Origin: an uncultured cyanobacterium | GTDB taxonomy: Bacteria > Cyanobacteriota > Cyanobacteriia > Cyanobacteriales > Cyanobacteriaceae | DNA: 64,000 bases | Assembly (NCBI GenBank): GCA_963710605.1 | Contig: CAVQBA010000005.1 | Location: forward strand, 96,001-160,000 | Direction: 5' to 3' | Shown: piece by piece, positions 1 to 64,000 of the stretch | Layout of the letters: each line of letters opens with the position of its first letter | Numbering within the stretch: position 1 is the stretch's first letter | Made by a program: the position numbers and the translations under genes | Notes under the pieces: generated by a model | The model's database searches: none | Seen by the model: the letters and a program-made list of their open reading frames with translations, nothing else | What the model was told of the DNA's origin: nothing

Positions 1-475
1 TACTTTCTGCTTCTATAAGTACTTCAGGTTTAACATCAATTATCGTTTTGATATCTAATCCGAACTGATAGATCAATTGAGACATCATCCTTATTTTATT
101 AACTTGCTCTTCATTTATCAAGGGAATTACTTGATGACTAGTAGAGTTGTGACAATCGTTCCAATTTTTTTCTTGCCCCCTAGTTGCCAGTAATGTCAAA
201 CATTTACAATTATCATCGATCGAATCTTGTTCAAAAAATTGTTGGTCAACTAATTGTTGTAAATCATTATCTAAATTTTTGTAAGTATGAGTTTTAAAAC
301 ATCTAATTAAAACACTTGCTTTATTTTCGGTTGTCTGATCAACTAAATTGTCGTAAAGATAATTGATAATTCGGTTAGCAACTTCTTCCATTGAAGAGGC
401 GTTTTGATTCATTGTACGAATATCTAAATCGCACCTTATCATATCTTTTAAACTAAATTGTTGTAGATTATACAT
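1..475 (-). CDS. N-terminal part of a probable signalling protein (conserved cyanobacterial sensor-type N-domain); runs off the window edge
   Basis: Manual translation from ATG 475: MYNLQQFSLKDMIRCDLDIRTMNQNASSMEEVANRIINYLYDNLVD...LIRCFKTH...KCLTLLATRG...HQVIPL...SQLIYQFGLDI, open to position 1. Resembles N-domains I recall from cyanobacterial kinases. Absent from the ORF track because truncated. Confidence 0.7.
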   Translation of the reverse strand, partial: MYNLQQFSLKDMIRCDLDIRTMNQNASSMEEVANRIINYLYDNLVDQTTENKASVLIRCFKTHTYKNLDNDLQQLVDQQFFEQDSIDDNCKCLTLLATRGQEKNWNDCHNSTSHQVIPLINEEQVNKIRMMSQLIYQFGLDIKTIIDVKPEVLIEAES

Positions 476-690
476 ATAATATTCTAAAAAATATTAAGCA
501 TTTTTGATTTAATTAGCTCTTTGAATTAGATCAAACTGATGAATACATAATAACGATTTAAAGCAAGATTAATTATTATTTTATTTTAATTTAAATAACA
601 GTTTTGATGATGGTGGTTAACTTATATTAGTAAACTATTAATTACTTGTTAAGACAATTTGGGTAAAAAAACGAGTTTTATAGATTAGGA

Positions 691-1941
691 CTAAAGATTA
701 TTTTGCACTAATTCAATCGCTGTTTTCAAGCTAGTAGTTATTTTAATTGGTAAATCATCGATCGTTTCCTCTTTTTGCTCAAGTATTTCACCAGATAAAG
801 GTCGAATAATCCAATTTATTTCTCGTTGAGGAAGAGAAGATTTAGCAATTTTTTTAGAATAGATTCTTTTTTCTCTAATACCAGTTGGTCTTTCTACTCT
901 TTCTTCATTCTCTAAATTACGTTCATGATTTTGTTGCTGATAATAACTAGTAATTTTAGTTAGTAAAATATCAATAAAATTGTCTTCGTTGGAATGATTG
1001 ACAAATACAGTTTTTATTTTTTCTGATTGAATAATTTTTAAAAGAATATTGTAAATATTATTTTGCCAGTATTGTTCAGTTTTAAACGGTAATATATAGC
1101 AAGTGTCTATATTTTTCTTTACTTGTTTAAAAGCATTAATAATTAAACTATTATGATCTATATTATCACTAATTATGGCTATACTACCGTCAATATTAAT
1201 CTTCAAATACTGATAATTTTCTTGAATATTAATCAGCTTTTTACTATCTAAAGTATTATTTGTTTTAGTCTCAGAATTTAATTCTAAATCAATGTAATTT
1301 AATAAATTAAGATGACGATCTAAAGCATAATTATTAGCTCTTATTTTGCCATCTAACGCCATAAACTCACCATTTTGATTTATCCCTAGAGGATTTATTT
1401 CCACCAAATCTAAATCATACTGTATCAAAAGATGATACATTTTCTCAATAATATCAGACACTCGAATAATCAAGTTACTATCTAAACCCATTTTCTTTGC
1501 TAAAGTACGAGCATAAAAAGGAGAAAACTCTTCTTCTATCACACAGGTATGTAAATTTTGAAATAAAAGTTCTAAATTTTCTCCTCCTTGAGCTGAACCT
1601 AACAAAATTGGTTTTTTAAGAGCATAATCAATTATAATTGCCAGAAAAAGCTCATTTTCAACATCGTAACGACTTTCAGCTAAGATGACTTGAGGGTATT
1701 CACCTTGAATTGATAAATTAAATAAAGATTGAGCTACAGCGATCGCATCGATTGTATTTTCGACAAACCGAACACCACCATATTTCATTCTTTCACTCGC
1801 TAAGACTTGTGATTTTAAAACTACAGGATAAGGAATTTGCAAATTTTTTAAATCACTAGCATCATATAAAGTTTGAGAAGGTAATACAGGGATATCTACC
1901 TGTGCAAATAGTTGTTTGGCTTGATACTCTAATAAATCCAT
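691..1941 (-). CDS. sucC: Succinyl-CoA synthetase beta-like ATP-grasp protein with divergent C-terminal domain
   Basis: MDLLEYQAKQLF, VVLKSQV...R.K.GGV and DLDLVEINPL...ALDGK are SucC ATP-grasp motifs; C-terminal NGAGL motif absent. Confidence 0.75.
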   Translation of the reverse strand: MDLLEYQAKQLFAQVDIPVLPSQTLYDASDLKNLQIPYPVVLKSQVLASERMKYGGVRFVENTIDAIAVAQSLFNLSIQGEYPQVILAESRYDVENELFLAIIIDYALKKPILLGSAQGGENLELLFQNLHTCVIEEEFSPFYARTLAKKMGLDSNLIIRVSDIIEKMYHLLIQYDLDLVEINPLGINQNGEFMALDGKIRANNYALDRHLNLLNYIDLELNSETKTNNTLDSKKLINIQENYQYLKINIDGSIAIISDNIDHNSLIINAFKQVKKNIDTCYILPFKTEQYWQNNIYNILLKIIQSEKIKTVFVNHSNEDNFIDILLTKITSYYQQQNHERNLENEERVERPTGIREKRIYSKKIAKSSLPQREINWIIRPLSGEILEQKEETIDDLPIKITTSLKTAIELVQNNL

Positions 1942-2264
1942 AAATAAAATTAATCGCTAAAAATAGAAAATAATGATGCTCTAAAAATGTTTTAATAAAT
2001 CTAGATGAAACTGTCGTAGCTAAAGAAACAAACGAAAATAACTAAAAACAAGCAAAAAAATAGTAGATTATTTAATAACCTAATATTTTCTGATTTCTTT
2101 TAGATGAAGACAAAGCAAATTGTCAATTATTCTTGGTGCTTTTTAATCCATCATAATTGATTTATTCTCTGGTTTATCTTTTCTTGATACTTTACACAAT
2201 ACAGATAATTAATAAGTGTGAGAGTATTACCCATCCATCTATACGCTGAGGATGGGTAGTTCAT

Positions 2265-4442
2265 CTATTCGCCATTATCTTGATTTATTTCTGGGCGAGT
2301 TAAACGATTTAATAAATTTTGAGCGTTTCTATAACCTATTTCATTCCCTTGTTGTTCGTATAATTGTCGGGCTTTTTCTGCGTCAGCAATCGCTTTTTCT
2401 AACTCTCCTTTTAAAGCGTAAAGATTTCCCCGATTGTAGTAAGTATCTGCATAATTAGGATTAATTTCGATCGCTTTGTTATAGTCAGCTAAAGCTAATT
2501 CCCATTTTTGTTGCTCATCGTAAACAAGTCCTCGATTATTATAAACATCAACATAATTAGGATTGATTTCGATCGCTTTAGTATAATCAGCTAACGCTAA
2601 CTCCCATTTTTGTTGCTTGAAGTAAAGATTACCTCGATTATAGTGAGCGTTAACATAATCAGGGTTGATTTCGATTGCTTTAGTATACTCAGCAATAGCT
2701 AATTCTAATTGATTTTGATTAGAGTAAACAAGTCCTCGATTATAATAAGCATTAACATAATTGGGATCAATTTCAATCGCTTTGTTATACTCAGCAATGG
2801 CTAATTCCCACTTCTGTTGATTATAATAAACAAGTCCTAGATTGTTATAAGCATTGATGAAATTAGGATTAAGTTCGATCGCTTGGGTATAGTCAGCAAT
2901 CGCTAATTCCCATTGTTGTTGAGTATAATAAATAAGTCCCCGATTATAATAAGCATTAATATAACTAGGATTAATTTCGATCGCTTTGGTATAATCAGCA
3001 ATGGCTAATTCCCACTTCTGTTGGTCTTCATAAACAATTCCTCGATTATAATAAGCATTAATATAGCTAGGATCAAGTTCGATCGCTTTGGTATAATCAG
3101 TAATCGCTAATTCCCATCTTTTTTGGTTGAAGTAAACAAGTCCTCGATTATAATGAGCATTAACATAATCAGGGTTAAGTTCGATCGTTTTGGTATAGTC
3201 AGAAAGAGCTAATTCCCATCTTTTTTGGTTGTAGTAAACAATTCCTCGATTGTAATAAGCATTAACATAATTAGAATCTAGTTCGATCGCTTGGGTATAG
3301 TCAGCAATAGCTAATTCCCATTTTTTTTGATCGGAGTAAAGATTACCTCGATTATAATAAGCATTAAAATAATTAGAATCTAGTTCGATCGCTTTAGTAT
3401 AGTCGGCAATGGCTAAATCTAATTGGTTTTGATTAGAGTAAACAAGTCCTCGATTATAATAAGCATTAACATAATTAGGGTTAAGTTCGATCGCTTTAGT
3501 ATAATCAGCAAGTGCTAAATCCCATTCTTTTTGGTTGTAATAAACAAGTCCTCGATTATAATAGGCATTGACATAATTACGATCTAGTTCGATCGCTTTA
3601 TTGTACTCAACAATAGCTAAATCCCATTTTTTCTGGTTGTAATAAACAAGTCCCCGATTATAATAAGCATTGACATAATTAGGATCAAGTTCGATTATTT
3701 TGTTATATTCAGCAAGAGCTAAATCCCATTTGTTTTGCTTATCGTAAATAATCCCTCGATTATTATAGGCATTAACATAAGTAGGATCAAGTTCGATTGT
3801 TTTGTCATACTCAGCTAAAGCTAATTCTAATTGGTTTTGATTAGAGTAAACAAGTCCCCGATTATAATAAGCATTGACATAATTAGGATCAAGTTCGATC
3901 GCTTGGGTATAATCAACTAAAGCTAATTCCCATTTCCGTTGCTTAAAGTAAACATTACCTCGATTATAGTGAGCGTTAACATAATTAAAATCAAGTTCGA
4001 TCGCTTTAGTATAATCAGCAATTGCTAATTCCAATTTGTTTTGATTAGAGTAAACTAGTCCTCGATTATAATAACCATTAACATAATTAGGATCAATTTC
4101 GATCGCTTTGTTATACTCCGCAATCGCTAATTCCCACTTCTGTTGATTATGATAAACAAGTCCTAAATTGTTATAAGCATCAACAAAATTAGGATTAAGT
4201 TCGATCGCTTTGTTATACTCCGCAATCGCTAATTCCCATTGTTGCTCAACTCTATAGATATTTCCTTGATTGTAGTAGCTAGCCGTAGCTTCATCAATTT
4301 GATTATTTTGAGCTATTTGCCGATTTTTCTCTTCACTGATACGAGGTTTTTCAATTAAGTTATTGGTGGTAGCTAAATTAAATGCCTTAGCAGAGTTAGG
4401 GAAATAAAGTAGCAAAATAATTAGACCAATGTATTTTTTCAT
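2265..4442 (-). CDS. Secreted tetratricopeptide-repeat protein (about 19 x 34-aa TPRs)
   Basis: Signal peptide MKKYIGLIILLLYFPNSAKA; repeated AYYNRGLVY...WELAIADYTKAIELDPNY units. Confidence 0.95.
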   Translation of the reverse strand: MKKYIGLIILLLYFPNSAKAFNLATTNNLIEKPRISEEKNRQIAQNNQIDEATASYYNQGNIYRVEQQWELAIAEYNKAIELNPNFVDAYNNLGLVYHNQQKWELAIAEYNKAIEIDPNYVNGYYNRGLVYSNQNKLELAIADYTKAIELDFNYVNAHYNRGNVYFKQRKWELALVDYTQAIELDPNYVNAYYNRGLVYSNQNQLELALAEYDKTIELDPTYVNAYNNRGIIYDKQNKWDLALAEYNKIIELDPNYVNAYYNRGLVYYNQKKWDLAIVEYNKAIELDRNYVNAYYNRGLVYYNQKEWDLALADYTKAIELNPNYVNAYYNRGLVYSNQNQLDLAIADYTKAIELDSNYFNAYYNRGNLYSDQKKWELAIADYTQAIELDSNYVNAYYNRGIVYYNQKRWELALSDYTKTIELNPDYVNAHYNRGLVYFNQKRWELAITDYTKAIELDPSYINAYYNRGIVYEDQQKWELAIADYTKAIEINPSYINAYYNRGLIYYTQQQWELAIADYTQAIELNPNFINAYNNLGLVYYNQQKWELAIAEYNKAIEIDPNYVNAYYNRGLVYSNQNQLELAIAEYTKAIEINPDYVNAHYNRGNLYFKQQKWELALADYTKAIEINPNYVDVYNNRGLVYDEQQKWELALADYNKAIEINPNYADTYYNRGNLYALKGELEKAIADAEKARQLYEQQGNEIGYRNAQNLLNRLTRPEINQDNGE

Positions 4443-5037
4443 TTTGGGTAATGAATATTTTATTAAAATATCAACGTATTAAATAATTAAGTATCCTTAT
4501 TCTAAGATAATTTGATAATTTAGTAATTTAAGCAAAAAAACAGATATCAAAAAAGTTTACGAAATCTATTAACCCAAATGAAAATACTTCTAAAGACTAG
4601 ATTGTCTTTCTTTTCTTACTTTGCCTAGATACTTACTATTTCTGGCTTCTAAAGCTCTTGCTTGGTCATAAAAATGATTAATATCGATCGTATTAAGTAA
4701 TATTAAGTTATCAGTAAATGAATCAAATTAATTAGTATTACAATCATTGCTAATTACTCATTAATCGCACCCTATCAAAACACGATCAAGCATTTTATTA
4801 TATAGTCTTATACAAATAACAATGAAACGATTTTTGGATTGAGGATTGAAATTTTAGTTTAATTAATTAAACACTTTTTACATAATTCGACTACCGCTAA
4901 GTACAAGTTGCTGAAATTGAATTTCGGAAGTTCGCTCAATTTCCTCGTCAGTCTAAATTTAGTTTGTAGCGGATTCTATTAGCATTGCAATGATAATTAA
5001 TTATTCGACGGGTTTTATACTTCTACTTAAAATATTA

Positions 5038-5239
5038 TATAGCGTTTCCCATACTTGTGAAGTACAGTTAGCGATCGACAAGTCCCCATAAATAAAAGCG
5101 AAGCATCCTTAAATTTCCCCCTTACAAAGGGGAGGGGCTGTCACCTGAATTGATTTCAGGTGCTTGTAAGCCCCGTGGCAAGGGGGATGGGGACCAGTGG
5201 GGGATCGATATGTACCTCGTAATGGTGATAATTGCTATA
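5038..5239. repeat. MITE-like intergenic repeat with imperfect TATAGC...GTACA / TGTAC...GCTATA ends, containing nested small repeats
   Basis: Left tatagcgtttcccatacttgtgaagtaca; right tgtacctcgtaatggtgataattgctata; internal cccccttacaaagggga and hairpin cacctgaa-ttgat-ttcaggtg. Confidence 0.55.
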
Positions 5240-5366
5240 ATTACTATTTCATCTATTTATTAAAACGACTATAGCTATCCTACTATTAAATCATTTGTGA
5301 AAAATTAACTAATAATTGAAAGTAATAAAATTATTAAATATACTGACTTCTGACTCTTTTCTCCAC

Positions 5367-5406
5367 AAAAAAGAAGGGAGCAAGCAAAGCATTTTGCCTA
5401 TCCCTT
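5367..5406 (-). terminator. Intrinsic terminator downstream of the RRM gene
   Basis: Minus strand AAGGGATAGGCAAA-ATGC-TTTGCTTGCTCCCTT followed by CTTTTTT. Confidence 0.65.
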
Positions 5407-5462
5407 AATTCTTTGTTTTATCTTATTGTCTATCTGTTTTTACTTAATAAAGAGCTTTCAAA

Positions 5463-6020
5463 TTAACTAGAAGTTTGAGTGGCAAACATTTCTTTTAACT
5501 TGTTTAATTCATCAGCCCAACGTGGGTCAGGTTGTACAGATTGAGATACTGAGCCACTACGAGAAGTTTTACTTTTATCAGTATTTTTACGACCTTTTTT
5601 ACCTTTATTTTCATTACGACGAGGTTTGTTCTCATCGTTACTAAGTGTAGGCGTACTAGTAGGAGTAGCTGTTGTTGTTGTTTGCTCTTCATCAGAGGTA
5701 GTTGCATTTTCAGCTTCACCTTCTGGGGTATTGTTTTTACGAGGTAATGCTTTTTCAATTAACAAGATAAAATCGCTACCATCTTCATCCTTATAGACTT
5801 CACCATTATAAATAAAGGGCTTTTCATTATATTTACTAATAAATTCTTCTGCGGCTTCATCAGTCGGTACGGTAACAAAGCCAAACCCACGACATTCTTT
5901 TTTCTTTCTTTCTCTAATTAGTTTGGTGGAGAAAGAAGGTTCAAATTCACTGAACATTCCTTCAAAATTTTCTTTTTCGATCGCCGCTTTAGGTAACTTA
6001 ACATAAAGACGTACAGACAT
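5463..6020 (-). CDS. RRM RNA-binding protein, Rbp3/RbpG-like
   Basis: MSVRLYV start with GGAGGA RBS; RNP1-like CRGFGFVTV; C-terminal QPDPRWADEL motif. Confidence 0.85.
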   Translation of the reverse strand: MSVRLYVKLPKAAIEKENFEGMFSEFEPSFSTKLIRERKKKECRGFGFVTVPTDEAAEEFISKYNEKPFIYNGEVYKDEDGSDFILLIEKALPRKNNTPEGEAENATTSDEEQTTTTATPTSTPTLSNDENKPRRNENKGKKGRKNTDKSKTSRSGSVSQSVQPDPRWADELNKLKEMFATQTSS

Positions 6021-6447
6021 TTGGTTTTCCTCCATTGGTGTAATTATTTTTGCTAAGTAAATTTATAAAATTACTACAGATTAACTCTGATTTTCACAAT
6101 AAATGAGCTAGTAAACTCGCATTTGAGTAACTAACTCTAGATGATTGATTTATCAACTTGATTTCATCTTGAGATGAACTAGTTAAAATCATTGACTTTG
6201 TTCTTATTAATTTATTTATGAGAGTTTTTTTAATCGTTTCTTTAATATTAAGAATAATCTGAACTTTTACTGTTTTACTTTATATTCTTGTATTTGCCTG
6301 ATCACCCTATATCGTATCACACTTGTTATCTTCTGTTAAGTATTATTTCTTATCACTTTGGCTTGATTAGTTATTTGTTATCTTAAAAATTGAGTAATTT
6401 TAGCGTTAACAGCGATCGTCAAATAATAATCGATTATTGCTCAAACT

Positions 6448-8043
6448 TTAAGCGATCGAACTTAATTTTAAATTAGGGTGATCAGCTTGTAACTGATTCA
6501 CATTCCAAGCATTACGGAATAGTAACACAGGACGATCGAGTGCATCTTTCACTGTCATGGTATTAAAAACACGTCCAATTTCAGCCAAAGCATCCCAACC
6601 ATCAACTACCCAACGAGCAACACTGTAAGGTAAAGGCTCTAAATTAGTTTCCACATTATATTCACTCTGCATTCTAAATTGTACTACTTCAAATTGCAAC
6701 TGCCCTACAGCGGCTAAAATTGGATCACGAATAAAATCATCCGCCGCCGACATTACTTGAATCGCACCTTCTTCTTGTAATTGTCCGATTCCTTTTTGAA
6801 ATTGTTTAAATTTAGAAGGGTTAGGATTTTTTAAATAACAAAATAATTCAGGAGAAAACGAAGGAATACCTTCATACTCTAGTTTTTGACCTAAATAAAT
6901 CGTATCACCGATCGCAAATACCCCTGGGTTATTCAAACCGATAACATCACCAGGATAAGCGTGAGCAATTGATTCTCTACCAGAGGCAAATAATTTTTGG
7001 GGGTGAGACAAACGCACTGTCTTACCAGAGCGAGCATGAGTCACAGTCATATCTTTTTCAAACTTGCCTGTACAGACTCGGATAAATGCAACCCTATCTC
7101 TATGTTTCGGGTCCATATTTGCCTGTAATTTGAAGACAAAACCACTAAAATCAGGATGAGTCGGTTCTAAATTACCTATATTTGATTTTCTAGGTGTGGG
7201 TGATAAAGCATAATCTAGAAAAGATTCTAAAAATAAACGCACCCCAAAATTAGTCATTGCTGAACCAAAAAATACAGGTGTCATTTCTCCTTTATGAATT
7301 GCTTCTAAGTCAAGTTTTTCCCCAATCTCATCAAGAATTTCAATTTCTTCAAGGGTTTTGGCGTATAATTCTTCACCAATATATTCGACTAAACGATCGT
7401 CTCCTGCGGGGATTAAAGTTTCGGGAATCTCTTTACTACCATGAGCGATTCTTTCAAATAAATGAAACATTTTTTGACGACGATCGTAAACACCTTTAAA
7501 GTAATCACCATTACCAATCGGATAATTAACAGGATAAGTCTTTAAACCTAACTCTTGTTCAATCTCATCTAATAACTCTAACGCCTCTCGCCCTGGACGA
7601 TCCATTTTATTAACAAAAGTAAAAATGGGCAACTTACGTAATTTACAAACTTCAAACAACTTACGAGTTTGAGGCTCTAAACCCTTAGCCGCATCAATTA
7701 ACATCACCGCATTATCTGCCGCCGCTAAAGTACGATAAGTATCTTCACTAAAGTCTTGGTGTCCGGGAGTATCTAGTAGATTGATTTGATAATCTTCGTA
7801 GGCAAATTGTAAAACAGTAGAAGTAATTGAAATACCTCTTTGTTTTTCTAATTCCATCCAATCAGAAGTTACTCTTCTTTGTTCACCACGAGCTTTAACC
7901 GCACCCGCTTGATGAATAGCACCCCCATAAAGTAAAAGTTTTTCGGTCAGGGTTGTTTTACCCGCATCAGGGTGAGAAATAATCGCAAAATTACGACGTT
8001 TATTAACAGCAGAGATTAATTCTTGTTCGATCGTTGCAGACAT
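6448..8043 (-). CDS. prfC: Peptide chain release factor 3
   Basis: [53 protein letters not shown]. Confidence 0.98.
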
Positions 8044-8293
8044 TAATTATTTGTTTAATAGTTGATATTGGATAGTTAATAGTTAGTTTTATTTTTACCG
8101 AAGAAGCGTATTGCTCAACTAGCACAAATTATTTTACACCAAAACTAATTAATTTTTTCGTGTTTAAGGCGTAAAAGTTCTTACCGCATAAACTAAAACT
8201 TAGATTAAACGACAATTTTAGTTGTAATTAACAAAAAGAAATGCTTTAAAATATTGATATAATTTTTTTATTATATCTTATAACATTATTCTT

Positions 8294-8911
8294 ATGACTA
8301 AAATAGAAGAAATATCAGGAAATAACATAACAGAAATATCAGAAAAACAAATAGAAGAACAGAAATTACAAGAAATTTACTTAATTTTATCTCAAATGTT
8401 TAAAAGAGAAGAAATAGCGGCTAAAGCTATTGTTGGTTGTTTGTATGATATTGCTACGGTTAATGTGGTTAATCGATATGTTGGTATTTGGGGAATCAAT
8501 CAAACTCTTAAATATCTAGCACGTTTTCCACGCCCTATTGTCAAAACCTTAGCTGTTAAGTTATATGTGCAACCTCGATGCCCTAAATTGATCACTGATT
8601 GGTTTTTTACTTTAGTCGAATTTCCGATTCAAACGGCTCAAATAATAGAAGGAGATAGAACGCATATTGAAGTAGAAGAAGAGCAAAAACAGATTCAAGT
8701 TGAGACTTTACCCGTTCGTTTAGAGCAAGAAGAGCAAAAGCAAAGAAAAATTAAGTCTTTGCAAGGACAAGTCAGAATATTGACAGGTACATTAGTCACC
8801 ACGATTGTTGTTTTTAGCGGTAGCATTTTGTGGGTTGCTAATAACTTACAAGTTAATCCACTAGATTTATTAACCACAACTCAAGCAAAAACTGTTGATT
8901 ACGAGCAGTAA
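8294..8911 (+). CDS. Hypothetical protein with C-terminal coiled coil and TM helix
   Basis: 205-aa ORF; hydrophobic ILTGTLVTTIVVFSGSILWV. Confidence 0.7.
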   Translation: MTKIEEISGNNITEISEKQIEEQKLQEIYLILSQMFKREEIAAKAIVGCLYDIATVNVVNRYVGIWGINQTLKYLARFPRPIVKTLAVKLYVQPRCPKLITDWFFTLVEFPIQTAQIIEGDRTHIEVEEEQKQIQVETLPVRLEQEEQKQRKIKSLQGQVRILTGTLVTTIVVFSGSILWVANNLQVNPLDLLTTTQAKTVDYEQ

Positions 8912-9515
8912 TCACTAAATAGTCTCTGAGTAGATATCTACCTAGAATTACTTTTTGTTTCAGTTAATCAAAGATTTGGTACGTTAATCAAGCAGTATAT
9001 ACATTGAGCAATCGATCGTAACTGCTAATTTTTTTGCTCAAATTTCACCTATATATCTAACTATGAGACTTCTAGTCTTGATAAATTTATCGGTTGTGGG
9101 AACGATCATCTTAAGGAATACGTCTTAATTAGTAGATGTTAAATAGAAAATCAATTTAAATATATCATATAAGTAAATCTAAACTGATTAAATAGTAGTT
9201 TTAAAATAAAATTAACCGCTTAATTTTAATATGATATAATAGAAATTAAGTGATGATAAGAAAAGCTATTTTTACTCGATGAGTAAGAACAATTATAATA
9301 TGAAAAATTCATTCTATGTGAGTGAAATACTGACTGAAGAATATAGTCATATCTCAAGATTTATCCCAACAATACCATGACTTATTGAGTTGTCTAAATA
9401 TTTTAATCTCAGCTTAATAATTGTTCGTTATGATAGATAAATTAATGTTCAATACAAGTAAGCGAAAGTATTTATAAATCTTGTTTATTATGATCATTTA
9501 TCGGGAGTTGCCTTA

Positions 9516-9971
9516 ATGATTTCAATTTCATCACCCCCCACTATACGTAGTTGGAAAACTGTTAGTTTTGCTTCGACACTGCACCTTTATCCCATCCTCG
9601 ATTTGCTTCTCAAAAAAATCCCGACACAACTTCATCCAGAAATTAGATTAGGATTGCAAGAAGCATTAGTAAACGCCGCTAAGCATGGTAACAGACTCGA
9701 TCCTTGTAAAACAGTAAAAGTCAAGTTTTGCTATAAAAAAAGTGAATATTCATGGATAGTATGCGATCAAGGCGACGGTTTTGAGCAAGAATCAAATTAT
9801 TCTTTTGATGATGAAAATTTACCTGCGGTGGAAGCTGAAAACGGCAGAGGATTCTGTCTTTTACATCAAATTTTTGATCGTGTTACTTGGAATCCTCAAG
9901 GTACAAAAGTAGAACTATACAAACAAGTTGATCATAACTTACCAAATTATTCTCGATTTAAATTTTATTAG
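9516..9971 (+). CDS. pmgA: PmgA, anti-sigma-factor-like HATPase protein
   Basis: SFASTLHLYPILDLLL, LGLQEALVNAAKHGN, DQGDGF, ENGRG; PmgA-type N-terminus. Confidence 0.85.
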   Translation: MISISSPPTIRSWKTVSFASTLHLYPILDLLLKKIPTQLHPEIRLGLQEALVNAAKHGNRLDPCKTVKVKFCYKKSEYSWIVCDQGDGFEQESNYSFDDENLPAVEAENGRGFCLLHQIFDRVTWNPQGTKVELYKQVDHNLPNYSRFKFY

Positions 9972-10055
9972 ATTTTGAGCATTGAAACTAAAGTTATTAG
10001 CTCATAGTTTAATAGTCATTAAAATTTAATAAGTACTAATCACAGATAAAACAAA

Positions 10056-10349
10056 TTATGATTGATTAGGTATTTTTTTATGCCCATGAGAAGGGCAAGG
10101 AAGAGGTTTAATACTTTTATCTAACCATCCTTGTGCTTGGCTAATTCTTTCTAAAGCTTCTTGCGTTTCATCGTTTAAGAGATAGACTAAACCAGAGGCT
10201 AGTTGTTGTAAAGCTTGGGCTTTACGATCGTTTTTTAGTTTATGCCAATCATAGCTACTAATAGTGAGTTTTAAAGCAAGTAGTTGTGCTAATTCTAACT
10301 CACTTAAATTTTGCTCGGTAGAATTATTAACTGGGGATTGAGTATTCAT
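10056..10349 (-). CDS. Conserved cyanobacterial hypothetical protein (DUF6439-like)
   Basis: DWHKLK.DR..QA.QQLA, GWLD..I...PCPSHG; convergent with pmgA. Confidence 0.7.
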   Translation of the reverse strand: MNTQSPVNNSTEQNLSELELAQLLALKLTISSYDWHKLKNDRKAQALQQLASGLVYLLNDETQEALERISQAQGWLDKSIKPLPCPSHGHKKIPNQS

Positions 10350-10398
10350 GTGGTTATAATTAAGTACAATAAATAATGTAATCGTTTTTTATTGTAAG

Positions 10399-10761
10399 AT
10401 GTCTAACGAACAAAAAGCTTCCGAATCCGCAACACAAGTTAGTATAGAAGAGCAGATTACTGAGATAGAAGCCTCATTAGACAAAATAAAACAGCGTTAT
10501 CAACAAATAGAAATAGATAATCTCAGAAAAACTGAATTAATCGAGCAAAAATCGGCAATAAAAGAAAAACTCCCAAAAAATAAACAAGATTCTCTCAAAA
10601 GTGAATTGCAATACATCGAAGACGAATTAAACGAGATAGAAGTACGTTTAGAAAGCGAATTATTTAAATGGAGTAATTTTATTGAACCCTTTTGGCAAAT
10701 AGTCCGTTTTGTCGGGATCGGGATTGTGATAGGTTGGTTTTTAAATGTTTATAATGGCTAG
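10399..10761 (+). CDS. Coiled-coil protein with C-terminal TM helix
   Basis: Heptad-rich, ending LESELF.W...FWQIVRFVGIGIVIGW. Confidence 0.75.
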   Translation: MSNEQKASESATQVSIEEQITEIEASLDKIKQRYQQIEIDNLRKTELIEQKSAIKEKLPKNKQDSLKSELQYIEDELNEIEVRLESELFKWSNFIEPFWQIVRFVGIGIVIGWFLNVYNG

Positions 10762-10801
10762 TTTTTAAAAAATCAAAACCTAGATTATTAGTTAAGACTG
10801 A

Positions 10802-11158
10802 TTAATGACGATGAGGTTGTTTGACTATATCGATCGTACCATCACGAGTATATTCAAAAATATAACGATTATTTTCTCTCAACAAGTAAGTTTTGAGTAC
10901 ATCAAAATTATTTTTAAAAGCTATTTTTTCATATTCCCAATATTCCCAACATTTACCCGGTGCGAGAGAAAAATTTTTTCGAGTATTATAATCTTCATCA
11001 AACATGGTAAAACCATGAGTCACTTTAGTATAGTTGCAGATATAAAAACCATCATCAGTATGATCAGCCAAAGCTGATTTAGTTGTCACATTAGAAACGG
11101 CTAAGGCACATACTAAACTAGTAGAAAAAGCAATCAACTTCTTGTACATAAAAATCAA
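10802..11158 (-). CDS. Small secreted hypothetical protein
   Basis: Signal peptide ending SALA; two Cys in the mature part. Confidence 0.6.
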   Translation of the reverse strand: MIFMYKKLIAFSTSLVCALAVSNVTTKSALADHTDDGFYICNYTKVTHGFTMFDEDYNTRKNFSLAPGKCWEYWEYEKIAFKNNFDVLKTYLLRENNRYIFEYTRDGTIDIVKQPHRH

Positions 11159-11414
11159 CGATTATTTTTGCGATATTAACTGATACATAATAACAAGTCT
11201 ATAGATTAGTCCTAGTCTTAATGATGATAAGTAATTGTGAATTGTAATGAATATTGATAATTGTTTACTTATTTTAATTACTTTAAAAGTCAAATAGATA
11301 CTGTTATCAAAAAAAGAAGATGTAAATGAAATACTGTTCTTGTCGTAAAATAGAGCATTTTTTGATTATAGTTGAGATATAACGGTATTTAAATATCAAC
11401 TATCAACTACTTAA

Positions 11415-13619
11415 ATGAGTATCAATAAAACTACTCAAATTCTCAGTATTATCGAAAAGCGTCGCCCTCTCGCTCTGCAAATCAAAAATGTTGAGGATAA
11501 TCTTCGCTCTCTTATCAATACCTTAATCGATCTGGAAAGTTATAAAAACCAATTAATAACCAAAATTGATGAATCTCATATTGTCGGACGTTTACAAGAA
11601 ATAGATTGCTCAAAAATCCAAACCGAGATAGAAACCGAGTTATTAGCCTTAGCCAAACTAAAAGGACGTTTTGAACGTGATACTCTTAATATTGGTGTTA
11701 TCGGTAGAGCAAGACAGGGTAAAAGCCGTTTACTTCAAAGTCTGACAGGGCTAACTAGTGCGGAGATTCCTGATGGTGATTTACAAGATTGTACAGGTGT
11801 TCGCAGTACTATTCATCATAATGCCAATGTGGAAACTTATGGCGAAGTTTGGTTTTATTCAGTGCAATCGTTTCTTAATCAAATTATTATTCCTTATTAC
11901 GAAAAATTACAACTAGGTTCTCGTCCTGCTAATTTGGAAGTCTTTAAGCAAAATCCATTGCCACCATTACCAGAGAATTTGAAAGGATATGCTAACGCCG
12001 AAGCAATGTATGAGCATCTTAGACGTTATCACGAGCATTTCAATCGATATTCGTCTTTACTCCAAAGTACTTCTCCTCGCCGCATTAGTAAAGAGGAAAT
12101 AAGGCAATATGTTGCTCAAGATGATAGACAAGGAGAACGTATTTATCTCAATTATTTAGCGGTTAGAGATGTCAAAATCACTTGTCAGTTTCCTGATGAG
12201 CAAGTTGGTAAAATCGCCCTGATAGATATGCCGGGGTTAGGTGATACAGGAATAGGTGATGAAGAGCGTTTAGTTAAAACATTAGGAGAAGATGTCGATC
12301 TAGTTTTACTAGCAAGGATGCCTAAACCGGCGGGGGATTCTTGGACGAGAGAAGATACTCAGCTTTATGACTTAGCCAAAGATTCTTTGATTGAGTTACC
12401 TTTTGAGCAATGGTCTTTTTTAGTACTTAATCATCTTAAAGCACATCCTAAATATGGTGATAATTTTACCGCTTGTCAAGGGTTTGTACAAACGATGAGT
12501 CAAAAAGGAATCAATGTCGCTAATTATGTGATTGCCGATTGCTCTAACCAAGAAGAGGCAGGGGCATTATTAGATTTAATTTTAAATTATATGCAACAGC
12601 AAATAGTCGGTTTAGATCGTTTATATGCTCGTACTTGTCAAGAAAGATTGATGATGCTTCAGGCGACAGTAAATGCTGAGTTAGTTAAAGCACAAACTGT
12701 TTTAGGAGAGATAAGCGATCGAGATAAATGGTATCCTTTATTCTTGATGTTGTTTAATGATTTGTGGAGTAGTTTAACTAATAATTTAGAAAACTTGCTC
12801 GAAGAATTACGAGAAAAACGAGATCAACAAGATTGGGATTTCAAACAAAAAGTAGATAAAGCCTTAGAAGCTTGTCGGCAAGATACAGGTATTCCTGCGG
12901 TGACAGAAATTGAAAGAATCGGCAAACAAGAAAAAGGTTATCCTAATGCTTATTACCAATTACTTAATCAAATTCGTCCTCATTTATCACAACATTTTTT
13001 ATTACTTGACGAAGGATTAAAAAAAGGTATAGATAAAGTAAAAACTGAAGTCGCAGAAGTTATCGCCGATAGTGGTAGTTTACAAAATATGACTACTGCT
13101 ACTGAGATTGAATTTTTAGAGCAGATGACAGAATTAATTCCTGAATCTTTAACTCAACTAAAATTAGGATTTACAATTTTAACTAATTTTACTTTGCAAT
13201 ATCGAGGAATGATTCAACACCGTATTCGGCAACATTTAGATAACCTTGTACCGAACGAAACAGATTTACAATTATCGACTTCACCTACTGCTCAAGAAGT
13301 CTCAGATTTACTACATACAGCTCATGCTGAGGCTTTATATGCTTGTGAAGGGGCATTAGATGATTTGTTAGCTGAACCATCTCAGGCGGCGTTTGCGATC
13401 GTGGAGGAGTTTTTAGATCAAATTTTACGGGCAAAAGAGGCAAAAGATCAATGGCGTATTTTGACAGAAGAATTTCGATCGCAAATTTGGCGTGATCAAT
13501 TCACTCAATTAGGAGAAAAAACCCGAACCAGAAAACAATGGTTAGAGTTAGTGGCTACTGCTGTAAGTCATAATCAAATAAGTGCTTGGCAATTTTTAGA
13601 TATACGAGGAGAAAATTAA
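11415..13619 (+). CDS. Dynamin-like large P-loop GTPase
   Basis: G1 GRARQGKS, G2-like CTGVRS, G3 DMPGLGD; long helical N- and C-terminal regions. Confidence 0.8.
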   Translation: MSINKTTQILSIIEKRRPLALQIKNVEDNLRSLINTLIDLESYKNQLITKIDESHIVGRLQEIDCSKIQTEIETELLALAKLKGRFERDTLNIGVIGRARQGKSRLLQSLTGLTSAEIPDGDLQDCTGVRSTIHHNANVETYGEVWFYSVQSFLNQIIIPYYEKLQLGSRPANLEVFKQNPLPPLPENLKGYANAEAMYEHLRRYHEHFNRYSSLLQSTSPRRISKEEIRQYVAQDDRQGERIYLNYLAVRDVKITCQFPDEQVGKIALIDMPGLGDTGIGDEERLVKTLGEDVDLVLLARMPKPAGDSWTREDTQLYDLAKDSLIELPFEQWSFLVLNHLKAHPKYGDNFTACQGFVQTMSQKGINVANYVIADCSNQEEAGALLDLILNYMQQQIVGLDRLYARTCQERLMMLQATVNAELVKAQTVLGEISDRDKWYPLFLMLFNDLWSSLTNNLENLLEELREKRDQQDWDFKQKVDKALEACRQDTGIPAVTEIERIGKQEKGYPNAYYQLLNQIRPHLSQHFLLLDEGLKKGIDKVKTEVAEVIADSGSLQNMTTATEIEFLEQMTELIPESLTQLKLGFTILTNFTLQYRGMIQHRIRQHLDNLVPNETDLQLSTSPTAQEVSDLLHTAHAEALYACEGALDDLLAEPSQAAFAIVEEFLDQILRAKEAKDQWRILTEEFRSQIWRDQFTQLGEKTRTRKQWLELVATAVSHNQISAWQFLDIRGEN

Positions 13620-13622
13620 TCA

Positions 13623-14612
13623 ATGCAAGAATTACAAGTAACCATGTTAGGTCCTAGCGGGGTCGGTAAAACAACGCTTTTAACCGCAGTTTACGATCAA
13701 TTTGAAGAAAATATTGGAGCGACTGATTTAGAGTTTAAACCTGATGACGAAAGTTTGGGTATTATTGATGATAATTTGATTGCTTTAAAAAGTTTAACCG
13801 ACGTTTATGAAGCCAAAGGTAGAACAGGAATTGAAGGTACAGAAGCGATCGCAGGTCCTGAATCTTTACGCTCTTTTTTATTCGGTTTAGGCAAAAAAGC
13901 TCAAACACCATCAATGCAAATCCGTTTTCGTGATTATCCCGGTGGTTATCATGAATCAACCGCTTCTGGTAGTGAAAGAAAATTTGTCAAGGAGTTGTTA
14001 TCCGAATCGGCTGCTGTTTTAATAGCGATCGATGCACCTGCTTTAATGGAGCGTAATGGGAAATATCATAATCAAATTAATCGTCCTGATCAAATCAAAG
14101 ATCTTTTTCGTTTAGCGTATCAAGACTTAGACTCTCCTCGTTTAGTTATTTTCGCCCCGATTAAATGTGAAAAATATCTAAGGAATAAAAAGTCAACTCA
14201 AGAATTAATCGATCGAGTTAAAGAAGGATACGATCGACTTATTAATTATTTTAATGCCGAACAACTTAGCCCTCATATCGTTAGTGTTGTTACACCTGTG
14301 CAAACAGTCGGTAGTGTTGTCTTTTCTCGTTTAGAAGTTGATGAGGATAATAACCCTCGTTTTTTCTTTCGTAAAGTCAAACATGATGCAGAATATAACC
14401 CCCAAGACAGTGAACAACCGCTACGTTACTTATTGCGATTTTTACTCGCACTGCATCTTAAACAACGTAATACATGGGGAATATTTAACTTTTTAAGAGA
14501 TTGGTTAAAATTAGATGATCATCTTAAAGATGCCGTCGCTCAATTTGCTAGAGGTTGCAAAACTAACAATGGTTTTGAAGTCTTAAAAGGAGAAAGTTTA
14601 CTTAAAATTTAA
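13623..14612 (+). CDS. TRAFAC-class GTPase domain protein
   Basis: G1 GPSGVGKT, G3 DYPG, G4-like PIKCE; starts 3 bp after the large GTPase stop. Confidence 0.8.
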   Translation: MQELQVTMLGPSGVGKTTLLTAVYDQFEENIGATDLEFKPDDESLGIIDDNLIALKSLTDVYEAKGRTGIEGTEAIAGPESLRSFLFGLGKKAQTPSMQIRFRDYPGGYHESTASGSERKFVKELLSESAAVLIAIDAPALMERNGKYHNQINRPDQIKDLFRLAYQDLDSPRLVIFAPIKCEKYLRNKKSTQELIDRVKEGYDRLINYFNAEQLSPHIVSVVTPVQTVGSVVFSRLEVDEDNNPRFFFRKVKHDAEYNPQDSEQPLRYLLRFLLALHLKQRNTWGIFNFLRDWLKLDDHLKDAVAQFARGCKTNNGFEVLKGESLLKI

Positions 14613-14631
14613 CTTGAAATAGTATAAAAGC

Positions 14632-14665
14632 GATCCCCCTAAATCCCCCTTAAAAAAGGGGACTT
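14632..14665 (+). repeat. Cyanobacterial small dispersed repeat (CCCCCTTAAAAAAGGGG type)
   Basis: gatccccctaaatcccccttaaaaaaggggactt; related copies near 5117, 45449 and 47780. Confidence 0.7.
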
Positions 14666-14963
14666 GAAAATAAGAAATTTATTTTATAATGAACGCAAAT
14701 AGTATTCAAAAGCGATCGTTTACAATCAACTCTCTCCCTCTCCCTCTTCCTCTCTTTTCTCTGCGTACTCAGCGTACTCTGCGGTTTAACATCACAAACA
14801 ATAAACATCATCAATCAGTTCATTTTATGTAGATAATAATTATAGCTGTTCGTAAAATTATAAATACATATTTTTAGGGTGACTTTAAGCTAAAGAGTTT
14901 ATAGCTTATAGCTAAAAACAAGATAATTAATACATAACTTCATATAAATATAAATTACCAATC

Positions 14964-16046
14964 ATGACAATATACATTCAAAGTCGAGGTAAACCACAAC
15001 CTAAAGACTATAAATGGCAAAAAGTAAGAGCGAATAATTTAATATTTGAAAGATCCACCTATACTAAAAAGAATAAAAGTAGGAGAATTAATCGAAAGTA
15101 AAAAATATTCTCTTGTTGTCGCCAGAAACGATCGTGAATTAGTTTTTTTGGTGACAGGTTTATCATAGCGACAGAATTGATTATCAAAATCGGCAGATTC
15201 GTAATACTTTGGCTTGGGTAGAAATGGATACACCTGAAAATGAACAAATTATTCGCTCTCTTGCGGTATTGGCTTTAACTAATCCTCAGTTATTAGAAGA
15301 TAAAGTCAATCAAAGCGTTATGGAAACTGATATAGTGGTAATCATGATTATCCTTTTGAAGTCGATCGAGAGCAAATATGAGCAATTACCTTATATTGTA
15401 GATGTCCAAAATAATGATAATGCCAATTTGAATAATTACTTTGGTAACAGTAGCTTAGAATTGCAAACTCAAATTGGTTTAGAGTTACAAGATAATTGTT
15501 TGCCTCATCGAGATGGTATCTTGGTTCTACTAACTACTTTAAAAACTGAATCTAGCTTACAAAATTATCAAGTATGGCGTGGTTTATCAACCAAAATTCC
15601 TAATCAAGAATTGAGATTAGTTAAAACTCAAGCATCACAAATCGAAAAAAAAAAGCCAATACTGGTCACTACTCCTCTTACAGTACGATCGTATTACTAA
15701 TTCTAATTTTCGGTTAAATCCTCAGCCAAATAGCGAGTCAGTAGAGAACAATAATAATCCTCTTGACTGGGAAAATGTCTTTGATGAGGTAACACAATTT
15801 TTTAATAAAGGATTGGATGTTAATAGCTTAGAGAAACAACAAAAAGAAGAGTTATATTGCTTAGTGGAATTGATGAGTAAATTAATTCGATTAAAACAAA
15901 AAGCAAGTAGAGGAAAACTAAATCAACAAGATTTACAAGTGCTAGAACAAACTCATCAGGTAGTCTTAAAATATCATCGTTCGATCGTCCAAATATTGCA
16001 AACTAATAACGATAACTCTAATTGCGATCGAGAATGGATTCCGTGA
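14964..16046 (+). pseudogene. Third gene of the GTPase operon, broken by several indels (or sequencing errors); predicted N-domain, TM helix and C-terminal helical domain
   Basis: Fragments join across frames: MTIYIQSRGKPQPKDYKW... / EDPPIL...YSLVVARNDRELVFLVTGLS / SDRIDYQNRQIRNTLAWVE (ORF 15209) ... A10 tract / SQYWSLLLL..IVLLILIF / LNPQ... (ORF 15813). Confidence 0.65.
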
Positions 16047-16071
16047 ATATAAACCGATCGATATCAATACC

Positions 16072-16100
16072 GTAGGGGTTGAACACTGTTCAACCCTTAT
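16072..16100 (+). repeat. GTAG-type REP-like palindrome
   Basis: gtaggggttgaaca-c-tgttcaacccttat. Confidence 0.7.
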
Positions 16101-16228
16101 TGTTTAATGACAAATCCTTAAGGGTGGGAATAATACAAATTACAACAAAATTAATAATTTTTTGCAAGTATTAACGCGATCGCATTAGAATTGTAATAGG
16201 TATGATACCGAAAATAATTAAGGAAATA

Positions 16229-18160
16229 ATGACTAACAGTTCAACAGTAGAGAAAAAAACCTCAAAAGCAGAAAAAAGAAAAGAGGATAGTAATTTTTTA
16301 AGAGAGCCAGTCGCCACCGAATTAAAGCAAGATACAACCCATTTTACTGAAGATGGGCTTCAAATTCTTAAATTTCATGGCTCTTATCAACAAGATAATC
16401 GTGACAATCGTAAAAAAGGGCAAGAAAAAGATTATCAATTCATGTTACGTACTCGTAGCCCAGGTGGATTTATTCCCCCAGAATTATACCTAACCCTCGA
16501 TCGATTATCTGAAGAATATGGTAATCATACTTTAAGAGCAACCACCAGACAAGGTTATCAAATCCACGGTATTCTCAAAAAAGATCTCAAACCAGTGATC
16601 AGTAATATCGTTAAAAGTATGGGTTCTACCTTAGGTGCTTGTGGCGATCTCAACCGTAACGTCATGGCACCTCCCGCTCCTTTTAGAGACCGTCCTGAGT
16701 ATCGATATGCTTTAGAATACGCCGATAAAATAGCTGATCTTTTAACTCCTCAAACAGATGCTTATTATGAGATTTGGTTAGATGGAGAAAAAGCGATTAC
16801 AGCAGAAGAAGCACCTGAGGTTAAAGCCGCACGAGAAAAAAATGGTACAGGAACAGTTTTTCATGATAATCCTGAACCAATTTATGGTACTTACTATATG
16901 CCTCGTAAGTTCAAATGTGGGATAACTGTACCAGGAGATAATTCGATCGATGTTTATACTAACGATTTGAGCTTGGTTGTTATTACTAACTCTAAAGGTG
17001 AACTACAAGGCTTTAATGTTCTAGCAGGTGGTGGTTTAGGGCGTACTCATCGCAAAGAACAAACTTTTGCTCGTACAGCTGATGAAGTCGGTTTTGTTGC
17101 TAAAGACGATATTTACGATTTAGTTAAAGCTGTCATTGCTACTCAAAGAGATTATGGCGATCGTGTCGATCGTCGTCATGCTCGTTTAAAATATTTAATG
17201 AACGATTGGGGTGTAGAAAAATTCCGTACCAAAGTTGAAGAATATTTAGGCAAAAAACTCAAACCTTATAAAAAACTTCGTAAATGGAAATATGAAGACT
17301 ATTTAGGTTGGTACGAACAAGGAGATGGTAAACTCTTTTTTGGTGTATCTGTCGAAAATGGACGCATCAAAAATGAAGGCAAATTCCAACTTAAACAAGC
17401 CTTAAAAGATGTCATCGAAAAATATAACTTACCAACTCGTTTGACACCTAATCATAATATTGTTCTTTACGAAATTGAGCCTCAATGGCAAGAAGATATT
17501 AATAATATCTTTTTAAATCATGGTATTATTATTGATCCTAAAGATATCAATCATTTAACTCGTTATACCATGGCGTGTCCTGCTCTACCTACTTGTGGTT
17601 TAGCAACAACCGAATCAGAAAGAATTATCCCTAATGTTACCGAAAGAATCGATATTTTATTAGCTAAACTAGGTATCGCTAAAGAAACCTTCGTAATCCG
17701 TATGACAGGATGTCCTAATGGATGTGCTAGACCATATATGGCAGAATTAGGTTTTGTCGGTGATTCCCCTAATGTGTACCAAATGTGGCTTGGTGGATGT
17801 CCAAATCAAAGCCGTTTGGCTAGAACTTATGTTGATAAACTTCATCTTGATGATTTAGAAACCTTTTTAGAGCCTTTACTTGTCTTTTTCCGTAATGATA
17901 AAAAAAGAGGTGAAAGTTTCGGTGATTTTTGTAATCGGGTTGATTTTCCTGCTCTTAAAGAATACCAAGAAAAATACGATCCTTCTATGGCTCAATTGTC
18001 TCAAGGTAGAAAATCTCAGCAAAAAAGAAACGAACATCGTATTAGCGTCAATGAACAATGGTATCAAAAATTAAAAACTATTGCCGGGGAAGAAAATAAA
18101 GCAATGAGTCAAATCGTTTCTGATGCTCTAGATGCTTATTTTTCATCAACCACAGATTAA
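16229..18160 (+). CDS. sir: Ferredoxin-dependent sulfite reductase
   Basis: [31 protein letters not shown]; siroheme/4Fe-4S motifs [12 protein letters not shown] and [15 protein letters not shown] before ATG 16229. Confidence 0.96.
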
Positions 18161-18204
18161 TAATCGATCGTTAATTTTTAATTGAAGAATTATATTTCAC
18201 TTTT

Positions 18205-18232
18205 AAAGCCCTATAATTTGGGGCTTTTTTTT
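18205..18232 (+). terminator. Intrinsic terminator after sir
   Basis: AAAGCCC-tataatttg-GGGCTTT followed by a T-run. Confidence 0.7.
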
Positions 18233-18906
18233 GGACGATCGAGCGGAAGGCTTGGCACTGTGCGATCGAGTTTTTAAGCTTTAATATTACTCTATTTGAA
18301 CAACTAAAATATTCAATAAATATTATTTTTATCCGTTTTTTTAAGTTACTCAAAAAATATCTTTACTCAAACTCAAATTGATTATAACCATACTTATATT
18401 TAGCTAAAGGATATTTTAATTAATCAACGGGTAAATTTAGTTTAAATGATTGATACATTCAATAATTATTTTACTTTTTCCCTTTGCCCTTAGCACGAGT
18501 GCCCCTTGTGCTATATCTAAATCAGCTAATTATTGAAGTAATTAATTAACTCATCAATAGAATTTAAAACCGATCGCTATGTTTGTAAGTGAAAATATTA
18601 TTAATTCTGCCTAAGCTCTTTAAATATATAAAAGAAAAAACACTACAAATATTATTGATTTATCGATTCTTAACTAGTACATAGTTTCGTCAGTTGAGTA
18701 AATTTAATTCGAGCTATTAGATCGACAATTATACCAACATAAAATTATTGAGTTTCTCAATTTAACAATTGTTTTAATGATTTTAAACTGTAAAAAATAA
18801 TACAAATCACTAATTAATATTAGTTAAAATTTATGATAACTTTTAAACAATGCAAGAAATTTGCTAAAGTGAATAAAATTGTTGTAATTTTAAGACAAGA
18901 TAAACT

Positions 18907-21900
18907 GTGATTAACCGAGATTCTATACCATTATTTATCTTTCATACGCAAAAGGCAATTTCTTCATTTATAAATAATGAAATTTTTACGGCTAACTTAC
19001 ATCTAAATCAAGCTAAAGAATATATCGATCGTGTCAATATCGATCAAATACGTGAATCGTACTTTTGTTTTTATGATTCTTTAGTAGCTATCGCCATGAT
19101 AGATAACAATGAGACTGATTGGTTATCGCAACAAGAAAAAGTCGAAGCAAATCAAAATCAGTTACTACAATTTAACCAAGACTTTGACCATAATTATTTA
19201 TCTCAGTGGCAATTAGTAGAAGCCGAAAAATATCGAATTATCGATCAAAAATTAGAAGCGATCGAATTATACGACAATGCTATCGCTACAGCAAAAGAAA
19301 AAGAAGATTTTTTAATCGAAGCCTTAGCTAACGAGTTAGCCGCCAAATTTTATCTAGCTTGGGGAAAAACAAAAATAGCTAAAGTATATTTAAAAGAGGC
19401 TTATGATTACTACCATAGTCAAGGTTTAATCGCTAAAATTGTTTATTTAGCTCAATATTATTCCGAATTACTCAACCCCAGCATTAATCATTTTTTGGAT
19501 TCAGAAGATGGTTGTTATATACCTACTGATATTAGCCCTGTTGGTATTTATCATTGTGATGCTCAAGGGCAATGTATTTATGCTAATTCCAAAACTAGAG
19601 AATTAAAAGGCTTAACTCTAAAAGAAATCTTAAATGATGGTTGGACAAAAAGATTACATCCAGACGATCGTTTACCTGTGTATAATAGTTGGCTTTCTTT
19701 TGTCAAGCAATCTAAACTAAACTTAAACTTAGAATTTAAACAGGAAATGCGTTTTATTCATCCTGAAAAAGGTCTAGTTTGGATTTACTCACAAGCAATG
19801 GCTCAACGGAATGAAAAAGGAGAAGTAACGGGTTTTATCGGTATTTCTGTTGATATAACTGACGTTAAAGAATTAGAAATTGTTCAACAAACTTCGGCGA
19901 ACAAACTCGAAGATATTCTTGACAATAGTGCGGCAGTTATTTCTTGTTTCCATCTATATCCTGATTTGAGTTGGCAATATCAATATTATTCTGAGGGTAG
20001 CAAAAGTATCTTCGGTTACAGTCATTCAGAATTGTTAGCCGACCAAAAGTTATGGCTTTCTCGAATTATACCTGAAGACATAGAAAATACTATTTTTCCG
20101 AGTCTCAAATCGACTCAAGAGAAAAGAATCAGTACAGGAAATCTTGTTTTTCGTTTTCGACATAAAGATAATTCGATTCGTTGGATTAGTGAAAGTTTTA
20201 CTGCCAGACAGCATTTAGAGCAAGACTGTTTAATTGTCACGACTATTAGTATTGATATTACGGCTAAAAAACAAGCCGAAGAAGCCCTCAAGCATTCAGA
20301 AGCAAAATTACGATCGATTTTAGAAAATGCCCCTAATTATATTATCCAAGTCGATCGACAACACAATATTTTATTTATTAATCGTTTAGGAGAAGGATAT
20401 ACTTTAGAAAGCGTAATTGGTCATAGTGTGGAAGAATTTACTCTTCCTCAAAGTCACGAAATTCAAGCAGAAGCGATCGCTCAAGTATTTGATACAGGTA
20501 AAACACAAACAGTAGAAATTGAGGCACTTGGAGACAACCAAGTCAAGGCTGTTTACGAAACAAAATTTGTACCTGTGATCAAAAATCAACAGGTAGAATC
20601 AGTAATTATAATGGCAACGGATATTACTGCCAGAAAACAAGCACAAGCAACGATCGAAAATTTGGTTATCGATACATCCTCAGTCACAGGAGAAAACTTT
20701 TTTCCTGTCTTAGCTCAACAAATTGCTCAAACATTACAGATATCTGATGTTTTAGTCTCCCGTAAAAATAACCAACAACTAGAAACTCTAAGTTGGTATA
20801 GCAATGGTGAGATAAAAGACAATTGTGTTTATCCCATTTGTCATAGCCCCTGCGAAACAACCATCGAACAATCAAGCCATTACTGTATCCAAAATGTACA
20901 GCAACAGTATCCTCAAGATCGAGAATTAAAGGATATGAATGCCGAAAGTTATATGGGAGTAGCATTAAAAAACAAAACAGGAGAGGTAATTGGGGTATTA
21001 TGTATTTTCGATCGACAACCTTTACCAAAAAATTATCTATTTATTCAAAATATCTTAAAAATTTTTGGTACTCGTGCCGCCGCAGAATTAGAAAGACTAG
21101 AAGTAGAAGAGGCTTTACGTAATCTCAATCAGGAATTAGAAGAAAGAATCAATCGACGTACTTTAGCATTAGCTAGCTCACAAAAAGATTTGAGAACTAT
21201 TTTTAACAGTGTTGATGAAGCAATTTTTATTCATGATTGGCAAGGGAATATTTTAGATGTTAACGCACGAGGATTAGAATTATTTACGACGACTAAAAAA
21301 CAAATTTCTCAAATGACATTTGTTCAATTATTACAACCGCCCTTCACAGAAAAACAACTATCCGATAATTATCAAAAATTAAAACAAGGAGAAAACCTAA
21401 ATTTAGAGTGGCAAGCAAAACGTCCTTATGATAACTTTATTTTTGAGGTAGAGGTATCTTTAAAAAAAATTACCATTAACAATATTGACATAGTTTTAGC
21501 AGTAGTAAGAGATATAACCAAGCAAAAACAAGCAAAAGTGCAATTACAAGAATCTCGTAATATGTTGAAGTTGGTGTTAGACACTATTCCTCAAAGAGTT
21601 TTTTGGAAAGATCTTAATTTAAAATATTTAGGTTGTAATTCTACCTTTGCTCAAGATACTAATTTAACCTGTGAAGAAATTATTGGGAAAAGTGATTTTG
21701 ATTGTATTTGGAAAAATTGGGCTCAAAGATATGAAGATGATGATGCAATAGTAATAAATAGTCTTATTCCCAAATTAAATTATGAAGAACCAACATTTAT
21801 TAATAATGATCAAAAAAGATGGGTACGAACTAGTAAAATACCTTTAACTAATAGCCAAAATGAAGTTATTGGTGTTTTAGGTTGTTACGAAGATATTACC

Positions 21901-24228
21901 GAACAAAAACAAATAGAAGAAAAATTAAAAGAAAACCAAAGGCGTTTACGATTTGCCTTAGAAGGTTCAGAAAACGGCGTTTGGGATTGGAATATTGAGC
22001 AAAAAACAGTGTTTTATTCCCCTCAATGGAAAAAGATGCTCGGCTACGAAGTAGATGAAATAGAACATACTTTCGAGCAATGGGAAAGTTTACTTCATCC
22101 TGAAGATAAAGATTCATGTTCTCGGTTAATTAATCAACATCTTGATGGTATTACCTCAATCTACATTAACGAACACCGTTTACGCTGTAAAGACGGAAGT
22201 TATAAATGGATAATGGCAAGGGGAAAGATACTTGAATGGACAGATGATGGTAAACCCTTAAGAACATTTGGTACTCATACCGATATTAGCGATCGTAAAT
22301 TAGCTGAAGAAAAACTAATAGAAGCTCAACGATTTTCTCAAAGAATAACTGAAAATACACCGAACATTATTTATATTTATGATTTAGTTGAAAATCGTAA
22401 TATATATTGTAATCGTGAACTATTTCAAATCCTTGGTTATAGTCCTGAAGAAGTTCAAAACATGGGTTCGCAACTATTTGAGTTTTTAATTCATCCTGAT
22501 GATTTACAAAGACTAATTCAGTATCAACAACAAATTTTAAAGCTTAAAAATCATGAAGTTTGCGAAATAGAATATCGTATTCGTCATGCCGATGGTAGTT
22601 GGCGTTATTTACTTGATCATGTTAGTGTTTTTAGACGAGACCAAAATGGTTTAGTTATTCAGTATATCGGTTCTAGTCAAGATATTACCGAACGTAAACA
22701 AACAGAATTATTACTCAAACAAGTCAATCTTGAATTAGAAGCAAGAGTCAAACAACGTACGATCGAATTAGAAAAAGCCAAAGAAAAAGCCGAGTCAGCT
22801 AATCAAGCTAAAACTAGTTTTTTAGCAAACATGAGTCATGAGTTACGTACTCCCTTAAATGGAATTATGGGTTATGCCCAAATTTTACAAACATCTAACT
22901 ACATACTAGTAGAAGATAAAAAAAATATACAGCTTATTTATCAATGTGGTTCTCATTTGTTAAACCTAATTGAAGATATTTTAGATATTTCAGCGATCGA
23001 AGTTGGTAAAATGCAACTATATCCTCAAGAGTTTTTTCTGCCTAGTTTATTAAAAGAAGTCGTCGTAGTTTGCCAACTCAAAGCCCAAAACAAAAATTTG
23101 GAATTAATTTATACACCTAACCCTTTAATTCCCAAAATTATTATTCAAGATCAAAGACGTTTAAAACAAGTTTTACTTAATTTACTTAGTAATGCCATCA
23201 AATTTACTCGTCAGGGAAAAATTACTTTAAAAATTGATTTCAAGCCTGATTTATTACTAAACAAAAAGCTTAATCAAGAAATTAGTTTAACGGCAAATAG
23301 TGGTATGCTCTATTTTGAAGTAAAAGATACAGGTATCGGACTTTCTACTGAGCAATTAAAAACTATTTTTCTGCCCTTTGAGCAAGTTGGTTCAGTCGAA
23401 CAAAAATCTCATGGTACAGGATTAGGTTTATCTATTTGCCAAAATATTCTCAAGTTGATGAATAGTGAATTAAAAGTTGAAAGTAGTTTAGGTAAAGGTA
23501 GTACTTTTTCTTTTACTTTACCCGTTGCTACATCTAATCAACAATCACAAAACATATACTCAATTTTACCTAGTAATATTATCGGTTACGAAGGTCAAAA
23601 AAAGAAAATTTTGATCGTGGACGATCGTATCAACAACAGAAAAATACTCGAACAGATATTACAACCGATCGGGTTTATTGTCAAAGAAGCTAGTGATGGT
23701 ATTGAAGGTTTAGAGAAGGTAGTTTATTTTGAACCAGATTTAATTATTCTTGATTTGGTTATGCCGAATATGGACGGTTGGAAAATGCTTGAACATTTAC
23801 GCCAAATGCCTCAAGGAAAAGATACACAAGTAATCATTTATACAGCCAATGTAGCTAATAAGCAAGAACTTGAACGATCTACTTTACTTGATTGTTGTGC
23901 TTTTATTTCTAAACCTGTTAATATTGCTACGTTACTAAATCAAGTTAGTCAAGCCCTTAATCTATCTTGGATTTATGATACTTCCTCAGCGATCGAAGAA
24001 AATGATTTGAGTGAAAATACAATTATTGATTTTCCACCCCAAGATATTTTAGTCAAATTGTACGATATAAGTAAACAAGGTCGTTTGAGTTCACTAATAA
24101 AAGAAGTTAAAAAACTGACAAAATCAGATATCAAATACCAAGCGTTTGCAAATCATCTTCAATATTTAGCTGAAGAGATGGAATTCAAAGAAATTGAACA
24201 GTTTTTATCTAGACAGATTACACAGTAG
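18907..24228 (+). CDS. Multi-PAS/GAF hybrid sensor histidine kinase with receiver domain
   Basis: About 7 PAS/PAC units (HPDD...DIT), one GAF, H-box FLANMSHELRTPL, HATPase NLLSNAIKFT/DTGIG/GTGLGL, REC ILIVDD...DLVMP...KP. Confidence 0.95.
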   Translation: MINRDSIPLFIFHTQKAISSFINNEIFTANLHLNQAKEYIDRVNIDQIRESYFCFYDSLVAIAMIDNNETDWLSQQEKVEANQNQLLQFNQDFDHNYLSQWQLVEAEKYRIIDQKLEAIELYDNAIATAKEKEDFLIEALANELAAKFYLAWGKTKIAKVYLKEAYDYYHSQGLIAKIVYLAQYYSELLNPSINHFLDSEDGCYIPTDISPVGIYHCDAQGQCIYANSKTRELKGLTLKEILNDGWTKRLHPDDRLPVYNSWLSFVKQSKLNLNLEFKQEMRFIHPEKGLVWIYSQAMAQRNEKGEVTGFIGISVDITDVKELEIVQQTSANKLEDILDNSAAVISCFHLYPDLSWQYQYYSEGSKSIFGYSHSELLADQKLWLSRIIPEDIENTIFPSLKSTQEKRISTGNLVFRFRHKDNSIRWISESFTARQHLEQDCLIVTTISIDITAKKQAEEALKHSEAKLRSILENAPNYIIQVDRQHNILFINRLGEGYTLESVIGHSVEEFTLPQSHEIQAEAIAQVFDTGKTQTVEIEALGDNQVKAVYETKFVPVIKNQQVESVIIMATDITARKQAQATIENLVIDTSSVTGENFFPVLAQQIAQTLQISDVLVSRKNNQQLETLSWYSNGEIKDNCVYPICHSPCETTIEQSSHYCIQNVQQQYPQDRELKDMNAESYMGVALKNKTGEVIGVLCIFDRQPLPKNYLFIQNILKIFGTRAAAELERLEVEEALRNLNQELEERINRRTLALASSQKDLRTIFNSVDEAIFIHDWQGNILDVNARGLELFTTTKKQISQMTFVQLLQPPFTEKQLSDNYQKLKQGENLNLEWQAKRPYDNFIFEVEVSLKKITINNIDIVLAVVRDITKQKQAKVQLQESRNMLKLVLDTIPQRVFWKDLNLKYLGCNSTFAQDTNLTCEEIIGKSDFDCIWKNWAQRYEDDDAIVINSLIPKLNYEEPTFINNDQKRWVRTSKIPLTNSQNEVIGVLGCYEDITEQKQIEEKLKENQRRLRFALEGSENGVWDWNIEQKTVFYSPQWKKMLGYEVDEIEHTFEQWESLLHPEDKDSCSRLINQHLDGITSIYINEHRLRCKDGSYKWIMARGKILEWTDDGKPLRTFGTHTDISDRKLAEEKLIEAQRFSQRITENTPNIIYIYDLVENRNIYCNRELFQILGYSPEEVQNMGSQLFEFLIHPDDLQRLIQYQQQILKLKNHEVCEIEYRIRHADGSWRYLLDHVSVFRRDQNGLVIQYIGSSQDITERKQTELLLKQVNLELEARVKQRTIELEKAKEKAESANQAKTSFLANMSHELRTPLNGIMGYAQILQTSNYILVEDKKNIQLIYQCGSHLLNLIEDILDISAIEVGKMQLYPQEFFLPSLLKEVVVVCQLKAQNKNLELIYTPNPLIPKIIIQDQRRLKQVLLNLLSNAIKFTRQGKITLKIDFKPDLLLNKKLNQEISLTANSGMLYFEVKDTGIGLSTEQLKTIFLPFEQVGSVEQKSHGTGLGLSICQNILKLMNSELKVESSLGKGSTFSFTLPVATSNQQSQNIYSILPSNIIGYEGQKKKILIVDDRINNRKILEQILQPIGFIVKEASDGIEGLEKVVYFEPDLIILDLVMPNMDGWKMLEHLRQMPQGKDTQVIIYTANVANKQELERSTLLDCCAFISKPVNIATLLNQVSQALNLSWIYDTSSAIEENDLSENTIIDFPPQDILVKLYDISKQGRLSSLIKEVKKLTKSDIKYQAFANHLQYLAEEMEFKEIEQFLSRQITQ

Positions 24229-24409
24229 AAGCAGTAAGGAGTGTTTATTCTTAACTATCAATTTTTCACTCTTAACTCAAAAACACCTAAAACCTAAAAC
24301 CTAATTTCATTGTCAATTACGGTTAATAGATGTATGATCAAAGCAGAAAGATCATTAATAAAATCTTAATTTTTTTCCCTCAATATTACCAACATTCCCA
24401 TCATATTTC

Positions 24410-25279
24410 ATGAGACATCGGAATATAAGTCCAGACAGTGCCCTTGGTTTAGTTTCAACCTATAGTTTCCCCGCAATAGTTGGTACAGCAGATATGATGC
24501 TAAAATCAGCAGAAGTGATGCTAGTAGGCTACGAAAAAATTGGCGGAGGTCATTGTACTGCGATCGTTAGAGGTAATATCGCCGATGTCCGTTTAGCAGT
24601 AGAAGAAGGTGCGAGAATGGCTGAACAAATCGGTCAATTACACACTAAATTGATTATTGCTCGTCCGATGCCAAACCTAGAAGCTATTTTCCCGATCGGT
24701 AGTCAGTTAGCCCAAATGGCACAACAAACCAGAGGTTATAGTCGTTTAAGTAATCGATCGATTGGTTTGATTGAAACTAGGGGTTTTCCCGCAATGGTAG
24801 CCGCCGCTGATGCGATGCTAAAATCGGCTGATGTACAATTAGCTTCCTATGAAACGATCGGTGCTGGTTTATGTACTGCTATTATTAGAGGCTCAGTCGC
24901 TAACGTCGCTGTAGCGATCGAAGCAGGTATGGCAGAAGCCGAAAGAATCGGCGATTTGAATTCAGTGATGATTATTCCTCGTTTATTAGAAGATTTAGAA
25001 CATACTTTACCTGTAGCCAATTACTGGTTAGATGAAGAGGAAGACAAAGAACAACCATTACCAAACTTTGCGACTAAACAAAGACGTAAACCCAAAAAAC
25101 GTAAGTTGGTTGCTTTACCTGAATTAGAAAAAATTCCTCTTTCTTTTGAAACTAGAGAAAAAGTCCAGCAAGAAGCTACCTTAGAGTCTCAGTTGGAATT
25201 AGAAGAGCCATTAGAAAAACCGCTAGAACAACCTTTAGAAATGATTGAAATAGATGCCGAAATCGAAGATGATGAATAA
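24410..25279 (+). CDS. ccmO: Carboxysome shell protein CcmO (tandem BMC domains)
   Basis: Two BMC repeats (ALGLVSTYSFPAIVGTADMMLKSA; IGLIETRGFPAMVAAADAMLKSA) plus acidic tail. Confidence 0.9.
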   Translation: MRHRNISPDSALGLVSTYSFPAIVGTADMMLKSAEVMLVGYEKIGGGHCTAIVRGNIADVRLAVEEGARMAEQIGQLHTKLIIARPMPNLEAIFPIGSQLAQMAQQTRGYSRLSNRSIGLIETRGFPAMVAAADAMLKSADVQLASYETIGAGLCTAIIRGSVANVAVAIEAGMAEAERIGDLNSVMIIPRLLEDLEHTLPVANYWLDEEEDKEQPLPNFATKQRRKPKKRKLVALPELEKIPLSFETREKVQQEATLESQLELEEPLEKPLEQPLEMIEIDAEIEDDE

Positions 25280-25359
25280 CGATCGTCGTATTAACTAAAG
25301 TGTTTTATCTTAATTCTTTTTTACGTTGGAGGATTAATTTATAGTACAATCGATCGAGA

Positions 25360-25968
25360 TTATTTAACTTTTGAGTCATCACTTGCTCGATTTGCCCGTT
25401 TATACTTCAATTGATATTCTCGTCGTTGCTTAGTCACTTCATAAAGTACAATTCCGCTGGTCGTACCCAAATTAAGACTTTCAATCATGCCAAACATAGG
25501 AATCGAGACACAAAACTCGCTTTTTTCGACTGCCATATCACTAATCCCAAGACTCTCATTTCCAAACCAGACTGCTAATCTTGGCTGAGTATAATCTGCC
25601 TCGTGAAGCACCTCGTTTTTCTTGCCTTTCATATGTGGTGAGGTGACAATAGAGACAAATCTATTTTTTTCTAAATGTTCAAAACATTGTTCGGTGCTAT
25701 CAAATCTTTTCACAAAACTCCATTTAATCGCAGAAACGGAAATTTTAGATAGTAACTTACGCTCACGCATTTGTTGCCAATCATCTGGTAAAGTTTTTTT
25801 TTGATCTACTATGTAGGTTTTCTCTACGCCTAAAGCATTTACATTACGGATGATAGTAGCAATATTGATCATGTCAACAGGATTTTCAATTACGGCAATT
25901 AGATTTTTACAACGGTAATCTTTTATTTTCTCTGCTCTTTTTCTGACATTACTTTTTGTTTTTTCCAT
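25360..25968 (-). CDS. TrmH/SpoU-family RNA methyltransferase
   Basis: N.ATIIRN..ALG, VWFGNESLG, IPMFGMIESLNL. Confidence 0.9.
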   Translation of the reverse strand: MEKTKSNVRKRAEKIKDYRCKNLIAVIENPVDMINIATIIRNVNALGVEKTYIVDQKKTLPDDWQQMRERKLLSKISVSAIKWSFVKRFDSTEQCFEHLEKNRFVSIVTSPHMKGKKNEVLHEADYTQPRLAVWFGNESLGISDMAVEKSEFCVSIPMFGMIESLNLGTTSGIVLYEVTKQRREYQLKYKRANRASDDSKVK

Positions 25969-26018
25969 TTTCTCCTTTATCTACTATTTTATAGTTATAT
26001 CAAATACAAAAAATACTT

Positions 26019-26044
26019 CAGGGCGTAAGCATATACACCCCTAC
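26019..26044 (-). repeat. GTAG-type REP-like palindrome
   Basis: Minus strand GTAGGGGTGTA-TATGCT-TACGCCCTG. Confidence 0.55.
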
Positions 26045-26088
26045 AACAAATATAAAACTAACATTACTTACTTAAAACTCTTATTATT

Positions 26089-26436
26089 TTAATTTATTCT
26101 ATATTTAATATGATGTTGTTGACATAAAGACGTTATTTCACCGACTTGATTTTGTAAGAGGTTTTTAATTATATATTTTCGATCGTCACTAATTGCTTTA
26201 TATAATCTCATCAATGATATATCCTTTGAATTAGGATCAATATCATGAATAAATCTGATTGCTTCGATTGTAGTAGTATAACGATCGAAATATAAAGTTA
26301 GTTGATATTCTAATTCAATCTCAAGGTAACCTTCGATAATATTGCCATTTATTTTGTAACCACACTTTGAGCAAGATTGTATTTCACGTACACAAGACAC
26401 ATTTACATATTCTCCACCTTTTGATAAAGTTGGCAT
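26089..26436 (-). CDS. Small Cys-rich hypothetical protein; true start probably upstream
   Basis: Frame stays open upstream of ATG 26436 (NGYGIGESKLNNCPCCK), giving CPCC...CSKC. Confidence 0.5.
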   Translation of the reverse strand: MPTLSKGGEYVNVSCVREIQSCSKCGYKINGNIIEGYLEIELEYQLTLYFDRYTTTIEAIRFIHDIDPNSKDISLMRLYKAISDDRKYIIKNLLQNQVGEITSLCQQHHIKYRIN

Positions 26437-26497
26437 TTTACAACAAGGGCAATTATTTAATTTACTTTCACCAATGCCGTAGCCATTTATTATGTTT

Positions 26498-27211
26498 CTA
26501 AACTGGGTTGCTCAATCTAGCTACTTTCAAAAAAATAGTAAAAATTAGCTTCAGACAATATTTCATTATAATTGAAGATAGAATAAAAAATAATAAGCTC
26601 AAGATAATCAAAGGAGTAGTAAAGAAAAATAGTTTATTCGCAGTCTGAGTGAGCATCGATATATCTATATTCAGAAAATATACTAAATCAAAGGGTATAG
26701 TTTGAAACAAATTAACGTCTGAATAATAACTAAAAAAAGCCATAACATAAAACGAGACAGCCATTAAGAAATACATACCTGATATGAGAATCACTGCTTC
26801 TTTTTTAAATGCTAATGTCACGAATAAATAAACTATCAAAGTTCCTAAGAAAAAAGCGGCTGCTGTCGAATTCGTCATCAAACTTGGACAATAATTAAAA
26901 ATTCCTATCGATAACAATATACAGCTTATTTTTAAGGATACATTCTGTTCAAGCTGAAAAACAAAAGATTTAGCTATTACTTCTGAGTCATTTTCTCTAG
27001 CCCATTTTCCTAAGTTTTTTCTATATCTATTTAGGCTAAAATCTTTAATTTTTCTGGCAAATATAATAATTTTTCTTCTTATAAAATAGACACATAAACA
27101 AGATACACTTAAAAGTATAATCCATTGAAGGAAAGTAAAATTTTTAAAAAAGCAAAAAACTTCTATTCTAAAAAATAGTAAAACAGATAATATCCAACCT
27201 AAAAACTTCAT
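26498..27211 (-). CDS. Hypothetical multi-pass membrane protein
   Basis: Several hydrophobic helices; very AT-rich. Confidence 0.55.
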   Translation of the reverse strand: MKFLGWILSVLLFFRIEVFCFFKNFTFLQWIILLSVSCLCVYFIRRKIIIFARKIKDFSLNRYRKNLGKWARENDSEVIAKSFVFQLEQNVSLKISCILLSIGIFNYCPSLMTNSTAAAFFLGTLIVYLFVTLAFKKEAVILISGMYFLMAVSFYVMAFFSYYSDVNLFQTIPFDLVYFLNIDISMLTQTANKLFFFTTPLIILSLLFFILSSIIMKYCLKLIFTIFLKVARLSNPV

Positions 27212-27556
27212 CGCTCGCTCCTTTGTATTAACTATTCACATTTAGAGTCAATTTTAATCTTTAGTCAATGAGTCTAAGTTAAATTAGCCTAGACTAATGT
27301 AATCCAAATTACTATGATTATATTGAATTTTTTTCTGAACTACCTTAATCTTTACATTTATAAATAAAACAAAAAAACTTTTTTACTCAAAGATAGTTGT
27401 GATATTCTTACGGTACAACAATTGCTTGGATATGAAAGATGTTAAAACAACAATAATTTATCTCATTTATTTAATCGTTGTAGAAGTATTGAGAATTTTA
27501 GCTACTCTACATTCGTTGTGTCTTTCGGAGATTACTATCTGTTTTATAATTAAAAG

Positions 27557-28585
27557 ATGGAAAAACTTACTTTAACTCGCCCCGACGATTTTCATTTACA
27601 TTTACGTGATGGGGAAGCACTCAAAGCTGTTTTACCCCATACGGTGCGTACCTTTGCTCGTGCGATCGTTATGCCTAACTTGAAACCGCCGATACGATCG
27701 TATTTCGATGCTAAAGCTTATCGTGATCGGATCATTAAAGCAATACCCGCAGGCAAAAAGTTTGAGCCATTAATGACACTTTATCTGACTGATAACACAA
27801 CACCTGAAGATATTATTACCGCCAAAGCATCTGAGTTTGTAAAAGCAGTTAAATATTACCCCGCAGGTGCAACTACTAATTCAGAATCTGGTGTCACTGA
27901 TATTCGTAAATGCGATCGTGTTTTCTCAGCGATGCAGGAAGTTGATTTACCTTTATTGTTGCACGGAGAAGTAACCCATAAAGATGTTGATATATTCGAT
28001 CGTGAAAAAGTATTTATCGAGCAATATTTAATTCCTTTAAGACAACGTTTTCCGAAACTACGTATTGTCCTTGAACATATTACTACCTTAGATGCAGTCA
28101 AATTTGTTCTCGCTAATGACAACATAATGGCAACCATTACACCACAACATTTGTTATTTAATCGTAATAGTATCTTCAATGGTGGTATTCGCCCTCATTA
28201 TTATTGCCTACCAATTTTGAAACGAGAAACGCATCGTCAAGCACTTTTAGAAGCCGCCACTTCTGGTAATCCCAAGTTTTTTCTAGGCACTGATAGTGCG
28301 CCCCATTCACGTGATAAAAAAGAAAATGATTGTGGTTGTGCAGGTTGTTATTCAGCTTTACACGCTATTGAATTATATGCCGAAGTTTTTGAAAGTGTTA
28401 ATGCACTAGATAAATTAGAAGCTTTTGCCAGTTTTTATGGAGCAGATTTTTATCAACTTCCCCGTAATACCGAGCAAATTACCTTGATTAAAAACACTTG
28501 GCGTATTCCTGATAAACTTCCATTCACTGACTCTGAAATTGTACCTTTACGTGCAGGAGAAGAGATAACTTGGCAAATGGCATGA
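27557..28585 (+). CDS. pyrC: Dihydroorotase (E. coli-like class)
   Basis: [37 protein letters not shown]. Confidence 0.97.
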
Positions 28586-28683
28586 CCAAATTAGAAGCAA
28601 AATATTGAAACTAATCTACTTAAATTATGTTGGTAAATAGTTGAGGTAATTAAGATTGGTTGTTTAAGTAATTTTTATCAATG

Positions 28684-28872
28684 TTAATCTTTCCATTGTG
28701 TGCGACGATATCGCTTCCAATTTTTCATTCTTTTGCGAGTGTTAAGGGATTCGTAACACCATCGGTTCGATTTTAAACACCATTCACATAATCTTAATTC
28801 AGGATATATTTTTACTGCTCTATATCGAAAACTTTCAAATTGAGGATAATCATATTGATCGTATTGTAGTCC
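28684..28872 (-). other. Small ORF (3' part) at the IS605 insertion site
   Basis: GLQYDQYDYPQF...CEWC...NWKRYRRTQWKD lies outside the intron; the track ORF 28684..29106 is a chimera of this and intron DV/DVI sequence. Confidence 0.4.
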
Positions 28873-28873
28873 T

Positions 28874-31216
28874 ATCGGGTAAGGTTTGAGGGTCACCCCT
28901 CGCACCTCCCCTAGAACCGTACGTGTCAGTTTCCCAACATACGGCTCAAGCCTCACTTCAAGCCTTTGACTTGGTTTTTGAATGTACCTGTTTGTGACAA
29001 GCTTTATGCAGATGTACAAGGTTGTCAGCGGAATCATTACCGCCATCTGATACTGGTACGATGTGATGGGTTTCCAGCTCTTCTCCATTGAATAGATATT
29101 CTCCACAAATTTGGCATTTCCAATTTTGATTTACAGCTACTTGATAGTATTTACTACCTTTTGCCCAGTAATTTTTGCCCTGTTTTAATTTGCGGTTGTT
29201 CCAGTATTCACGGAGTGAGGGATTATCTGGACTAGCGTTGCCTCTGACTTTGACGTGTCTGATGATAGGGGTTCTAGCTATATTGTATAGGATACGAGTT
29301 TCTCTTTTCCTTTTCTTCCAGTTCCTTTACACATGAACCACCGTTTACTTCCTCTGAAGCGATGAAAATATTTGTTTTAATACCATCTTTTTGATTTGTT
29401 GGGATGTCTTCTTTTAGCCCAACGATAAAGGTAATGCCATACTCGATTTTCGATGTATGAGAAGGTTTCTTTGCTAACTGCACCTCTGTAGTAATTAGCA
29501 AAACCTCTGAGAAGTGGATTCAATTTTCTGATAACATTTTCTTGAGTCCGACGCCTTCATTTCTGATAGTGTTTTCCCTATCTTTTTACAGAAGGCAAGT
29601 ACTTTTTCTTTTTGAGGTTTAATCAATAACTTCCCTTTGTATTGGCGAAGGTTGAATCCTAAAAAGTCGAATCCGTCTTCTATATGAACTATCCTTGTCT
29701 TCTCAGCACTGATTTCTAGTTTTCTTTCGGATAACCATTGTCTTTATCTGGATAGATATAGTTTCTAAAGATTCTTTATCTTTTGCAGTGATTACAAAAT
29801 CATCTGCATATCTTATAAATCCTAGTTTTTTATTTTGGAACTTAACAAACTCTTCTAAACCATGTAAACCAATGTTGGCTAATAATGGACTAATCACTCC
29901 ACCTTGTGGTGTTCCAGCCTCAGTTGAGTTATAAACTCCCTTTATCTATGTATCCAGCTTTTAACCATTCTTTATTATAGCTCATTGGGATGAGATTCAA
30001 TCATAGTTTAGAATAGATTCATGAGAAATGTTATCGAAGAAACCTTTTATATCAGTGTCTAGAACCCATTTGTCTCTATTTAATTTACCACCCATGAGTC
30101 TTTTAAAACATTGCTCGATGGCATCCTGACAGCTTCGACCACATCTGAACCCATAGGTGTTAGGTTCAAATATGGCTTCCCATTCGGATTCTAGTGTATT
30201 TTTGACTATTGCTTGTGCAACTCTATCTCTCACATTTGGGATTCCGAGAGGACGTTTCTTGCCATTAGATTTGGGTATGTAAACCCGTTTTGTTGGAGCT
30301 GCTCTTGGCATTTTCCATTCATTGACAAGTTTTACTCGCTGTGCAGGGGTGTTTATCACCTCTTTGTCTATCCCTGCGGTTTGCTTTCCGTATTGACTTG
30401 AGTAATTTGTCTTACACTTAACAATAGGTTTGACAGACTCTTATTATCAATTTTTGCAGCCTTCTTAGCTGTTTCCATTGACCAAGTTTTCTGGCACGGA
30501 AAATTCGGCCTCGCAAATTCTTAACAACTTTATAGAGCTTTACGCCAGTTGACCTGACTCCAGTCCTTTAATTGTCTATTGTCTCCATTTATCAAAATTG
30601 CTTTTGACATCTAACTTTTAACTCCGTTTAGAATCGTTGTGTTTTCGTTTTGTCCGTATAAGACCTAGAGCAACGTCTGCTTTTACTTTCGTTCAGGGGC
30701 AAATTTTGAACCCCTATCTCAATAATTACAATCAAGCATTCGCTTCTTGCTCCATCTTTTACCCTCCAGAGATTTCCGTTTTTGTTACCTCAAACCTACT
30801 CATTGTTTGAGACTCTGTTGGGCTTACCCTGTTGTATCTTTTGGAGTTTTAATGTGGTTAGGATGGTTGACTATTGTGCGATGGAGGTTTTATTTCTACT
30901 TCCTTGTTAAAGTCAAGAACAAGGAATTATCCATTTACCATTTTGGTTCAAAGTCTATCAGGGATAATTTGACTTTTTCGGGAGTAACGCACTTTAATCA
31001 TCAACTTAGGCTACGTTCATCCTTCCACATCTTTCCCTCTAGCTCCTTACCGCTTAATCCCTAGCAGTTACGGCTACTTTTTAGGGTCTGCATTCCAACT
31101 GTTTCGTTACCTACTCGGTTGTGACCAAACTCTTTTGAGTTTTTTCTATGAGGGCAGGTGGTAGAAAACACCTGGGAGCTACACGCTCTGTTCCAATCGA
31201 CCAGTTCAGGTCGCAC
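28874..31216 (-). mobile_element. Group II intron (IIB, chloroplast-like lineage by inference), 2343 nt
   Basis: 5' GTGCG at 31216; DV GAGCCGTATGTTGGGAAACTGACACGTACGGTTC (28914-28947, AGC triad); DVI ending CCTT-A-CCCGAT with bulged A at -7; internal RT ORF. Confidence 0.95.
28958..30610 (-). pseudogene. ltrA: Intron-encoded RT/maturase/HNH endonuclease, multiply frameshifted
   Basis: Fragments MSKAIL..DWSQVNW / GKQTAGID / RPLGIP..RDR..Q / YGFRCGRSCQDAI / DIKGFFDNI / GTPQGGVISPLLANI / RYADDFV / CQICGE...HHIVP..GG....NL..LH..CH. Confidence 0.9.
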
Positions 31217-31253
31217 TGACATACTCCCGTCGCGCATGGGCGAGGGATTCTCC

Positions 31254-32528
31254 TCAACTCAACAAGTCTTTGAGAGAAGGGAGCGTTTTATCCTGACTGC
31301 CGCCCACAGCCAGCTTTTTAATTAGCAACGCAGAATTGTAGTCTCGGTCGCAGCTTAAACCACAGCTATCACATTCGTGCCAACGGTCACTTAGAGTTTT
31401 ACTGACTCTATTTAGACATTGACTACAATGCTGGCTAGTTCCTCTTGGATTAACTTTGACAATTCTAGTGCCGTACTTTTGGGCGACTATTTCTACTATT
31501 TCTAGGAAGTTCCCGACGGCATTGTCACTCCAAGATTTATTCATTCCAGAAGAAGAAGATTGTCCGTTCTTGACGAAAATACCGTCAACTTTCTTTGGCT
31601 TATTTCTACGCAACATGTTGCGGATTTTTAAATCCTCAATGGCTAAAACACTACAACTACTAGCTAATTTATGTGCCTGGTTATAGTGCCAATCTTTTCT
31701 AGCCCGCGCTATTTTTTGATGAAGTCTAGATATTGCCCGTCGCACGAGTCTTTTCGCCTTCACTGAACGGGTTTTATCTTCTAGTTTTCTCTGTAATTTA
31801 GCTAGTTTAGATTGAGATTTTCTAAGATGTCTTTGAGGTAAGGCTTGGTTTTCATTTGAATCTACATATAGTTTTTCGAGTCCAACGTCTATTCCAATTG
31901 TGTTTGAAAGAGTAGCAACTGTATCTATCTCTATTTCAGGAATAGATTTGTCTTCCACTGACAAGTTTACGTAGTAGCCATCTGCTTTTCTAGTTACAGA
32001 AACAGTTTTTAGCTTGAATCCAGATTCAATATCTCTGGAGTTGTGAAACTTAAGCACGCCTAGTTTTGGCAGTTTAATTGTGCTTTCCACTAAGTTTTTA
32101 TCTGGCACTTTGGGGAAGGTAAAGGTGCGATATCTAGCTTTATTTTTAAAGCGAGGTCGCCCACTTCTGTTGCCTTTTGAGTCTCCAGATTTGAATCTAT
32201 CAAACGCTAAGTTAACCCTTTTAACGCAGTCTTGAAGTACCTGAGAATATAATTCTCGATACCAAGGTCGCTCCTGCTTAAGTTGAGGCAAGGTAGCTGA
32301 CTGGCTGTGCCAATCGGGGTTGTTTCTTAACTCTCCACTGCCTATTTCACACCACCGAGCGCAATAGTTGCCTTGAGGAATTACCAGATTACAGCGATTC
32401 ATTTGCCACCAGCGAAATCTATCAGCCAACAAATAGTTGTACTGATGACGTAACATATCCAACCATCGGTCAATTTCTTGACGCTGGCTAGCTGTGGGAA
32501 TCAATTTGTACTGGTAGGTTTTTCTCAT
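31254..32528 (-). CDS. tnpB: RNA-guided endonuclease TnpB
   Basis: RuvC-I GIDVGL, RuvC-II AIEDL, Zn finger CSQC..CDSC, RuvC-III DRDYNSA; all catalytic residues present. Confidence 0.96.
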   Translation of the reverse strand: MRKTYQYKLIPTASQRQEIDRWLDMLRHQYNYLLADRFRWWQMNRCNLVIPQGNYCARWCEIGSGELRNNPDWHSQSATLPQLKQERPWYRELYSQVLQDCVKRVNLAFDRFKSGDSKGNRSGRPRFKNKARYRTFTFPKVPDKNLVESTIKLPKLGVLKFHNSRDIESGFKLKTVSVTRKADGYYVNLSVEDKSIPEIEIDTVATLSNTIGIDVGLEKLYVDSNENQALPQRHLRKSQSKLAKLQRKLEDKTRSVKAKRLVRRAISRLHQKIARARKDWHYNQAHKLASSCSVLAIEDLKIRNMLRRNKPKKVDGIFVKNGQSSSSGMNKSWSDNAVGNFLEIVEIVAQKYGTRIVKVNPRGTSQHCSQCLNRVSKTLSDRWHECDSCGLSCDRDYNSALLIKKLAVGGSQDKTLPSLKDLLS

Positions 32529-33018
32529 GGTAAGATACAGTTTATTATTAACTGTACATAAAAGTCAAGCTTTGAAAATTAACTATCGTAGTAGTCGTAG
32601 AGCAGTGTTTAATTTAACCGTTCACATTGTTCTAGTAACAAAGTACCGACGAAAGGTGATTGATGCTGCTATGAAAACAGAATTAGAGCTTGTGTTCAAT
32701 TCGGTATTAACTTCTTGGGACAGTGAGTTACTCGAGTTTAATTGTGAGTCAGACCACGCTCATTTAATCGTGTCATTCCCACCACACAAGCTTTTAAGTA
32801 GTTTAATATCTAATTTAAAAGCCACATCATCAAAGACAATGTGGCGCAAGTTCGAGTCAAAAGTTTCTCCGTTCTACAGCAAGAGAGTTTTTTGGACGGG
32901 TGCGTATTTTGTAGCAAGCTGCGGAGGAGTTACGATAGATGTACTGAAAAAATATGTCCAAAACCAAGATTCTCCACCACCCAAGCCAGCCCAAAATTCA
33001 TCCCATCACGGGACGTGA
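32527..33018 (+). CDS. tnpA: Y1 HUH transposase TnpA (start may be TTG 32572)
   Basis: HIVLVTKYRRKV, DHAHL (HUH), FWTGAYF, catalytic Y in KKYVQNQ. Confidence 0.95.
   Translation: MVRYSLLLTVHKSQALKINYRSSRRAVFNLTVHIVLVTKYRRKVIDAAMKTELELVFNSVLTSWDSELLEFNCESDHAHLIVSFPPHKLLSSLISNLKATSSKTMWRKFESKVSPFYSKRVFWTGAYFVASCGGVTIDVLKKYVQNQDSPPPKPAQNSSHHGT
32539..32568 (-). promoter_or_regulatory. Possible sigma70 promoter for tnpB
   Basis: TTGACT-N18-TAAACT ending 10 nt before the tnpB ATG, overlapping a TACAGTT/AACTGTA inverted repeat. Confidence 0.35.
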
Positions 33019-33244
33019 GGATCTTCTTTTGGAAGAAAAGATAAATAATGATTAAATACAGTTTGGTTGCTTTGATTATACAAGTTTAGACAACTACAAA
33101 CAAAATTGTACCAAAATATAATACTTTTTACTTGTTGTTTAGAGATGGAGAGTAAACTCTACAATACAATCAAAATGAATCAAGTTTGATTATGTCAAAA
33201 TAGATGTAATACATATAAATGAGCTAAAAATTGATTATTAACTA

Positions 33245-33796
33245 ATGAATATTAATTGGGATAAACTAGCACAAGTACCAGAATTGCACTCTTATTTTGA
33301 GGAAGACTTTTCCGGGTTTAAAAATAAAATTGAAAAATACTTACAACAATGGTCAAATATCAGTGAGGAAGACTTAGATAAATTAGCCATATTAAGAGCA
33401 TTAGAAGTTACCAATGGTTGTACCCAATGGGCGCATCGTCGAGGAGATGAAGAGTCTTTATCTCTTGAGCAAACCCGTAAATGTATGAAGCTATCCATGT
33501 CTTCAATTAAAAATAAACAAATTGATTTAACTAATGGTGAATCGATTACTTTTTCGCCTCAAATGCAAGAGTTAATTGAAGATGGTAGAGAAATTTATAT
33601 AAATGCTTTTAAAAATAATGTACCAGATCAAGACCGAGAATTTTATGCCTTATCTGCCGCTCAATTTCTCACTTACGGTAAACCAAGAATGAAAAAAGCG
33701 TTTTTGCTCATTCGTGATAATTATGAAGATTATTTTACTGATTTCTATCTAGCAAAAGGAGTTAGTTATGTTGTACCTTATTTACAAGCAGTTTAA
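33245..33796 (+). CDS. Conserved hypothetical protein
   Basis: 183-aa ORF with LRALEVTNGCTQWAHRRGD; no family recognised. Confidence 0.7.
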   Translation: MNINWDKLAQVPELHSYFEEDFSGFKNKIEKYLQQWSNISEEDLDKLAILRALEVTNGCTQWAHRRGDEESLSLEQTRKCMKLSMSSIKNKQIDLTNGESITFSPQMQELIEDGREIYINAFKNNVPDQDREFYALSAAQFLTYGKPRMKKAFLLIRDNYEDYFTDFYLAKGVSYVVPYLQAV

Positions 33797-33953
33797 AAAA
33801 TTAATCGTTGAACTTGAGAGATTTGATTTAACATTATTAAATAAACATCTTGCATATTTAACAAAACCTCAATGTTAGCGATTAATAACTAAACGATCGA
33901 TCTAATTAACTAATCGCTAACTAAAAAAACATAATAATTAATTACTTAATTAC

Positions 33954-34274
33954 TTAATTACTTTGACCAAATTGACGATCGTAAACCTCATCTTCTTTCC
34001 CTGTTTCCACCTTCAGATTCGATCGAGGATAAGAAACACATAATAAAGCATAACCCTCAGCCTGCAAATCAGGAGATAAACCCATCCCCTCACTTTGCTC
34101 AACTTCACCACTAATAATTTTCGCCGCACAAGTGGTACAAACTCCAGCATTACAAGAAGAAGGAAGAGGTAAATCTTGCTCTTGAGCAACATCTAAAATT
34201 TTCTTGTCTTCGGGGACTTCAATTGTATAATTTTCCCCAGCGTTACTAATTTCTACCGTATAAACCTGACTCAT
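33954..34274 (-). CDS. Plant-type 2Fe-2S ferredoxin (FdC1/Fed3-like)
   Basis: SCNAGVCTTC...LLCVSYPRS; C-terminal EDEVYDRQFG. Confidence 0.92.
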   Translation of the reverse strand: MSQVYTVEISNAGENYTIEVPEDKKILDVAQEQDLPLPSSCNAGVCTTCAAKIISGEVEQSEGMGLSPDLQAEGYALLCVSYPRSNLKVETGKEDEVYDRQFGQSN

Positions 34275-34431
34275 AAAATTTTTTTGATGCTTTCGTTATT
34301 AGATCACAAATCATGATTATACCTTAGATGAAGGATGAAGGATGAATAATTAATAGACCTCTTGCAAAAATACGAACAAAATGAGAGAAAATAAGTTAAA
34401 AGCTAATTTTAAATTATACCCACTTAAAACA

Positions 34432-35148
34432 CTATCTCAAAAAAGTACCGAAAAGATCGCTCAGATAATAACTTTTACTAGAAGTACGTTTATATATCAC
34501 AAAGATATACCAAAAAATAAAACTCAACACAAACATCTCACCACCATCTTCGGTTACGGCAAAAACTAAATCTAATATCGGATCTGACTTTACCATTGAA
34601 TGCAACATATCAACAACAATACCGAAAAAAGCTAAGACTAAAATCAGAAGACATAAATCTTGAGATATTTTCCTAAATACTTTTGTTCCATTTTTATAAC
34701 TCCAAACAAGAAGAAACAACAGACAAATACCAGCTATTGCGGTAGTTACAAGCTCACCAATATCTTGAAGACGTAACCCAAGTGGAGGAATAAAATCCAG
34801 TTTTTCGGCGATGACTTTACCTACTTTTTCGTGTATTTCTAGCGAGTCATCAGCAAGAAAGTAAATGAATATTATTTCCCAAGTAATATAACGAAGCGAT
34901 CGTTTTTTCCATGAGACAAGTGTCAGTAAAGCAATTATCCAGAACATTTTTAAATACTGAAATTTTTCTGGATAACCTCCATCTTTGGTAATCATGAATA
35001 CAGCACGGGTATCGCCGGGTGTGAAAACATCAACGCAATGTTTGATAATAAAAGCAAGATCGATACTTAAAAACAAAATTAAAAACAATGATGCAATAGG
35101 TATATTGAAAGCCTGTAAATATTTCCTAATTGAAATTACTTTTGCCAT
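34432..35148 (-). CDS. Hypothetical multi-pass membrane protein
   Basis: About 6 TM helices; DGGYPEKFQY, DDSLEIHE, EDGGEM motifs. Confidence 0.75.
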   Translation of the reverse strand: MAKVISIRKYLQAFNIPIASLFLILFLSIDLAFIIKHCVDVFTPGDTRAVFMITKDGGYPEKFQYLKMFWIIALLTLVSWKKRSLRYITWEIIFIYFLADDSLEIHEKVGKVIAEKLDFIPPLGLRLQDIGELVTTAIAGICLLFLLVWSYKNGTKVFRKISQDLCLLILVLAFFGIVVDMLHSMVKSDPILDLVFAVTEDGGEMFVLSFIFWYIFVIYKRTSSKSYYLSDLFGTFLR

Positions 35149-35396
35149 GAATTGTAATTTTAACTAATTATTATCTGTGAGTTAAGGTCTGATTAAAAAT
35201 TAATAGGGTTATTGTATAGTAATGGCAAGATTATGTACACTGAATTGTTTATTATTTAATCTCTAATTCGTTTTTTAGTTAGTAATTCTGAAGCTTATTC
35301 ACACTAACTCGATCGTTATTTATTTTTTAAAAGCTAGATTCAGTAATACCTTTGACTCTTAATCAAATTAACTGGCAATAGGTTATATTCAGCTAT

Positions 35397-36179
35397 TTAA
35401 ATCGATCGATAAATAAATGCTTGGCAAACTACCAAACTTATAGATAGACAAATAACAAGTACAGAAGCAATCCAATGAGATGTTTTGACTTGAGCAGTTT
35501 TTCTGCCTGATAGAAATCGATATTGTTGCCCATATCCTCTTAATTTCATCGCTTGATATACCCTTTGTGAATCGTCATAGCTTCTAATAAGTAAACTACC
35601 AATCAAATTAGTCACGATCGTTAACTGCCGACTGTTATAATGATGTAAGCTAAAACCTTTGAGTCTTAAAGCTTTTTTCATCGTATCTAATCGATCGCTA
35701 AATTGTTCTAAATAACGATAAGTCAATAACATCATATCGGCAATTACAGGCGAAAGACCAAAAGAATTAAAACTTTTAATCAAAGTTAAAAAAGAAGAAG
35801 TAGCTAACAAAACCAAAGTAGTTGTCAGAATGCAAACAAAACGAGTAACTACAACTAACATCAAGATACAACCTTCTCTTTTGATATCTAAACCAGCCCA
35901 AGAAAAAATTACATCTTCACCCGTCAAAAACGGAAGCAAAATAACTACTCCTAAAATAAACATCCCTGGATAACGCAGACGATGAAACAAAAAACTCAAC
36001 GGTAGTTTAGAAAGCAGATAAATCAAAGCCGTAATAACAATAATAATCGGTAAAAAAGCTAACTGATTAATAAAAGTAAAACTAAAAATTAAAGCAATAA
36101 AAGCGATTAATTTAGGGCGACATTGCCAACGATGAAGACAAGAATCTAATTGTAAATATTTTTCTAAACCAAGTTTCAC
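35397..36179 (-). CDS. cbiQ: Co/Ni ECF transporter T component
   Basis: DSCLHRW..RPKL, LTYRYL, A..LRG motifs; likely start GTG 36179, since the track's N-terminal extension is translated tandem repeat. Confidence 0.9.
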   Translation of the reverse strand: MKLGLEKYLQLDSCLHRWQCRPKLIAFIALIFSFTFINQLAFLPIIIVITALIYLLSKLPLSFLFHRLRYPGMFILGVVILLPFLTGEDVIFSWAGLDIKREGCILMLVVVTRFVCILTTTLVLLATSSFLTLIKSFNSFGLSPVIADMMLLTYRYLEQFSDRLDTMKKALRLKGFSLHHYNSRQLTIVTNLIGSLLIRSYDDSQRVYQAMKLRGYGQQYRFLSGRKTAQVKTSHWIASVLVICLSISLVVCQAFIYRSI

Positions 36180-36181
36180 GA

Positions 36182-36237
36182 TGATAGTTGATAGTTGATA
36201 GTTGATAGTTGATAGTTGATAGTTGATAGTTGACAAT
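36182..36237. repeat. Heptamer tandem repeat (TGATAGT)7 plus TGACAAT
   Basis: Seven perfect 7-mers counted between cbiM and cbiQ. Confidence 0.95.
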
Positions 36238-36306
36238 TAATATTTTTTACTTCTTACTTCATCCCTCATCCTTCATATTTCATCCTTTGCACGAGTGCTG
36301 TCGTTA

Positions 36307-36945
36307 TTAATTTTTGAGCATTTCGGGTTTTACTTTTGTTAGTAGATTAATTAACATGACAGTAAGAATACCTTCAATAATTGCCTGAATTCCATACCCG
36401 ATTAAAGAAGCTAAAATAGCAGTTTTCTCTGTATCAATATCTAAATCAGGTGCAATATTTGTCAAAGTAACAAATACAAAAATCAAAGCTGATAAAAAGA
36501 TACTACTTGTAGAAGAGATAAAAGCTAAAAGATTATAGAATAAAGGCTTTTTAAAAATAGCTACTTTTCGTAATGACCAAATATAATAAGCGATAATTGA
36601 AGGTACACCCATAATAATCGCATTAACTCCTAAAGTTGATAAACCACCGTGTTGAAAAAATATTGTCTGGAATAATAAACCAATCAAAATAGCAGGAAAA
36701 GCATAGTAACCTAAAATCATCCCCATCAATCCATTTAAAACTAAATGAATACTGAAAGGAGGGATAGGAATATGTATTAAAGAAGCCACAAAAAAAGCGG
36801 CTGTCAGTAAAGATGCCTTAGGTATTTCCTCAGGAGAATTAGAATGTCGATTTATTTGGCGTAGAGAAAACCAAGTTATTCCACCAGTAATTGCATAGCT
36901 AGAAATACAAACAGAAGGTGGTAATAATCCGTCAGGAATATGCAT
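36307..36945 (-). CDS. cbiM: Co/Ni ECF transporter S component
   Basis: MHIPDGLL N-terminus; SIHLVLNGL; HGGLSTLGVN. Confidence 0.95.
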   Translation of the reverse strand: MHIPDGLLPPSVCISSYAITGGITWFSLRQINRHSNSPEEIPKASLLTAAFFVASLIHIPIPPFSIHLVLNGLMGMILGYYAFPAILIGLLFQTIFFQHGGLSTLGVNAIIMGVPSIIAYYIWSLRKVAIFKKPLFYNLLAFISSTSSIFLSALIFVFVTLTNIAPDLDIDTEKTAILASLIGYGIQAIIEGILTVMLINLLTKVKPEMLKN

Positions 36946-36951
36946 GAAAAT

Positions 36952-37509
36952 TTAATTAAGAGTTTTGTTTTTACGAGAAAAGAATAAAGCTGTACCCACA
37001 AATCCCCAACTACCCATCATTGCCATTAACAACTTTTGTGGTAGTGATAGCGGTGCTTTATTATCTGTTTGTATCGAAGAAGAATATGTATTTGTCTTGT
37101 TTTCTTCTTCTGAGGCTAGTTTTTTTTCTTCAGGAAGACTATCTGTCTTTAGTTGATTCGCTGATGAGGAAGACAGTTGTGATTGAATCGGGATATTGAT
37201 TACATTACCATGCCCTGCTGAACGAACTTTAACACTCCAGTTTCCTTCGTTATTATAGTCGGGAATAAAACTAAATTTACCTTGTTCATCGGTTAAGCCT
37301 TTTTGCCATGCCACAGAGGGTTTGTCTGGTGCATAAACTACTACTTGAGCATTTACCATTGGTTGCCCATTATCAAATTTAGCTTCAATTGCAATCGCTT
37401 CTGTCGCTTGATACTCAATAATAGTACTATGAGCCAAACTGGGGTTAGGAAAAACAACTGAAGTGATTATTAACCCCAAAGTAAATGCTGGTAATTGTTT
37501 ACGAATCAT
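36952..37509 (-). CDS. Periplasmic membrane-anchored accessory component of the Co/Ni ECF transporter
   Basis: Signal peptide ending SLA-H; GQPM..AQV.VYAP..P...WQKG.TD..G.F.F; C-terminal TM; co-oriented with cbiM. Confidence 0.75.
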   Translation of the reverse strand: MIRKQLPAFTLGLIITSVVFPNPSLAHSTIIEYQATEAIAIEAKFDNGQPMVNAQVVVYAPDKPSVAWQKGLTDEQGKFSFIPDYNNEGNWSVKVRSAGHGNVINIPIQSQLSSSSANQLKTDSLPEEKKLASEEENKTNTYSSSIQTDNKAPLSLPQKLLMAMMGSWGFVGTALFFSRKNKTLN

Positions 37510-38354
37510 CTGTATTAGCTCCTTTGAACATTCTTTGTTTTGATTTGTTTTTGAATCTAAGGTATCAACAATGTAATTATTTTCAAATTTTTTTGAGACA
37601 TTTTACGATTAATCTATTATTTATTGTTACTCGAATTCTTTCTTCAAAAATTATTGCCACCTTGTTATCATACTCAAATAAAATTTGTTTTTTGACAATG
37701 CCCTCTTGGGGTATATTCTCTATTTTCCTTCTTTTTACAATTATTAAAACTATCTATTTTTATGACTGATATAAACATTTACCAAAATAAATTAATAACT
37801 ATTGATTTATTTGAAGAAAGGTAAATAAAATAACTGATTTTGACAGGTCAAAAGTAACTGATGTAACGTAATATCCTACAATTAATTTACTTGAAAATAT
37901 TAACTGCTATGATGATGATGATTAATAATAAATGTAAAGAATTATTAATTTGTTTGAATGATGATGAAAATCAAACCAGATGATATTTTATTGAAGGGAA
38001 AAAGCTTGATGGTATCTATCTAAGGGTAGATATTTGAGGTCAGATCGATCGATACTCAAGTATCAACTAATTAAGGAGAATCGGTTGTTAAATGTTAGCC
38101 TTTGATTAACTAAGCCATTACTTTGGCTTCTTTTTTGAGAGAAGAAAGAGTCAACTTAAACAGTTTTAGATGCTCATAAATCCTCTATATATAAGGAGAT
38201 ATTTTTATTTAAAGAATGTAGAGAATAATTTTATTGAACTTTGTTAGTAAAAAGAGATAGAGAAATTAAAAAAATACGATCGATTCTACTGCTTATAGTC
38301 AATAAAAGTAAGTAAAAAATATAATTTCCCGAAACAAAAAACTGTAAAATATGG

Positions 38355-38642
38355 TTAAATAATTTGAGCGATAATCTCTTCTAATTCCGACTTGTCTAAA
38401 CTGGTAATGATAAATACTTCTTGAACACTTTTACCACATCTAGCGATTAATTTATGTCCTCCATAAATTGGTACAGATACCTTTAATCTCATCTTAGGAG
38501 AATGCAATCGAGAACGACTCAACACCGCAGGAGTAATAGTTCTCACTTCATCATATTTTACTAGTTTTTCTAAAATCGGGATCAAACCATCAATATGAGT
38601 TGAGTGATTCCAAACTATTCTACCTTGCGATGGTTTATTCAT
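38355..38642 (-). CDS. DUF2103-like protein
   Basis: GRIVWNHSTHIDGLIPILEKL...GGHKLIAR.GKSVQEVF; ATGA overlap with the clpS stop. Confidence 0.8.
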   Translation of the reverse strand: MNKPSQGRIVWNHSTHIDGLIPILEKLVKYDEVRTITPAVLSRSRLHSPKMRLKVSVPIYGGHKLIARCGKSVQEVFIITSLDKSELEEIIAQII

Positions 38643-38945
38643 GCTTGCTCCAACGGTGCCATTGTCAATCCTTCTCTGCGTAATTGTTGGTGATACATTT
38701 CAGCTTGTTCTAATCGGCCCTGTCCAGACTAATGCTTGCCCATCAAAATGAACTTGATTGGTTAATTCCCAAGCTCTATCATCAGATACATTCGGGATAT
38801 ATCTCATTAAGCAATTAGAAACGTGTTCAAATGTATTAAAATCATCATTCAGAACAATTACTTTAAAATTGGGGTAAGTTTTTTTAATAACTTGGGGAGA
38901 TTTAGTTGGAGAAATGATACTAGTTGCCAAAATAGTCGCACTCAT
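38639..38945 (-). CDS. clpS: Clp protease adaptor ClpS with apparent 1-nt insertion
   Basis: KVIVLNDDFNTFEHV...VHFDGQALVWTGP; deleting one A after CCG restores LEQAEMYHQQLRREGLTMAPLEQA*. Confidence 0.88.
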
Positions 38946-39061
38946 AACTTAATACAAATAAATTTAGTGATTAAAACTTGAAGATTTCGTTTAACCTTAT
39001 TTTTAATATATACCACATTTTATCTCAATTGTATAGACCTAATATTTAAAATCAGGCTAAT

Positions 39062-39388
39062 TTAAGAACAACTATTAGAACGAGTAGGAGACAATATTGC
39101 TGAGCGTCTAAATTCAGCTAAATACTGTTCTAGAAGTACTAATTGAGCTACATTTAAACTATAATAAGTCCAACGTCCTTGCTGACGGCTGTGAACTAAA
39201 TTAGTCTCACGCAAAGTTTTGAGATGGAAAGATAATTTAGACTGAGGAATATCTAAAATCTGAGTAATTTCACAAACACATAATTCTTTAGTACGTAATA
39301 AATCTAGTACTTGTAATCTAATGTTATCTGATAAAGCATGAAAACCCATTATCAGTAACTCTTGTTGGTTAATAGTAGTTGATGTCAT
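39062..39388 (-). CDS. ArsR/SmtB-family transcriptional regulator
   Basis: FHALSD..RL, ELCVCE, QSKLSFHLKTL, RQQGRW.YY. Confidence 0.93.
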   Translation of the reverse strand: MTSTTINQQELLIMGFHALSDNIRLQVLDLLRTKELCVCEITQILDIPQSKLSFHLKTLRETNLVHSRQQGRWTYYSLNVAQLVLLEQYLAEFRRSAILSPTRSNSCS

Positions 39389-39506
39389 CTGTATGCTTAT
39401 AAATTATAAATTGTCATCTAATTATAGAAAAATTAAAGTAATTATGTTGATTGAGCAAAAAAACTCAAGTCAACTTTAAATCAAACTAGTTTTTTCCTGT
39501 AAGCTA

Positions 39507-40160
39507 TTAATCTAGAATTGTACAAACTTTGGCACGATAAAGTAATCTATCTTGATGACGATAACCTAGATAACGAATTTTGACAGGTTGAGCAGATTCA
39601 ACATTAGAATCTGAAGAATAAATTAATTCATGTTCTTGAGGATTATAATCAACTATTTCTCCTACTTTACCAATCGGATAAACTTGCCAATCTAATAATA
39701 AGTCGTTTAATGGTGTTAGTAAAGGTATTAGTTTGCTAACGGGAATACGAGGATTTTTTTCTGAAACATAGATGAATGTTGGCAGTTGCAAGATTAAAGA
39801 CTCTAAGATAGACAATGCTTCTTGTTGATATTCGTATCTTCTGTTGTTTTCTTCTTCTTCTTTTGCTTCTTCCTTTACTTCTTCTTGTTGTAATAGTATT
39901 TGATCACGATCGTTATCTTCACTTAAACTATCAATTAAAGTATTAAGCGAAATTTGTAAACTAGCGGCAATTTTCTTTAAAATTCCCAAAGAAATACTAT
40001 CTAGTAAACCATTTTCCAGACGGTACAATTGTACAGGAGAAATATCAGCGATTTTACTCAATTGCTGATAATTATTAATTTTAGCTTCAGTCATCCATTG
40101 TTGTAAGACAGATGATATATAATTGTGATTACTATTTTTCATAACCAGTTTCTCATTCAA
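39507..40160 (-). CDS. XRE-type HTH protein with GrpE-like C-terminus
   Basis: N-terminal HTH (QQLSKIADIS..QLYRLENG); C-terminal YNPQEHEL...VKIRYLGY....LLYRAKV. Confidence 0.7.
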   Translation of the reverse strand: MNEKLVMKNSNHNYISSVLQQWMTEAKINNYQQLSKIADISPVQLYRLENGLLDSISLGILKKIAASLQISLNTLIDSLSEDNDRDQILLQQEEVKEEAKEEEENNRRYEYQQEALSILESLILQLPTFIYVSEKNPRIPVSKLIPLLTPLNDLLLDWQVYPIGKVGEIVDYNPQEHELIYSSDSNVESAQPVKIRYLGYRHQDRLLYRAKVCTILD

Positions 40161-40304
40161 TTTAAATTACAAATAATTAATTCCTAGATTGTTATTAATC
40201 AAATATTATTTTGTCATTTATTAAGGCAAATATATCAGGGCGAATAAATTTGATCTAGTCTTTAACAAATATATATATTTTCTCTTATATTTTCAATATT
40301 ACTA

Positions 40305-41114
40305 ATGACAGAGTTCAATCAATTTCCTCAGATACCTATTTCACCTAGAGTATCGATTAACGAATTTTTTGGGATTAAGCAATATAGTTTATTCCACACT
40401 CTCAAAAAACCACAATTTACCGGTGAATTAAAGCTAATTTCCCCAAGAAAAGAACAATGGACTTTTTATCTTTATTTAGGAAGAATTATTTATGCGACAG
40501 GAGGAAAACATTCGGTAAGAAGATGGTGTAGAAATGTTAACAAAGTTGCCCCTAGTTTGGTTAATCAGTTGTCATCACTTAATAATCACATTTTTGAACA
40601 AACACAATTTAGACGTTATTGGGAATATGAATTAATTAACTATTTACTGACTCAAAATATGATTACCACTGTCCAAATTAATCAAATTATTCGGGGAATA
40701 CTTTTAGAAATTTTTTTTGATATTAGCCAACAAATGGAAGTTGTTTTTGAGCTAACCGAAAATAAACCTTTATCAACTCAATTAGTGTTTATTAATTCTG
40801 ATCAAATTATTCTAGAAGCCGCTGAAGTTTGGAATAAATGGACAGAAGCGAAATTAGCCGATCGTTCTCCTAATTTTAGCCCCATAATCCTTCAATTTCA
40901 AGAGTTGCAAAAACGGACTTCTGCTCATAGTTATCGAATGATGTTTGATTCATTTAATGGGAAAAAAACGCTACGTGATTTGAGTATTGAGTTAAATCAA
41001 GAAATCTCTTTTCTGACTAAAGTTATTTTACCCTACATTCAACGAGGTTTAATCGATTTAGTCGCAATACCTGATTTGCCTTGCCCACTTAAAAAGTTAA
41101 GAGTTAAAAGTTAA
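40305..41114 (+). CDS. PatA N-terminal (PATAN/DUF4388) domain protein without receiver
   Basis: FTGELKL...WTFYLYLGRIIYATGGKHSVRRW, DRSPN, TLRDL; ends before any REC domain. Confidence 0.85.
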   Translation: MTEFNQFPQIPISPRVSINEFFGIKQYSLFHTLKKPQFTGELKLISPRKEQWTFYLYLGRIIYATGGKHSVRRWCRNVNKVAPSLVNQLSSLNNHIFEQTQFRRYWEYELINYLLTQNMITTVQINQIIRGILLEIFFDISQQMEVVFELTENKPLSTQLVFINSDQIILEAAEVWNKWTEAKLADRSPNFSPIILQFQELQKRTSAHSYRMMFDSFNGKKTLRDLSIELNQEISFLTKVILPYIQRGLIDLVAIPDLPCPLKKLRVKS

Positions 41115-41149
41115 AAGTTAAGAAATTTACTATCTCTAACAGCTAAAAC

Positions 41150-42259
41150 CTAACACCTTAGTAAGTGTTGAATCAAAGCGTCATTTTCAGTTTTTGTACC
41201 AAGAGAAATTCTTAATCCTCCACCTGTATGTCTAATTAAAATACCTTTTGCTTTTAACTGAGCCAAAATCTGATTATGATTATCAACATTGGGATTATTA
41301 GCTAAACGCAAGTAAATAAAATTAGCATCACTTTGCCAAACTTGAAATTGTTCAGACGCATTTAATACGTCATATAAACGGTTTTTTTCAGCCATGAGTT
41401 GTTCTACACTAGGAAGAATAGCATGACGGTTTTCGAGGGCAAATTGAGCAGTTAGCTGAGAAAATGTAGGTAGGTTATAAGGTAAACGAATTTTTTCGAG
41501 AATATTAATTAGATTAGGATGAGCGATGGCATATCCGACTCGATGGGCGGCTAAACGAAAAGCTTTAGAAAAAGTACGTAATATCAACCAATTAGGATTA
41601 TCTGGTAATTCATTTACCAAAGTTTGTTGACTAAACTCATAATAAGCTTCATCAATGACAACTAAGATATCACGATCGAGATTTTTTAACCATTCAATTT
41701 CATCTATCGTCAAACAATTAGCCGTCGGTGAATTAGGATGCACCACAAACACAACCTTGACTGGAGGATTAGTTGTTTGTTTAATCATTTGATTGGCTTT
41801 ATCTATATCCCAACTAAAATCAGACTCTTTTCTGTCGATATTAATCACAGGAATACCCAAAGTCTGTGCCAAAATTCGATACATCGAAAAAGTCGGGTTA
41901 GCAACCATAATTGAACCGTTTTGATTTAAGCTAGTTGCCATCAAAAGCAATCGAATTAGTTCATCAGAACCATTACCTACTGAAATATTTTGATGATTAA
42001 TAATCTGAGTTAAGGATGCACTTTCATTCACATATTCAGCAATCAAACTTTTAAGGCGAAAGTGACTACCATCAGGATAACGATTAGTTTCTAAATTATT
42101 TTCGTAAAATAAAGCTAACTTAGTTTTTAATTCATCAGGAAGATTAAGAGGGCTTTCATTCGCATCTAAGCGAATTAATTTAGTTTGATTTTAATCAATA
42201 GGGGTAGGAGTATAAGCCGATAAACTTAATAAATCTTCCCTAATAAAAGATAAGTCCAT
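41150..42259 (-). CDS. hisC: Histidinol-phosphate aminotransferase with in-frame TAA at codon 23
   Basis: MDLSFIREDL..LSAY..PID*NQTKLIRLDANESP...NRYPD in frame with VGNGSDELI, PNSPT, DEAY, RTFSKAF. Confidence 0.9.
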
Positions 42260-42393
42260 AGGTAATAAATAATTAATAATGAATAATTAATAATGAAGAA
42301 ATTGAGTATAAGTATATTGATTCTCAATTGTGAATTATAAATTTAAAACCAAGAGTAAATTTTTAACTTTCTTAGAGCTTATAGCTGTAATAA

Positions 42394-43311
42394 TTAACTA
42401 TCTATCGCCACAACTATTTCGTTTTCTTCGATCAAAGTTTGAGTAAGTAAAGGAAAATCAAGACTTTCTCTTTGAGCGAGATATTGATGGGCAACTTCAC
42501 GAGCTAAGTTACGAATTCTACCAATATAACGTGTTCTTTCAGTTACAGCAATAACTCCTCTAGCATCAAGTAAATTAAAACAATGAGAGCATTTTAAAAC
42601 GTAATCAAGGCTAGGTAAAACTAAGTTTTTTTCGGTTAGTTGTTTAGCTTCCTCTTCGTATAGGTTAAATAACTTAAATAATAAATCGGGATTAGAAGCT
42701 TCAAAATTATAAGTACATTGTTCGATTTCTCCTTGCAAGAAAATATCGCCATATTTAATTTTGTCATTCCATTGAATATCATAAATTCAATCGACATCTT
42801 GTAAATACATCGCTAATCTTTCCAAACCATAGGTAATTTCGATCGAAACAGGTTGACAATCAATACCACCACATTGTTGAAAATAGGTAAACTGAGTAAT
42901 TTCCATTCCATCTAACCAAACTTCCCAACCAACACCCCAAGCACCAAGAGTAGGAGATTCCCAGTTGTCTTCTACAAAGCGAATATCATGATCTTCTGGG
43001 TGAATTCCTAAGGCTTTTAAAGATTCTAAATATAATTCTTGAATATTATCAGGAGAAGGTTTAATTAATACTTGATATTGATAATAATGTTGAACTCGAT
43101 TGGGATTTTCACCATATCGTCCGTCTGTTGGACGACGGCAAGGCTCTATATAAGCTACAGCCCAAGGCTCAGGTTCGATCGCTCTTAAAAAAGTATTATG
43201 ACTCATCGTACCCGCACCTTTTTCCGTATCGTAAGGTTGGGCAATCAAACAAGATTGATCACTCCAAAATTGATTTAAAGTCGTAATAATATTTTGAAAA
43301 TTAATAGTCAT
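42394..43311 (-). CDS. glyQ: Glycyl-tRNA synthetase alpha subunit with in-frame TGA at 42787-42789
   Basis: [45 protein letters not shown]...; the two track ORFs share one frame. Confidence 0.93.
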
Positions 43312-43478
43312 GAAATCAGATATTTAATTATAAAGTAACTGTAAAGTTGATCTCAAAATAGAGAATTTTAACTAGAATAAGAATAGTTACGCAAACAAGC
43401 AAATTAAAAAATAATATAGAAGTCATTTTTTATATTATGATTAATTAAACTTTTGCTCTCATTACTTCTAATTTATCA

Positions 43479-44669
43479 TTGATGGATACGTCCTACCAAG
43501 AAAACTATAACGTACCGATTAAAGGGTTTGTGGGAGAGAAGCAAACTTATATTTTCAATGTGTTTAAACAACACAAATTTAGTGGTGAAGTAAAATTTGT
43601 CTATCATGATCATGCTCAATGGCGTTTTTATCTGTCCATGGGGCGTTTAGTTTGTGCCACAGGAGGAGAGCATTCTGTTAGACGTTGGCGACGAAATTTG
43701 GTAATTTATCTACCAGAAATTGCTCAAGATACTGCTTATTTACAGGCACAAATCAAATCGATTAATGCTGATAACGTTAGATTTTGTTGGGAGTATGAAT
43801 TATTACGCCGTTGGGTAATAGAAGGTAGAGTCAATCGAGATGCGGCTGTCAAAATGATTGCCAATATTATGAGTGAGATACTTTTTGATCTTAGTCAATC
43901 TTCAGAAATTACTTTTCATATGGACAAAAATATAGTTGTACCAATTGATGAGCAAATTTGTTTATTTGACTCTCAAGATATAATTGCTTCTGCTTGGCAA
44001 AACTGGCGACAATGGCTTAGAGTAGGTATGAGCGATCGTTCTCCTAATAAAGCAGTTGTCATTCGTTTAGCAGAACAATTACAACAAAAAACTACACCCA
44101 AAACCTATAAAATTTTCACCAAATTATTTAATGGTAGATCGACACTTAGAGATTTAGCTATCAAACTTAAAAAAGATGTTTATCGCTTAAGTGCTTCACT
44201 GTTACCATATATTCAAGAAGGATATATCGATTTAGTATCCATACCTGATTTACCATCACCGATAATACCTCCTACTCCCGAAACATTATCTTCTAAAGAA
44301 TTTCTTCCTTTGATTGTTTGTATTGACGATAGCCCGATGATTTGTGAAACAATGGGTGTTTTACTAGTCAAAGCAGGTTACAAGTTTGTCGGTATCACCG
44401 AACCATTGAAAGCAATTTCTCAGATTCTTACTCTCAAACCTGATGCTATTTTTCTAGATTTAATGATGCCTAATACTAATGGTTACGAAATCTGTTCTAA
44501 TTTGAGAAAATCATCGGCTTTGAAAAATACCCCTATTATTATTCTTACTTCAAATGATGGCATGATTGAAAGATTAAGAAGTAAAATTACTGGCGCTTCG
44601 GATTTTATGGCAAAACCAATCAATGCTCAAAAAGTCGTGGCGATGATTAATAAACATTTACACAATTGA
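43479..44669 (+). CDS. PatA-family response regulator (PATAN + REC)
   Basis: PATAN motif ATGGEHSVRRW; REC CIDDS...FLDLMMP..NGYE...KP. Confidence 0.92.
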   Translation: MMDTSYQENYNVPIKGFVGEKQTYIFNVFKQHKFSGEVKFVYHDHAQWRFYLSMGRLVCATGGEHSVRRWRRNLVIYLPEIAQDTAYLQAQIKSINADNVRFCWEYELLRRWVIEGRVNRDAAVKMIANIMSEILFDLSQSSEITFHMDKNIVVPIDEQICLFDSQDIIASAWQNWRQWLRVGMSDRSPNKAVVIRLAEQLQQKTTPKTYKIFTKLFNGRSTLRDLAIKLKKDVYRLSASLLPYIQEGYIDLVSIPDLPSPIIPPTPETLSSKEFLPLIVCIDDSPMICETMGVLLVKAGYKFVGITEPLKAISQILTLKPDAIFLDLMMPNTNGYEICSNLRKSSALKNTPIIILTSNDGMIERLRSKITGASDFMAKPINAQKVVAMINKHLHN

Positions 44670-44754
44670 CAATTATGACTTTCATCAATCCGAATTAAGG
44701 TTATAATCCAGAAAATACTAACATCTAATGCTTAACGCCTAACACCTTATTTAC

Positions 44755-45363
44755 TTGGGAAATAAATTGTTTAACTCTTCTTTCTGTATTTTTTTTGTTT
44801 TTGTTTCTGGATTTATGTTGACTTTGTCAGGATGTGATCATTTTCTTCTCCAAAAAGATAACACGACTATACCAATAATATCTGCGGAGGAAAAAACTAA
44901 AATTACCACAGAAGTTGAGCAACAAAAAAAGAATTTAAGTCTGTGTAATCAAGAACAAGATCAAGCCTTATCAGGTGATGCAGTTAATGTTTATTATCTC
45001 AGTGAAACTAAATATTTGGTAGAAATTCTTTGTTTTTTAGGTGCTTATCAAGGAAATTATCAATATTTATTATTAAGTAAACCCGAAAATAATTGGCGTA
45101 AAATAAATTTTTCCACATTTGATTTTCAAGCACAAAATTTTAAATTAGCTAATACCGATACATTAGTTGGTTCGATCGATTTTGAACCCGTAACTCAAGT
45201 TTTGACAGTAGAAACTAAATCTAGAGGTTTGGGTGATTGTGGTAGCTATGCTCAATATCAATGGGTTGACAACTCTCAGTTTGAATTAAAAGAATATCGT
45301 TATAAAGCTGAATGTGATGGTGTCTATCTTCAACCAGAAAACTATCCTTTGATTTATCCGTAA
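44755..45363 (+). CDS. DUF1176-like lipoprotein
   Basis: Lipobox LSGC; C..GAYQ; KSRGLGDCG...Y.W; CDG. Confidence 0.75.
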   Translation: MGNKLFNSSFCIFFVFVSGFMLTLSGCDHFLLQKDNTTIPIISAEEKTKITTEVEQQKKNLSLCNQEQDQALSGDAVNVYYLSETKYLVEILCFLGAYQGNYQYLLLSKPENNWRKINFSTFDFQAQNFKLANTDTLVGSIDFEPVTQVLTVETKSRGLGDCGSYAQYQWVDNSQFELKEYRYKAECDGVYLQPENYPLIYP

Positions 45364-45463
45364 ATAATTAATAATGGCTTTTTTGCATTCGTAATAATTT
45401 GCTTGATATAGCAACAAATAAATTAGTTAAGACATTTTGATTAAGTTTCCCCCTTTCACTAAG

Positions 45464-45629
45464 GCAGGGCTGATTCATTCTTAAATTTTGTAATTTCTAC
45501 AACTAAGAAATAACAGTAAATGTAGCTGTTTTTTTCTAATAGTAAAAACACAATGTAACCAAATCGTTCAATCGTATAGTAATAATAGCTTCTAGCTATT
45601 TTCTTCTTCCGAGAATGAAACAGCCCTGC
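45464..45629. mobile_element. MITE, 166 bp, 18-bp TIRs, 10-bp target-site duplication
   Basis: TIRs GCAGGGCTGATTCATTCT / AGAATGAAACAGCCCTGC (1 mismatch); TTTCACTAAG on both sides (45454-45463, 45630-45639). Confidence 0.92.
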
Positions 45630-46074
45630 TTTCACTAAGCGGGATTAAGCGGGATCGTAACGTTCTAAATACAAAAGTTTAATGCGATAGGTAATTGTTG
45701 ATTGGACACCTAAAACAAATCAAATTTAGGTTGCTCAAAAACACTTTATCTATAAGTTTTATACAAAATTACTACACATATACAGACTAACGATCAAAAT
45801 AAACTAAAAATATTTGTTACAAATCTTAACAAAAATTTTAATAATAGTGGTATTACCTAGGACAGATTATTTTATATATTCATAAAGGAGGATGAAGATT
45901 ACAAAGGTTTTTTGTAACCTAGAAGTTACATTATATTAACTATAAACTGAACGAATTTACTAGAGCAAATTACCCGTAATGCTTAGTGTTTAGCGATCGT
46001 AACATTATGGGTAAAAAATAAATAAATTCTGACTAATTATAAAAAACATTAACCTTGGCAGACAAAATAATTAT

Positions 46075-47727
46075 ATGACTAATCCGATCGAATTTCAACT
46101 AACAGCACCTTACAATAAAGAAGCGGCATTAATTGGCTGTTTTTCTGATTGGGAAAAAATACCCATGAAAAAAGGCGAGGATGGTATTTTTAGAACAACA
46201 GTAGATTTAGAAGATGGTATTTATCAATATAAATTTAGTGTTCGTTCCAAAAGTTGGTTTTTTGAACCAGATGAATGGGTAGAAGTAGTAGATCCGTACG
46301 CAACAAATATTGATGACCCAACTCAAAACGGTGTTATTAGAATTAAAGATGGTGAAAAGATAGTTGATACTTATGTTTGGAAGAATGACGATAAACCCTT
46401 ACCAGCAGATCATGAATTAGTCATTTACGAAATGCACATTAAAGATTTTTCTGGTGGAGAAGATGATGATAAAGAAAGAGGAAAATATATACACGCTACT
46501 GAAAAATTAGATTATCTTTCTGAATTAGGAGTTAATGCCGTTGAATTAATGCCGATTAAAGAATATCCAGGTGATTATAGTTGGGGATACAATCCACGTT
46601 ACTTTCTTGCCACAGAATCAAGTTATGGCCCGACTGAAGACGTTAAAGAATTTATCGATGAGTGTCATGGTAGAGGTATCAGAGTCTTAATGGATGGGAT
46701 TTATAATCACTCTGAGGCTTCTAGCCCATTGACTCAAATAGACCACGATTACTGGTATCACCACGATCCCCAAGATGCTGAACATAACTGGGGTCCAGAA
46801 TTTAATTACGAAAAATACGACGAAAATTACGGTACTTTTCCTGCCCGAAAATTTTCCATTGATTGTATTTGTTTTTGGGTTCGTGAATATCACATTGATG
46901 GTATTCGTTATGATGCGGCTAGACAAATTAATAATTTTGACTTCTTGTACTCTGCGGTTGAAGAAGCTAAGAAAACAGCAGGAGAAAAACCTTTTTATAA
47001 TACTGCCGAATATATACCCGAAAGTCCTAGTGTAACTAACTTCGATGGTCCGATGGATGGTATCTGGCACGAAAGTTTTTACCAAGTACTTTTAGATACT
47101 GTTTGTGGCGATCGTTTTGACATGGAAGAATTAAAAAATATTATTGATTGTAAACGTCAAGGATTTTTAGGTAGCACTAATGTAGTCAATTATAATGGTA
47201 ATCATGATCATGAGCGTTTGATGGTATCTTTAGCTAATCATGATATTTTTGATGAGCATGCTTTTAAAAGAGCTAAACTAAGTGCGGCTATTACAATGAC
47301 TGCTGTGGGTATTCCGATGATTTGGATGGGCGAAGAATTTGGCAGTTATCAACCATTAGATCCAGAACCATCTAAAATTGATTGGAAACTACTTAAAAAT
47401 GATGAAAATCGTAATTTAAAAGAACATTATCGAGGATTAATTAATTTACGCAAAAATAATCATGCTCTTTATACAGCCAATATTGATTTTTTCCACGAAG
47501 ATTCAGAATCTCAAGTTGTAGCTTATACTCGTTGGAATGATGAAGGTTCAAGAGTTGTGGTAGTAGCAAATTTCTCAGGTAACTACTTAGCTGGTTATTC
47601 TGTGCCTAATTTTCCGGCTAATGGTACATGGCATGAATGGACTGGTAACTATGATATTGAATCAGGAGACGATAAGATATTAATCGATTTACCCGAATAT
47701 GAAGCTAAAGTTTTAGTTTTTAGTTAA
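46075..47727 (+). CDS. GH13 alpha-amylase-family enzyme with N-terminal CBM48-like domain
   Basis: IYEMH, WGYNP, DGIRYDAA (nucleophile), AEY (acid/base), NHDH. Confidence 0.9.
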   Translation: MTNPIEFQLTAPYNKEAALIGCFSDWEKIPMKKGEDGIFRTTVDLEDGIYQYKFSVRSKSWFFEPDEWVEVVDPYATNIDDPTQNGVIRIKDGEKIVDTYVWKNDDKPLPADHELVIYEMHIKDFSGGEDDDKERGKYIHATEKLDYLSELGVNAVELMPIKEYPGDYSWGYNPRYFLATESSYGPTEDVKEFIDECHGRGIRVLMDGIYNHSEASSPLTQIDHDYWYHHDPQDAEHNWGPEFNYEKYDENYGTFPARKFSIDCICFWVREYHIDGIRYDAARQINNFDFLYSAVEEAKKTAGEKPFYNTAEYIPESPSVTNFDGPMDGIWHESFYQVLLDTVCGDRFDMEELKNIIDCKRQGFLGSTNVVNYNGNHDHERLMVSLANHDIFDEHAFKRAKLSAAITMTAVGIPMIWMGEEFGSYQPLDPEPSKIDWKLLKNDENRNLKEHYRGLINLRKNNHALYTANIDFFHEDSESQVVAYTRWNDEGSRVVVVANFSGNYLAGYSVPNFPANGTWHEWTGNYDIESGDDKILIDLPEYEAKVLVFS

Positions 47728-47916
47728 TAGCTAAGTTATACCAAATTCAAAAAAGAAAAAGACAATCAATGAGGACTAAATCCCCCTACGTCTGAAGCCT
47801 ATGAGCCTATCCCCTATCCCTCTTTAGTAAGGGGGTAGGAGACAAGAGACTGGAGACTTGCCATAGTCGGATGAAAATCTTACTCATCTAAAAACGGGGT
47901 ACAAACTTCATCTTTT

Positions 47917-49542
47917 TTAATCTTGATTATTTTCTTTGTTTTTTCCCTTCATAATTCGTCCGATAATTCCGGCAAAAATAGTACCCATAATAGTTAGTGG
48001 TTCAGGTACGGGTTGACTATTATTGGGAGAAAATGCGATCGTAATTTGCTGATAATTAGATGTTTGTAAAATTGAATCTAAATCATCATTGCCTGTAATT
48101 GAAATTAAATTAGTTTCACATTCTGTAATATTACCTTCATAATAATAAGGCTGAATACTTCCTAATTTTAAACCTCCTCCACTCGTACAAATATCTTCTG
48201 AAGAGGCATAATAAAGTTCTATGTCTTCATCAACAGCAAAACTAGATGTTATGTAACCTACAAGAGCGTGTTCGTAAGAATGGAAGCCACTTTTAAACTT
48301 CCATTGCTTTCTACCGCTAGTTGTCGAACCATCTGCACTAACTGTTTGATAAATTCCTTTATTTATTGTTGTTTCGTCCACCATATTGTCGAAAAACCAA
48401 TTAGCTGTATTTTCTAAATAATTATCACAAAAAGAGGCTTCATCTAAACACATCGTACCTGCCATTTGATCTAACTCCTGATAAATCCACCAAATTTTAT
48501 TCAAATCTTGAGTAAAATTACCATCAGAATCTAAATAAGGATCGTTTGCCCAACTCCCAGAAGGTTCATGATATGCTTCAGCTAGAAGTTTAGTCGCATT
48601 ACTTTCAGCAAAATCAACTAAATTAGAATCTTGCAAAACTTCCCCTGCTTGTTGGAGCATCCATAATGATTTAATGGAATGTCCGTAGTCTGTATTTCCT
48701 TCTAAAAGTCGATCGTCATCTACATTTCCCTGTCTGAGCCAGAATACATTATGTTCGGGGCTATAAAAATTATCGACAAGAGATTGACTTAAGTTTTCTA
48801 AATCTGTTTCAAAAATTGATTTATAATTGTTTGGTACGATCGGAGCTAAAAGTAATAAATAGGTATTTAACTGATCTAATGTTGCTGTTAGCTGTAATCG
48901 AGAATCAATAGTATCTGTCGGACGAAACTTCATTATATTTCGAGAACTATCGTAGTAAGTTTCAAACAAATCATCTTTAAGATCAATAATATTATTTAAA
49001 ACTGTTTCATCCCTAGTTAAATAATAATAAAACGCTAAACCTTGTAAACCATACGCTTGTTCTTGACTAGTACGACGGTTGAAGTCAGAATCTGGTGTAT
49101 TACCAGGTTGTGATAAGTATTTATAAGTTCCTCCCAAAGTTCGATCGATACCATTATCCTGTATCCAATCAACTCCTGCTTTCGCCAAACCCAAAAATTG
49201 CGACTCACCTGTTAAATGATAAGCTACACCATAAGAAAATGTTTGACGTGCTTGAGCAACAAACTCATTACGAGGGTTGATAGTAGGATCAAATAAACCT
49301 GTATTTCGTCTTCTCGTGGGGAAATTACCAATCGGTTCACCCCAAGCGTCTTCTAGTTCAAAAAAAGGATTTAAGTCTTCTTCAACATGAGTTAACCATC
49401 TTTCACCAGTTATTGTTCTCGAATTGGATGCGATCGCCATTTTACTTCCATCGAGAGTAGGAAGTATTAAACCTAAAAATAAGAAAAAAAATCGAACGCC
49501 AAACCTCTTACTAAATAGAGTAGCAAGTAAATTATTCATCAC
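47917..49542 (-). CDS. Secreted AGE (N-acylglucosamine 2-epimerase)-like protein with PEP-CTERM sorting signal
   Basis: QARQTFSYGVAYHLTG, DYGHSIK, WWIYQE, GFHSYEH; C-terminal VPEPLTIMG + TM + basic tail. Confidence 0.75.
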   Translation of the reverse strand: MMNNLLATLFSKRFGVRFFFLFLGLILPTLDGSKMAIASNSRTITGERWLTHVEEDLNPFFELEDAWGEPIGNFPTRRRNTGLFDPTINPRNEFVAQARQTFSYGVAYHLTGESQFLGLAKAGVDWIQDNGIDRTLGGTYKYLSQPGNTPDSDFNRRTSQEQAYGLQGLAFYYYLTRDETVLNNIIDLKDDLFETYYDSSRNIMKFRPTDTIDSRLQLTATLDQLNTYLLLLAPIVPNNYKSIFETDLENLSQSLVDNFYSPEHNVFWLRQGNVDDDRLLEGNTDYGHSIKSLWMLQQAGEVLQDSNLVDFAESNATKLLAEAYHEPSGSWANDPYLDSDGNFTQDLNKIWWIYQELDQMAGTMCLDEASFCDNYLENTANWFFDNMVDETTINKGIYQTVSADGSTTSGRKQWKFKSGFHSYEHALVGYITSSFAVDEDIELYYASSEDICTSGGGLKLGSIQPYYYEGNITECETNLISITGNDDLDSILQTSNYQQITIAFSPNNSQPVPEPLTIMGTIFAGIIGRIMKGKNKENNQD

Positions 49543-49671
49543 AAAATATATTTAAAGAGTTAATAATTTTTAGTCAACGTAACACTAATGTCATTGAGGT
49601 TATTATAAATTATCGATTAAGATCAAACATTGCGTTTTGTTACAAAACTCTCTATTTAGCCTGATTTTTAT

Positions 49672-51039
49672 TTAGGTTAGTTTAACTTTAGTAGCACGGT
49701 TAGCACCTGCATTTTCTGCCTCTCTAACTTTCTTACCACGCCAAATCAAGCGAATTGGTGTACCTTTAAATCCTAATTGTTGACGGAATTGTCCTTCCAT
49801 ATAACGACGATAGTTATTATCAAGTCTTTTAGGATCATTTACAAACAAAGTAATAGTAGGTGGTTTAGCGGCAACTTGAGTACCATAATAAACTTTACCT
49901 TGTTTACCTTGTCGGCTAGTAGGAGGAGAGTGCCAACTGACTGCTTCTTCGATCACTTCATTAATAACTGATGTACTAACTCGTTTGCTATGTCCTTCAG
50001 CGGCGTTATCAACTAAATCGAGAATATTTTCGACTCTTTTACCTGTCATAGCGGAGATAAAAATTCTCTCTGCCCAATCCATAAAGTATAATCGATCGTC
50101 GAGCATTTTTTGATATTCATAAATGGTATGAGAATCTTTTTCCACCGCATCCCATTTATTAGCGATAATTATACAAGCCCTACCTTCATCAATAATTCTA
50201 CCTGCTAGTTTCAAATCCTGTTCGGTGACACCATCTAAAATATCAATCACAAATAAAACGATATCAGCTCTTTTAATTGCTTTAAAGGCACGATTAATAC
50301 TAAAAAATTCAGCACCATAATCGACATTCTTTTTCCGTCTGATTCCTGCGGTATCGATTAGACGGTAAGTTTTATCATTACGCTCAACTAACATATCAAT
50401 CGTATCACGGGTTGTTCCTGAAATAGGAGAAACGATCGCTCTTTGTTCACCTGTTAGAGCATTCAAAAGGCTAGATTTCCCTACATTGGGGCGACCAATA
50501 ATAGCAACTTTAATTTCTTCAGTATCTTCTAACTCATCCATCGATGGGATGTATTCAACTAATTTATCTAAAAATTCTCCAGTACCATTACCATGAATTG
50601 CTGATAAACCATAAGGCTCACCTAAACCTAAATTCCAAAATTCGGCTGTTTGAATTAAACCTTCTTTTTCTGATTCGCACTTATTAACAGCCAAAACAAC
50701 AGGTACATCTTGTACTCTTAACCAACTAGCTATCTCTTCATCAGCTACAGTCAAACCCATTTTACCGTCAACAACCATAATAGCGGTAACAGCTTCAGAC
50801 AAAGCGGCTTGAGCTTGTTCACGAATATAAGGTAAAAATTCAGTTTCATCATCAAAAACTAAACCACCTGTATCAACTATTTGAAATTCTCGATCTTGCC
50901 AAAATGCTTGTTTATAAGTACGATCTCGGGTAATGCCGGGTTCATCAAAAACGATCGCATCTTGTTCGCCAGATAAACGATTAACTAAAGCCGACTTACC
51001 AACATTCGGACGACCTATAACAGCAACGATGGGGAGCAT
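49672..51039 (-). CDS. der: Ribosome biogenesis GTPase Der (EngA)
   Basis: Two GRPNVGKS G-domains, DTGG/DTAG, NKCE/NKWD, KH-like C-terminus. Confidence 0.98.
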
Positions 51040-51367
51040 GATAAATTCTATACGAGTTCAATTCAGAACATAAATTAATATTCCATCATAACTCATTTAT
51101 TTTTAAAATTACCAAAACAAGCTTAATTAAGTTAATAATTATTAAGATAAATGCAACTATTATTTTTACGATTACGTCAAAAAAAAGAATATTGTCAACT
51201 GTTAACTGTCAATTGTCAATTTATACTGAGCAGTTCTAAAGGCTCACTGTATCACCTTAGTCGAAGTATTGTTAAAGCGTCAACCATCAATTTTACTAAT
51301 CACGTATTATTATGGTTAATAATTCATCAGTTAGATTAAAAAACTGTAAAAGGAGAATATAGAGAAA

Positions 51368-53056
51368 ATGTTATCTCAAATTTATCCCCGTATGATTGAT
51401 AAAGTCGGTAATTGGAATCCTCAATTATTTCGAGAAGTTAAAGGTAGATTAAATAACAAAAATGTGGCAATCGTTGCTTTTGCTTCTATAATCGGACAAG
51501 GATTATTATATCTATACTTTAATAGTCTATTACCGACAGTAGAAACTCGCTACGATCGTCGTTATTGTGCCAGTGTTGATTTTGAAAAATACTCACAAAC
51601 TTATGGTAAATGTACTCAAGACTTACTTGGTAACGTTCAATTAATCAAAGAATTATGGTGGTTAGACTTGTTTACCACTATGAGTATTATCGGTATTTTT
51701 GTTTTGTTAGTCGTCGGTAGTTATATGTTGATGGCTGACATCACCAAAGAAAAAAGTAGAGAGACACTTAACTTTTTACGTCTAACACCACAATCAGCAA
51801 TGACTATTTTAAGTGGTAAAATGTTGGGAGTACCAGTCTTAGTCTATTTATTCGGTATTCTTGCTATTCCGTTACATCTAATTGCCGGATTAAATGCTAA
51901 TATTTCTTTTCCTTTGATACTTGCTTTTTATGGTGTTTTAGTTGCTAGTTGCGTCTTTTTTTATACAGCTAGTTTACTATTTAGTTTAGTATTTACAGGC
52001 TTAGGTAGTTTTCAGGCTTGGTTAGGTAGTTTGATTGTCTTCTTCTTTGTAATGACAATGATGGGTGTCTGTTTAGAAGGAAATCAGTGGACAGAAACTA
52101 GTTTTGATTGGGTAATATTGTTTTATCCGGGTAATTTTTTAGCTTATTTAGTTAAATCAACTTTCCTCTCGCCAAAGACGATAAATTATTTATCTATGGA
52201 CGGTTTAGATTCTGTCAGTTGGTATGGTAATTATTTATGGCATAGCCCTATCGGCGGTTTTATGTTTGCGATAGCTAACTACTCTATCGCTACTTTTTGT
52301 TTAGTGCAGGGTATCAAACGTCGTTTTCATAGCCCTAAAGATGTAGTTATTACTAAAGTGCATAGTTATATCGTTACGACTATTTATGTTGTCGTATCTT
52401 TCGGATTCACTCTACAAAGTTTATATCACCGAAGCTACAATGATGAAAGTTTGGTAGTTTTATTTATCCTGAATTTTATTTTTGCTGTTTTGTTAGTCGG
52501 TGCTTTAACTCCTCAACGACAAACTTTACATGATTGGGCTCGTTTTCGTCATGAGAATAAGCAACGTATGTCAGGGATGAAAGATTTATTAGTAGGAGAT
52601 AAAAGCCCTGCTATAACTGCGATCGTTGTTAATATGATGATTATGACTTTATATGTACTCCCAGCATTATGGTTGTTACCTGATTTTGAGCAGAAAATAG
52701 GTTTATCATTAGTCTTATTATTAAGTGCCAGTATTATTGTTATCTATGCCACGATTTATCAATTGACTTTGATGTTAAAAACCAAAAAAAGAAACTATGT
52801 GGCAACGGCAACTATTACCGGGTTAGTTTTTAGTCCAGCATTAGTAATGGTATTTTTAGGTGGTAACCACACTTTCTTACCTAATTTAGCTTTATTCTCA
52901 GCCTTACCTTTCGTTGGATTGCATGATTTATCTAATGCTACTTTTATGGGTACATTAATCACTCAATTTACAATGATAGTAATGGCTAATTATCAACTCA
53001 AAAGAGTATTGAAAAAAGCAGGTATTTCTGAAACTAAAGCATTGTTAAATAGTTAA
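51368..53056 (+). CDS. ABC-2-type permease-like membrane protein
   Basis: WNPQLFREVKGRL, E..RETLNFLRLTPQS...ILSGKMLG; many TM helices. Confidence 0.75.
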   Translation: MLSQIYPRMIDKVGNWNPQLFREVKGRLNNKNVAIVAFASIIGQGLLYLYFNSLLPTVETRYDRRYCASVDFEKYSQTYGKCTQDLLGNVQLIKELWWLDLFTTMSIIGIFVLLVVGSYMLMADITKEKSRETLNFLRLTPQSAMTILSGKMLGVPVLVYLFGILAIPLHLIAGLNANISFPLILAFYGVLVASCVFFYTASLLFSLVFTGLGSFQAWLGSLIVFFFVMTMMGVCLEGNQWTETSFDWVILFYPGNFLAYLVKSTFLSPKTINYLSMDGLDSVSWYGNYLWHSPIGGFMFAIANYSIATFCLVQGIKRRFHSPKDVVITKVHSYIVTTIYVVVSFGFTLQSLYHRSYNDESLVVLFILNFIFAVLLVGALTPQRQTLHDWARFRHENKQRMSGMKDLLVGDKSPAITAIVVNMMIMTLYVLPALWLLPDFEQKIGLSLVLLLSASIIVIYATIYQLTLMLKTKKRNYVATATITGLVFSPALVMVFLGGNHTFLPNLALFSALPFVGLHDLSNATFMGTLITQFTMIVMANYQLKRVLKKAGISETKALLNS

Positions 53057-53065
53057 TAGTTTAAT

Positions 53066-53100
53066 GTAGAGACAAGGCGTGCCTTGTCTGCTATTTTTTT
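53066..53100 (+). repeat. GTAG-type REP-like palindrome, probably also a terminator
   Basis: gtagagacaaggc-gt-gccttgtctgcta followed by a T-run. Confidence 0.65.
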
Positions 53101-53348
53101 ATGTGTCGTGAATAGCTTCTATCTTTGAAGGCGAAACTATTCATGATAACAAGAAATACTTTCTTTCTTTTTTCGGTTTAAATAGTTTTTGGTCAACTAA
53201 TTTCAGATTGGGAAAGTGGTTATACTCTTTATTAAATAGCAGTTATACCATTGATATTATATAAACATTAATACGTAGTGCTATAAAAGACTAAGGGGAT
53301 ACAGAAGACGAGTGAGGGGTTAATGTGTGTAATCATAAACTCATTCTG

Positions 53349-54413
53349 CTATATATACAATTGCTCATATTGACGGATATATTTGTCAACCATATTTTCA
53401 ATCGAAAAATGAAGCGATCGTTCAAACCCATTTTTTCCATAAGTATTACGAACATTAGAATCTAAGAAAAATCTGACAGATTCGGCAATTTCTTCAGGAC
53501 TATCGGGTGAAATTAATACGCCACAATTGTTGGGAATATCAACAATTTCCTTGAGTCCGGGTACGTTACTAGCAATAACAGGCAAACCTGTATTCATCGC
53601 CTCTACTGCGGCTAACCCGAATCCTTCCCATAACGAACAGATAACAAAAATATCTGCTTCAGAGAAAAAATTGGATATATTTTCCACATAGCCACAAAAA
53701 TTTACTTTTTTATTTAGTGATAGTTTGGAACATAATTCTTTTAAAGAATCTTCTTTTTCTCCTAATCCAGCAATACGGTATTCAAAATCAATGTCTTTGA
53801 GTAAACTTAATCCTTTGAGTATGGTTTCATAATTTTTTACCTTGTGTAATCTACCCGCAGAAACAATAGTTAACTTTTTTTTGTTTAGCCTCGGTTGAAA
53901 AGAATTGAAGGGTAAAACAGTGCCATTTTCAATAACCTTACATTTATCTTTTTGTGAAGGTATCCAATTTCCCAATGCCTCTTTAGTACCTTCACTAATA
54001 CAATAAATTTGATCGTAATAAGGATAAATTTGTCGATCAATCGATTTTCCTAGTTGAGTTCCTCTCCTACGATTGCTTGTGCTATGTTCTGTCATGACTA
54101 ATTTTCCTTTCCATCCTAAAATTCTACAACTAAGGCCTACGTAAAAAATAGCGGGAAAGAGATGAGCATGGATAATATCTGTACTGTGACAATTATTCTT
54201 AATATATTGAAATACGGAAAAAAAACTTGTTAGATTGTAAACTGAAGGCTTCATAAAAGAACGAGCAAAATCAATCTCATCTACTTCTCCACATAAAGCA
54301 ATAATAGAAGAATCTATGCCCGCTCTTAGTAAACCTTGATGGAGATATATTGCTATTCGCTGTGCACCACCATTTTTTAGAACGATATCATCAATAATAT
54401 GGTGTATTTTCAA
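53349..54413 (-). CDS. Glycosyltransferase family 4
   Basis: GGAQR, AGRL..VKN, EGFGLAAVEAM. Confidence 0.92.
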   Translation of the reverse strand: MKIHHIIDDIVLKNGGAQRIAIYLHQGLLRAGIDSSIIALCGEVDEIDFARSFMKPSVYNLTSFFSVFQYIKNNCHSTDIIHAHLFPAIFYVGLSCRILGWKGKLVMTEHSTSNRRRGTQLGKSIDRQIYPYYDQIYCISEGTKEALGNWIPSQKDKCKVIENGTVLPFNSFQPRLNKKKLTIVSAGRLHKVKNYETILKGLSLLKDIDFEYRIAGLGEKEDSLKELCSKLSLNKKVNFCGYVENISNFFSEADIFVICSLWEGFGLAAVEAMNTGLPVIASNVPGLKEIVDIPNNCGVLISPDSPEEIAESVRFFLDSNVRNTYGKNGFERSLHFSIENMVDKYIRQYEQLYI

Positions 54414-54417
54414 TTTT

Positions 54418-55548
54418 TTACAAGCTCCTATATATATTCGCTATACTCTCTGCCGTATCTTTCCATTGAAAGTTTTTAACTCTTTGTAAACCCAGATCTG
54501 GATATTTTTGTCTTAAGGGTTCATTTAAAGCAAAGTTTTCGATCGCTTCTGCTATATCAGTAACAGAAAATGGGTTTATAAGACAAGCGGCATTACCCGC
54601 AATTTCTGGTAAAGAAGAAATATTAGAGGTAATTACAGGACAACCCGCCGCCATCGCTTCTAAAACAGTTAAGCCAAAACCTTCAAAAAGAGATGGATGA
54701 ATATAAAAATCAGCACTTTGATAGAGTGCTTTAAGTTGTTGTTCGCTGACATATCCTAAATGATGGACTTTTGACGAGCAGTTAGAATCTTGTAATTTGT
54801 TAAAAATTGCTTCAGAGTCCCAACCTTTTCCACCAACCAAAGCTAAGTGATGAGGGATTAAATCGTGGACACGACTAAACGCTTCTAAAACTCTACCGAT
54901 ATTTTTACGAGGACTCATTGCACCAGCAGAAAGAAAAAAAGGTGTATTTTGAGGAGGTAGATTATTTAACTCTTGGTATAAATCGATCGAAACAGGAGTA
55001 GTAAAACTATCTTCAACTCCTTCATGAACAACAAATATTCTTGATGATAAATGTTCCCCTCCATATTCTACCACTTCATCCGCTGTTGCTTGAGATACAC
55101 AGACAATCGCATCAGCTTGATTAGCCATCTGCTCAAAACTACGTTTAAATAGATATGCAGGAGAATCGGAAAAATAACTCGGATGAGTGAGTGGACCAAT
55201 ATCATGGACTGTTACAACCAACTTTTTGCGGGTGGCAACAGGAAAACCCAAAGCAAGAATATGAGTTATATCAATGGAATCTTTTAGTAAATATTCAATG
55301 GGAGGATTATTTAGTAACAACCATGCTAAAGGAGTTAGCTTTCTACCTCCAGGTACAATTTTTAACTGATTTTCTTTTTTGAATTTGTTTAATTCATTAG
55401 TCGAGCAACTACTCCATGTTGTAGTAGGAAAAAGATTTAGGTCAGAAAAATTAGTCAGTTCTTGAGAAAGCTGACGAGCATAACGGGCTGTACCATGACC
55501 ATCAGTAAGGCTAAGACCATAATTGTTAGAAAATAAAATTACCTTCAT
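54418..55548 (-). CDS. Glycosyltransferase family 4
   Basis: TVHD, PRKN, PSLFEGFGLTVLEAMAAG. Confidence 0.92.
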   Translation of the reverse strand: MKVILFSNNYGLSLTDGHGTARYARQLSQELTNFSDLNLFPTTTWSSCSTNELNKFKKENQLKIVPGGRKLTPLAWLLLNNPPIEYLLKDSIDITHILALGFPVATRKKLVVTVHDIGPLTHPSYFSDSPAYLFKRSFEQMANQADAIVCVSQATADEVVEYGGEHLSSRIFVVHEGVEDSFTTPVSIDLYQELNNLPPQNTPFFLSAGAMSPRKNIGRVLEAFSRVHDLIPHHLALVGGKGWDSEAIFNKLQDSNCSSKVHHLGYVSEQQLKALYQSADFYIHPSLFEGFGLTVLEAMAAGCPVITSNISSLPEIAGNAACLINPFSVTDIAEAIENFALNEPLRQKYPDLGLQRVKNFQWKDTAESIANIYRSL

Positions 55549-56117
55549 GAGAAAAATAGCTTGATTATTATGATTGTTTTAATTACAAAAAAACTAATTA
55601 TTTTGATTTAAGTTAACTTTCCTTTTTTAAAGATAGTTGATAATCTTTCTTCTAAAAAAGTAAAATATAGCTGACCAAATATTACTGAAAAAAATACGAG
55701 TAACGCAACAAAAAAATATCTAAAATTATTAAAATTAGCTGGTAAATATATAAAATTAGGTTAATTATATATTATAAAATATGAGTTCAATAGACCTTTT
55801 TTATAATTAGTTACTTAATATAATATGGGAAATACTATTAAATTTAATAAAATAATTAAAATTACTCAAAAGTAATACCACAATGTGAAATTAGTTTTAC
55901 AAAAGTTTAACACCATATCATGTAAACTGAATTAACTTACTTATAATTTTTTATTTCTGAAAACGTAGCCTAAAAATATTTATTATTAATAGAAAATAAA
56001 TATTTGGACGACTGTATTTTAGTAAGATAAAAGAGCTGAAAACATTTATTAAACATATTAATAAATTATTAAACATTTTAAATATGTAAAACAATACTTA
56101 TTATTGAGAAAAATTTT

Positions 56118-56966
56118 ATGAAATATAAACCAAATTTCTTAGGTATTGGAGCTGTTCGTAGCGGTAGCACGTGGTTACACAATATTCTTTCCTCACATCC
56201 TGATTTTTTACTTCCTTCTAGAAGAAAAGAAATACAATTCTTCACAAAATACTGGGATAAAGGAGTTGATTGGTACTATGATATTTTTACTGAAAATTTA
56301 TCAACAAATGAGAGTAATTTTAAATATATCGGTGAAATTACACCTGGTTATCTAATTGCTCCTCAAGGTCCTTCAAGAATTGCAAAACTACAGCATTTTG
56401 AAAAATTTGTTTTAATTCTTAGAAATCCTGTCAATCGAGTAATTTCTCACTATAAATGGCATTTAAGAGTTACAGGAGAGAACCCCTCTTTTGAAGATTT
56501 TTGTCATTCTTTAAAAAGAATATCAATTGAAAACAGCCTTTACTATACACATCTCAAACGTTATCTTGAATATTTCGATCTTGACCAATTTTTGATTCTC
56601 ATTTTTGAAGAAGTAACAACTTCTCCAGAAGTTGCTTTTGGTCAATTAGGAGATTTTTTTAATGTAGACCCATCATTGTTTTCATTACCAGAAAAAACTA
56701 ATTTAAGTACTATACCTCGATACAGAAGTCTTTTTAAAATAGCTCATAGATTTACCGAAACATGCCGTAGGAATGATCTAGATTGGATTCCTAATTTACT
56801 AATCGAAATAGGGGGAAAAAAATTGTTAGAGAGCAAAAAGACTAAACAACTTGAAGTAGAAATTTCCCACGAGCAGAAAGAATTAGTCTATCAAAATTTA
56901 ATAGGTGAAATTTTGATGCTTGAATCGCTTCTCAAAAGAGATTTATCAATCTGGAAAAATAATTAA
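56118..56966 (+). CDS. Sulfotransferase
   Basis: 5'-PSB GAVRSGSTWL, KEIQFF, GEITP.Y, 3'-PB LRNPVNRVIS. Confidence 0.92.
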   Translation: MKYKPNFLGIGAVRSGSTWLHNILSSHPDFLLPSRRKEIQFFTKYWDKGVDWYYDIFTENLSTNESNFKYIGEITPGYLIAPQGPSRIAKLQHFEKFVLILRNPVNRVISHYKWHLRVTGENPSFEDFCHSLKRISIENSLYYTHLKRYLEYFDLDQFLILIFEEVTTSPEVAFGQLGDFFNVDPSLFSLPEKTNLSTIPRYRSLFKIAHRFTETCRRNDLDWIPNLLIEIGGKKLLESKKTKQLEVEISHEQKELVYQNLIGEILMLESLLKRDLSIWKNN

Positions 56967-56992
56967 TTAATTAAATGCAATTAATTTAATTT

Positions 56993-58006
56993 TTAATGAC
57001 TTTTAATTGCCAAAAATGTAGCCCCAAAAAATTTGTTCCAAATAAGGTGGAGCGATCGTCGTGAATCTCTGGGAAGTAACATTCCCAACAAGGCAGCATA
57101 ACTGTCAAAAACAAACGGCCAGTTAATGATAGCTAGTATTTGATACTTAAAAGCTTGAACGATCGAGATCTGATGATGGAAATATACACGTCCTATTCGG
57201 CGGTAGAAAGAAGCTTTTGCCGCTTGCCTGACGTTAAAAGGACATTGTTTACGTAAGTGAGCATATTTTTTCACGATCGTTTTATAAGCATCAATTTCTT
57301 TTTGAGGATTAGATGCGGTGCGTATTCCACCATGTACTCGATAATCTACTAATATTTCAGGAACTACCCCAATTTTAGTGTAAGAAGCTAAGCGAATCCA
57401 CATATCCCAATCCTGACGTGCTAACAAATCCTCATCAAAAACTCCTACTTGCTCAAATACTTGCGATCGTATTATATATGTAGAAGTTGGAGCTGTTACA
57501 TCATGAATTAGCATTTGCTGTATTAAATCACCACTAGGATAGTCTCTTGGAGAAGCCGTTTCTATTAGTTGTTCTTTTTCGTGAATTAATACTTGCTGTA
57601 ATCCACAATATACCCCACCAATATCTCGATCGTTTTCAAATACAGCCATCTGTTTCTCGATCTTATCTAAATGCCAAAGATCATCACTATCTAAAAAAGC
57701 GACAAAATCTCCTGAGCTTTCTTTAATACCTTGATTACGTGCTGGGTTCCCACCTTTATTTTCTTGATATATATAGCGAACGCATAAATCTTTATCTTGG
57801 TTGCACTCATCTATCCAATTTTGTACTACTGTCTCAGTATCATCTGTTGAACCATCATCAACCACTATTATTTCTAAAGGTCGATAACTTTGCTTATAGA
57901 TACTATTTAAGGCATCAACAATTAATGAGGCACGATTATATGTAGGTACAATAACCGAAACTAACTTGTTCTTATCTACCATTACTTTTTCCTCTACTTT
58001 TCCCAT
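56993..58006 (-). CDS. Glycosyltransferase family 2
   Basis: VSVIVPTYNR, VDDGSTD, FLDSDD, QDWDMWIR. Confidence 0.93.
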   Translation of the reverse strand: MGKVEEKVMVDKNKLVSVIVPTYNRASLIVDALNSIYKQSYRPLEIIVVDDGSTDDTETVVQNWIDECNQDKDLCVRYIYQENKGGNPARNQGIKESSGDFVAFLDSDDLWHLDKIEKQMAVFENDRDIGGVYCGLQQVLIHEKEQLIETASPRDYPSGDLIQQMLIHDVTAPTSTYIIRSQVFEQVGVFDEDLLARQDWDMWIRLASYTKIGVVPEILVDYRVHGGIRTASNPQKEIDAYKTIVKKYAHLRKQCPFNVRQAAKASFYRRIGRVYFHHQISIVQAFKYQILAIINWPFVFDSYAALLGMLLPRDSRRSLHLIWNKFFGATFLAIKSH

Positions 58007-58821
58007 TTTTCTTTTAATTGTATTTCGAGATTATCGCGAGGAATTCTATTTTGTTCGTCCCAAACCAACGCACAAGCTCTAAACATCGCATCCGCAGAAT
58101 GTATAGCAAACATTAGTCCTAATGTTCCATCTAAATAACCTTGTTTTAAAAATAGCTTACGTATAAATTCGATCGTTGGTAATAACAAGAGATGAAACCA
58201 AGCTATCTCGTTATATTTATTAGCAATTCTTTGACTCTGTTCTTCAGAATAGTTAAAACTCTTTTTCATACGAGATTTGTAGGAAGAATCATTTAAATGC
58301 CACATTTTTGCTTGCAATTGACCGATACGTTCGGGGGAAGAGTCGAGAACACATTCTTCGTGAAACATTCCTTCAAAATGAAAAAGATGACGACGAGCTA
58401 AATGAACCAGATTCCAGTCCTGCCAACCACCACCTTTCATCGGACGGTGAAGAAAAAAATTTAATCTTCGGTATCGATAACCATCTTTTGAACTATCCTC
58501 AATTGCACTCATAATTTCTTTAGCCAATTCTGGCGTAACTCTTTCGTCGATATCCATGTGTAATAACCAATCACTTTGAGCATTATTAATTCCTTTATTC
58601 CTCTGTTGAGCATAGTATTCTCCTTCTTTACGAGGAGAAACAATAAACTTGACTTTTTCGTCAAAATTTGTAGCTATTGATAATGTTCGATCGGTAGAGC
58701 CATCATCCATAATCACAATTTCATCTACCCATGAGACTAAATTACTTAAAAAACCGGGCAAATCTTGCTCTTCATTATAAGAAATTGCTACCACACCTAA
58801 AGTTACTTTATTAGTAGTCAT
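57994..58821 (-). CDS. Glycosyltransferase family 2 (WaaE/KdtX-like)
   Basis: YNEE, DDGSTDRT, QRN.G, DIDER, FHE, GYLDG..G. Confidence 0.9.
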   Translation of the reverse strand: MTTNKVTLGVVAISYNEEQDLPGFLSNLVSWVDEIVIMDDGSTDRTLSIATNFDEKVKFIVSPRKEGEYYAQQRNKGINNAQSDWLLHMDIDERVTPELAKEIMSAIEDSSKDGYRYRRLNFFLHRPMKGGGWQDWNLVHLARRHLFHFEGMFHEECVLDSSPERIGQLQAKMWHLNDSSYKSRMKKSFNYSEEQSQRIANKYNEIAWFHLLLLPTIEFIRKLFLKQGYLDGTLGLMFAIHSADAMFRACALVWDEQNRIPRDNLEIQLKEKWEK

Positions 58822-58897
58822 AAAAGATATTTTGTATATATAACGATCGAATTAATTGTATCTAAATTTCAAGATTAAAAAAATCAAGTAAATATAT

Positions 58898-59845
58898 TTA
58901 TTCTAAATTGTTGCTTTTAAAATTATTTTTTGTTTGTAATATTTTGGGGGTTATAATTCTATCTTTGAAACGAGAGACGAACAATTTTAATTGGTTTCTT
59001 AACTTTTGTTTAATTCTCATACTTAAAGGAGGCAAAGGTTTTACAGGATTAACGATCTCAATATCGCTATATGCTAGTCTGTAAGCCATTTCTTTTACCT
59101 CTTGAGCTAGTTGAAGTCTAAAAAATGGGTCACTCATCCATTTTTCGATAGAATAAGCATTAACTTTATCTCCTACCAAAGTGCTTTCTTCTACACCAAT
59201 AAACTGGCATATTTCTTTAAATTTATCAATAGGTTGTTTGATTATATCTTCATAACGGCAAAGCATAAATTGATCGGGAGCAAGATATTCTTTGAACCGA
59301 AAAAGATTTTGATGTAGTTCTAACCATCCGTACTGGCGTTTTTCTGGTGCAGTATGGAATAATTTTTGTGCTGAATACATAACCGAGAGCGGATTTCTGA
59401 CTAAGCCGATAATCTTAACTTGAAAATTGGTCTGAGCAATCCACTCTAATATTAATTCTAAACATCCCCAATGAGCAAGAAACTGTGGTGATTTTTCAAA
59501 GAAAACTGGTTGAGCAAATTTTTCACATAGCTCTTCCCAACCCTGAAAAACTAATTCTCGATCGTCTTTCGGTATTTTAAAATTCGGTACATTTCTTACA
59601 ATCAAATCTTCGGTGTAGATTCGTGCATTAGTTCTACTTCCATATCCTTCGTAAACTTTGTTACCACTAAAAAGAGATGGATCTAGACTAAGCATAACTG
59701 CTCCCTTTAACCAATGATGAGTTTCTAAATAGGTATGAGGAGAATAGGAAACAGTCTGAATTGCAGGGTGACGACATAACTCTCTTTGAAACATTGTCGA
59801 GCCCGATCGTTTGTCAGAAAGTAAAATAACTATTGTTTTTTTCAT
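58898..59845 (-). CDS. Sulfotransferase-like protein
   Basis: KRSGSTMF, EKSP, VRNP, RYED. Confidence 0.8.
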   Translation of the reverse strand: MKKTIVILLSDKRSGSTMFQRELCRHPAIQTVSYSPHTYLETHHWLKGAVMLSLDPSLFSGNKVYEGYGSRTNARIYTEDLIVRNVPNFKIPKDDRELVFQGWEELCEKFAQPVFFEKSPQFLAHWGCLELILEWIAQTNFQVKIIGLVRNPLSVMYSAQKLFHTAPEKRQYGWLELHQNLFRFKEYLAPDQFMLCRYEDIIKQPIDKFKEICQFIGVEESTLVGDKVNAYSIEKWMSDPFFRLQLAQEVKEMAYRLAYSDIEIVNPVKPLPPLSMRIKQKLRNQLKLFVSRFKDRIITPKILQTKNNFKSNNLE

Positions 59846-59900
59846 AAAGTTTAAAGCCGCTAAATAACTAATTTAAAAATATGGGAAAATCTTCAATCTA

Positions 59901-61331
59901 CTAATTAAATTTATTTTCTTTCACTTGATTAAGCAAGTTTTCTTTCTTTTCCTGAAATTGAATTTGATAAATATTTTCGCATGCTAGTAAGATGCCCAAA
60001 AAGAGAAAAAAGACAGCGGCACCACGTGGTGCTGAAACAATACCATGACCAAAAGCCCACCAAGGTAGCAAACCAAACCATGCTGTTAACAAAGCTTGCC
60101 AAATTCCAACCATCGGAATTTTCCATCTTTTTGTTTGATGTAAGCGTTTATATATTAGATTAAAAGATGAAAACATGAGTATTATCTGGCACAGTGCCCC
60201 TCCTACTCCATAAGCATAATAAGCCATACCTGGTATAGCGTGGTTCGCAGCTACTGCTTCTGCATATTTATTACCACCCCATCGGCGTTGAGTGATGCCC
60301 GAACCGGCAATTAAAAAAGAAGGATAAACAAGAACATGATCAAAAGGTTGAACGTATGCTAAAAATCTTTCCTGTTCTGAGCTTCCTTCTAATGGTTTGT
60401 CCAAAGTAACTTCAGTTTTAGAAACTATTCTGTTCACCAATGGAAGATTAGATGATATTGACTGAGTATTAAGCAATCCGCCAAAGAAAATGAGAAGTAA
60501 CATCATTATAATTCCTAAAATTTTTGCTTTAAATTTTTTTTCACCCCAAAATAATGTAGAGAGAATGATTAATACGACACTCAACCAAGCAGTACGTCCA
60601 TAGGTAGCCAAAATACCTAAAGGAATTATCATAATTGACACTCTGTGAATATTTCGCCACAGTTTTTCCCCAGAAAAAAATTGTGAACCCATAAATAACA
60701 TTGGATAAAGAGCGGCTATAACTCCTGAAGAGAAAGTAGATGACCCGATTAAAGTCCTACCTCTGTAAGCTCCATCATATACATTGTCATAAAATTCATC
60801 ACCATCCACTAGTTGCTCGGCTGCAGGTTCTAAAAAAGGTATTGAAAGAAAAAAATTAACAATTCCTCTAGTAAATGGTATCGAATATAAAATAGAGAGA
60901 AGTGAAGAGAGTAATAACCCTATATATAATCCTTTCATGACTAACTTTAAATCCTCCAATTGAGTAATTAGTTTGGGTATAAGTTTACTAATAGATACCA
61001 CGAGAAAGAACCGACAAATTAAATATATGTGTTGAGAGATAAAACCATATGTAATAATACCTCTACATTCTCCAAGGATAATAAAACATAAATAAATACC
61101 AATTACTTTAATGATAAAACGACCATTATGTGAGTAAATAGGTAATATTGATTTTTTAGTTTTTAATATTAAGTAAAATAGAATAATATCGATCGCATAC
61201 AATGGAAAACCTAATTTAACGCTTAACTTTGGGATACCACTTATCAAAAATATTAGAAGGGTTAATGTTCTTAATAACCTTTGTTTTTTTTCGTACGTTT
61301 TGGTGTTATTGATAATCCCGGTAAATTGCAT
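59901..61331 (-). CDS. O-antigen ligase/Wzy-like polytopic membrane protein
   Basis: About 11-12 TM helices; TYGRTAW motif; large periplasmic loop with R and H; polysaccharide-cluster context. Confidence 0.7.
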   Translation of the reverse strand: MQFTGIINNTKTYEKKQRLLRTLTLLIFLISGIPKLSVKLGFPLYAIDIILFYLILKTKKSILPIYSHNGRFIIKVIGIYLCFIILGECRGIITYGFISQHIYLICRFFLVVSISKLIPKLITQLEDLKLVMKGLYIGLLLSSLLSILYSIPFTRGIVNFFLSIPFLEPAAEQLVDGDEFYDNVYDGAYRGRTLIGSSTFSSGVIAALYPMLFMGSQFFSGEKLWRNIHRVSIMIIPLGILATYGRTAWLSVVLIILSTLFWGEKKFKAKILGIIMMLLLIFFGGLLNTQSISSNLPLVNRIVSKTEVTLDKPLEGSSEQERFLAYVQPFDHVLVYPSFLIAGSGITQRRWGGNKYAEAVAANHAIPGMAYYAYGVGGALCQIILMFSSFNLIYKRLHQTKRWKIPMVGIWQALLTAWFGLLPWWAFGHGIVSAPRGAAVFFLFLGILLACENIYQIQFQEKKENLLNQVKENKFN

Positions 61332-61366
61332 TTTGTTTATTAAAGTTTTCAGAAATTATATTGAAA

Positions 61367-62629
61367 TCAATAAGATGTTTTTTTTATATAAACCAAGTAT
61401 TTTTTTAGGATTACCTTTAGTGGAAGAGGAAGATAACTTTTCCAAGTTTTTCTATAAGTTGGATCGATTTCAAACTCAGACCAAGGAATTGGTTCAAATT
61501 CGGGTAAAGATAAGTTCATCACCTGCTCAAATAAATTGGCATAGTTTTTAGCGGCGATCGATGAACTAAAATGCTCGTGAGCTTTTTTCAAGGTTGCTTT
61601 TGATATTTGCTCTAATATAGTTGGATTATTCTCCATTTTGGCAACGTATCTAGCAAAAATTTGACAATCACCCATAGGGGCAATAAAGCCTGTACGATCG
61701 TGATCTAAAACAAAATCTGTGATGCCTTCGATTAAAAAAGCGACAGGAGTACAACCAGCCATCATCGCTTCTAATAATGCATTAGGACACCCTTCAAAAT
61801 GAGAAGTAAACAGAAAAATATCGGTAGATTTAAGAAAATCTGGCACTTCGTCTTTCATAATAGCACCCAGAAATTCTACTTCTTTCGATCGTACGTAGGG
61901 TTTGAGTTCTTTTTCTAAAAGCGATCGATGTATTCCTTTACCCGCAATACGAAGATGGAAATTTACTCCTAACGCTTTTAATTCTTTAACAATCTCAGGA
62001 AGGTAAAGTACTCCTTTTTGCTTATGTTCTAATCGTCCTAAAAATCCTAATTGGATTAGTGAATTTGGTTTACAAAGACGAGGTAAAGCATCGGCAAAAT
62101 TGCGGGGGTCGATGCCGTTAGGTATGAGATGAATCAAATTAGGGTCAGCATCATATTTTTCTACCAAATCTTTTTTTAATCGAGGAGTTAAAGCAACGAT
62201 CGCCATTAAACGTTCTCGCCCAGACATAGTAACTCGATAACCTTGGTCAAAAGCATTAGCACAACGGGAAATAACACGAATCGATTTTGGTAAATGAGGT
62301 AAAGCAGAAAGAATAGCAATAGAATTAATTGCCATTACTATATCTATATTATTTTCTTGGCACCACTGAGTAAATACGATCGCTTGCTTTTTTATATCAT
62401 TTGTTTTTTCTGCTAAAAAGACACAACCCTCATCAACATATTCTTTTTCTACTAAAGCCATTTCTCTTTTACCCACAGTTACACAACGTAAATCTATTCC
62501 GTAAAGTTTTAATGCTGGTCTTAGATTGCGGTAAAAAGTAAAAGTACCACCATCTTTAGGAACAGAACCAAATGCAACTGTAATTGTTTTTACTTCCATA
62601 TAAGTCAATATTTTTCTATTGTTACTCAA
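61367..62629 (-). CDS. Glycosyltransferase family 4
   Basis: IPNGID, LGRL..KQKG, EGCPNALLEAM. Confidence 0.92.
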   Translation of the reverse strand: MSNNRKILTYMEVKTITVAFGSVPKDGGTFTFYRNLRPALKLYGIDLRCVTVGKREMALVEKEYVDEGCVFLAEKTNDIKKQAIVFTQWCQENNIDIVMAINSIAILSALPHLPKSIRVISRCANAFDQGYRVTMSGRERLMAIVALTPRLKKDLVEKYDADPNLIHLIPNGIDPRNFADALPRLCKPNSLIQLGFLGRLEHKQKGVLYLPEIVKELKALGVNFHLRIAGKGIHRSLLEKELKPYVRSKEVEFLGAIMKDEVPDFLKSTDIFLFTSHFEGCPNALLEAMMAGCTPVAFLIEGITDFVLDHDRTGFIAPMGDCQIFARYVAKMENNPTILEQISKATLKKAHEHFSSSIAAKNYANLFEQVMNLSLPEFEPIPWSEFEIDPTYRKTWKSYLPLPLKVILKKYLVYIKKTSY

Positions 62630-62634
62630 TCAAT

Positions 62635-64000
62635 TTATTTGTTAGATGGCGATATCACCTCTTCGTAGGAACCGACTCGAACAATCTCACCCCGATCGAA
62701 TTTAATGACTCGATCGCAATTTTCTAAAGTACTCAAACGATGAGCTATCAAAATAATTGTGAACTGATTACTAAGATTATTGATAGCTGCCATAACCTCT
62801 TTTTCCGTGTCATTATCCAAAGCACTAGTTGCTTCATCAAAAACAATTACTGATGCTTCTTTATACAATGCTCTAGCAATACCAAGACGTTGACGTTGAC
62901 CTCCTGATAATCTCATCCCGCCCTCACCTACAGAAGTATTGTATTTTAAGGGTAAAGTTTCAATAAATTCATCAATTTGAGCCAATTGTGCTGCTTTACG
63001 AACACGAGAGAAATTAATCTGTTCGGGGTGTATTCCAAACGCAATATTTTCTAGAATAGAAGCATCGCGCAAAAAAATCTGTTGGGATACGTGGGCGATA
63101 TTCTTCTGCCATTGACGTAAGCTTTTTCCTTCAATAGTTAAGCCATCAACACAAATATACCCTTGATTAGGTTTTAAAAGCCCTAAAATCAAATCTGCTG
63201 TAGTACTTTTTCCACTACCAGTACCACCAATAAATCCGACAGTAGTTTTTGCTTTAATTGTAAAACTCAAATTTTTAAGTATCCAATCGCCATCATCACT
63301 ATAACGAAACCAAACTTTTTCAAATTGTAGATTTGTGTCAAATTTCAATCCTTCTTCAGGAATCCATGTCACTAGAGGATTAACAGGACGTTGTAACTCA
63401 ATTAAAACGTTAACTAAAGAATGTCGGCAAGATTGAATTTGATTAAAACTAGAAAAAATTCTTTGAATAGAAGGAAGTATTCGGATAGCACCTAAAGTAA
63501 CAGTTCCCATTAGTGGTAAAACTTGACCGAAATCATCAGTCTGTAACAAGAAAACCAAGGCTATGATGATTACAAAAATCATCAATAATCCTTGAATGAT
63601 AGCTAAAGGTGATTGAGTAATGATAGAATTTTGAGCTTGGGTATTACAAACAATTTTATCTATATTGCGATGATTTACAAGAAATAAATCTTGAATTTCA
63701 CCAATTAAAATCTCTTTAATTCCGCCAAAGGTTTCTTGAATTATCTGAATCATTTCTTTATTTTTCTCTACCAAGATTTTGCTATTTCGCATTAGTTGTT
63801 TTTTACGAAGGTGATATATCCCCCAGAAAATTACGCCCAAAATCATACCGATAAATAGAACAAAACCACCTTTAGCAAGATACAAACCAGTTGATAAAAT
63901 AAAAAGTAAAATTAGACTATTAAGGATCGAAAGAAGACTATTTAAAACTCCTCCTGCTATTTTTCGAGAATCTCCCATTAAAGAATTAATTAAATAACTA
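62635..64000 (-). CDS. ABC exporter (TMD+NBD, HepA/PglK-like); 5' end outside window
   Basis: GGTGSGKST, LSGGQRQR, DEATSALD, IAHRL; frame open to the window edge. Confidence 0.92.
   Translation of the reverse strand, partial: SYLINSLMGDSRKIAGGVLNSLLSILNSLILLFILSTGLYLAKGGFVLFIGMILGVIFWGIYHLRKKQLMRNSKILVEKNKEMIQIIQETFGGIKEILIGEIQDLFLVNHRNIDKIVCNTQAQNSIITQSPLAIIQGLLMIFVIIIALVFLLQTDDFGQVLPLMGTVTLGAIRILPSIQRIFSSFNQIQSCRHSLVNVLIELQRPVNPLVTWIPEEGLKFDTNLQFEKVWFRYSDDGDWILKNLSFTIKAKTTVGFIGGTGSGKSTTADLILGLLKPNQGYICVDGLTIEGKSLRQWQKNIAHVSQQIFLRDASILENIAFGIHPEQINFSRVRKAAQLAQIDEFIETLPLKYNTSVGEGGMRLSGGQRQRLGIARALYKEASVIVFDEATSALDNDTEKEVMAAINNLSNQFTIILIAHRLSTLENCDRVIKFDRGEIVRVGSYEEVISPSNK

What the first reader, a model, noticed from the sequence alone, without database searches (positions are those of the whole stretch)
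28850..32528. Predicted splicing-dependent TnpB guide RNA
Established: TnpB omegaRNA is transcribed from the tnpB 3' end/right end, and its guide is the flank immediately beyond the right end. Seen: TnpB keeps all three RuvC catalytic residues, but 2.3 kb of intron separates the scaffold from the native flank GGACUACAAUACGAUC. Inference: unspliced RNA would present intron 5' sequence (about UGCGACCUGAACUGG) as guide, while spliced RNA restores the guide against the empty donor site TTTAT|GGACTACAATACG. The intron could therefore gate or reprogram the nuclease. This is the reverse of group I IStrons, where splicing destroys the omegaRNA.
Basis: inference. Interest (0 to 1): 0.85.

Follow-up and report, generated by a model that had tools for sequence, protein, structure and literature searches.

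The report
Group II intron splitting a TnpB guide RNA
A mobile group II intron, whose own gene is now broken, sits one base inside the end of a cyanobacterial IS605-type transposon, cutting the TnpB guide-RNA scaffold off from its guide; related introns sit at the same spot in other cyanobacteria.

Summary
On the minus strand lie an IS200/IS605 element with intact tnpA and tnpB (RuvC D214/E298/D396), a conserved ~100-nt omegaRNA scaffold ending ...GGGAGTATGTCA, then a 2343-nt group II intron (31216-28874), then A + GGACTACAATACGATC. Intron-less relatives end ...GTATGTCAA, so the intron sits 1 nt inside the right end.

The intron arrived by base-pair-guided retrohoming. Its EBS2 matches the scaffold's 3' end 8/8 and EBS1 5/6, and both covary with the exon across 16 related introns.

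The placement recurs: I found 11 other insertions 1-4 nt from such right ends, in at least three intron lineages. Most introns of the family sit elsewhere.

The window's intron-encoded protein is a pseudogene (9 frameshifts, 1 stop). The ribozyme is mildly eroded, and six similar right ends in the same genome are unoccupied.

Only spliced RNA could carry the native guide. No tool here could show expression or splicing. The intron-derived pseudo-guide has no TTAT-flanked target in this genome, so "gating" or "reprogramming" remains untested inference.

Precedent: Thermosynechococcus group II introns at a conserved site in an IS200-family element (Mohr 2010).

Verdict: a new variant of a known kind, of moderate interest.

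The parts
33041..33045 (-). TTTAT, the target-adjacent motif flanking the left end
   Evidence: All 4 left ends aligned (this one plus G330, G259, G055) have TTAT directly 5' of the left end CTTT(T)C....
28873..33040 (-). IS200/IS605-family element from left end to right end, including the inserted intron
   Evidence: The left-end boundary comes from an alignment with 3 relatives. The right-end boundary comes from 14 intron-less relatives ending GTCAA or GTCAC. The element is single copy in the genome at DNA level.
32527..33018 (+). tnpA, a Y1 (HUH) transposase of 163 aa with an open frame, divergent from tnpB
   Evidence: Pfam Y1_Tnp, E 4e-35. The ORF is listed.
31254..32528 (-). tnpB, 424 aa with an open frame; RuvC residues D214, E298, D396
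   Evidence: Pfam domains. Alignment to ISDra2 TnpB 8bf8_A. Motif positions.
31217..31316 (-). Conserved omegaRNA scaffold (its 3' ~100 nt), overlapping the tnpB 3' end. It ends ...GGGAGTATGTCA and lacks only its last A.
   Evidence: Alignment A1 of 12 sequences gives 18 consensus pairs, 9 of them with compensatory changes. No Rfam family matches it. The true 5' end of the RNA is not determined.
31226..31246 (-). Subterminal right-end hairpin (CCCTCGC...GCGACGGG), which is also the terminal stem of the scaffold
   Evidence: Read. The stem covaries among relatives.
31217..31229 (-). IBS2 and IBS1 (CGGGAGTATGTCA), the last 13 nt before the intron
   Evidence: Complementary to EBS2 (8/8) and EBS1 (5/6).
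28874..31216 (-). Group II intron, 2343 nt: 5' GTGCGAC, DV, DVI, 3' ...CCCGAT
   Evidence: Rfam RF00029, 53.4 bits. Boundaries. It is 81% identical to the L069 and L076 introns, whose IEP ORFs are full length.
30979..30986 (-). EBS2 (TACTCCCG, intron nt 231-238)
30910..30915 (-). EBS1 (TGACTT) in the loop of the hairpin CCTTGTT/AACAAGG, intron nt 302-307
   Evidence: There is one U-U mismatch at exon position -5.
28955..30615 (-). Pseudogene of the intron-encoded RT/maturase/HNH protein (approximate limits)
   Evidence: Against the 555-aa IEP of L069 it shows 10 indels (9 frameshifting) and 1 in-frame stop. The longest open stretch is 147 aa. Pfam finds RVT_1 fragments.
28879..28949 (-). Domain V and most of domain VI; branch-point A at 28880 (position -7)
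   Evidence: None of the 32 consensus pairs in the 3' 110 nt is broken.
28873..28873 (-). Last nucleotide (A) of the right end (TCA|A) and first nucleotide of the 3' exon
28857..28872 (-). Native flank GGACTACAATACGATC, the guide the omegaRNA would carry after splicing
   Evidence: Read. It is unique in the genome.

Best explanation
A mobile, endonuclease-type group II intron of a large cyanobacterial family retrohomed into the right end of an IS200/IS605 element. The last 13 nt of that end (CGGGAGTATGTCA), which are also the 3' end of the TnpB omegaRNA scaffold, match the intron's EBS2 and EBS1. The intron inserted between TCA and the terminal A.

Shown:
- the anatomy and both boundaries;
- the base-pairing match and its covariation across relatives;
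- the recurrence of the same placement elsewhere;
- the decay of the intron's protein gene.

Inferred consequences:
- On DNA, the TnpA cleavage tetranucleotide next to the right-end hairpin now reads TCAG, and the true end lies 2.3 kb away. Excision is probably impaired.
- On RNA, any omegaRNA made from this locus lacks the native guide unless the intron is spliced out.
- TnpB and the intron's EBS loops would compete for the same 13 nt.

In this copy the intron cannot supply its own maturase and its ribozyme is slightly eroded. The most likely present state is a selfish element nested in another selfish element, with TnpB homing disabled or dependent on inefficient splicing in trans. A tuned switch is less likely.
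For: - Boundaries and right end.
- Base pairing: EBS2 matches 8/8 and EBS1 5/6. The same aligned positions are complementary to each intron's own 5' exon in 16 of 18 aligned introns (read by eye from the table; L035 and L043 could not be aligned in those columns; EBS2 of L065 is unclear).
- Recurrence: 11 further insertions lie 1-4 nt from ...GGGAG[G/T]A[T/C]GT(CA)A-type ends. They are G015 (L063, same place as L205), G316 (L064), G269 twice (L065, L068), G365 (L066), G088 (L067), L090, L097, L166, L203 and L204.
- tnpB lies directly upstream in L063/L205 and L166, with C-terminal remnants in L067 and L097.
- In a tree of 54 introns the right-end label (9 rows) needs 5 changes, and well-supported branches force at least 3. 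None of 500 label shuffles was as clustered.
- IEP decay.
- Ribozyme: 10 of 140 pairs broken, against 2-4 in the nearest relatives.
- Six other right-end-like sites in the same genome, within 2 mismatches of the 13-mer, are unoccupied.
- Precedent for cyanobacterial group II introns homing to a conserved site in an IS200-family element, and for trans-mobilised ORF-less introns: PMC2882425 (passages read).
Against: - tnpA and tnpB (1767 nt together) carry no disruption, while the 1665-nt IEP region carries 10. If the IEP decayed in place, that contrast implies selection on tnpA and tnpB, and so some remaining function of the element. By my own arithmetic the Poisson chance of 0 events when about 10 are expected is roughly 3e-5.
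- DV and DVI are perfectly paired (0 of 32 pairs broken), and the IBS/EBS match is nearly intact. Splicing with a maturase supplied in trans cannot be excluded.
- Other group II IEP genes, some matched over nearly their full length, exist in the genome.
- Most introns of the family (about 107 of 113 sampled 5' exons) are not at right ends, so the right end is one recurrent target among many.
- No expression data of any kind were available.
Confidence: 0.75

Rival explanations
1. The intron works as a switch: spliced RNA arms TnpB with the native homing guide, while unspliced RNA leaves it unarmed or arms it with intron 5' sequence. TnpB activity is thereby gated or redirected by splicing in this locus.
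For: - The geometry is exact.
- tnpB and tnpA are intact, with the catalytic triad present.
- DV and DVI are intact, and IBS/EBS pairing is nearly intact.
- The arrangement recurs in at least three intron lineages.
- The contrast between the decayed IEP and the intact tnpA/tnpB could mean the element is still under selection.
Against: - The IEP is a pseudogene.
- The closest full-length IEP hit in the genome is only 59% identical to the L069 reference IEP. In the only tested cyanobacterial case I read, trans-acting IEPs were 84-100% identical to one another (PMC2882425, passage).
- 10 of 140 ribozyme pairs are broken and the DV-DVI linker is 1 nt shorter.
- The pseudo-guide has two near matches in the genome, its own site and a paralogous intron. 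Neither follows TTAT.
- Right-end-inserted introns elsewhere are mostly degenerate too (L063 and L090 have deletions, L066 is interrupted), and several sit on tnpB-less remnants.
Confidence: 0.15
2. A timing variant. The intron was already ORF-defective when it inserted, mobilised in trans by a related IEP. The insertion is recent, and the intact tnpA and tnpB say nothing about selection.
For: - ORF-less or defective cyanobacterial introns are mobilised in trans (PMC2882425, passages).
- The sister intron L063 also has a defective IEP, with an internal deletion.
- EBS/IBS pairing is still good.
Against: - No second copy of this defective intron is in the genome. The best paralog is 66% identical.
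- None of the window's frameshifts falls in a way shared with L063, whose retained IEP segments read through in frame.
- No closely related IEP is present in the genome.
Confidence: 0.3
3. The IS and the intron form one composite mobile unit that moves together.
For: None found. The idea is raised only because the intron lies inside the element's ends.
Against: - The element is single copy in this genome.
- Sister introns sit in tnpB families only about 32% identical, and in different registers: -1, -3 and -4. These are separate insertion events.
- The right-end cleavage site is separated from its hairpin (inference).
Confidence: 0.03

Closest known systems
Thermosynechococcus elongatus F4 group II introns in ISEL1 (Mohr et al. 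2010, PMC2882425; passages read)
   Same: Cyanobacterial group II introns, several of them ORF-less, sit at a conserved site in an IS200-family insertion element. They are targeted by EBS/IBS pairing. The paper presents this as a way for introns to proliferate through another mobile element.
   Different: The passages I read do not say where in ISEL1 the site lies; Figure 1 is not held. No link to TnpB or its guide RNA was drawn, since the paper predates that knowledge. Here the site is the last 1-4 nt of the right end, which is the scaffold/guide junction.
IStrons: group I intron fused to an IS605-type tnpB element (PMC10690162, abstract and passages; PMC4227781, abstract from the search listing)
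   Same: A self-splicing intron and a TnpB omegaRNA share one transcript and overlapping sequence, so splicing and guide-RNA production interfere with each other.
   Different: Here the intron is group II, not group I. It is a separate retroelement inserted at the 3' tip of the scaffold, not an intron that spans the whole IS. Splicing here would create the guide-bearing RNA rather than remove the scaffold. That last contrast is recalled from the paper and was not re-read in full.
RmInt1 in ISRm2011-2 of Sinorhizobium (recalled, no call)
   Same: A bacterial group II intron whose natural homing site lies inside an insertion sequence.
   Different: That site is in a DDE-type IS transposase gene, with no guide RNA involved.
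ISDra2 TnpB-omegaRNA (PDB 8bf8, 8ex9, 8exa, 8h1j)
   Same: The same protein family (E 5.5e-24) with the RuvC triad aligned. The guide RNA is derived from the tnpB 3' end and right end, with the guide taken from the flank.
   Different: The TnpB sequences are distant relatives (phmmer E 5.5e-24; identity not computed). The scaffold sequence differs, the motif is TTAT rather than the recalled TTGAT, and here an intron interrupts the scaffold/guide junction.

Membership tests
IS200/IS605 insertion sequence | Y1 (HUH) TnpA transposase | tested here: met
   Pfam Y1_Tnp, E 4e-35, over residues 27-147 of a 163-aa open frame.
IS200/IS605 insertion sequence | Subterminal hairpins instead of inverted repeats; insertion 3' of a fixed short motif; conserved terminal tetranucleotide at the right end | tested here: met
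   The right-end hairpin covaries. TTAT lies 5' of the left end in all 4 left ends aligned. The right end finishes TCAA or TCAC in 14 of 14 intron-less relatives. That TCAA is the TnpA cleavage site is by analogy with IS608 (recalled).
IS200/IS605 insertion sequence | Seamless excision and an empty donor site | not testable with these tools
   The flanking intergenic DNA is not conserved in 20 relatives, and no sequencing run was listed.
TnpB RNA-guided nuclease with omegaRNA | RuvC D-E-D triad and a zinc-finger/TNB domain | tested here: met
   D214, E298 and D396 align with D191, E278 and D361 of 8bf8_A. TNB domain, E 5.5e-17.
TnpB RNA-guided nuclease with omegaRNA | Conserved structured RNA spanning the tnpB 3' end to the right end | tested here: met
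   Alignment A1: 18 pairs, 9 of them with compensatory changes. No Rfam family covers it.
TnpB RNA-guided nuclease with omegaRNA | Guide contiguous with the scaffold in the primary transcript | tested here: not met
   2343 nt of intron lie between the scaffold (ending at 31217) and A 28873 plus the guide at 28872-28857.
TnpB RNA-guided nuclease with omegaRNA | RNA expressed, loaded, and directing cleavage | not testable with these tools
   No run was listed.
Mobile group II intron | 5' GUGYG, domain V, domain VI with a bulged A 7-8 nt from a 3' AY | tested here: met
   GTGCG at 31216. RF00029 at 53.4 bits. Branch A 28880 at position -7. The intron ends ...GAT. The consensus features themselves are recalled.
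Mobile group II intron | EBS1/EBS2 complementary to the 5' exon | tested here: met
   8/8 and 5/6 matches. The pairing covaries in 16 of 18 aligned relatives.
Mobile group II intron | Intact intron-encoded RT/maturase(/En) protein | tested here: not met
   9 frameshifting indels, one 15-nt deletion and 1 in-frame stop against the 555-aa IEP of L069. The longest open stretch is 147 aa.
Mobile group II intron | Splicing | not testable with these tools
   No RNA data.
IStron | Group I intron ribozyme fused to the IS | tested here: not met
   Rfam finds only group II domain V matches in 28700-33100, at E up to 1.

The most novel reading that the evidence does not exclude
The 3' tip of the omegaRNA scaffold, which is the right end of cyanobacterial IS200/IS605 elements, is a repeatedly evolved and dedicated homing site for group II introns. 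In occupied elements TnpB can receive its homing guide only after splicing. TnpB and the intron's EBS loops compete for the same 13 nt. This would be a group II mirror image of the IStron conflict, coupling transposon homing to maturase activity. In this window the intact tnpA and tnpB beside a decayed IEP would then reflect continued selection on such a system.
Probability: 0.2. Interest if true: 0.8.

Novelty: new variant of a known kind. Interest (0 to 1): 0.55.

Why it matters
TnpB guide RNAs take their guide from the DNA just beyond the transposon end. An intron parked 1-4 nt from that end separates scaffold from guide, so a guide-bearing RNA can only come from splicing.

The same placement recurs in at least three intron lineages and about a dozen loci. 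That gives a natural set of cases, some with tnpB and some with an unbroken IEP reading frame as far as the contig runs, in which three questions can be tested:
- whether splicing and guide-RNA loading compete, as reported for group I IStrons;
- whether TnpA can still use such an end;
- why introns choose this site.

For annotation, a tnpB followed at once by GTGCG should not be read as having its guide in the next 16 nt.

For this particular copy, the most probable answer is ordinary: a decaying intron inside a transposon.

Tried and rejected
1. Empty donor site. A search of 20 relatives with the downstream flank found only the pyrC-like part, in one genome. No empty site was obtained.
2. Expression. 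No RNA holder or DNA holder was listed for 28700-32600.
3. My first 3' boundary (28879, after ...TTAC) was wrong. I dropped it.
4. Using the paralogous twintron (G000:C5:22608-24971) to fix the 3' boundary by frame restoration failed. No candidate boundary restores the host frame, so the host IEP may itself be broken.
5. An nhmmer profile of the scaffold's 3' part, run against 113 5' exons, found only 1 weak hit (E 0.017). It is too insensitive for a short hairpin with a variable stem. A crude hairpin rule gave 10 of 113, against 3 of 108 in an upstream control and 1.55 per set on shuffles. It missed cases seen by eye and picked up another repeat family. The counts I report are therefore by motif and by eye.
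6. dN/dS of tnpB against the 74%-identical G055 copy: dS is saturated and no value was obtained.
7. Rfam has no family for this scaffold.
8. Ribozyme versus ORF conservation: identity to L069 and L076 is the same in both (79-83%). This gives no sign of selective retention of the ribozyme.
9. Literature. Searches for 'group II intron' with TnpB, with IS605 plus cyanobacteri, with omegaRNA, and with IS200 plus insertion site plus cyanobacteri, and for TnpB with retrohoming found no paper placing a group II intron at an omegaRNA or right end. Supplements and figures were not available, so Figure 1 of PMC2882425 may hold the ISEL1 site.
11. Three of the 6 metagenome pattern hits (L206-L208), and on my rough reading of record titles and flanks about 18 of the 119 genome hits (GC-rich, non-cyanobacterial), are chance matches without intron continuation.
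Full report
**What is there.** Everything lies on the minus strand of the window.
- TTTAT is at 33045-33041 and the left end starts at 33040.
- A divergent tnpA runs 32527-33018 on the plus strand (163 aa, Pfam Y1_Tnp 4e-35).
- tnpB runs 32528-31254 (424 aa; OrfB_IS605 3.2e-18, Cas12f1-like_TNB 5.5e-17, HTH_OrfB_IS605 1.6e-11).
- Against ISDra2 TnpB (8bf8_A, E 5.5e-24), D214, E298 and D396 align with chain residues 191, 278 and 361 (positions). That these are the catalytic residues is recalled.
- Thirty-eight nt after the tnpB stop, GTGCGAC begins at 31216.
- Rfam finds group II domain V/VI at 28949-28879 (53.4 bits, gathering score 40). It is the only gathering-level RNA match in the window.
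- The RT reading frame between them is in pieces.

**Where the transposon ends.** The element is single copy in the 3.93-Mb genome. I used relatives to find its end: a 74%-identical tnpB with tnpA in G055, two 58-59% paralogs in the same genome, and intron-less right ends found in a 401-genome search with a 200-nt junction query.
- Twelve intron-less copies from other genomes end ...G(A/G)G(T/G)(AT)GTCAA. The two paralogs end ...GTATGTCAC. Beyond that point the sequences diverge.
- About 100 nt upstream of that end are conserved and fold into helices with compensatory changes (alignment A1: 12 sequences, 18 pairs, 9 with changes on both sides). This is the expected 3' part of the omegaRNA scaffold. 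Rfam has no family for it.
- The window reads ...GGGAGTATGTCA and then the intron.

**Where the intron ends.** I first placed the 3' end after ...TTAC (28879). That was wrong.
- Nine related introns, in unrelated exons, all keep ...TTAC-CC-GAT/GAC/GCT/ACT (or TTAC-TC-AAC).
- The basal pairing of domain VI covaries from GGG/CCC to GAG/CTC.
- In L072 the intron interrupts a tnpB ORF, and only this boundary restores the frame (...EAYTSKASFL|DNDLIPNFGEKPEGY).
- In L090 the 5' exon ends ...GGGAGTATG and the 3' exon starts TCAA, rebuilding the canonical end.

So the intron is 31216-28874 (2343 nt), with the branch A at 28880 (position -7) and a 3' end of AT. The 3' exon starts with A 28873, the last base of the right end (TCA|A). 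It is followed by GGACTACAATACGATC (28872-28857). All 4 left ends aligned have TTAT directly outside the element.

**How it got there.**
- Intron nt 231-238 (TACTCCCG) are a perfect 8-bp complement of exon positions -13 to -6.
- The loop of the next hairpin holds TGACTT, which pairs with ATGTCA apart from one U-U mismatch at position -5.
- I aligned 18 introns of the family. In 16 of them the same two positions are complementary to that intron's own 5' exon. I read this by eye from the table. L035 and L043 could not be aligned there, and EBS2 of L065 is unclear.
- This is the signature of base-pair-guided retrohoming. The IBS sequences are the scaffold's last 13 nt, partly inside the right-end hairpin.

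**Recurrence.** Related introns occupy the same tip in other genomes.
- In the same register as the window (...GTCA|): G015 (L063; the same place as metagenome locus L205, with a full tnpB), L097, L166 (tnpB upstream) and L203.
- Three nt from the end, by comparison with intron-less ends such as ...GGATGTCAA; the 3' exon was not read in any of these (...A[T/C]GT|): G316 (L064), G269 twice (L065, L068), G365 (L066), G088 (L067, with a tnpB C-terminal remnant) and L204.
- Four nt from the end: L090.
- Two further relatives sit inside a tnpB ORF (L072) or 9 nt after one (L056/L074).

Of these, 113 have at least 60 nt of 5' exon, and 6 of the 113 are right-end tips by motif. Three of those six are places I already held. 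Most family members sit elsewhere: in other introns, in genes, or in other repeats.

In a tree of 54 introns the 9 right-end rows need 5 changes, and well-supported branches force at least 3. None of 500 label shuffles was as clustered. The window's intron is sister to L063 (support 100/98), inside a clade from the same bacterial family whose other members use other sites. So this target was gained, or kept, several times.

**State of this copy.**
- Over its whole length the intron is 81% identical to L069 and L076, which carry 555-aa IEPs.
- Against them the window's IEP region has 10 indels (9 frameshifting) and 1 in-frame stop. Its longest open stretch is 147 aa.
- Ten of 140 consensus pairs in the 5' 600 nt are broken. 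L069 has 2, L072 has 2, L076 has 4 and L063 has 10.
- None of 32 pairs in the 3' 110 nt is broken. The DV-DVI linker is 1 nt shorter.
- The closest full-length IEP hit elsewhere in the genome (C5:23239-24888) is 59% identical to the L069 IEP.
- Six other right-end-like sites in the genome, within 2 mismatches of the 13-mer, are intron-free.
- Right-end-inserted introns elsewhere are often defective too: L063 and L090 have deletions and L066 is interrupted. The L065 IEP reads through over the 365 aa available before the contig ends.

**What follows for TnpB.** By sequence alone, a transcript through tnpB and the scaffold runs into the intron. Only ligated exons would join the scaffold, the terminal A and the native guide. 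An unspliced RNA would carry G+UGCGACCUGAACUGG instead.
- That 15-mer has two near matches in the genome: its own site and the paralogous intron, with one mismatch. Neither follows TTAT. Redirection of the nuclease therefore has no visible target here.
- The native 16-mer is unique in the genome.
- I could not find an empty site or any sequencing run. Expression, splicing and loading are untested.
- One observation cuts the other way. tnpA and tnpB (1767 nt) have no disruption while the IEP region (1665 nt) has ten. Either the intron arrived already broken, which trans-mobilisation of defective introns allows (documented in T. elongatus, PMC2882425 passages), or tnpA and tnpB have been kept by selection since it arrived. 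I cannot tell which.

**Known relatives of the idea.**
- Mohr et al. [quoted passage not shown] They list insertion into another mobile element as a proliferation route. The exact site is in a figure I could not see.
- The IStron work describes the conflict between group I splicing and omegaRNA (passages; abstract).
- My searches found no paper placing a group II intron at an omegaRNA or right end.

**Verdict.** The thing is a new variant of a known kind: a group II intron homing into an IS, here at the scaffold/guide junction, recurrently. In this window it is most likely a decaying insertion.

Noticed in passing
G000:C5:22608-24971 (outside the window, same contig): A paralogous group II intron with a full-length IEP ORF is inserted near the start of another intron's RT gene, forming a twintron. 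No candidate 3' boundary restores the host reading frame, so the host IEP may itself be broken.
   Followed up: partly
L072 (G009:C1, intron 5' end at locus position 1501): A close relative of the window's intron interrupts a tnpB coding sequence. The ligated exons restore the frame exactly (EAYTSKASFL|DNDLIPNFGEKPEGY).
   Followed up: partly
L112, L133, L138, L157 (one Floridaenema genome); similar in L189: Four introns of the family each follow the same ~65-nt repeat, which ends ...GGGGATGAATGACGAC, while the sequence further upstream differs. Either a short repeat serves as their homing site, or the repeat and intron spread together.
   Followed up: no
L120, L142, L191, L081/L154: Introns in several genera (Iphinoe, Calothrix, Richelia, Microcoleus, by record title) share a 5' exon ending ...AGTACC(T/G)CGAAGGAA(G/A)TT. 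This looks like another conserved target, and I did not identify it.
   Followed up: no
L068 (G269:C91), about 160 nt upstream of the right-end-like tip: The 3' end (DV/DVI) of another group II intron lies just upstream of the right-end-like sequence that carries the next intron. Two introns sit in tandem around a tnpB-less remnant.
   Followed up: no
G000: C1:123383, C4:1206904, C6:839729, C6:369218, C7:155680, C7:83712: Six further right-end-like tips (...GG(G/A)AG(T/G)ATGTCA followed by C or A) in the same genome carry no intron.
   Followed up: partly
window 28684-29106 (-): The 140-aa ORF listed here is spurious. It runs from the HNH remnant of the intron across the 3' splice site into the flank, and it has no Pfam match.
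   Followed up: yes
L043/L075, L069, L070: Three introns follow a hairpin plus ...GG(G/A)TAGTTCA. In L043 this lies 34 nt after a solute-binding-protein gene. It may be another kind of IS end or a terminator-like target. No tnpB was seen in the sequence available.
   Followed up: partly

Follow-up and report, generated by a model that had tools for sequence, protein, structure and literature searches.

Cas12 descends from tnpB elements of the IS605 family, which now also serve as genome-editing tools. IStrons are reportedly group I introns fused to IS605/IS607-type elements, and class C group II introns, which lack an En domain, use a short IBS1 together with a stem–loop. The TnpB guide RNA (omega or reRNA), as set out in the available text of PMC8612924, is a transcript of about 150 nt that runs from the 3′ end of tnpB through the right end (RE) of the element into the flank, about 16 nt of which serve as the guide. 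In IS608, a 4-nt guide 5′ of the foot of a hairpin reads the cleavage site, and the tetranucleotide TCAA stays in the element (PMC3201880, available text). In Thermosynechococcus elongatus, the F4 group II introns are located at a conserved site of ISEL1, a member of the IS200 family (Mohr, Ghanem and Lambowitz 2010, PMC2882425). That paper already documents introns that home to a conserved IS200-family site.

Here we analyse a group II intron nested in the RE of an IS605-type element, within a window of 64,000 nt (the whole stretch of DNA that was analysed) from an uncultured cyanobacterium. Its likeness to the F4 introns, as the available text of PMC2882425 describes them, lies in the CL/IIB1 type of these cyanobacterial introns, recognition mostly by base pairing, degenerate or ORF-less copies mobilised in trans, and twintron sites in the same intron group. 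What sets the window case apart is that the site is mapped to the RE cleavage tetranucleotide, that sites of its type recur in several genera at three registers, and that the window copy itself is a fossil. The locus also resembles IStrons in that a self-splicing intron shares RNA with the tnpB guide RNA, with competition between splicing and guide possible (10.1101/2023.11.20.567912, available text). An IStron is one chimeric element, the whole IS being a group I intron moved by the transposase, whereas the window holds an independent group II retroelement nested in the RE. We considered the window element as an IStron and rejected this: only group II Rfam models matched between 26000 and 34000, with no group I intron in that interval, and the intron forms a nested retroelement of its own. 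Like class C (IIC) introns (PMC7923331, available text), it inserted directly 3′ of a DNA stem–loop that belongs to another genetic element; it differs from them in its full EBS1, EBS2 and EBS3 pairing and its HNH domain. As in IS608 and ISDra2, a 4-nt guide lies 5′ of the foot of the hairpin in the host element, and a TCAA, which is kept in the element, lies a few bases 3′ of it (PMC3201880, available text); the host element differs in its divergent IS605-group gene order, and its guide RNA is a predicted one. A search of the available literature text found no paper with a group II intron placed at the cleavage site of an IS605 right end or at a guide-RNA junction. The site, which unites the TnpA cleavage tetranucleotide with the scaffold/guide junction of the TnpB guide RNA, looks new.

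Host element and the terminus of its right end

The host element carries two divergent genes, both with intact ORFs. tnpA (32527–33018, plus strand) encodes a Y1 (HUH) transposase of 163 aa (Pfam Y1_Tnp, E 4e-35), and tnpB (31254–32528, minus strand) encodes a protein of 424 aa with the Pfam domains OrfB_IS605, Cas12f1-like_TNB and HTH_OrfB_IS605. The layout is that of the IS605 group, and the Y1_Tnp and OrfB_IS605 domains bear out the IS605-type assignment of an earlier sequence-only reading; the element belongs to the IS200/IS605 family, IS605 group. It is single copy in its own genome, and tnpB homologues occur in 183 of the 401 genomes of the order (E ≤ 1e-60). The left end (LE; 33001–33040, minus strand) contains a subterminal imperfect hairpin (33021–33001) that overlaps the tnpA stop codon, in a region conserved in all four elements aligned. 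Its outer boundary, near 33040/33041 (..TTAT, then CTTTTC..) and uncertain by a few bases, was taken from alignment with three homologous elements, where similarity begins near TTAT or TTAC followed by CT.TCTTC; the flank is TTAT or TTAC in the four. Both IS ends were placed by homologue comparison alone, and a search for an empty site with the RE flank as query gave no match in 19 other genomes of the family.

Up to the intron, the RE spans 31217–31250 on the minus strand and comprises the guide GAAT (31250–31247), an imperfect hairpin (31246–31226) and AGTATGTCA (31225–31217). The element finishes ...GAAT-hairpin-GTATGTCA, then comes the intron, and then a base A at 28873, with flanking DNA (GGACTAC...) beginning at 28872. 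All 15 intron-less homologous REs have ..GGGAGTATGTCA plus A or C at the terminus and diverge beyond it, and in each the guide base covaries with the last base, GAAT going with TCAA and GAAG with TCAC. Because these ends read TCAA or TCAC, the intron site lies between TCA and A, and the A at 28873 is the last RE base; the consensus in the close homologues L165, L166, L167 and L170 is TCAA. The window RE, with its guide GAAT and its terminus TCA-intron-A, fits the IS608 cleavage rule in the available text of PMC3201880, and the 15 homologous ends substantiate the IS608-type signature and TCAA terminus that had been recognised earlier. The hairpin is supported by compensatory changes among homologues; its fold taken alone is not significant (z −0.82). 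By analogy with the reRNA of PMC8612924 (available text), the 3′ part of tnpB and the RE are expected to serve together as template for the scaffold of the guide RNA (omega/reRNA). The tnpB 3′ region is conserved and partly covarying in a homologue alignment (A1), and Rfam gave no match to a guide-RNA or IS605 RNA family at E ≤ 1 within 26000–34000.

Anatomy, pairing and decay of the intron

Judged by its sequence, the 2343-nt feature at 28874–31216 (minus strand) is a group II intron of subgroup IIB. The 5′ exon terminates ...GAGAATCCCTCGCCCATGCGCGACGGGAGTATGTCA, the intron starts with GTGCG at 31216 and ends ...ACCCGAT at 28874, and the next base, 28873, is A. These ends match the group II consensus (5′ GUGYG, 3′ AY), and the 3′ end is homologous to those of 18 other introns (..ACCCGA, then T or C), which confirms the boundaries as originally proposed. 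Domains V and VI (28880–28947, domain V at 28947–28914) are covered by an Rfam RF00029 match at 28879–28949 on the minus strand (53.4 bits, gathering score 40, E 1.4e-08). In a domain VI helix read by eye, the bulged branch-point A lies at 28880, 7 nt from the 3′ splice site. Domain I is homologous to introns in 26 other genomes of a 400-genome phylum sample, and the window intron is single copy in its own genome. A look-up of sequencing runs over 28600–31500 returned none. The chloroplast-like class name given to it reflects domain V similarity and resemblance to T. elongatus/EcI5-type introns (PMC2882425, available text).

The intron pairs with the RE at three elements, all read on the minus strand. 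EBS2 (ACUCCCG, 30979–30985) pairs at seven of seven positions with exon −13 to −7, which is IBS2 (CGGGAGT, 31229–31223) in the RE. EBS1 (UGACUU, 30915–30910) pairs at five of six positions with AUGUCA, the adjacent IBS1 (ATGTCA, 31222–31217). It lies in a hairpin (30900–30926) for which local folding returns the 9-bp stem (30926–30918/30908–30900) and 9-nt loop (CUUGACUUU) that had been described from the letters. EBS3, a U at intron position 344 (30873), stands opposite the first 3′ exon base, the A at 28873 (IBS3), so that 13 of the 14 target positions from −13 to +1 are paired. Across 46 distinct introns, own-exon pairing averages 5.39 of 6 at the EBS1 column and 5.20 of 7 at the EBS2 column. 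Exons swapped among introns give means of 2.60 and 2.75, with highest values of 3.20 and 3.28 in 1000 shuffles; EBS1/EBS2 pairing exceeds chance. Both columns covary with the exons over these introns, establishing the two proposed sites as the true ones. In 13 of the 14 introns with both ends known, the EBS3 column forms a Watson–Crick match with the base that opens the 3′ exon; a 15th is gapped.

A remnant of the intron-encoded protein gene, with RT, X and HNH endonuclease parts, occupies 28964–30610 (minus strand) and is non-functional. tblastn with the L016 protein recovers three pieces in frames 1, 3 and 1, with 11 stop codons in the aligned frames; Pfam detects RVT_1 on two pieces and HNH on the last, the only domain remnants retained. 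Elsewhere in the lineage, L002 and L061 carry RVT_1, GIIM and HNH, and L002 also RVT_N; an internal deletion affects L061, and L197, L203, L241 and L242 are truncated by the ends of their contigs. The window copy is dead, a fossil: the protein gene has been destroyed, EBS1 carries a mismatch, and the approximately five empty targets (unoccupied RE ends) in the same genome have stayed unoccupied. The neighbouring tnpA and tnpB are intact while this gene is riddled with stops, which would be surprising had the insertion long since immobilised the element. The intron may already have been degenerate on arrival and mobilised in trans.

Recurrence at the right end and origin of the insertion

Related introns in other cyanobacteria, with matching EBS, occupy the RE motif at three registers (0, −2 and −3), all within 4 nt of the RE end. 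At register 0, L197 sits on an unrelated contig at the same RE position, with the same EBS2 as the window intron (7/7) and, where the window EBS1 has its mismatch, a perfect UGACAU (6/6). L021, L153, L203, L241 and L242 lie two bases upstream (register −2), with EBS1 pairing at 6/6 in L203, L241, L242 and L021. L061 lies three bases upstream (register −3); its EBS1 reaches 5/6 only with an inserted U skipped, and TCAA in its 3′ exon restores the same RE end after the intron. The EBS3 of RE-resident relatives (G, G, G, G, A) agrees with the base that the RE should have at +1. L197, L203, L241 and L242 were found by a pattern that requires the junction, and they document recurrence, not frequency. 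A metagenome junction scan returned 45 stretches, of which just three are introns (L197, L203 and L199); the remaining 42 match by chance within coding DNA.

The sequence-only reading had proposed an intron lineage that homes to a multicopy right end. The same motif is occupied elsewhere with matching EBS, as that proposal foresaw, but the RE-resident introns are scattered in the tree and not monophyletic, and do not form one dedicated lineage. The flanks of homologues divide in the same way: those of the introns just described lie in the RE motif, whereas the closest relatives, at 80% identity, lie elsewhere (L042 inside a tnpB ORF, L016 at another site), an outcome named in advance as speaking against the proposal. 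The multicopy target is not supported as worded, there being only about 2–7 copies per genome. The intron/RE junction occurs in 3 of 401 genomes of the order. The target of L016 (GAAT, hairpin, then ..GGGATGAATTGTGAC directly before the intron) is IS605-end-like, but neither tnpA nor tnpB is present in the 1.5 kb upstream or the 4 kb downstream. Further relatives sit at a different conserved IS605 site, whose distance from the end is about 70 nt or more. As a second right end we considered and rejected the target common to L074, L090 and L096, since in the intron-less copy L249 the element continues for about 70 nt or more beyond it. In L029, a 118-nt intron fragment that is missing the EBS region follows a hairpin and ..GTTCA.

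We consider it highly likely that retrohoming brought a group IIB intron RNP into the top (tnpB-sense) strand of the IS605-type RE, with EBS-guided targeting. EBS2, EBS1 and EBS3 of the intron RNA would pair with the 14 bases CGGGAGT-ATGTCA-A, reverse splicing would occur between TCA and A, and the intron protein (reverse transcriptase, maturase, HNH endonuclease) would cleave the bottom strand and synthesise cDNA. The 14-base RE block is the most conserved nucleotide block of a large cyanobacterial tnpB element family and therefore a recurring, host-neutral, transcribed landing site. Related introns have EBS tuned to it, in three registers, as well as to further conserved sites of IS605 elements. 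Insertion would turn the cleavage tetranucleotide TCAA into TCAG and, unless spliced out, intron sequence would occupy the place from which the guide RNA takes its guide. The anatomy, pairing, RE boundary, recurrence and decay are established by the comparisons above, and from them we infer the retrohoming pathway. Counting against it are the scattered descent of the residents and the location of the nearest relatives elsewhere. So do the rarity of the junction (3 of 401, though close tnpB genes occur in 183 of 401), the mismatch in the window EBS1, and the conditional 5/6 of L061.

Other histories of the insertion fare poorly against these data. We give next to no credence to an IS that inserted beside a pre-existing intron, with the transposon responsible for the adjacency: the A that ends the RE comes only after the intron, the intron EBS are complementary to the RE itself, and L061 has the same split, with TCAA after the intron. 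This order of events is refuted because the RE end is split and the EBS match. Recognition of a single-stranded or hairpin IS605 end by its structure and not its sequence, comparable to class C introns at terminator or attC stem–loops, would suit a site 9 nt 3′ of a conserved hairpin whose 3′ arm overlaps IBS2, in a family whose ends act as single-stranded DNA (PMC3201880, available text). Yet every register is explained by EBS2, EBS1 and EBS3 pairing, and relatives occupy ORF positions without such a hairpin, which leaves structure-driven targeting very improbable. The intron protein lineage also has an En (HNH) domain, unlike class C introns. Improbable too, and already disfavoured, is a one-off ectopic retrotransposition in which the intron landed by chance at a target-like site and its RE location has no general meaning. 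L197 on its unrelated contig, with the same RE position, the same EBS2 and a perfect EBS1, is hard to reconcile with it, as are the 13 of 14 paired positions and at least six further loci in the motif at −2 or −3 with EBS and EBS3 tuned, even if this genome has one copy each of the intron and the IS, EBS1 pairs at only 5/6 and the closest relatives lie at other sites.

A further question is whether the intron acts on the system it interrupts. Conceivably, though we think it unlikely, it is a working regulator or antagonist of the RNA-guided system, sitting at the scaffold–guide junction. Unspliced transcripts would then yield an intron-derived guide or none, splicing would restore the flank-derived guide, and, as in IStrons, splicing would face competition from TnpB bound to the scaffold with its IBS1 and IBS2. 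Consistent with such a role, IBS1 and IBS2 make up the final 13 nt of the conserved RE block, all three registers fall within 4 nt of the end, and a decayed intron stands beside intact tnpA and tnpB. The guide is taken from about 16 nt after the RE (PMC8612924, available text), and IStrons offer a precedent for conflict between intron and guide RNA (preprint 10.1101/2023.11.20.567912, available text). However, occupancy is rare, and related introns are also located at IS605 sites well away from the junction (in a tnpB ORF, or upstream of the end by about 70 nt or more); a conserved sequence is enough to explain the choice of site. We hold in the same tentative spirit a reading in which some cyanobacterial group II introns live as hyperparasites of tnpB transposons and land on the scaffold–guide junction and TnpA cleavage tetranucleotide. 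Their insertion would disarm transposition and RNA-guided homing, and the production of a functional guide RNA would depend on the contest between splicing and TnpB binding at the same 13 nt.

Implications for tnpB elements and their introns

The RE carries two functions together, TnpA cleavage and the guide-RNA scaffold, and a retroelement that repeatedly targets it is a natural experiment on how far this end tolerates disturbance. An RE-targeting intron is also a possible natural antagonist of TnpB homing. If the hyperparasite reading is true, it would be the group II counterpart of the IStron conflict, fought between two independent mobile elements. Should the interplay be real, it is directly testable with existing TnpB and group II intron assays; should it not be, the locus is still a clean, well-mapped new example of an intron nested in a transposon. 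The retroelement also shows a route by which base-pairing-guided introns reach safe, conserved landing sites in compact genomes.

The intron and the end of its host element

The window's IS605-type element runs, in minus-strand order, from a left end (LE) with a subterminal hairpin (about 33040-33001) through tnpA (163 aa, 32527-33018, on the strand opposite to tnpB; Pfam Y1_Tnp, E 4e-35) and tnpB (424 aa, 32528-31254, minus strand; OrfB_IS605, Cas12f1-like TNB and HTH_OrfB_IS605) to a right end (RE) that reads GAGAAT-CCCTCGCCCATGCGCGACGGG-AGTATGTCA (31250-31217, minus strand). The RE is followed on the same strand by a group II intron of 2343 nt (GTGCG...ACCCGAT, start 31216, end 28874), and then by a base A at 28873 and unrelated DNA. 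On re-reading the window, every coordinate and string in the sequence-only reading proved correct, and domain V/VI was located at 28879-28949 (Rfam RF00029, 53.4 bits; gathering score 40). The LE hairpin (33001-33021) overlaps the final codons and stop of tnpA.

Since the element has one copy in its own genome and a search of 19 further genomes from the family turned up no empty site of it, the RE boundary was taken from homologues. A tnpB protein search matched 183 of 401 genomes of the order (E ≤ 1e-60); 29 homologous loci were fetched, 15 of which (tnpB identity 49-78%) gave an intron-less RE. All 15 close with ...GGGAGTATGTCA, altered at one or two positions in a few cases, and one further base, after which they diverge totally. 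The four close homologues carry GAAT 5′ of the hairpin and a terminal TCAA, and the eleven distant ones GAAG and TCAC, such that T/G at the guide base covaries with A/C at the last RE base in 15/15 sequences (alignment A1). The hairpin pairs show compensatory changes in the same alignment. The guide of IS608 itself is GAAT. In the available part of the IS608 account (PMC3201880), the cleavage site, placed a few bases to the 3′ side of the hairpin foot, is recognised by the four bases 5′ of that foot and is retained in the excised element, a rule that the window element and its homologues follow. Taken with the homologue ends, this comparison of sequences indicates that the window element terminates in TCAA and that the intron is inserted at TCA|A (bar, insertion point).

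Inspection of the open reading frames (ORFs) revealed no lesions in tnpA or tnpB, in contrast to the intron protein gene. Against the open protein of a related intron, L016, this gene aligns as three separate segments (frames 1, 3 and 1) whose aligned reading frames contain 11 stop codons, and only RVT_1 and HNH remnants score against Pfam. One further intron, L002 (C5:22612-24980, outside the window), is present in the same genome; it is distant (66% identity) and encodes an intact 570-aa RT-maturase-HNH protein, the sole candidate there for a trans-acting maturase. The motif GGAG[G/T]AT[G/A]TCA has ten matches in this genome, about five of which are unoccupied REs of the same architecture, near-perfect targets ..TGGGAGTATGTCA included. 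The window intron is not currently spreading.

Guide sequences and recurrence in the right end

Domain I of related introns was aligned by means of a profile made from 13 of these introns, and pairing was scored for 46 distinct intron/exon pairs at the two alignment positions previously proposed as the guide sites EBS1 and EBS2. Mean EBS1 pairing with the own exon is 5.39/6, compared with 2.60 when exons are swapped among introns (maximum of 1000 shuffles, 3.20); for EBS2 the mean is 5.20/7, compared with 2.75 (maximum 3.28). Own-exon pairing lies above every one of the shuffles, which bears out both positions. In the window, EBS2 (ACUCCCG, 30985-30979) pairs 7/7 with CGGGAGU, and EBS1 (UGACUU, 30915-30910), which folds as a 9-nt loop atop a 9-bp stem, pairs 5/6 with AUGUCA. 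EBS3 was located at intron position 344 (30873), where U lies opposite the A at 28873; of 14 introns with both ends definable, 13 show a Watson-Crick match between this column and the first base of the 3′ exon, and a fifteenth has a gap. Pairing at the three sites therefore covers 13 of the 14 positions from -13 to +1, exactly the conserved terminal block (14 nt) of the RE.

An unselected scan of species-representative genomes for the intron 5′ end returned at least 120 matches in at least 119 stretches; among the matches listed, the profile confirms 74 as real introns, 71 of them with 40 nt or more of upstream sequence. Within these 71, L061, L075 and L153 come after a GAAT-hairpin-GGGAG[G/T]ATG.. 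RE, L117 comes after a partial one, and L047, L090 and L096 lie directly 3′ of a tnpB ORF. Also within the 71, L074 has a target identical to that of L090 and L096, and L068 lies within a tnpB ORF. A domain I search of the phylum sample matched 27 of 401 genomes, own genome counted, and yielded L021, in an RE beside a tnpB remnant, and L042, within a tnpB ORF. Junction-specific patterns occur in 3/401 genomes of the order (the window's own, G032, and G583 with two copies, L241 and L242), and in metagenome contigs they retrieved L197, L203 and a 12-nt remnant, L199.

Insertions fall in three registers of the RE motif, all with tuned EBS. Register 0 (TGTCA|) holds the window intron and L197, whose EBS2 is identical and whose EBS1, UGACAU, is a perfect match. 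At register -2 (GGATGT|), EBS1 of L021, L203, L241 and L242 pairs 6/6; L153 shares this junction, its EBS region lying beyond the contig end. At register -3 (AGTATG|), the 3′ exon of L061, TCAA, rebuilds the RE. EBS3 agrees with the RE base expected at +1, including in introns without a 3′ exon at hand: G in L197, fitting a TCA|C end, G in L203, L241 and L242, fitting GT|CA, and A in L061, fitting G|TCAA; the L021 intron stops before this column. An L021-type intron, L123, interrupts protein-coding DNA (ending ..ELDVVAGGGY) where the local sequence, ..GGGGGGAGGATAC|, resembles the RE motif, and is probably an ectopic event. Its domain I holds a roughly 70-nt palindromic insert at intron position about 111.

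Intron lineages and other IS605 sites

The sequence-only reading had proposed a single intron lineage homing to this end. With EBS columns masked, RE-resident introns are scattered in the tree rather than forming a clade: the window intron groups with L042 (tnpB ORF) and then with L016 and L017 (other sites), and L197 is on a different branch despite its identical EBS2 and matching EBS1. The tree does not support a single dedicated lineage. One 15-tip sub-clade contains six RE-resident and two ORF-resident introns, a fraction that is not a frequency because the sample is enriched in junction-selected sequences.

Other parts of these elements are also occupied. In one metagenome-assembled genome (G689), L250, L251 and L252 share a conserved site, ..TG[A/G]GGTGGGACGCATC|, in the 3′ part of tnpB of another family than the window's; an empty copy, L249, places the site at least about 70 nt upstream of the element end, and the copies look like recent homing inside one genome. 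Four genomes checked hold only 2-7 intact RE termini each. Related introns interrupt tnpB ORFs at L042 (1879 nt, much of the protein gene lost), in a ..EAYTSKASFL|DND.. motif, and at L046, which has tnpB residues about 327-400 on its 3′ side and is possibly at the same site. L016, L107, L144 and L152 share a recurrent target, ..GGGATGAAT..GAC|; that of L016 is preceded by GAAT and a hairpin, resembling an IS605 end, and neither tnpA nor tnpB lies within 1.5 kb upstream or 4 kb downstream of it. The LE of the window element also contains GGGATGAAT. These sites fit a general rule whereby these base-pairing-guided introns repeatedly adopt conserved IS605-family sequences as homes, the RE terminus, as the best-conserved stretch of 14 nt, being one favoured block.

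Short intron 5′ fragments, each succeeded by unrelated DNA, were observed directly after RE-like termini in L075 (46 nt, ..GGATGTCA|), L199 (12 nt, ..GTATGTCA|), L117 (about 60 nt, ..GAGGATGT|) and L029 (about 118 nt, ..GTTCA|). Incomplete reverse transcription would leave 3′, not 5′, fragments, so another process would have removed the rest. Separately, in many introns of this group (L052, L079, L092, L118, L024, L071, L100, L122, L125 and L081) the 5′ exon begins GTGCGATTCGTT.., as a second group II intron does, which identifies them, at the sequence level, as twintrons occupying at least two conserved inner sites.

Predicted consequences for transposition and guide RNA

The window intron combines a target match, a split RE, an HNH-bearing protein lineage and an orientation on the same strand as tnpB. 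Retrohoming would involve top-strand reverse splicing at TCA|A, followed by bottom-strand cleavage and cDNA synthesis. Insertion would leave TCAG as the cleavage tetranucleotide, changed further at registers -2 and -3, and through this alteration TnpA cleavage at an intron-bearing RE is likely to be impaired. In the available part of the TnpB guide RNA model (PMC8612924), the transcript runs through the RE with a roughly 16-nt guide beyond, in place of which it would here hold intron sequence unless spliced. As the exon partners of EBS1 and EBS2 (IBS1 and IBS2) make up the final 13 nt of the predicted scaffold, TnpB binding and splicing could compete at the window RE, much as splicing and TnpB do in IStrons according to the accessible portion of a preprint (10.1101/2023.11.20.567912).

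The available part of Mohr et al. 2010 (PMC2882425) reports that three F4 introns of T. elongatus occupy a conserved site of the IS200-family element ISEL1, and names integration into other mobile elements as one way of proliferating; our comparison with these introns is made at the level of the host element. No report of a group II intron located at the right-end cleavage site of IS605 or at the guide-RNA junction came up in a full-text literature search. The arrangement of introns in the RE is well mapped and recurrent, and its putative link to TnpB biology is testable.
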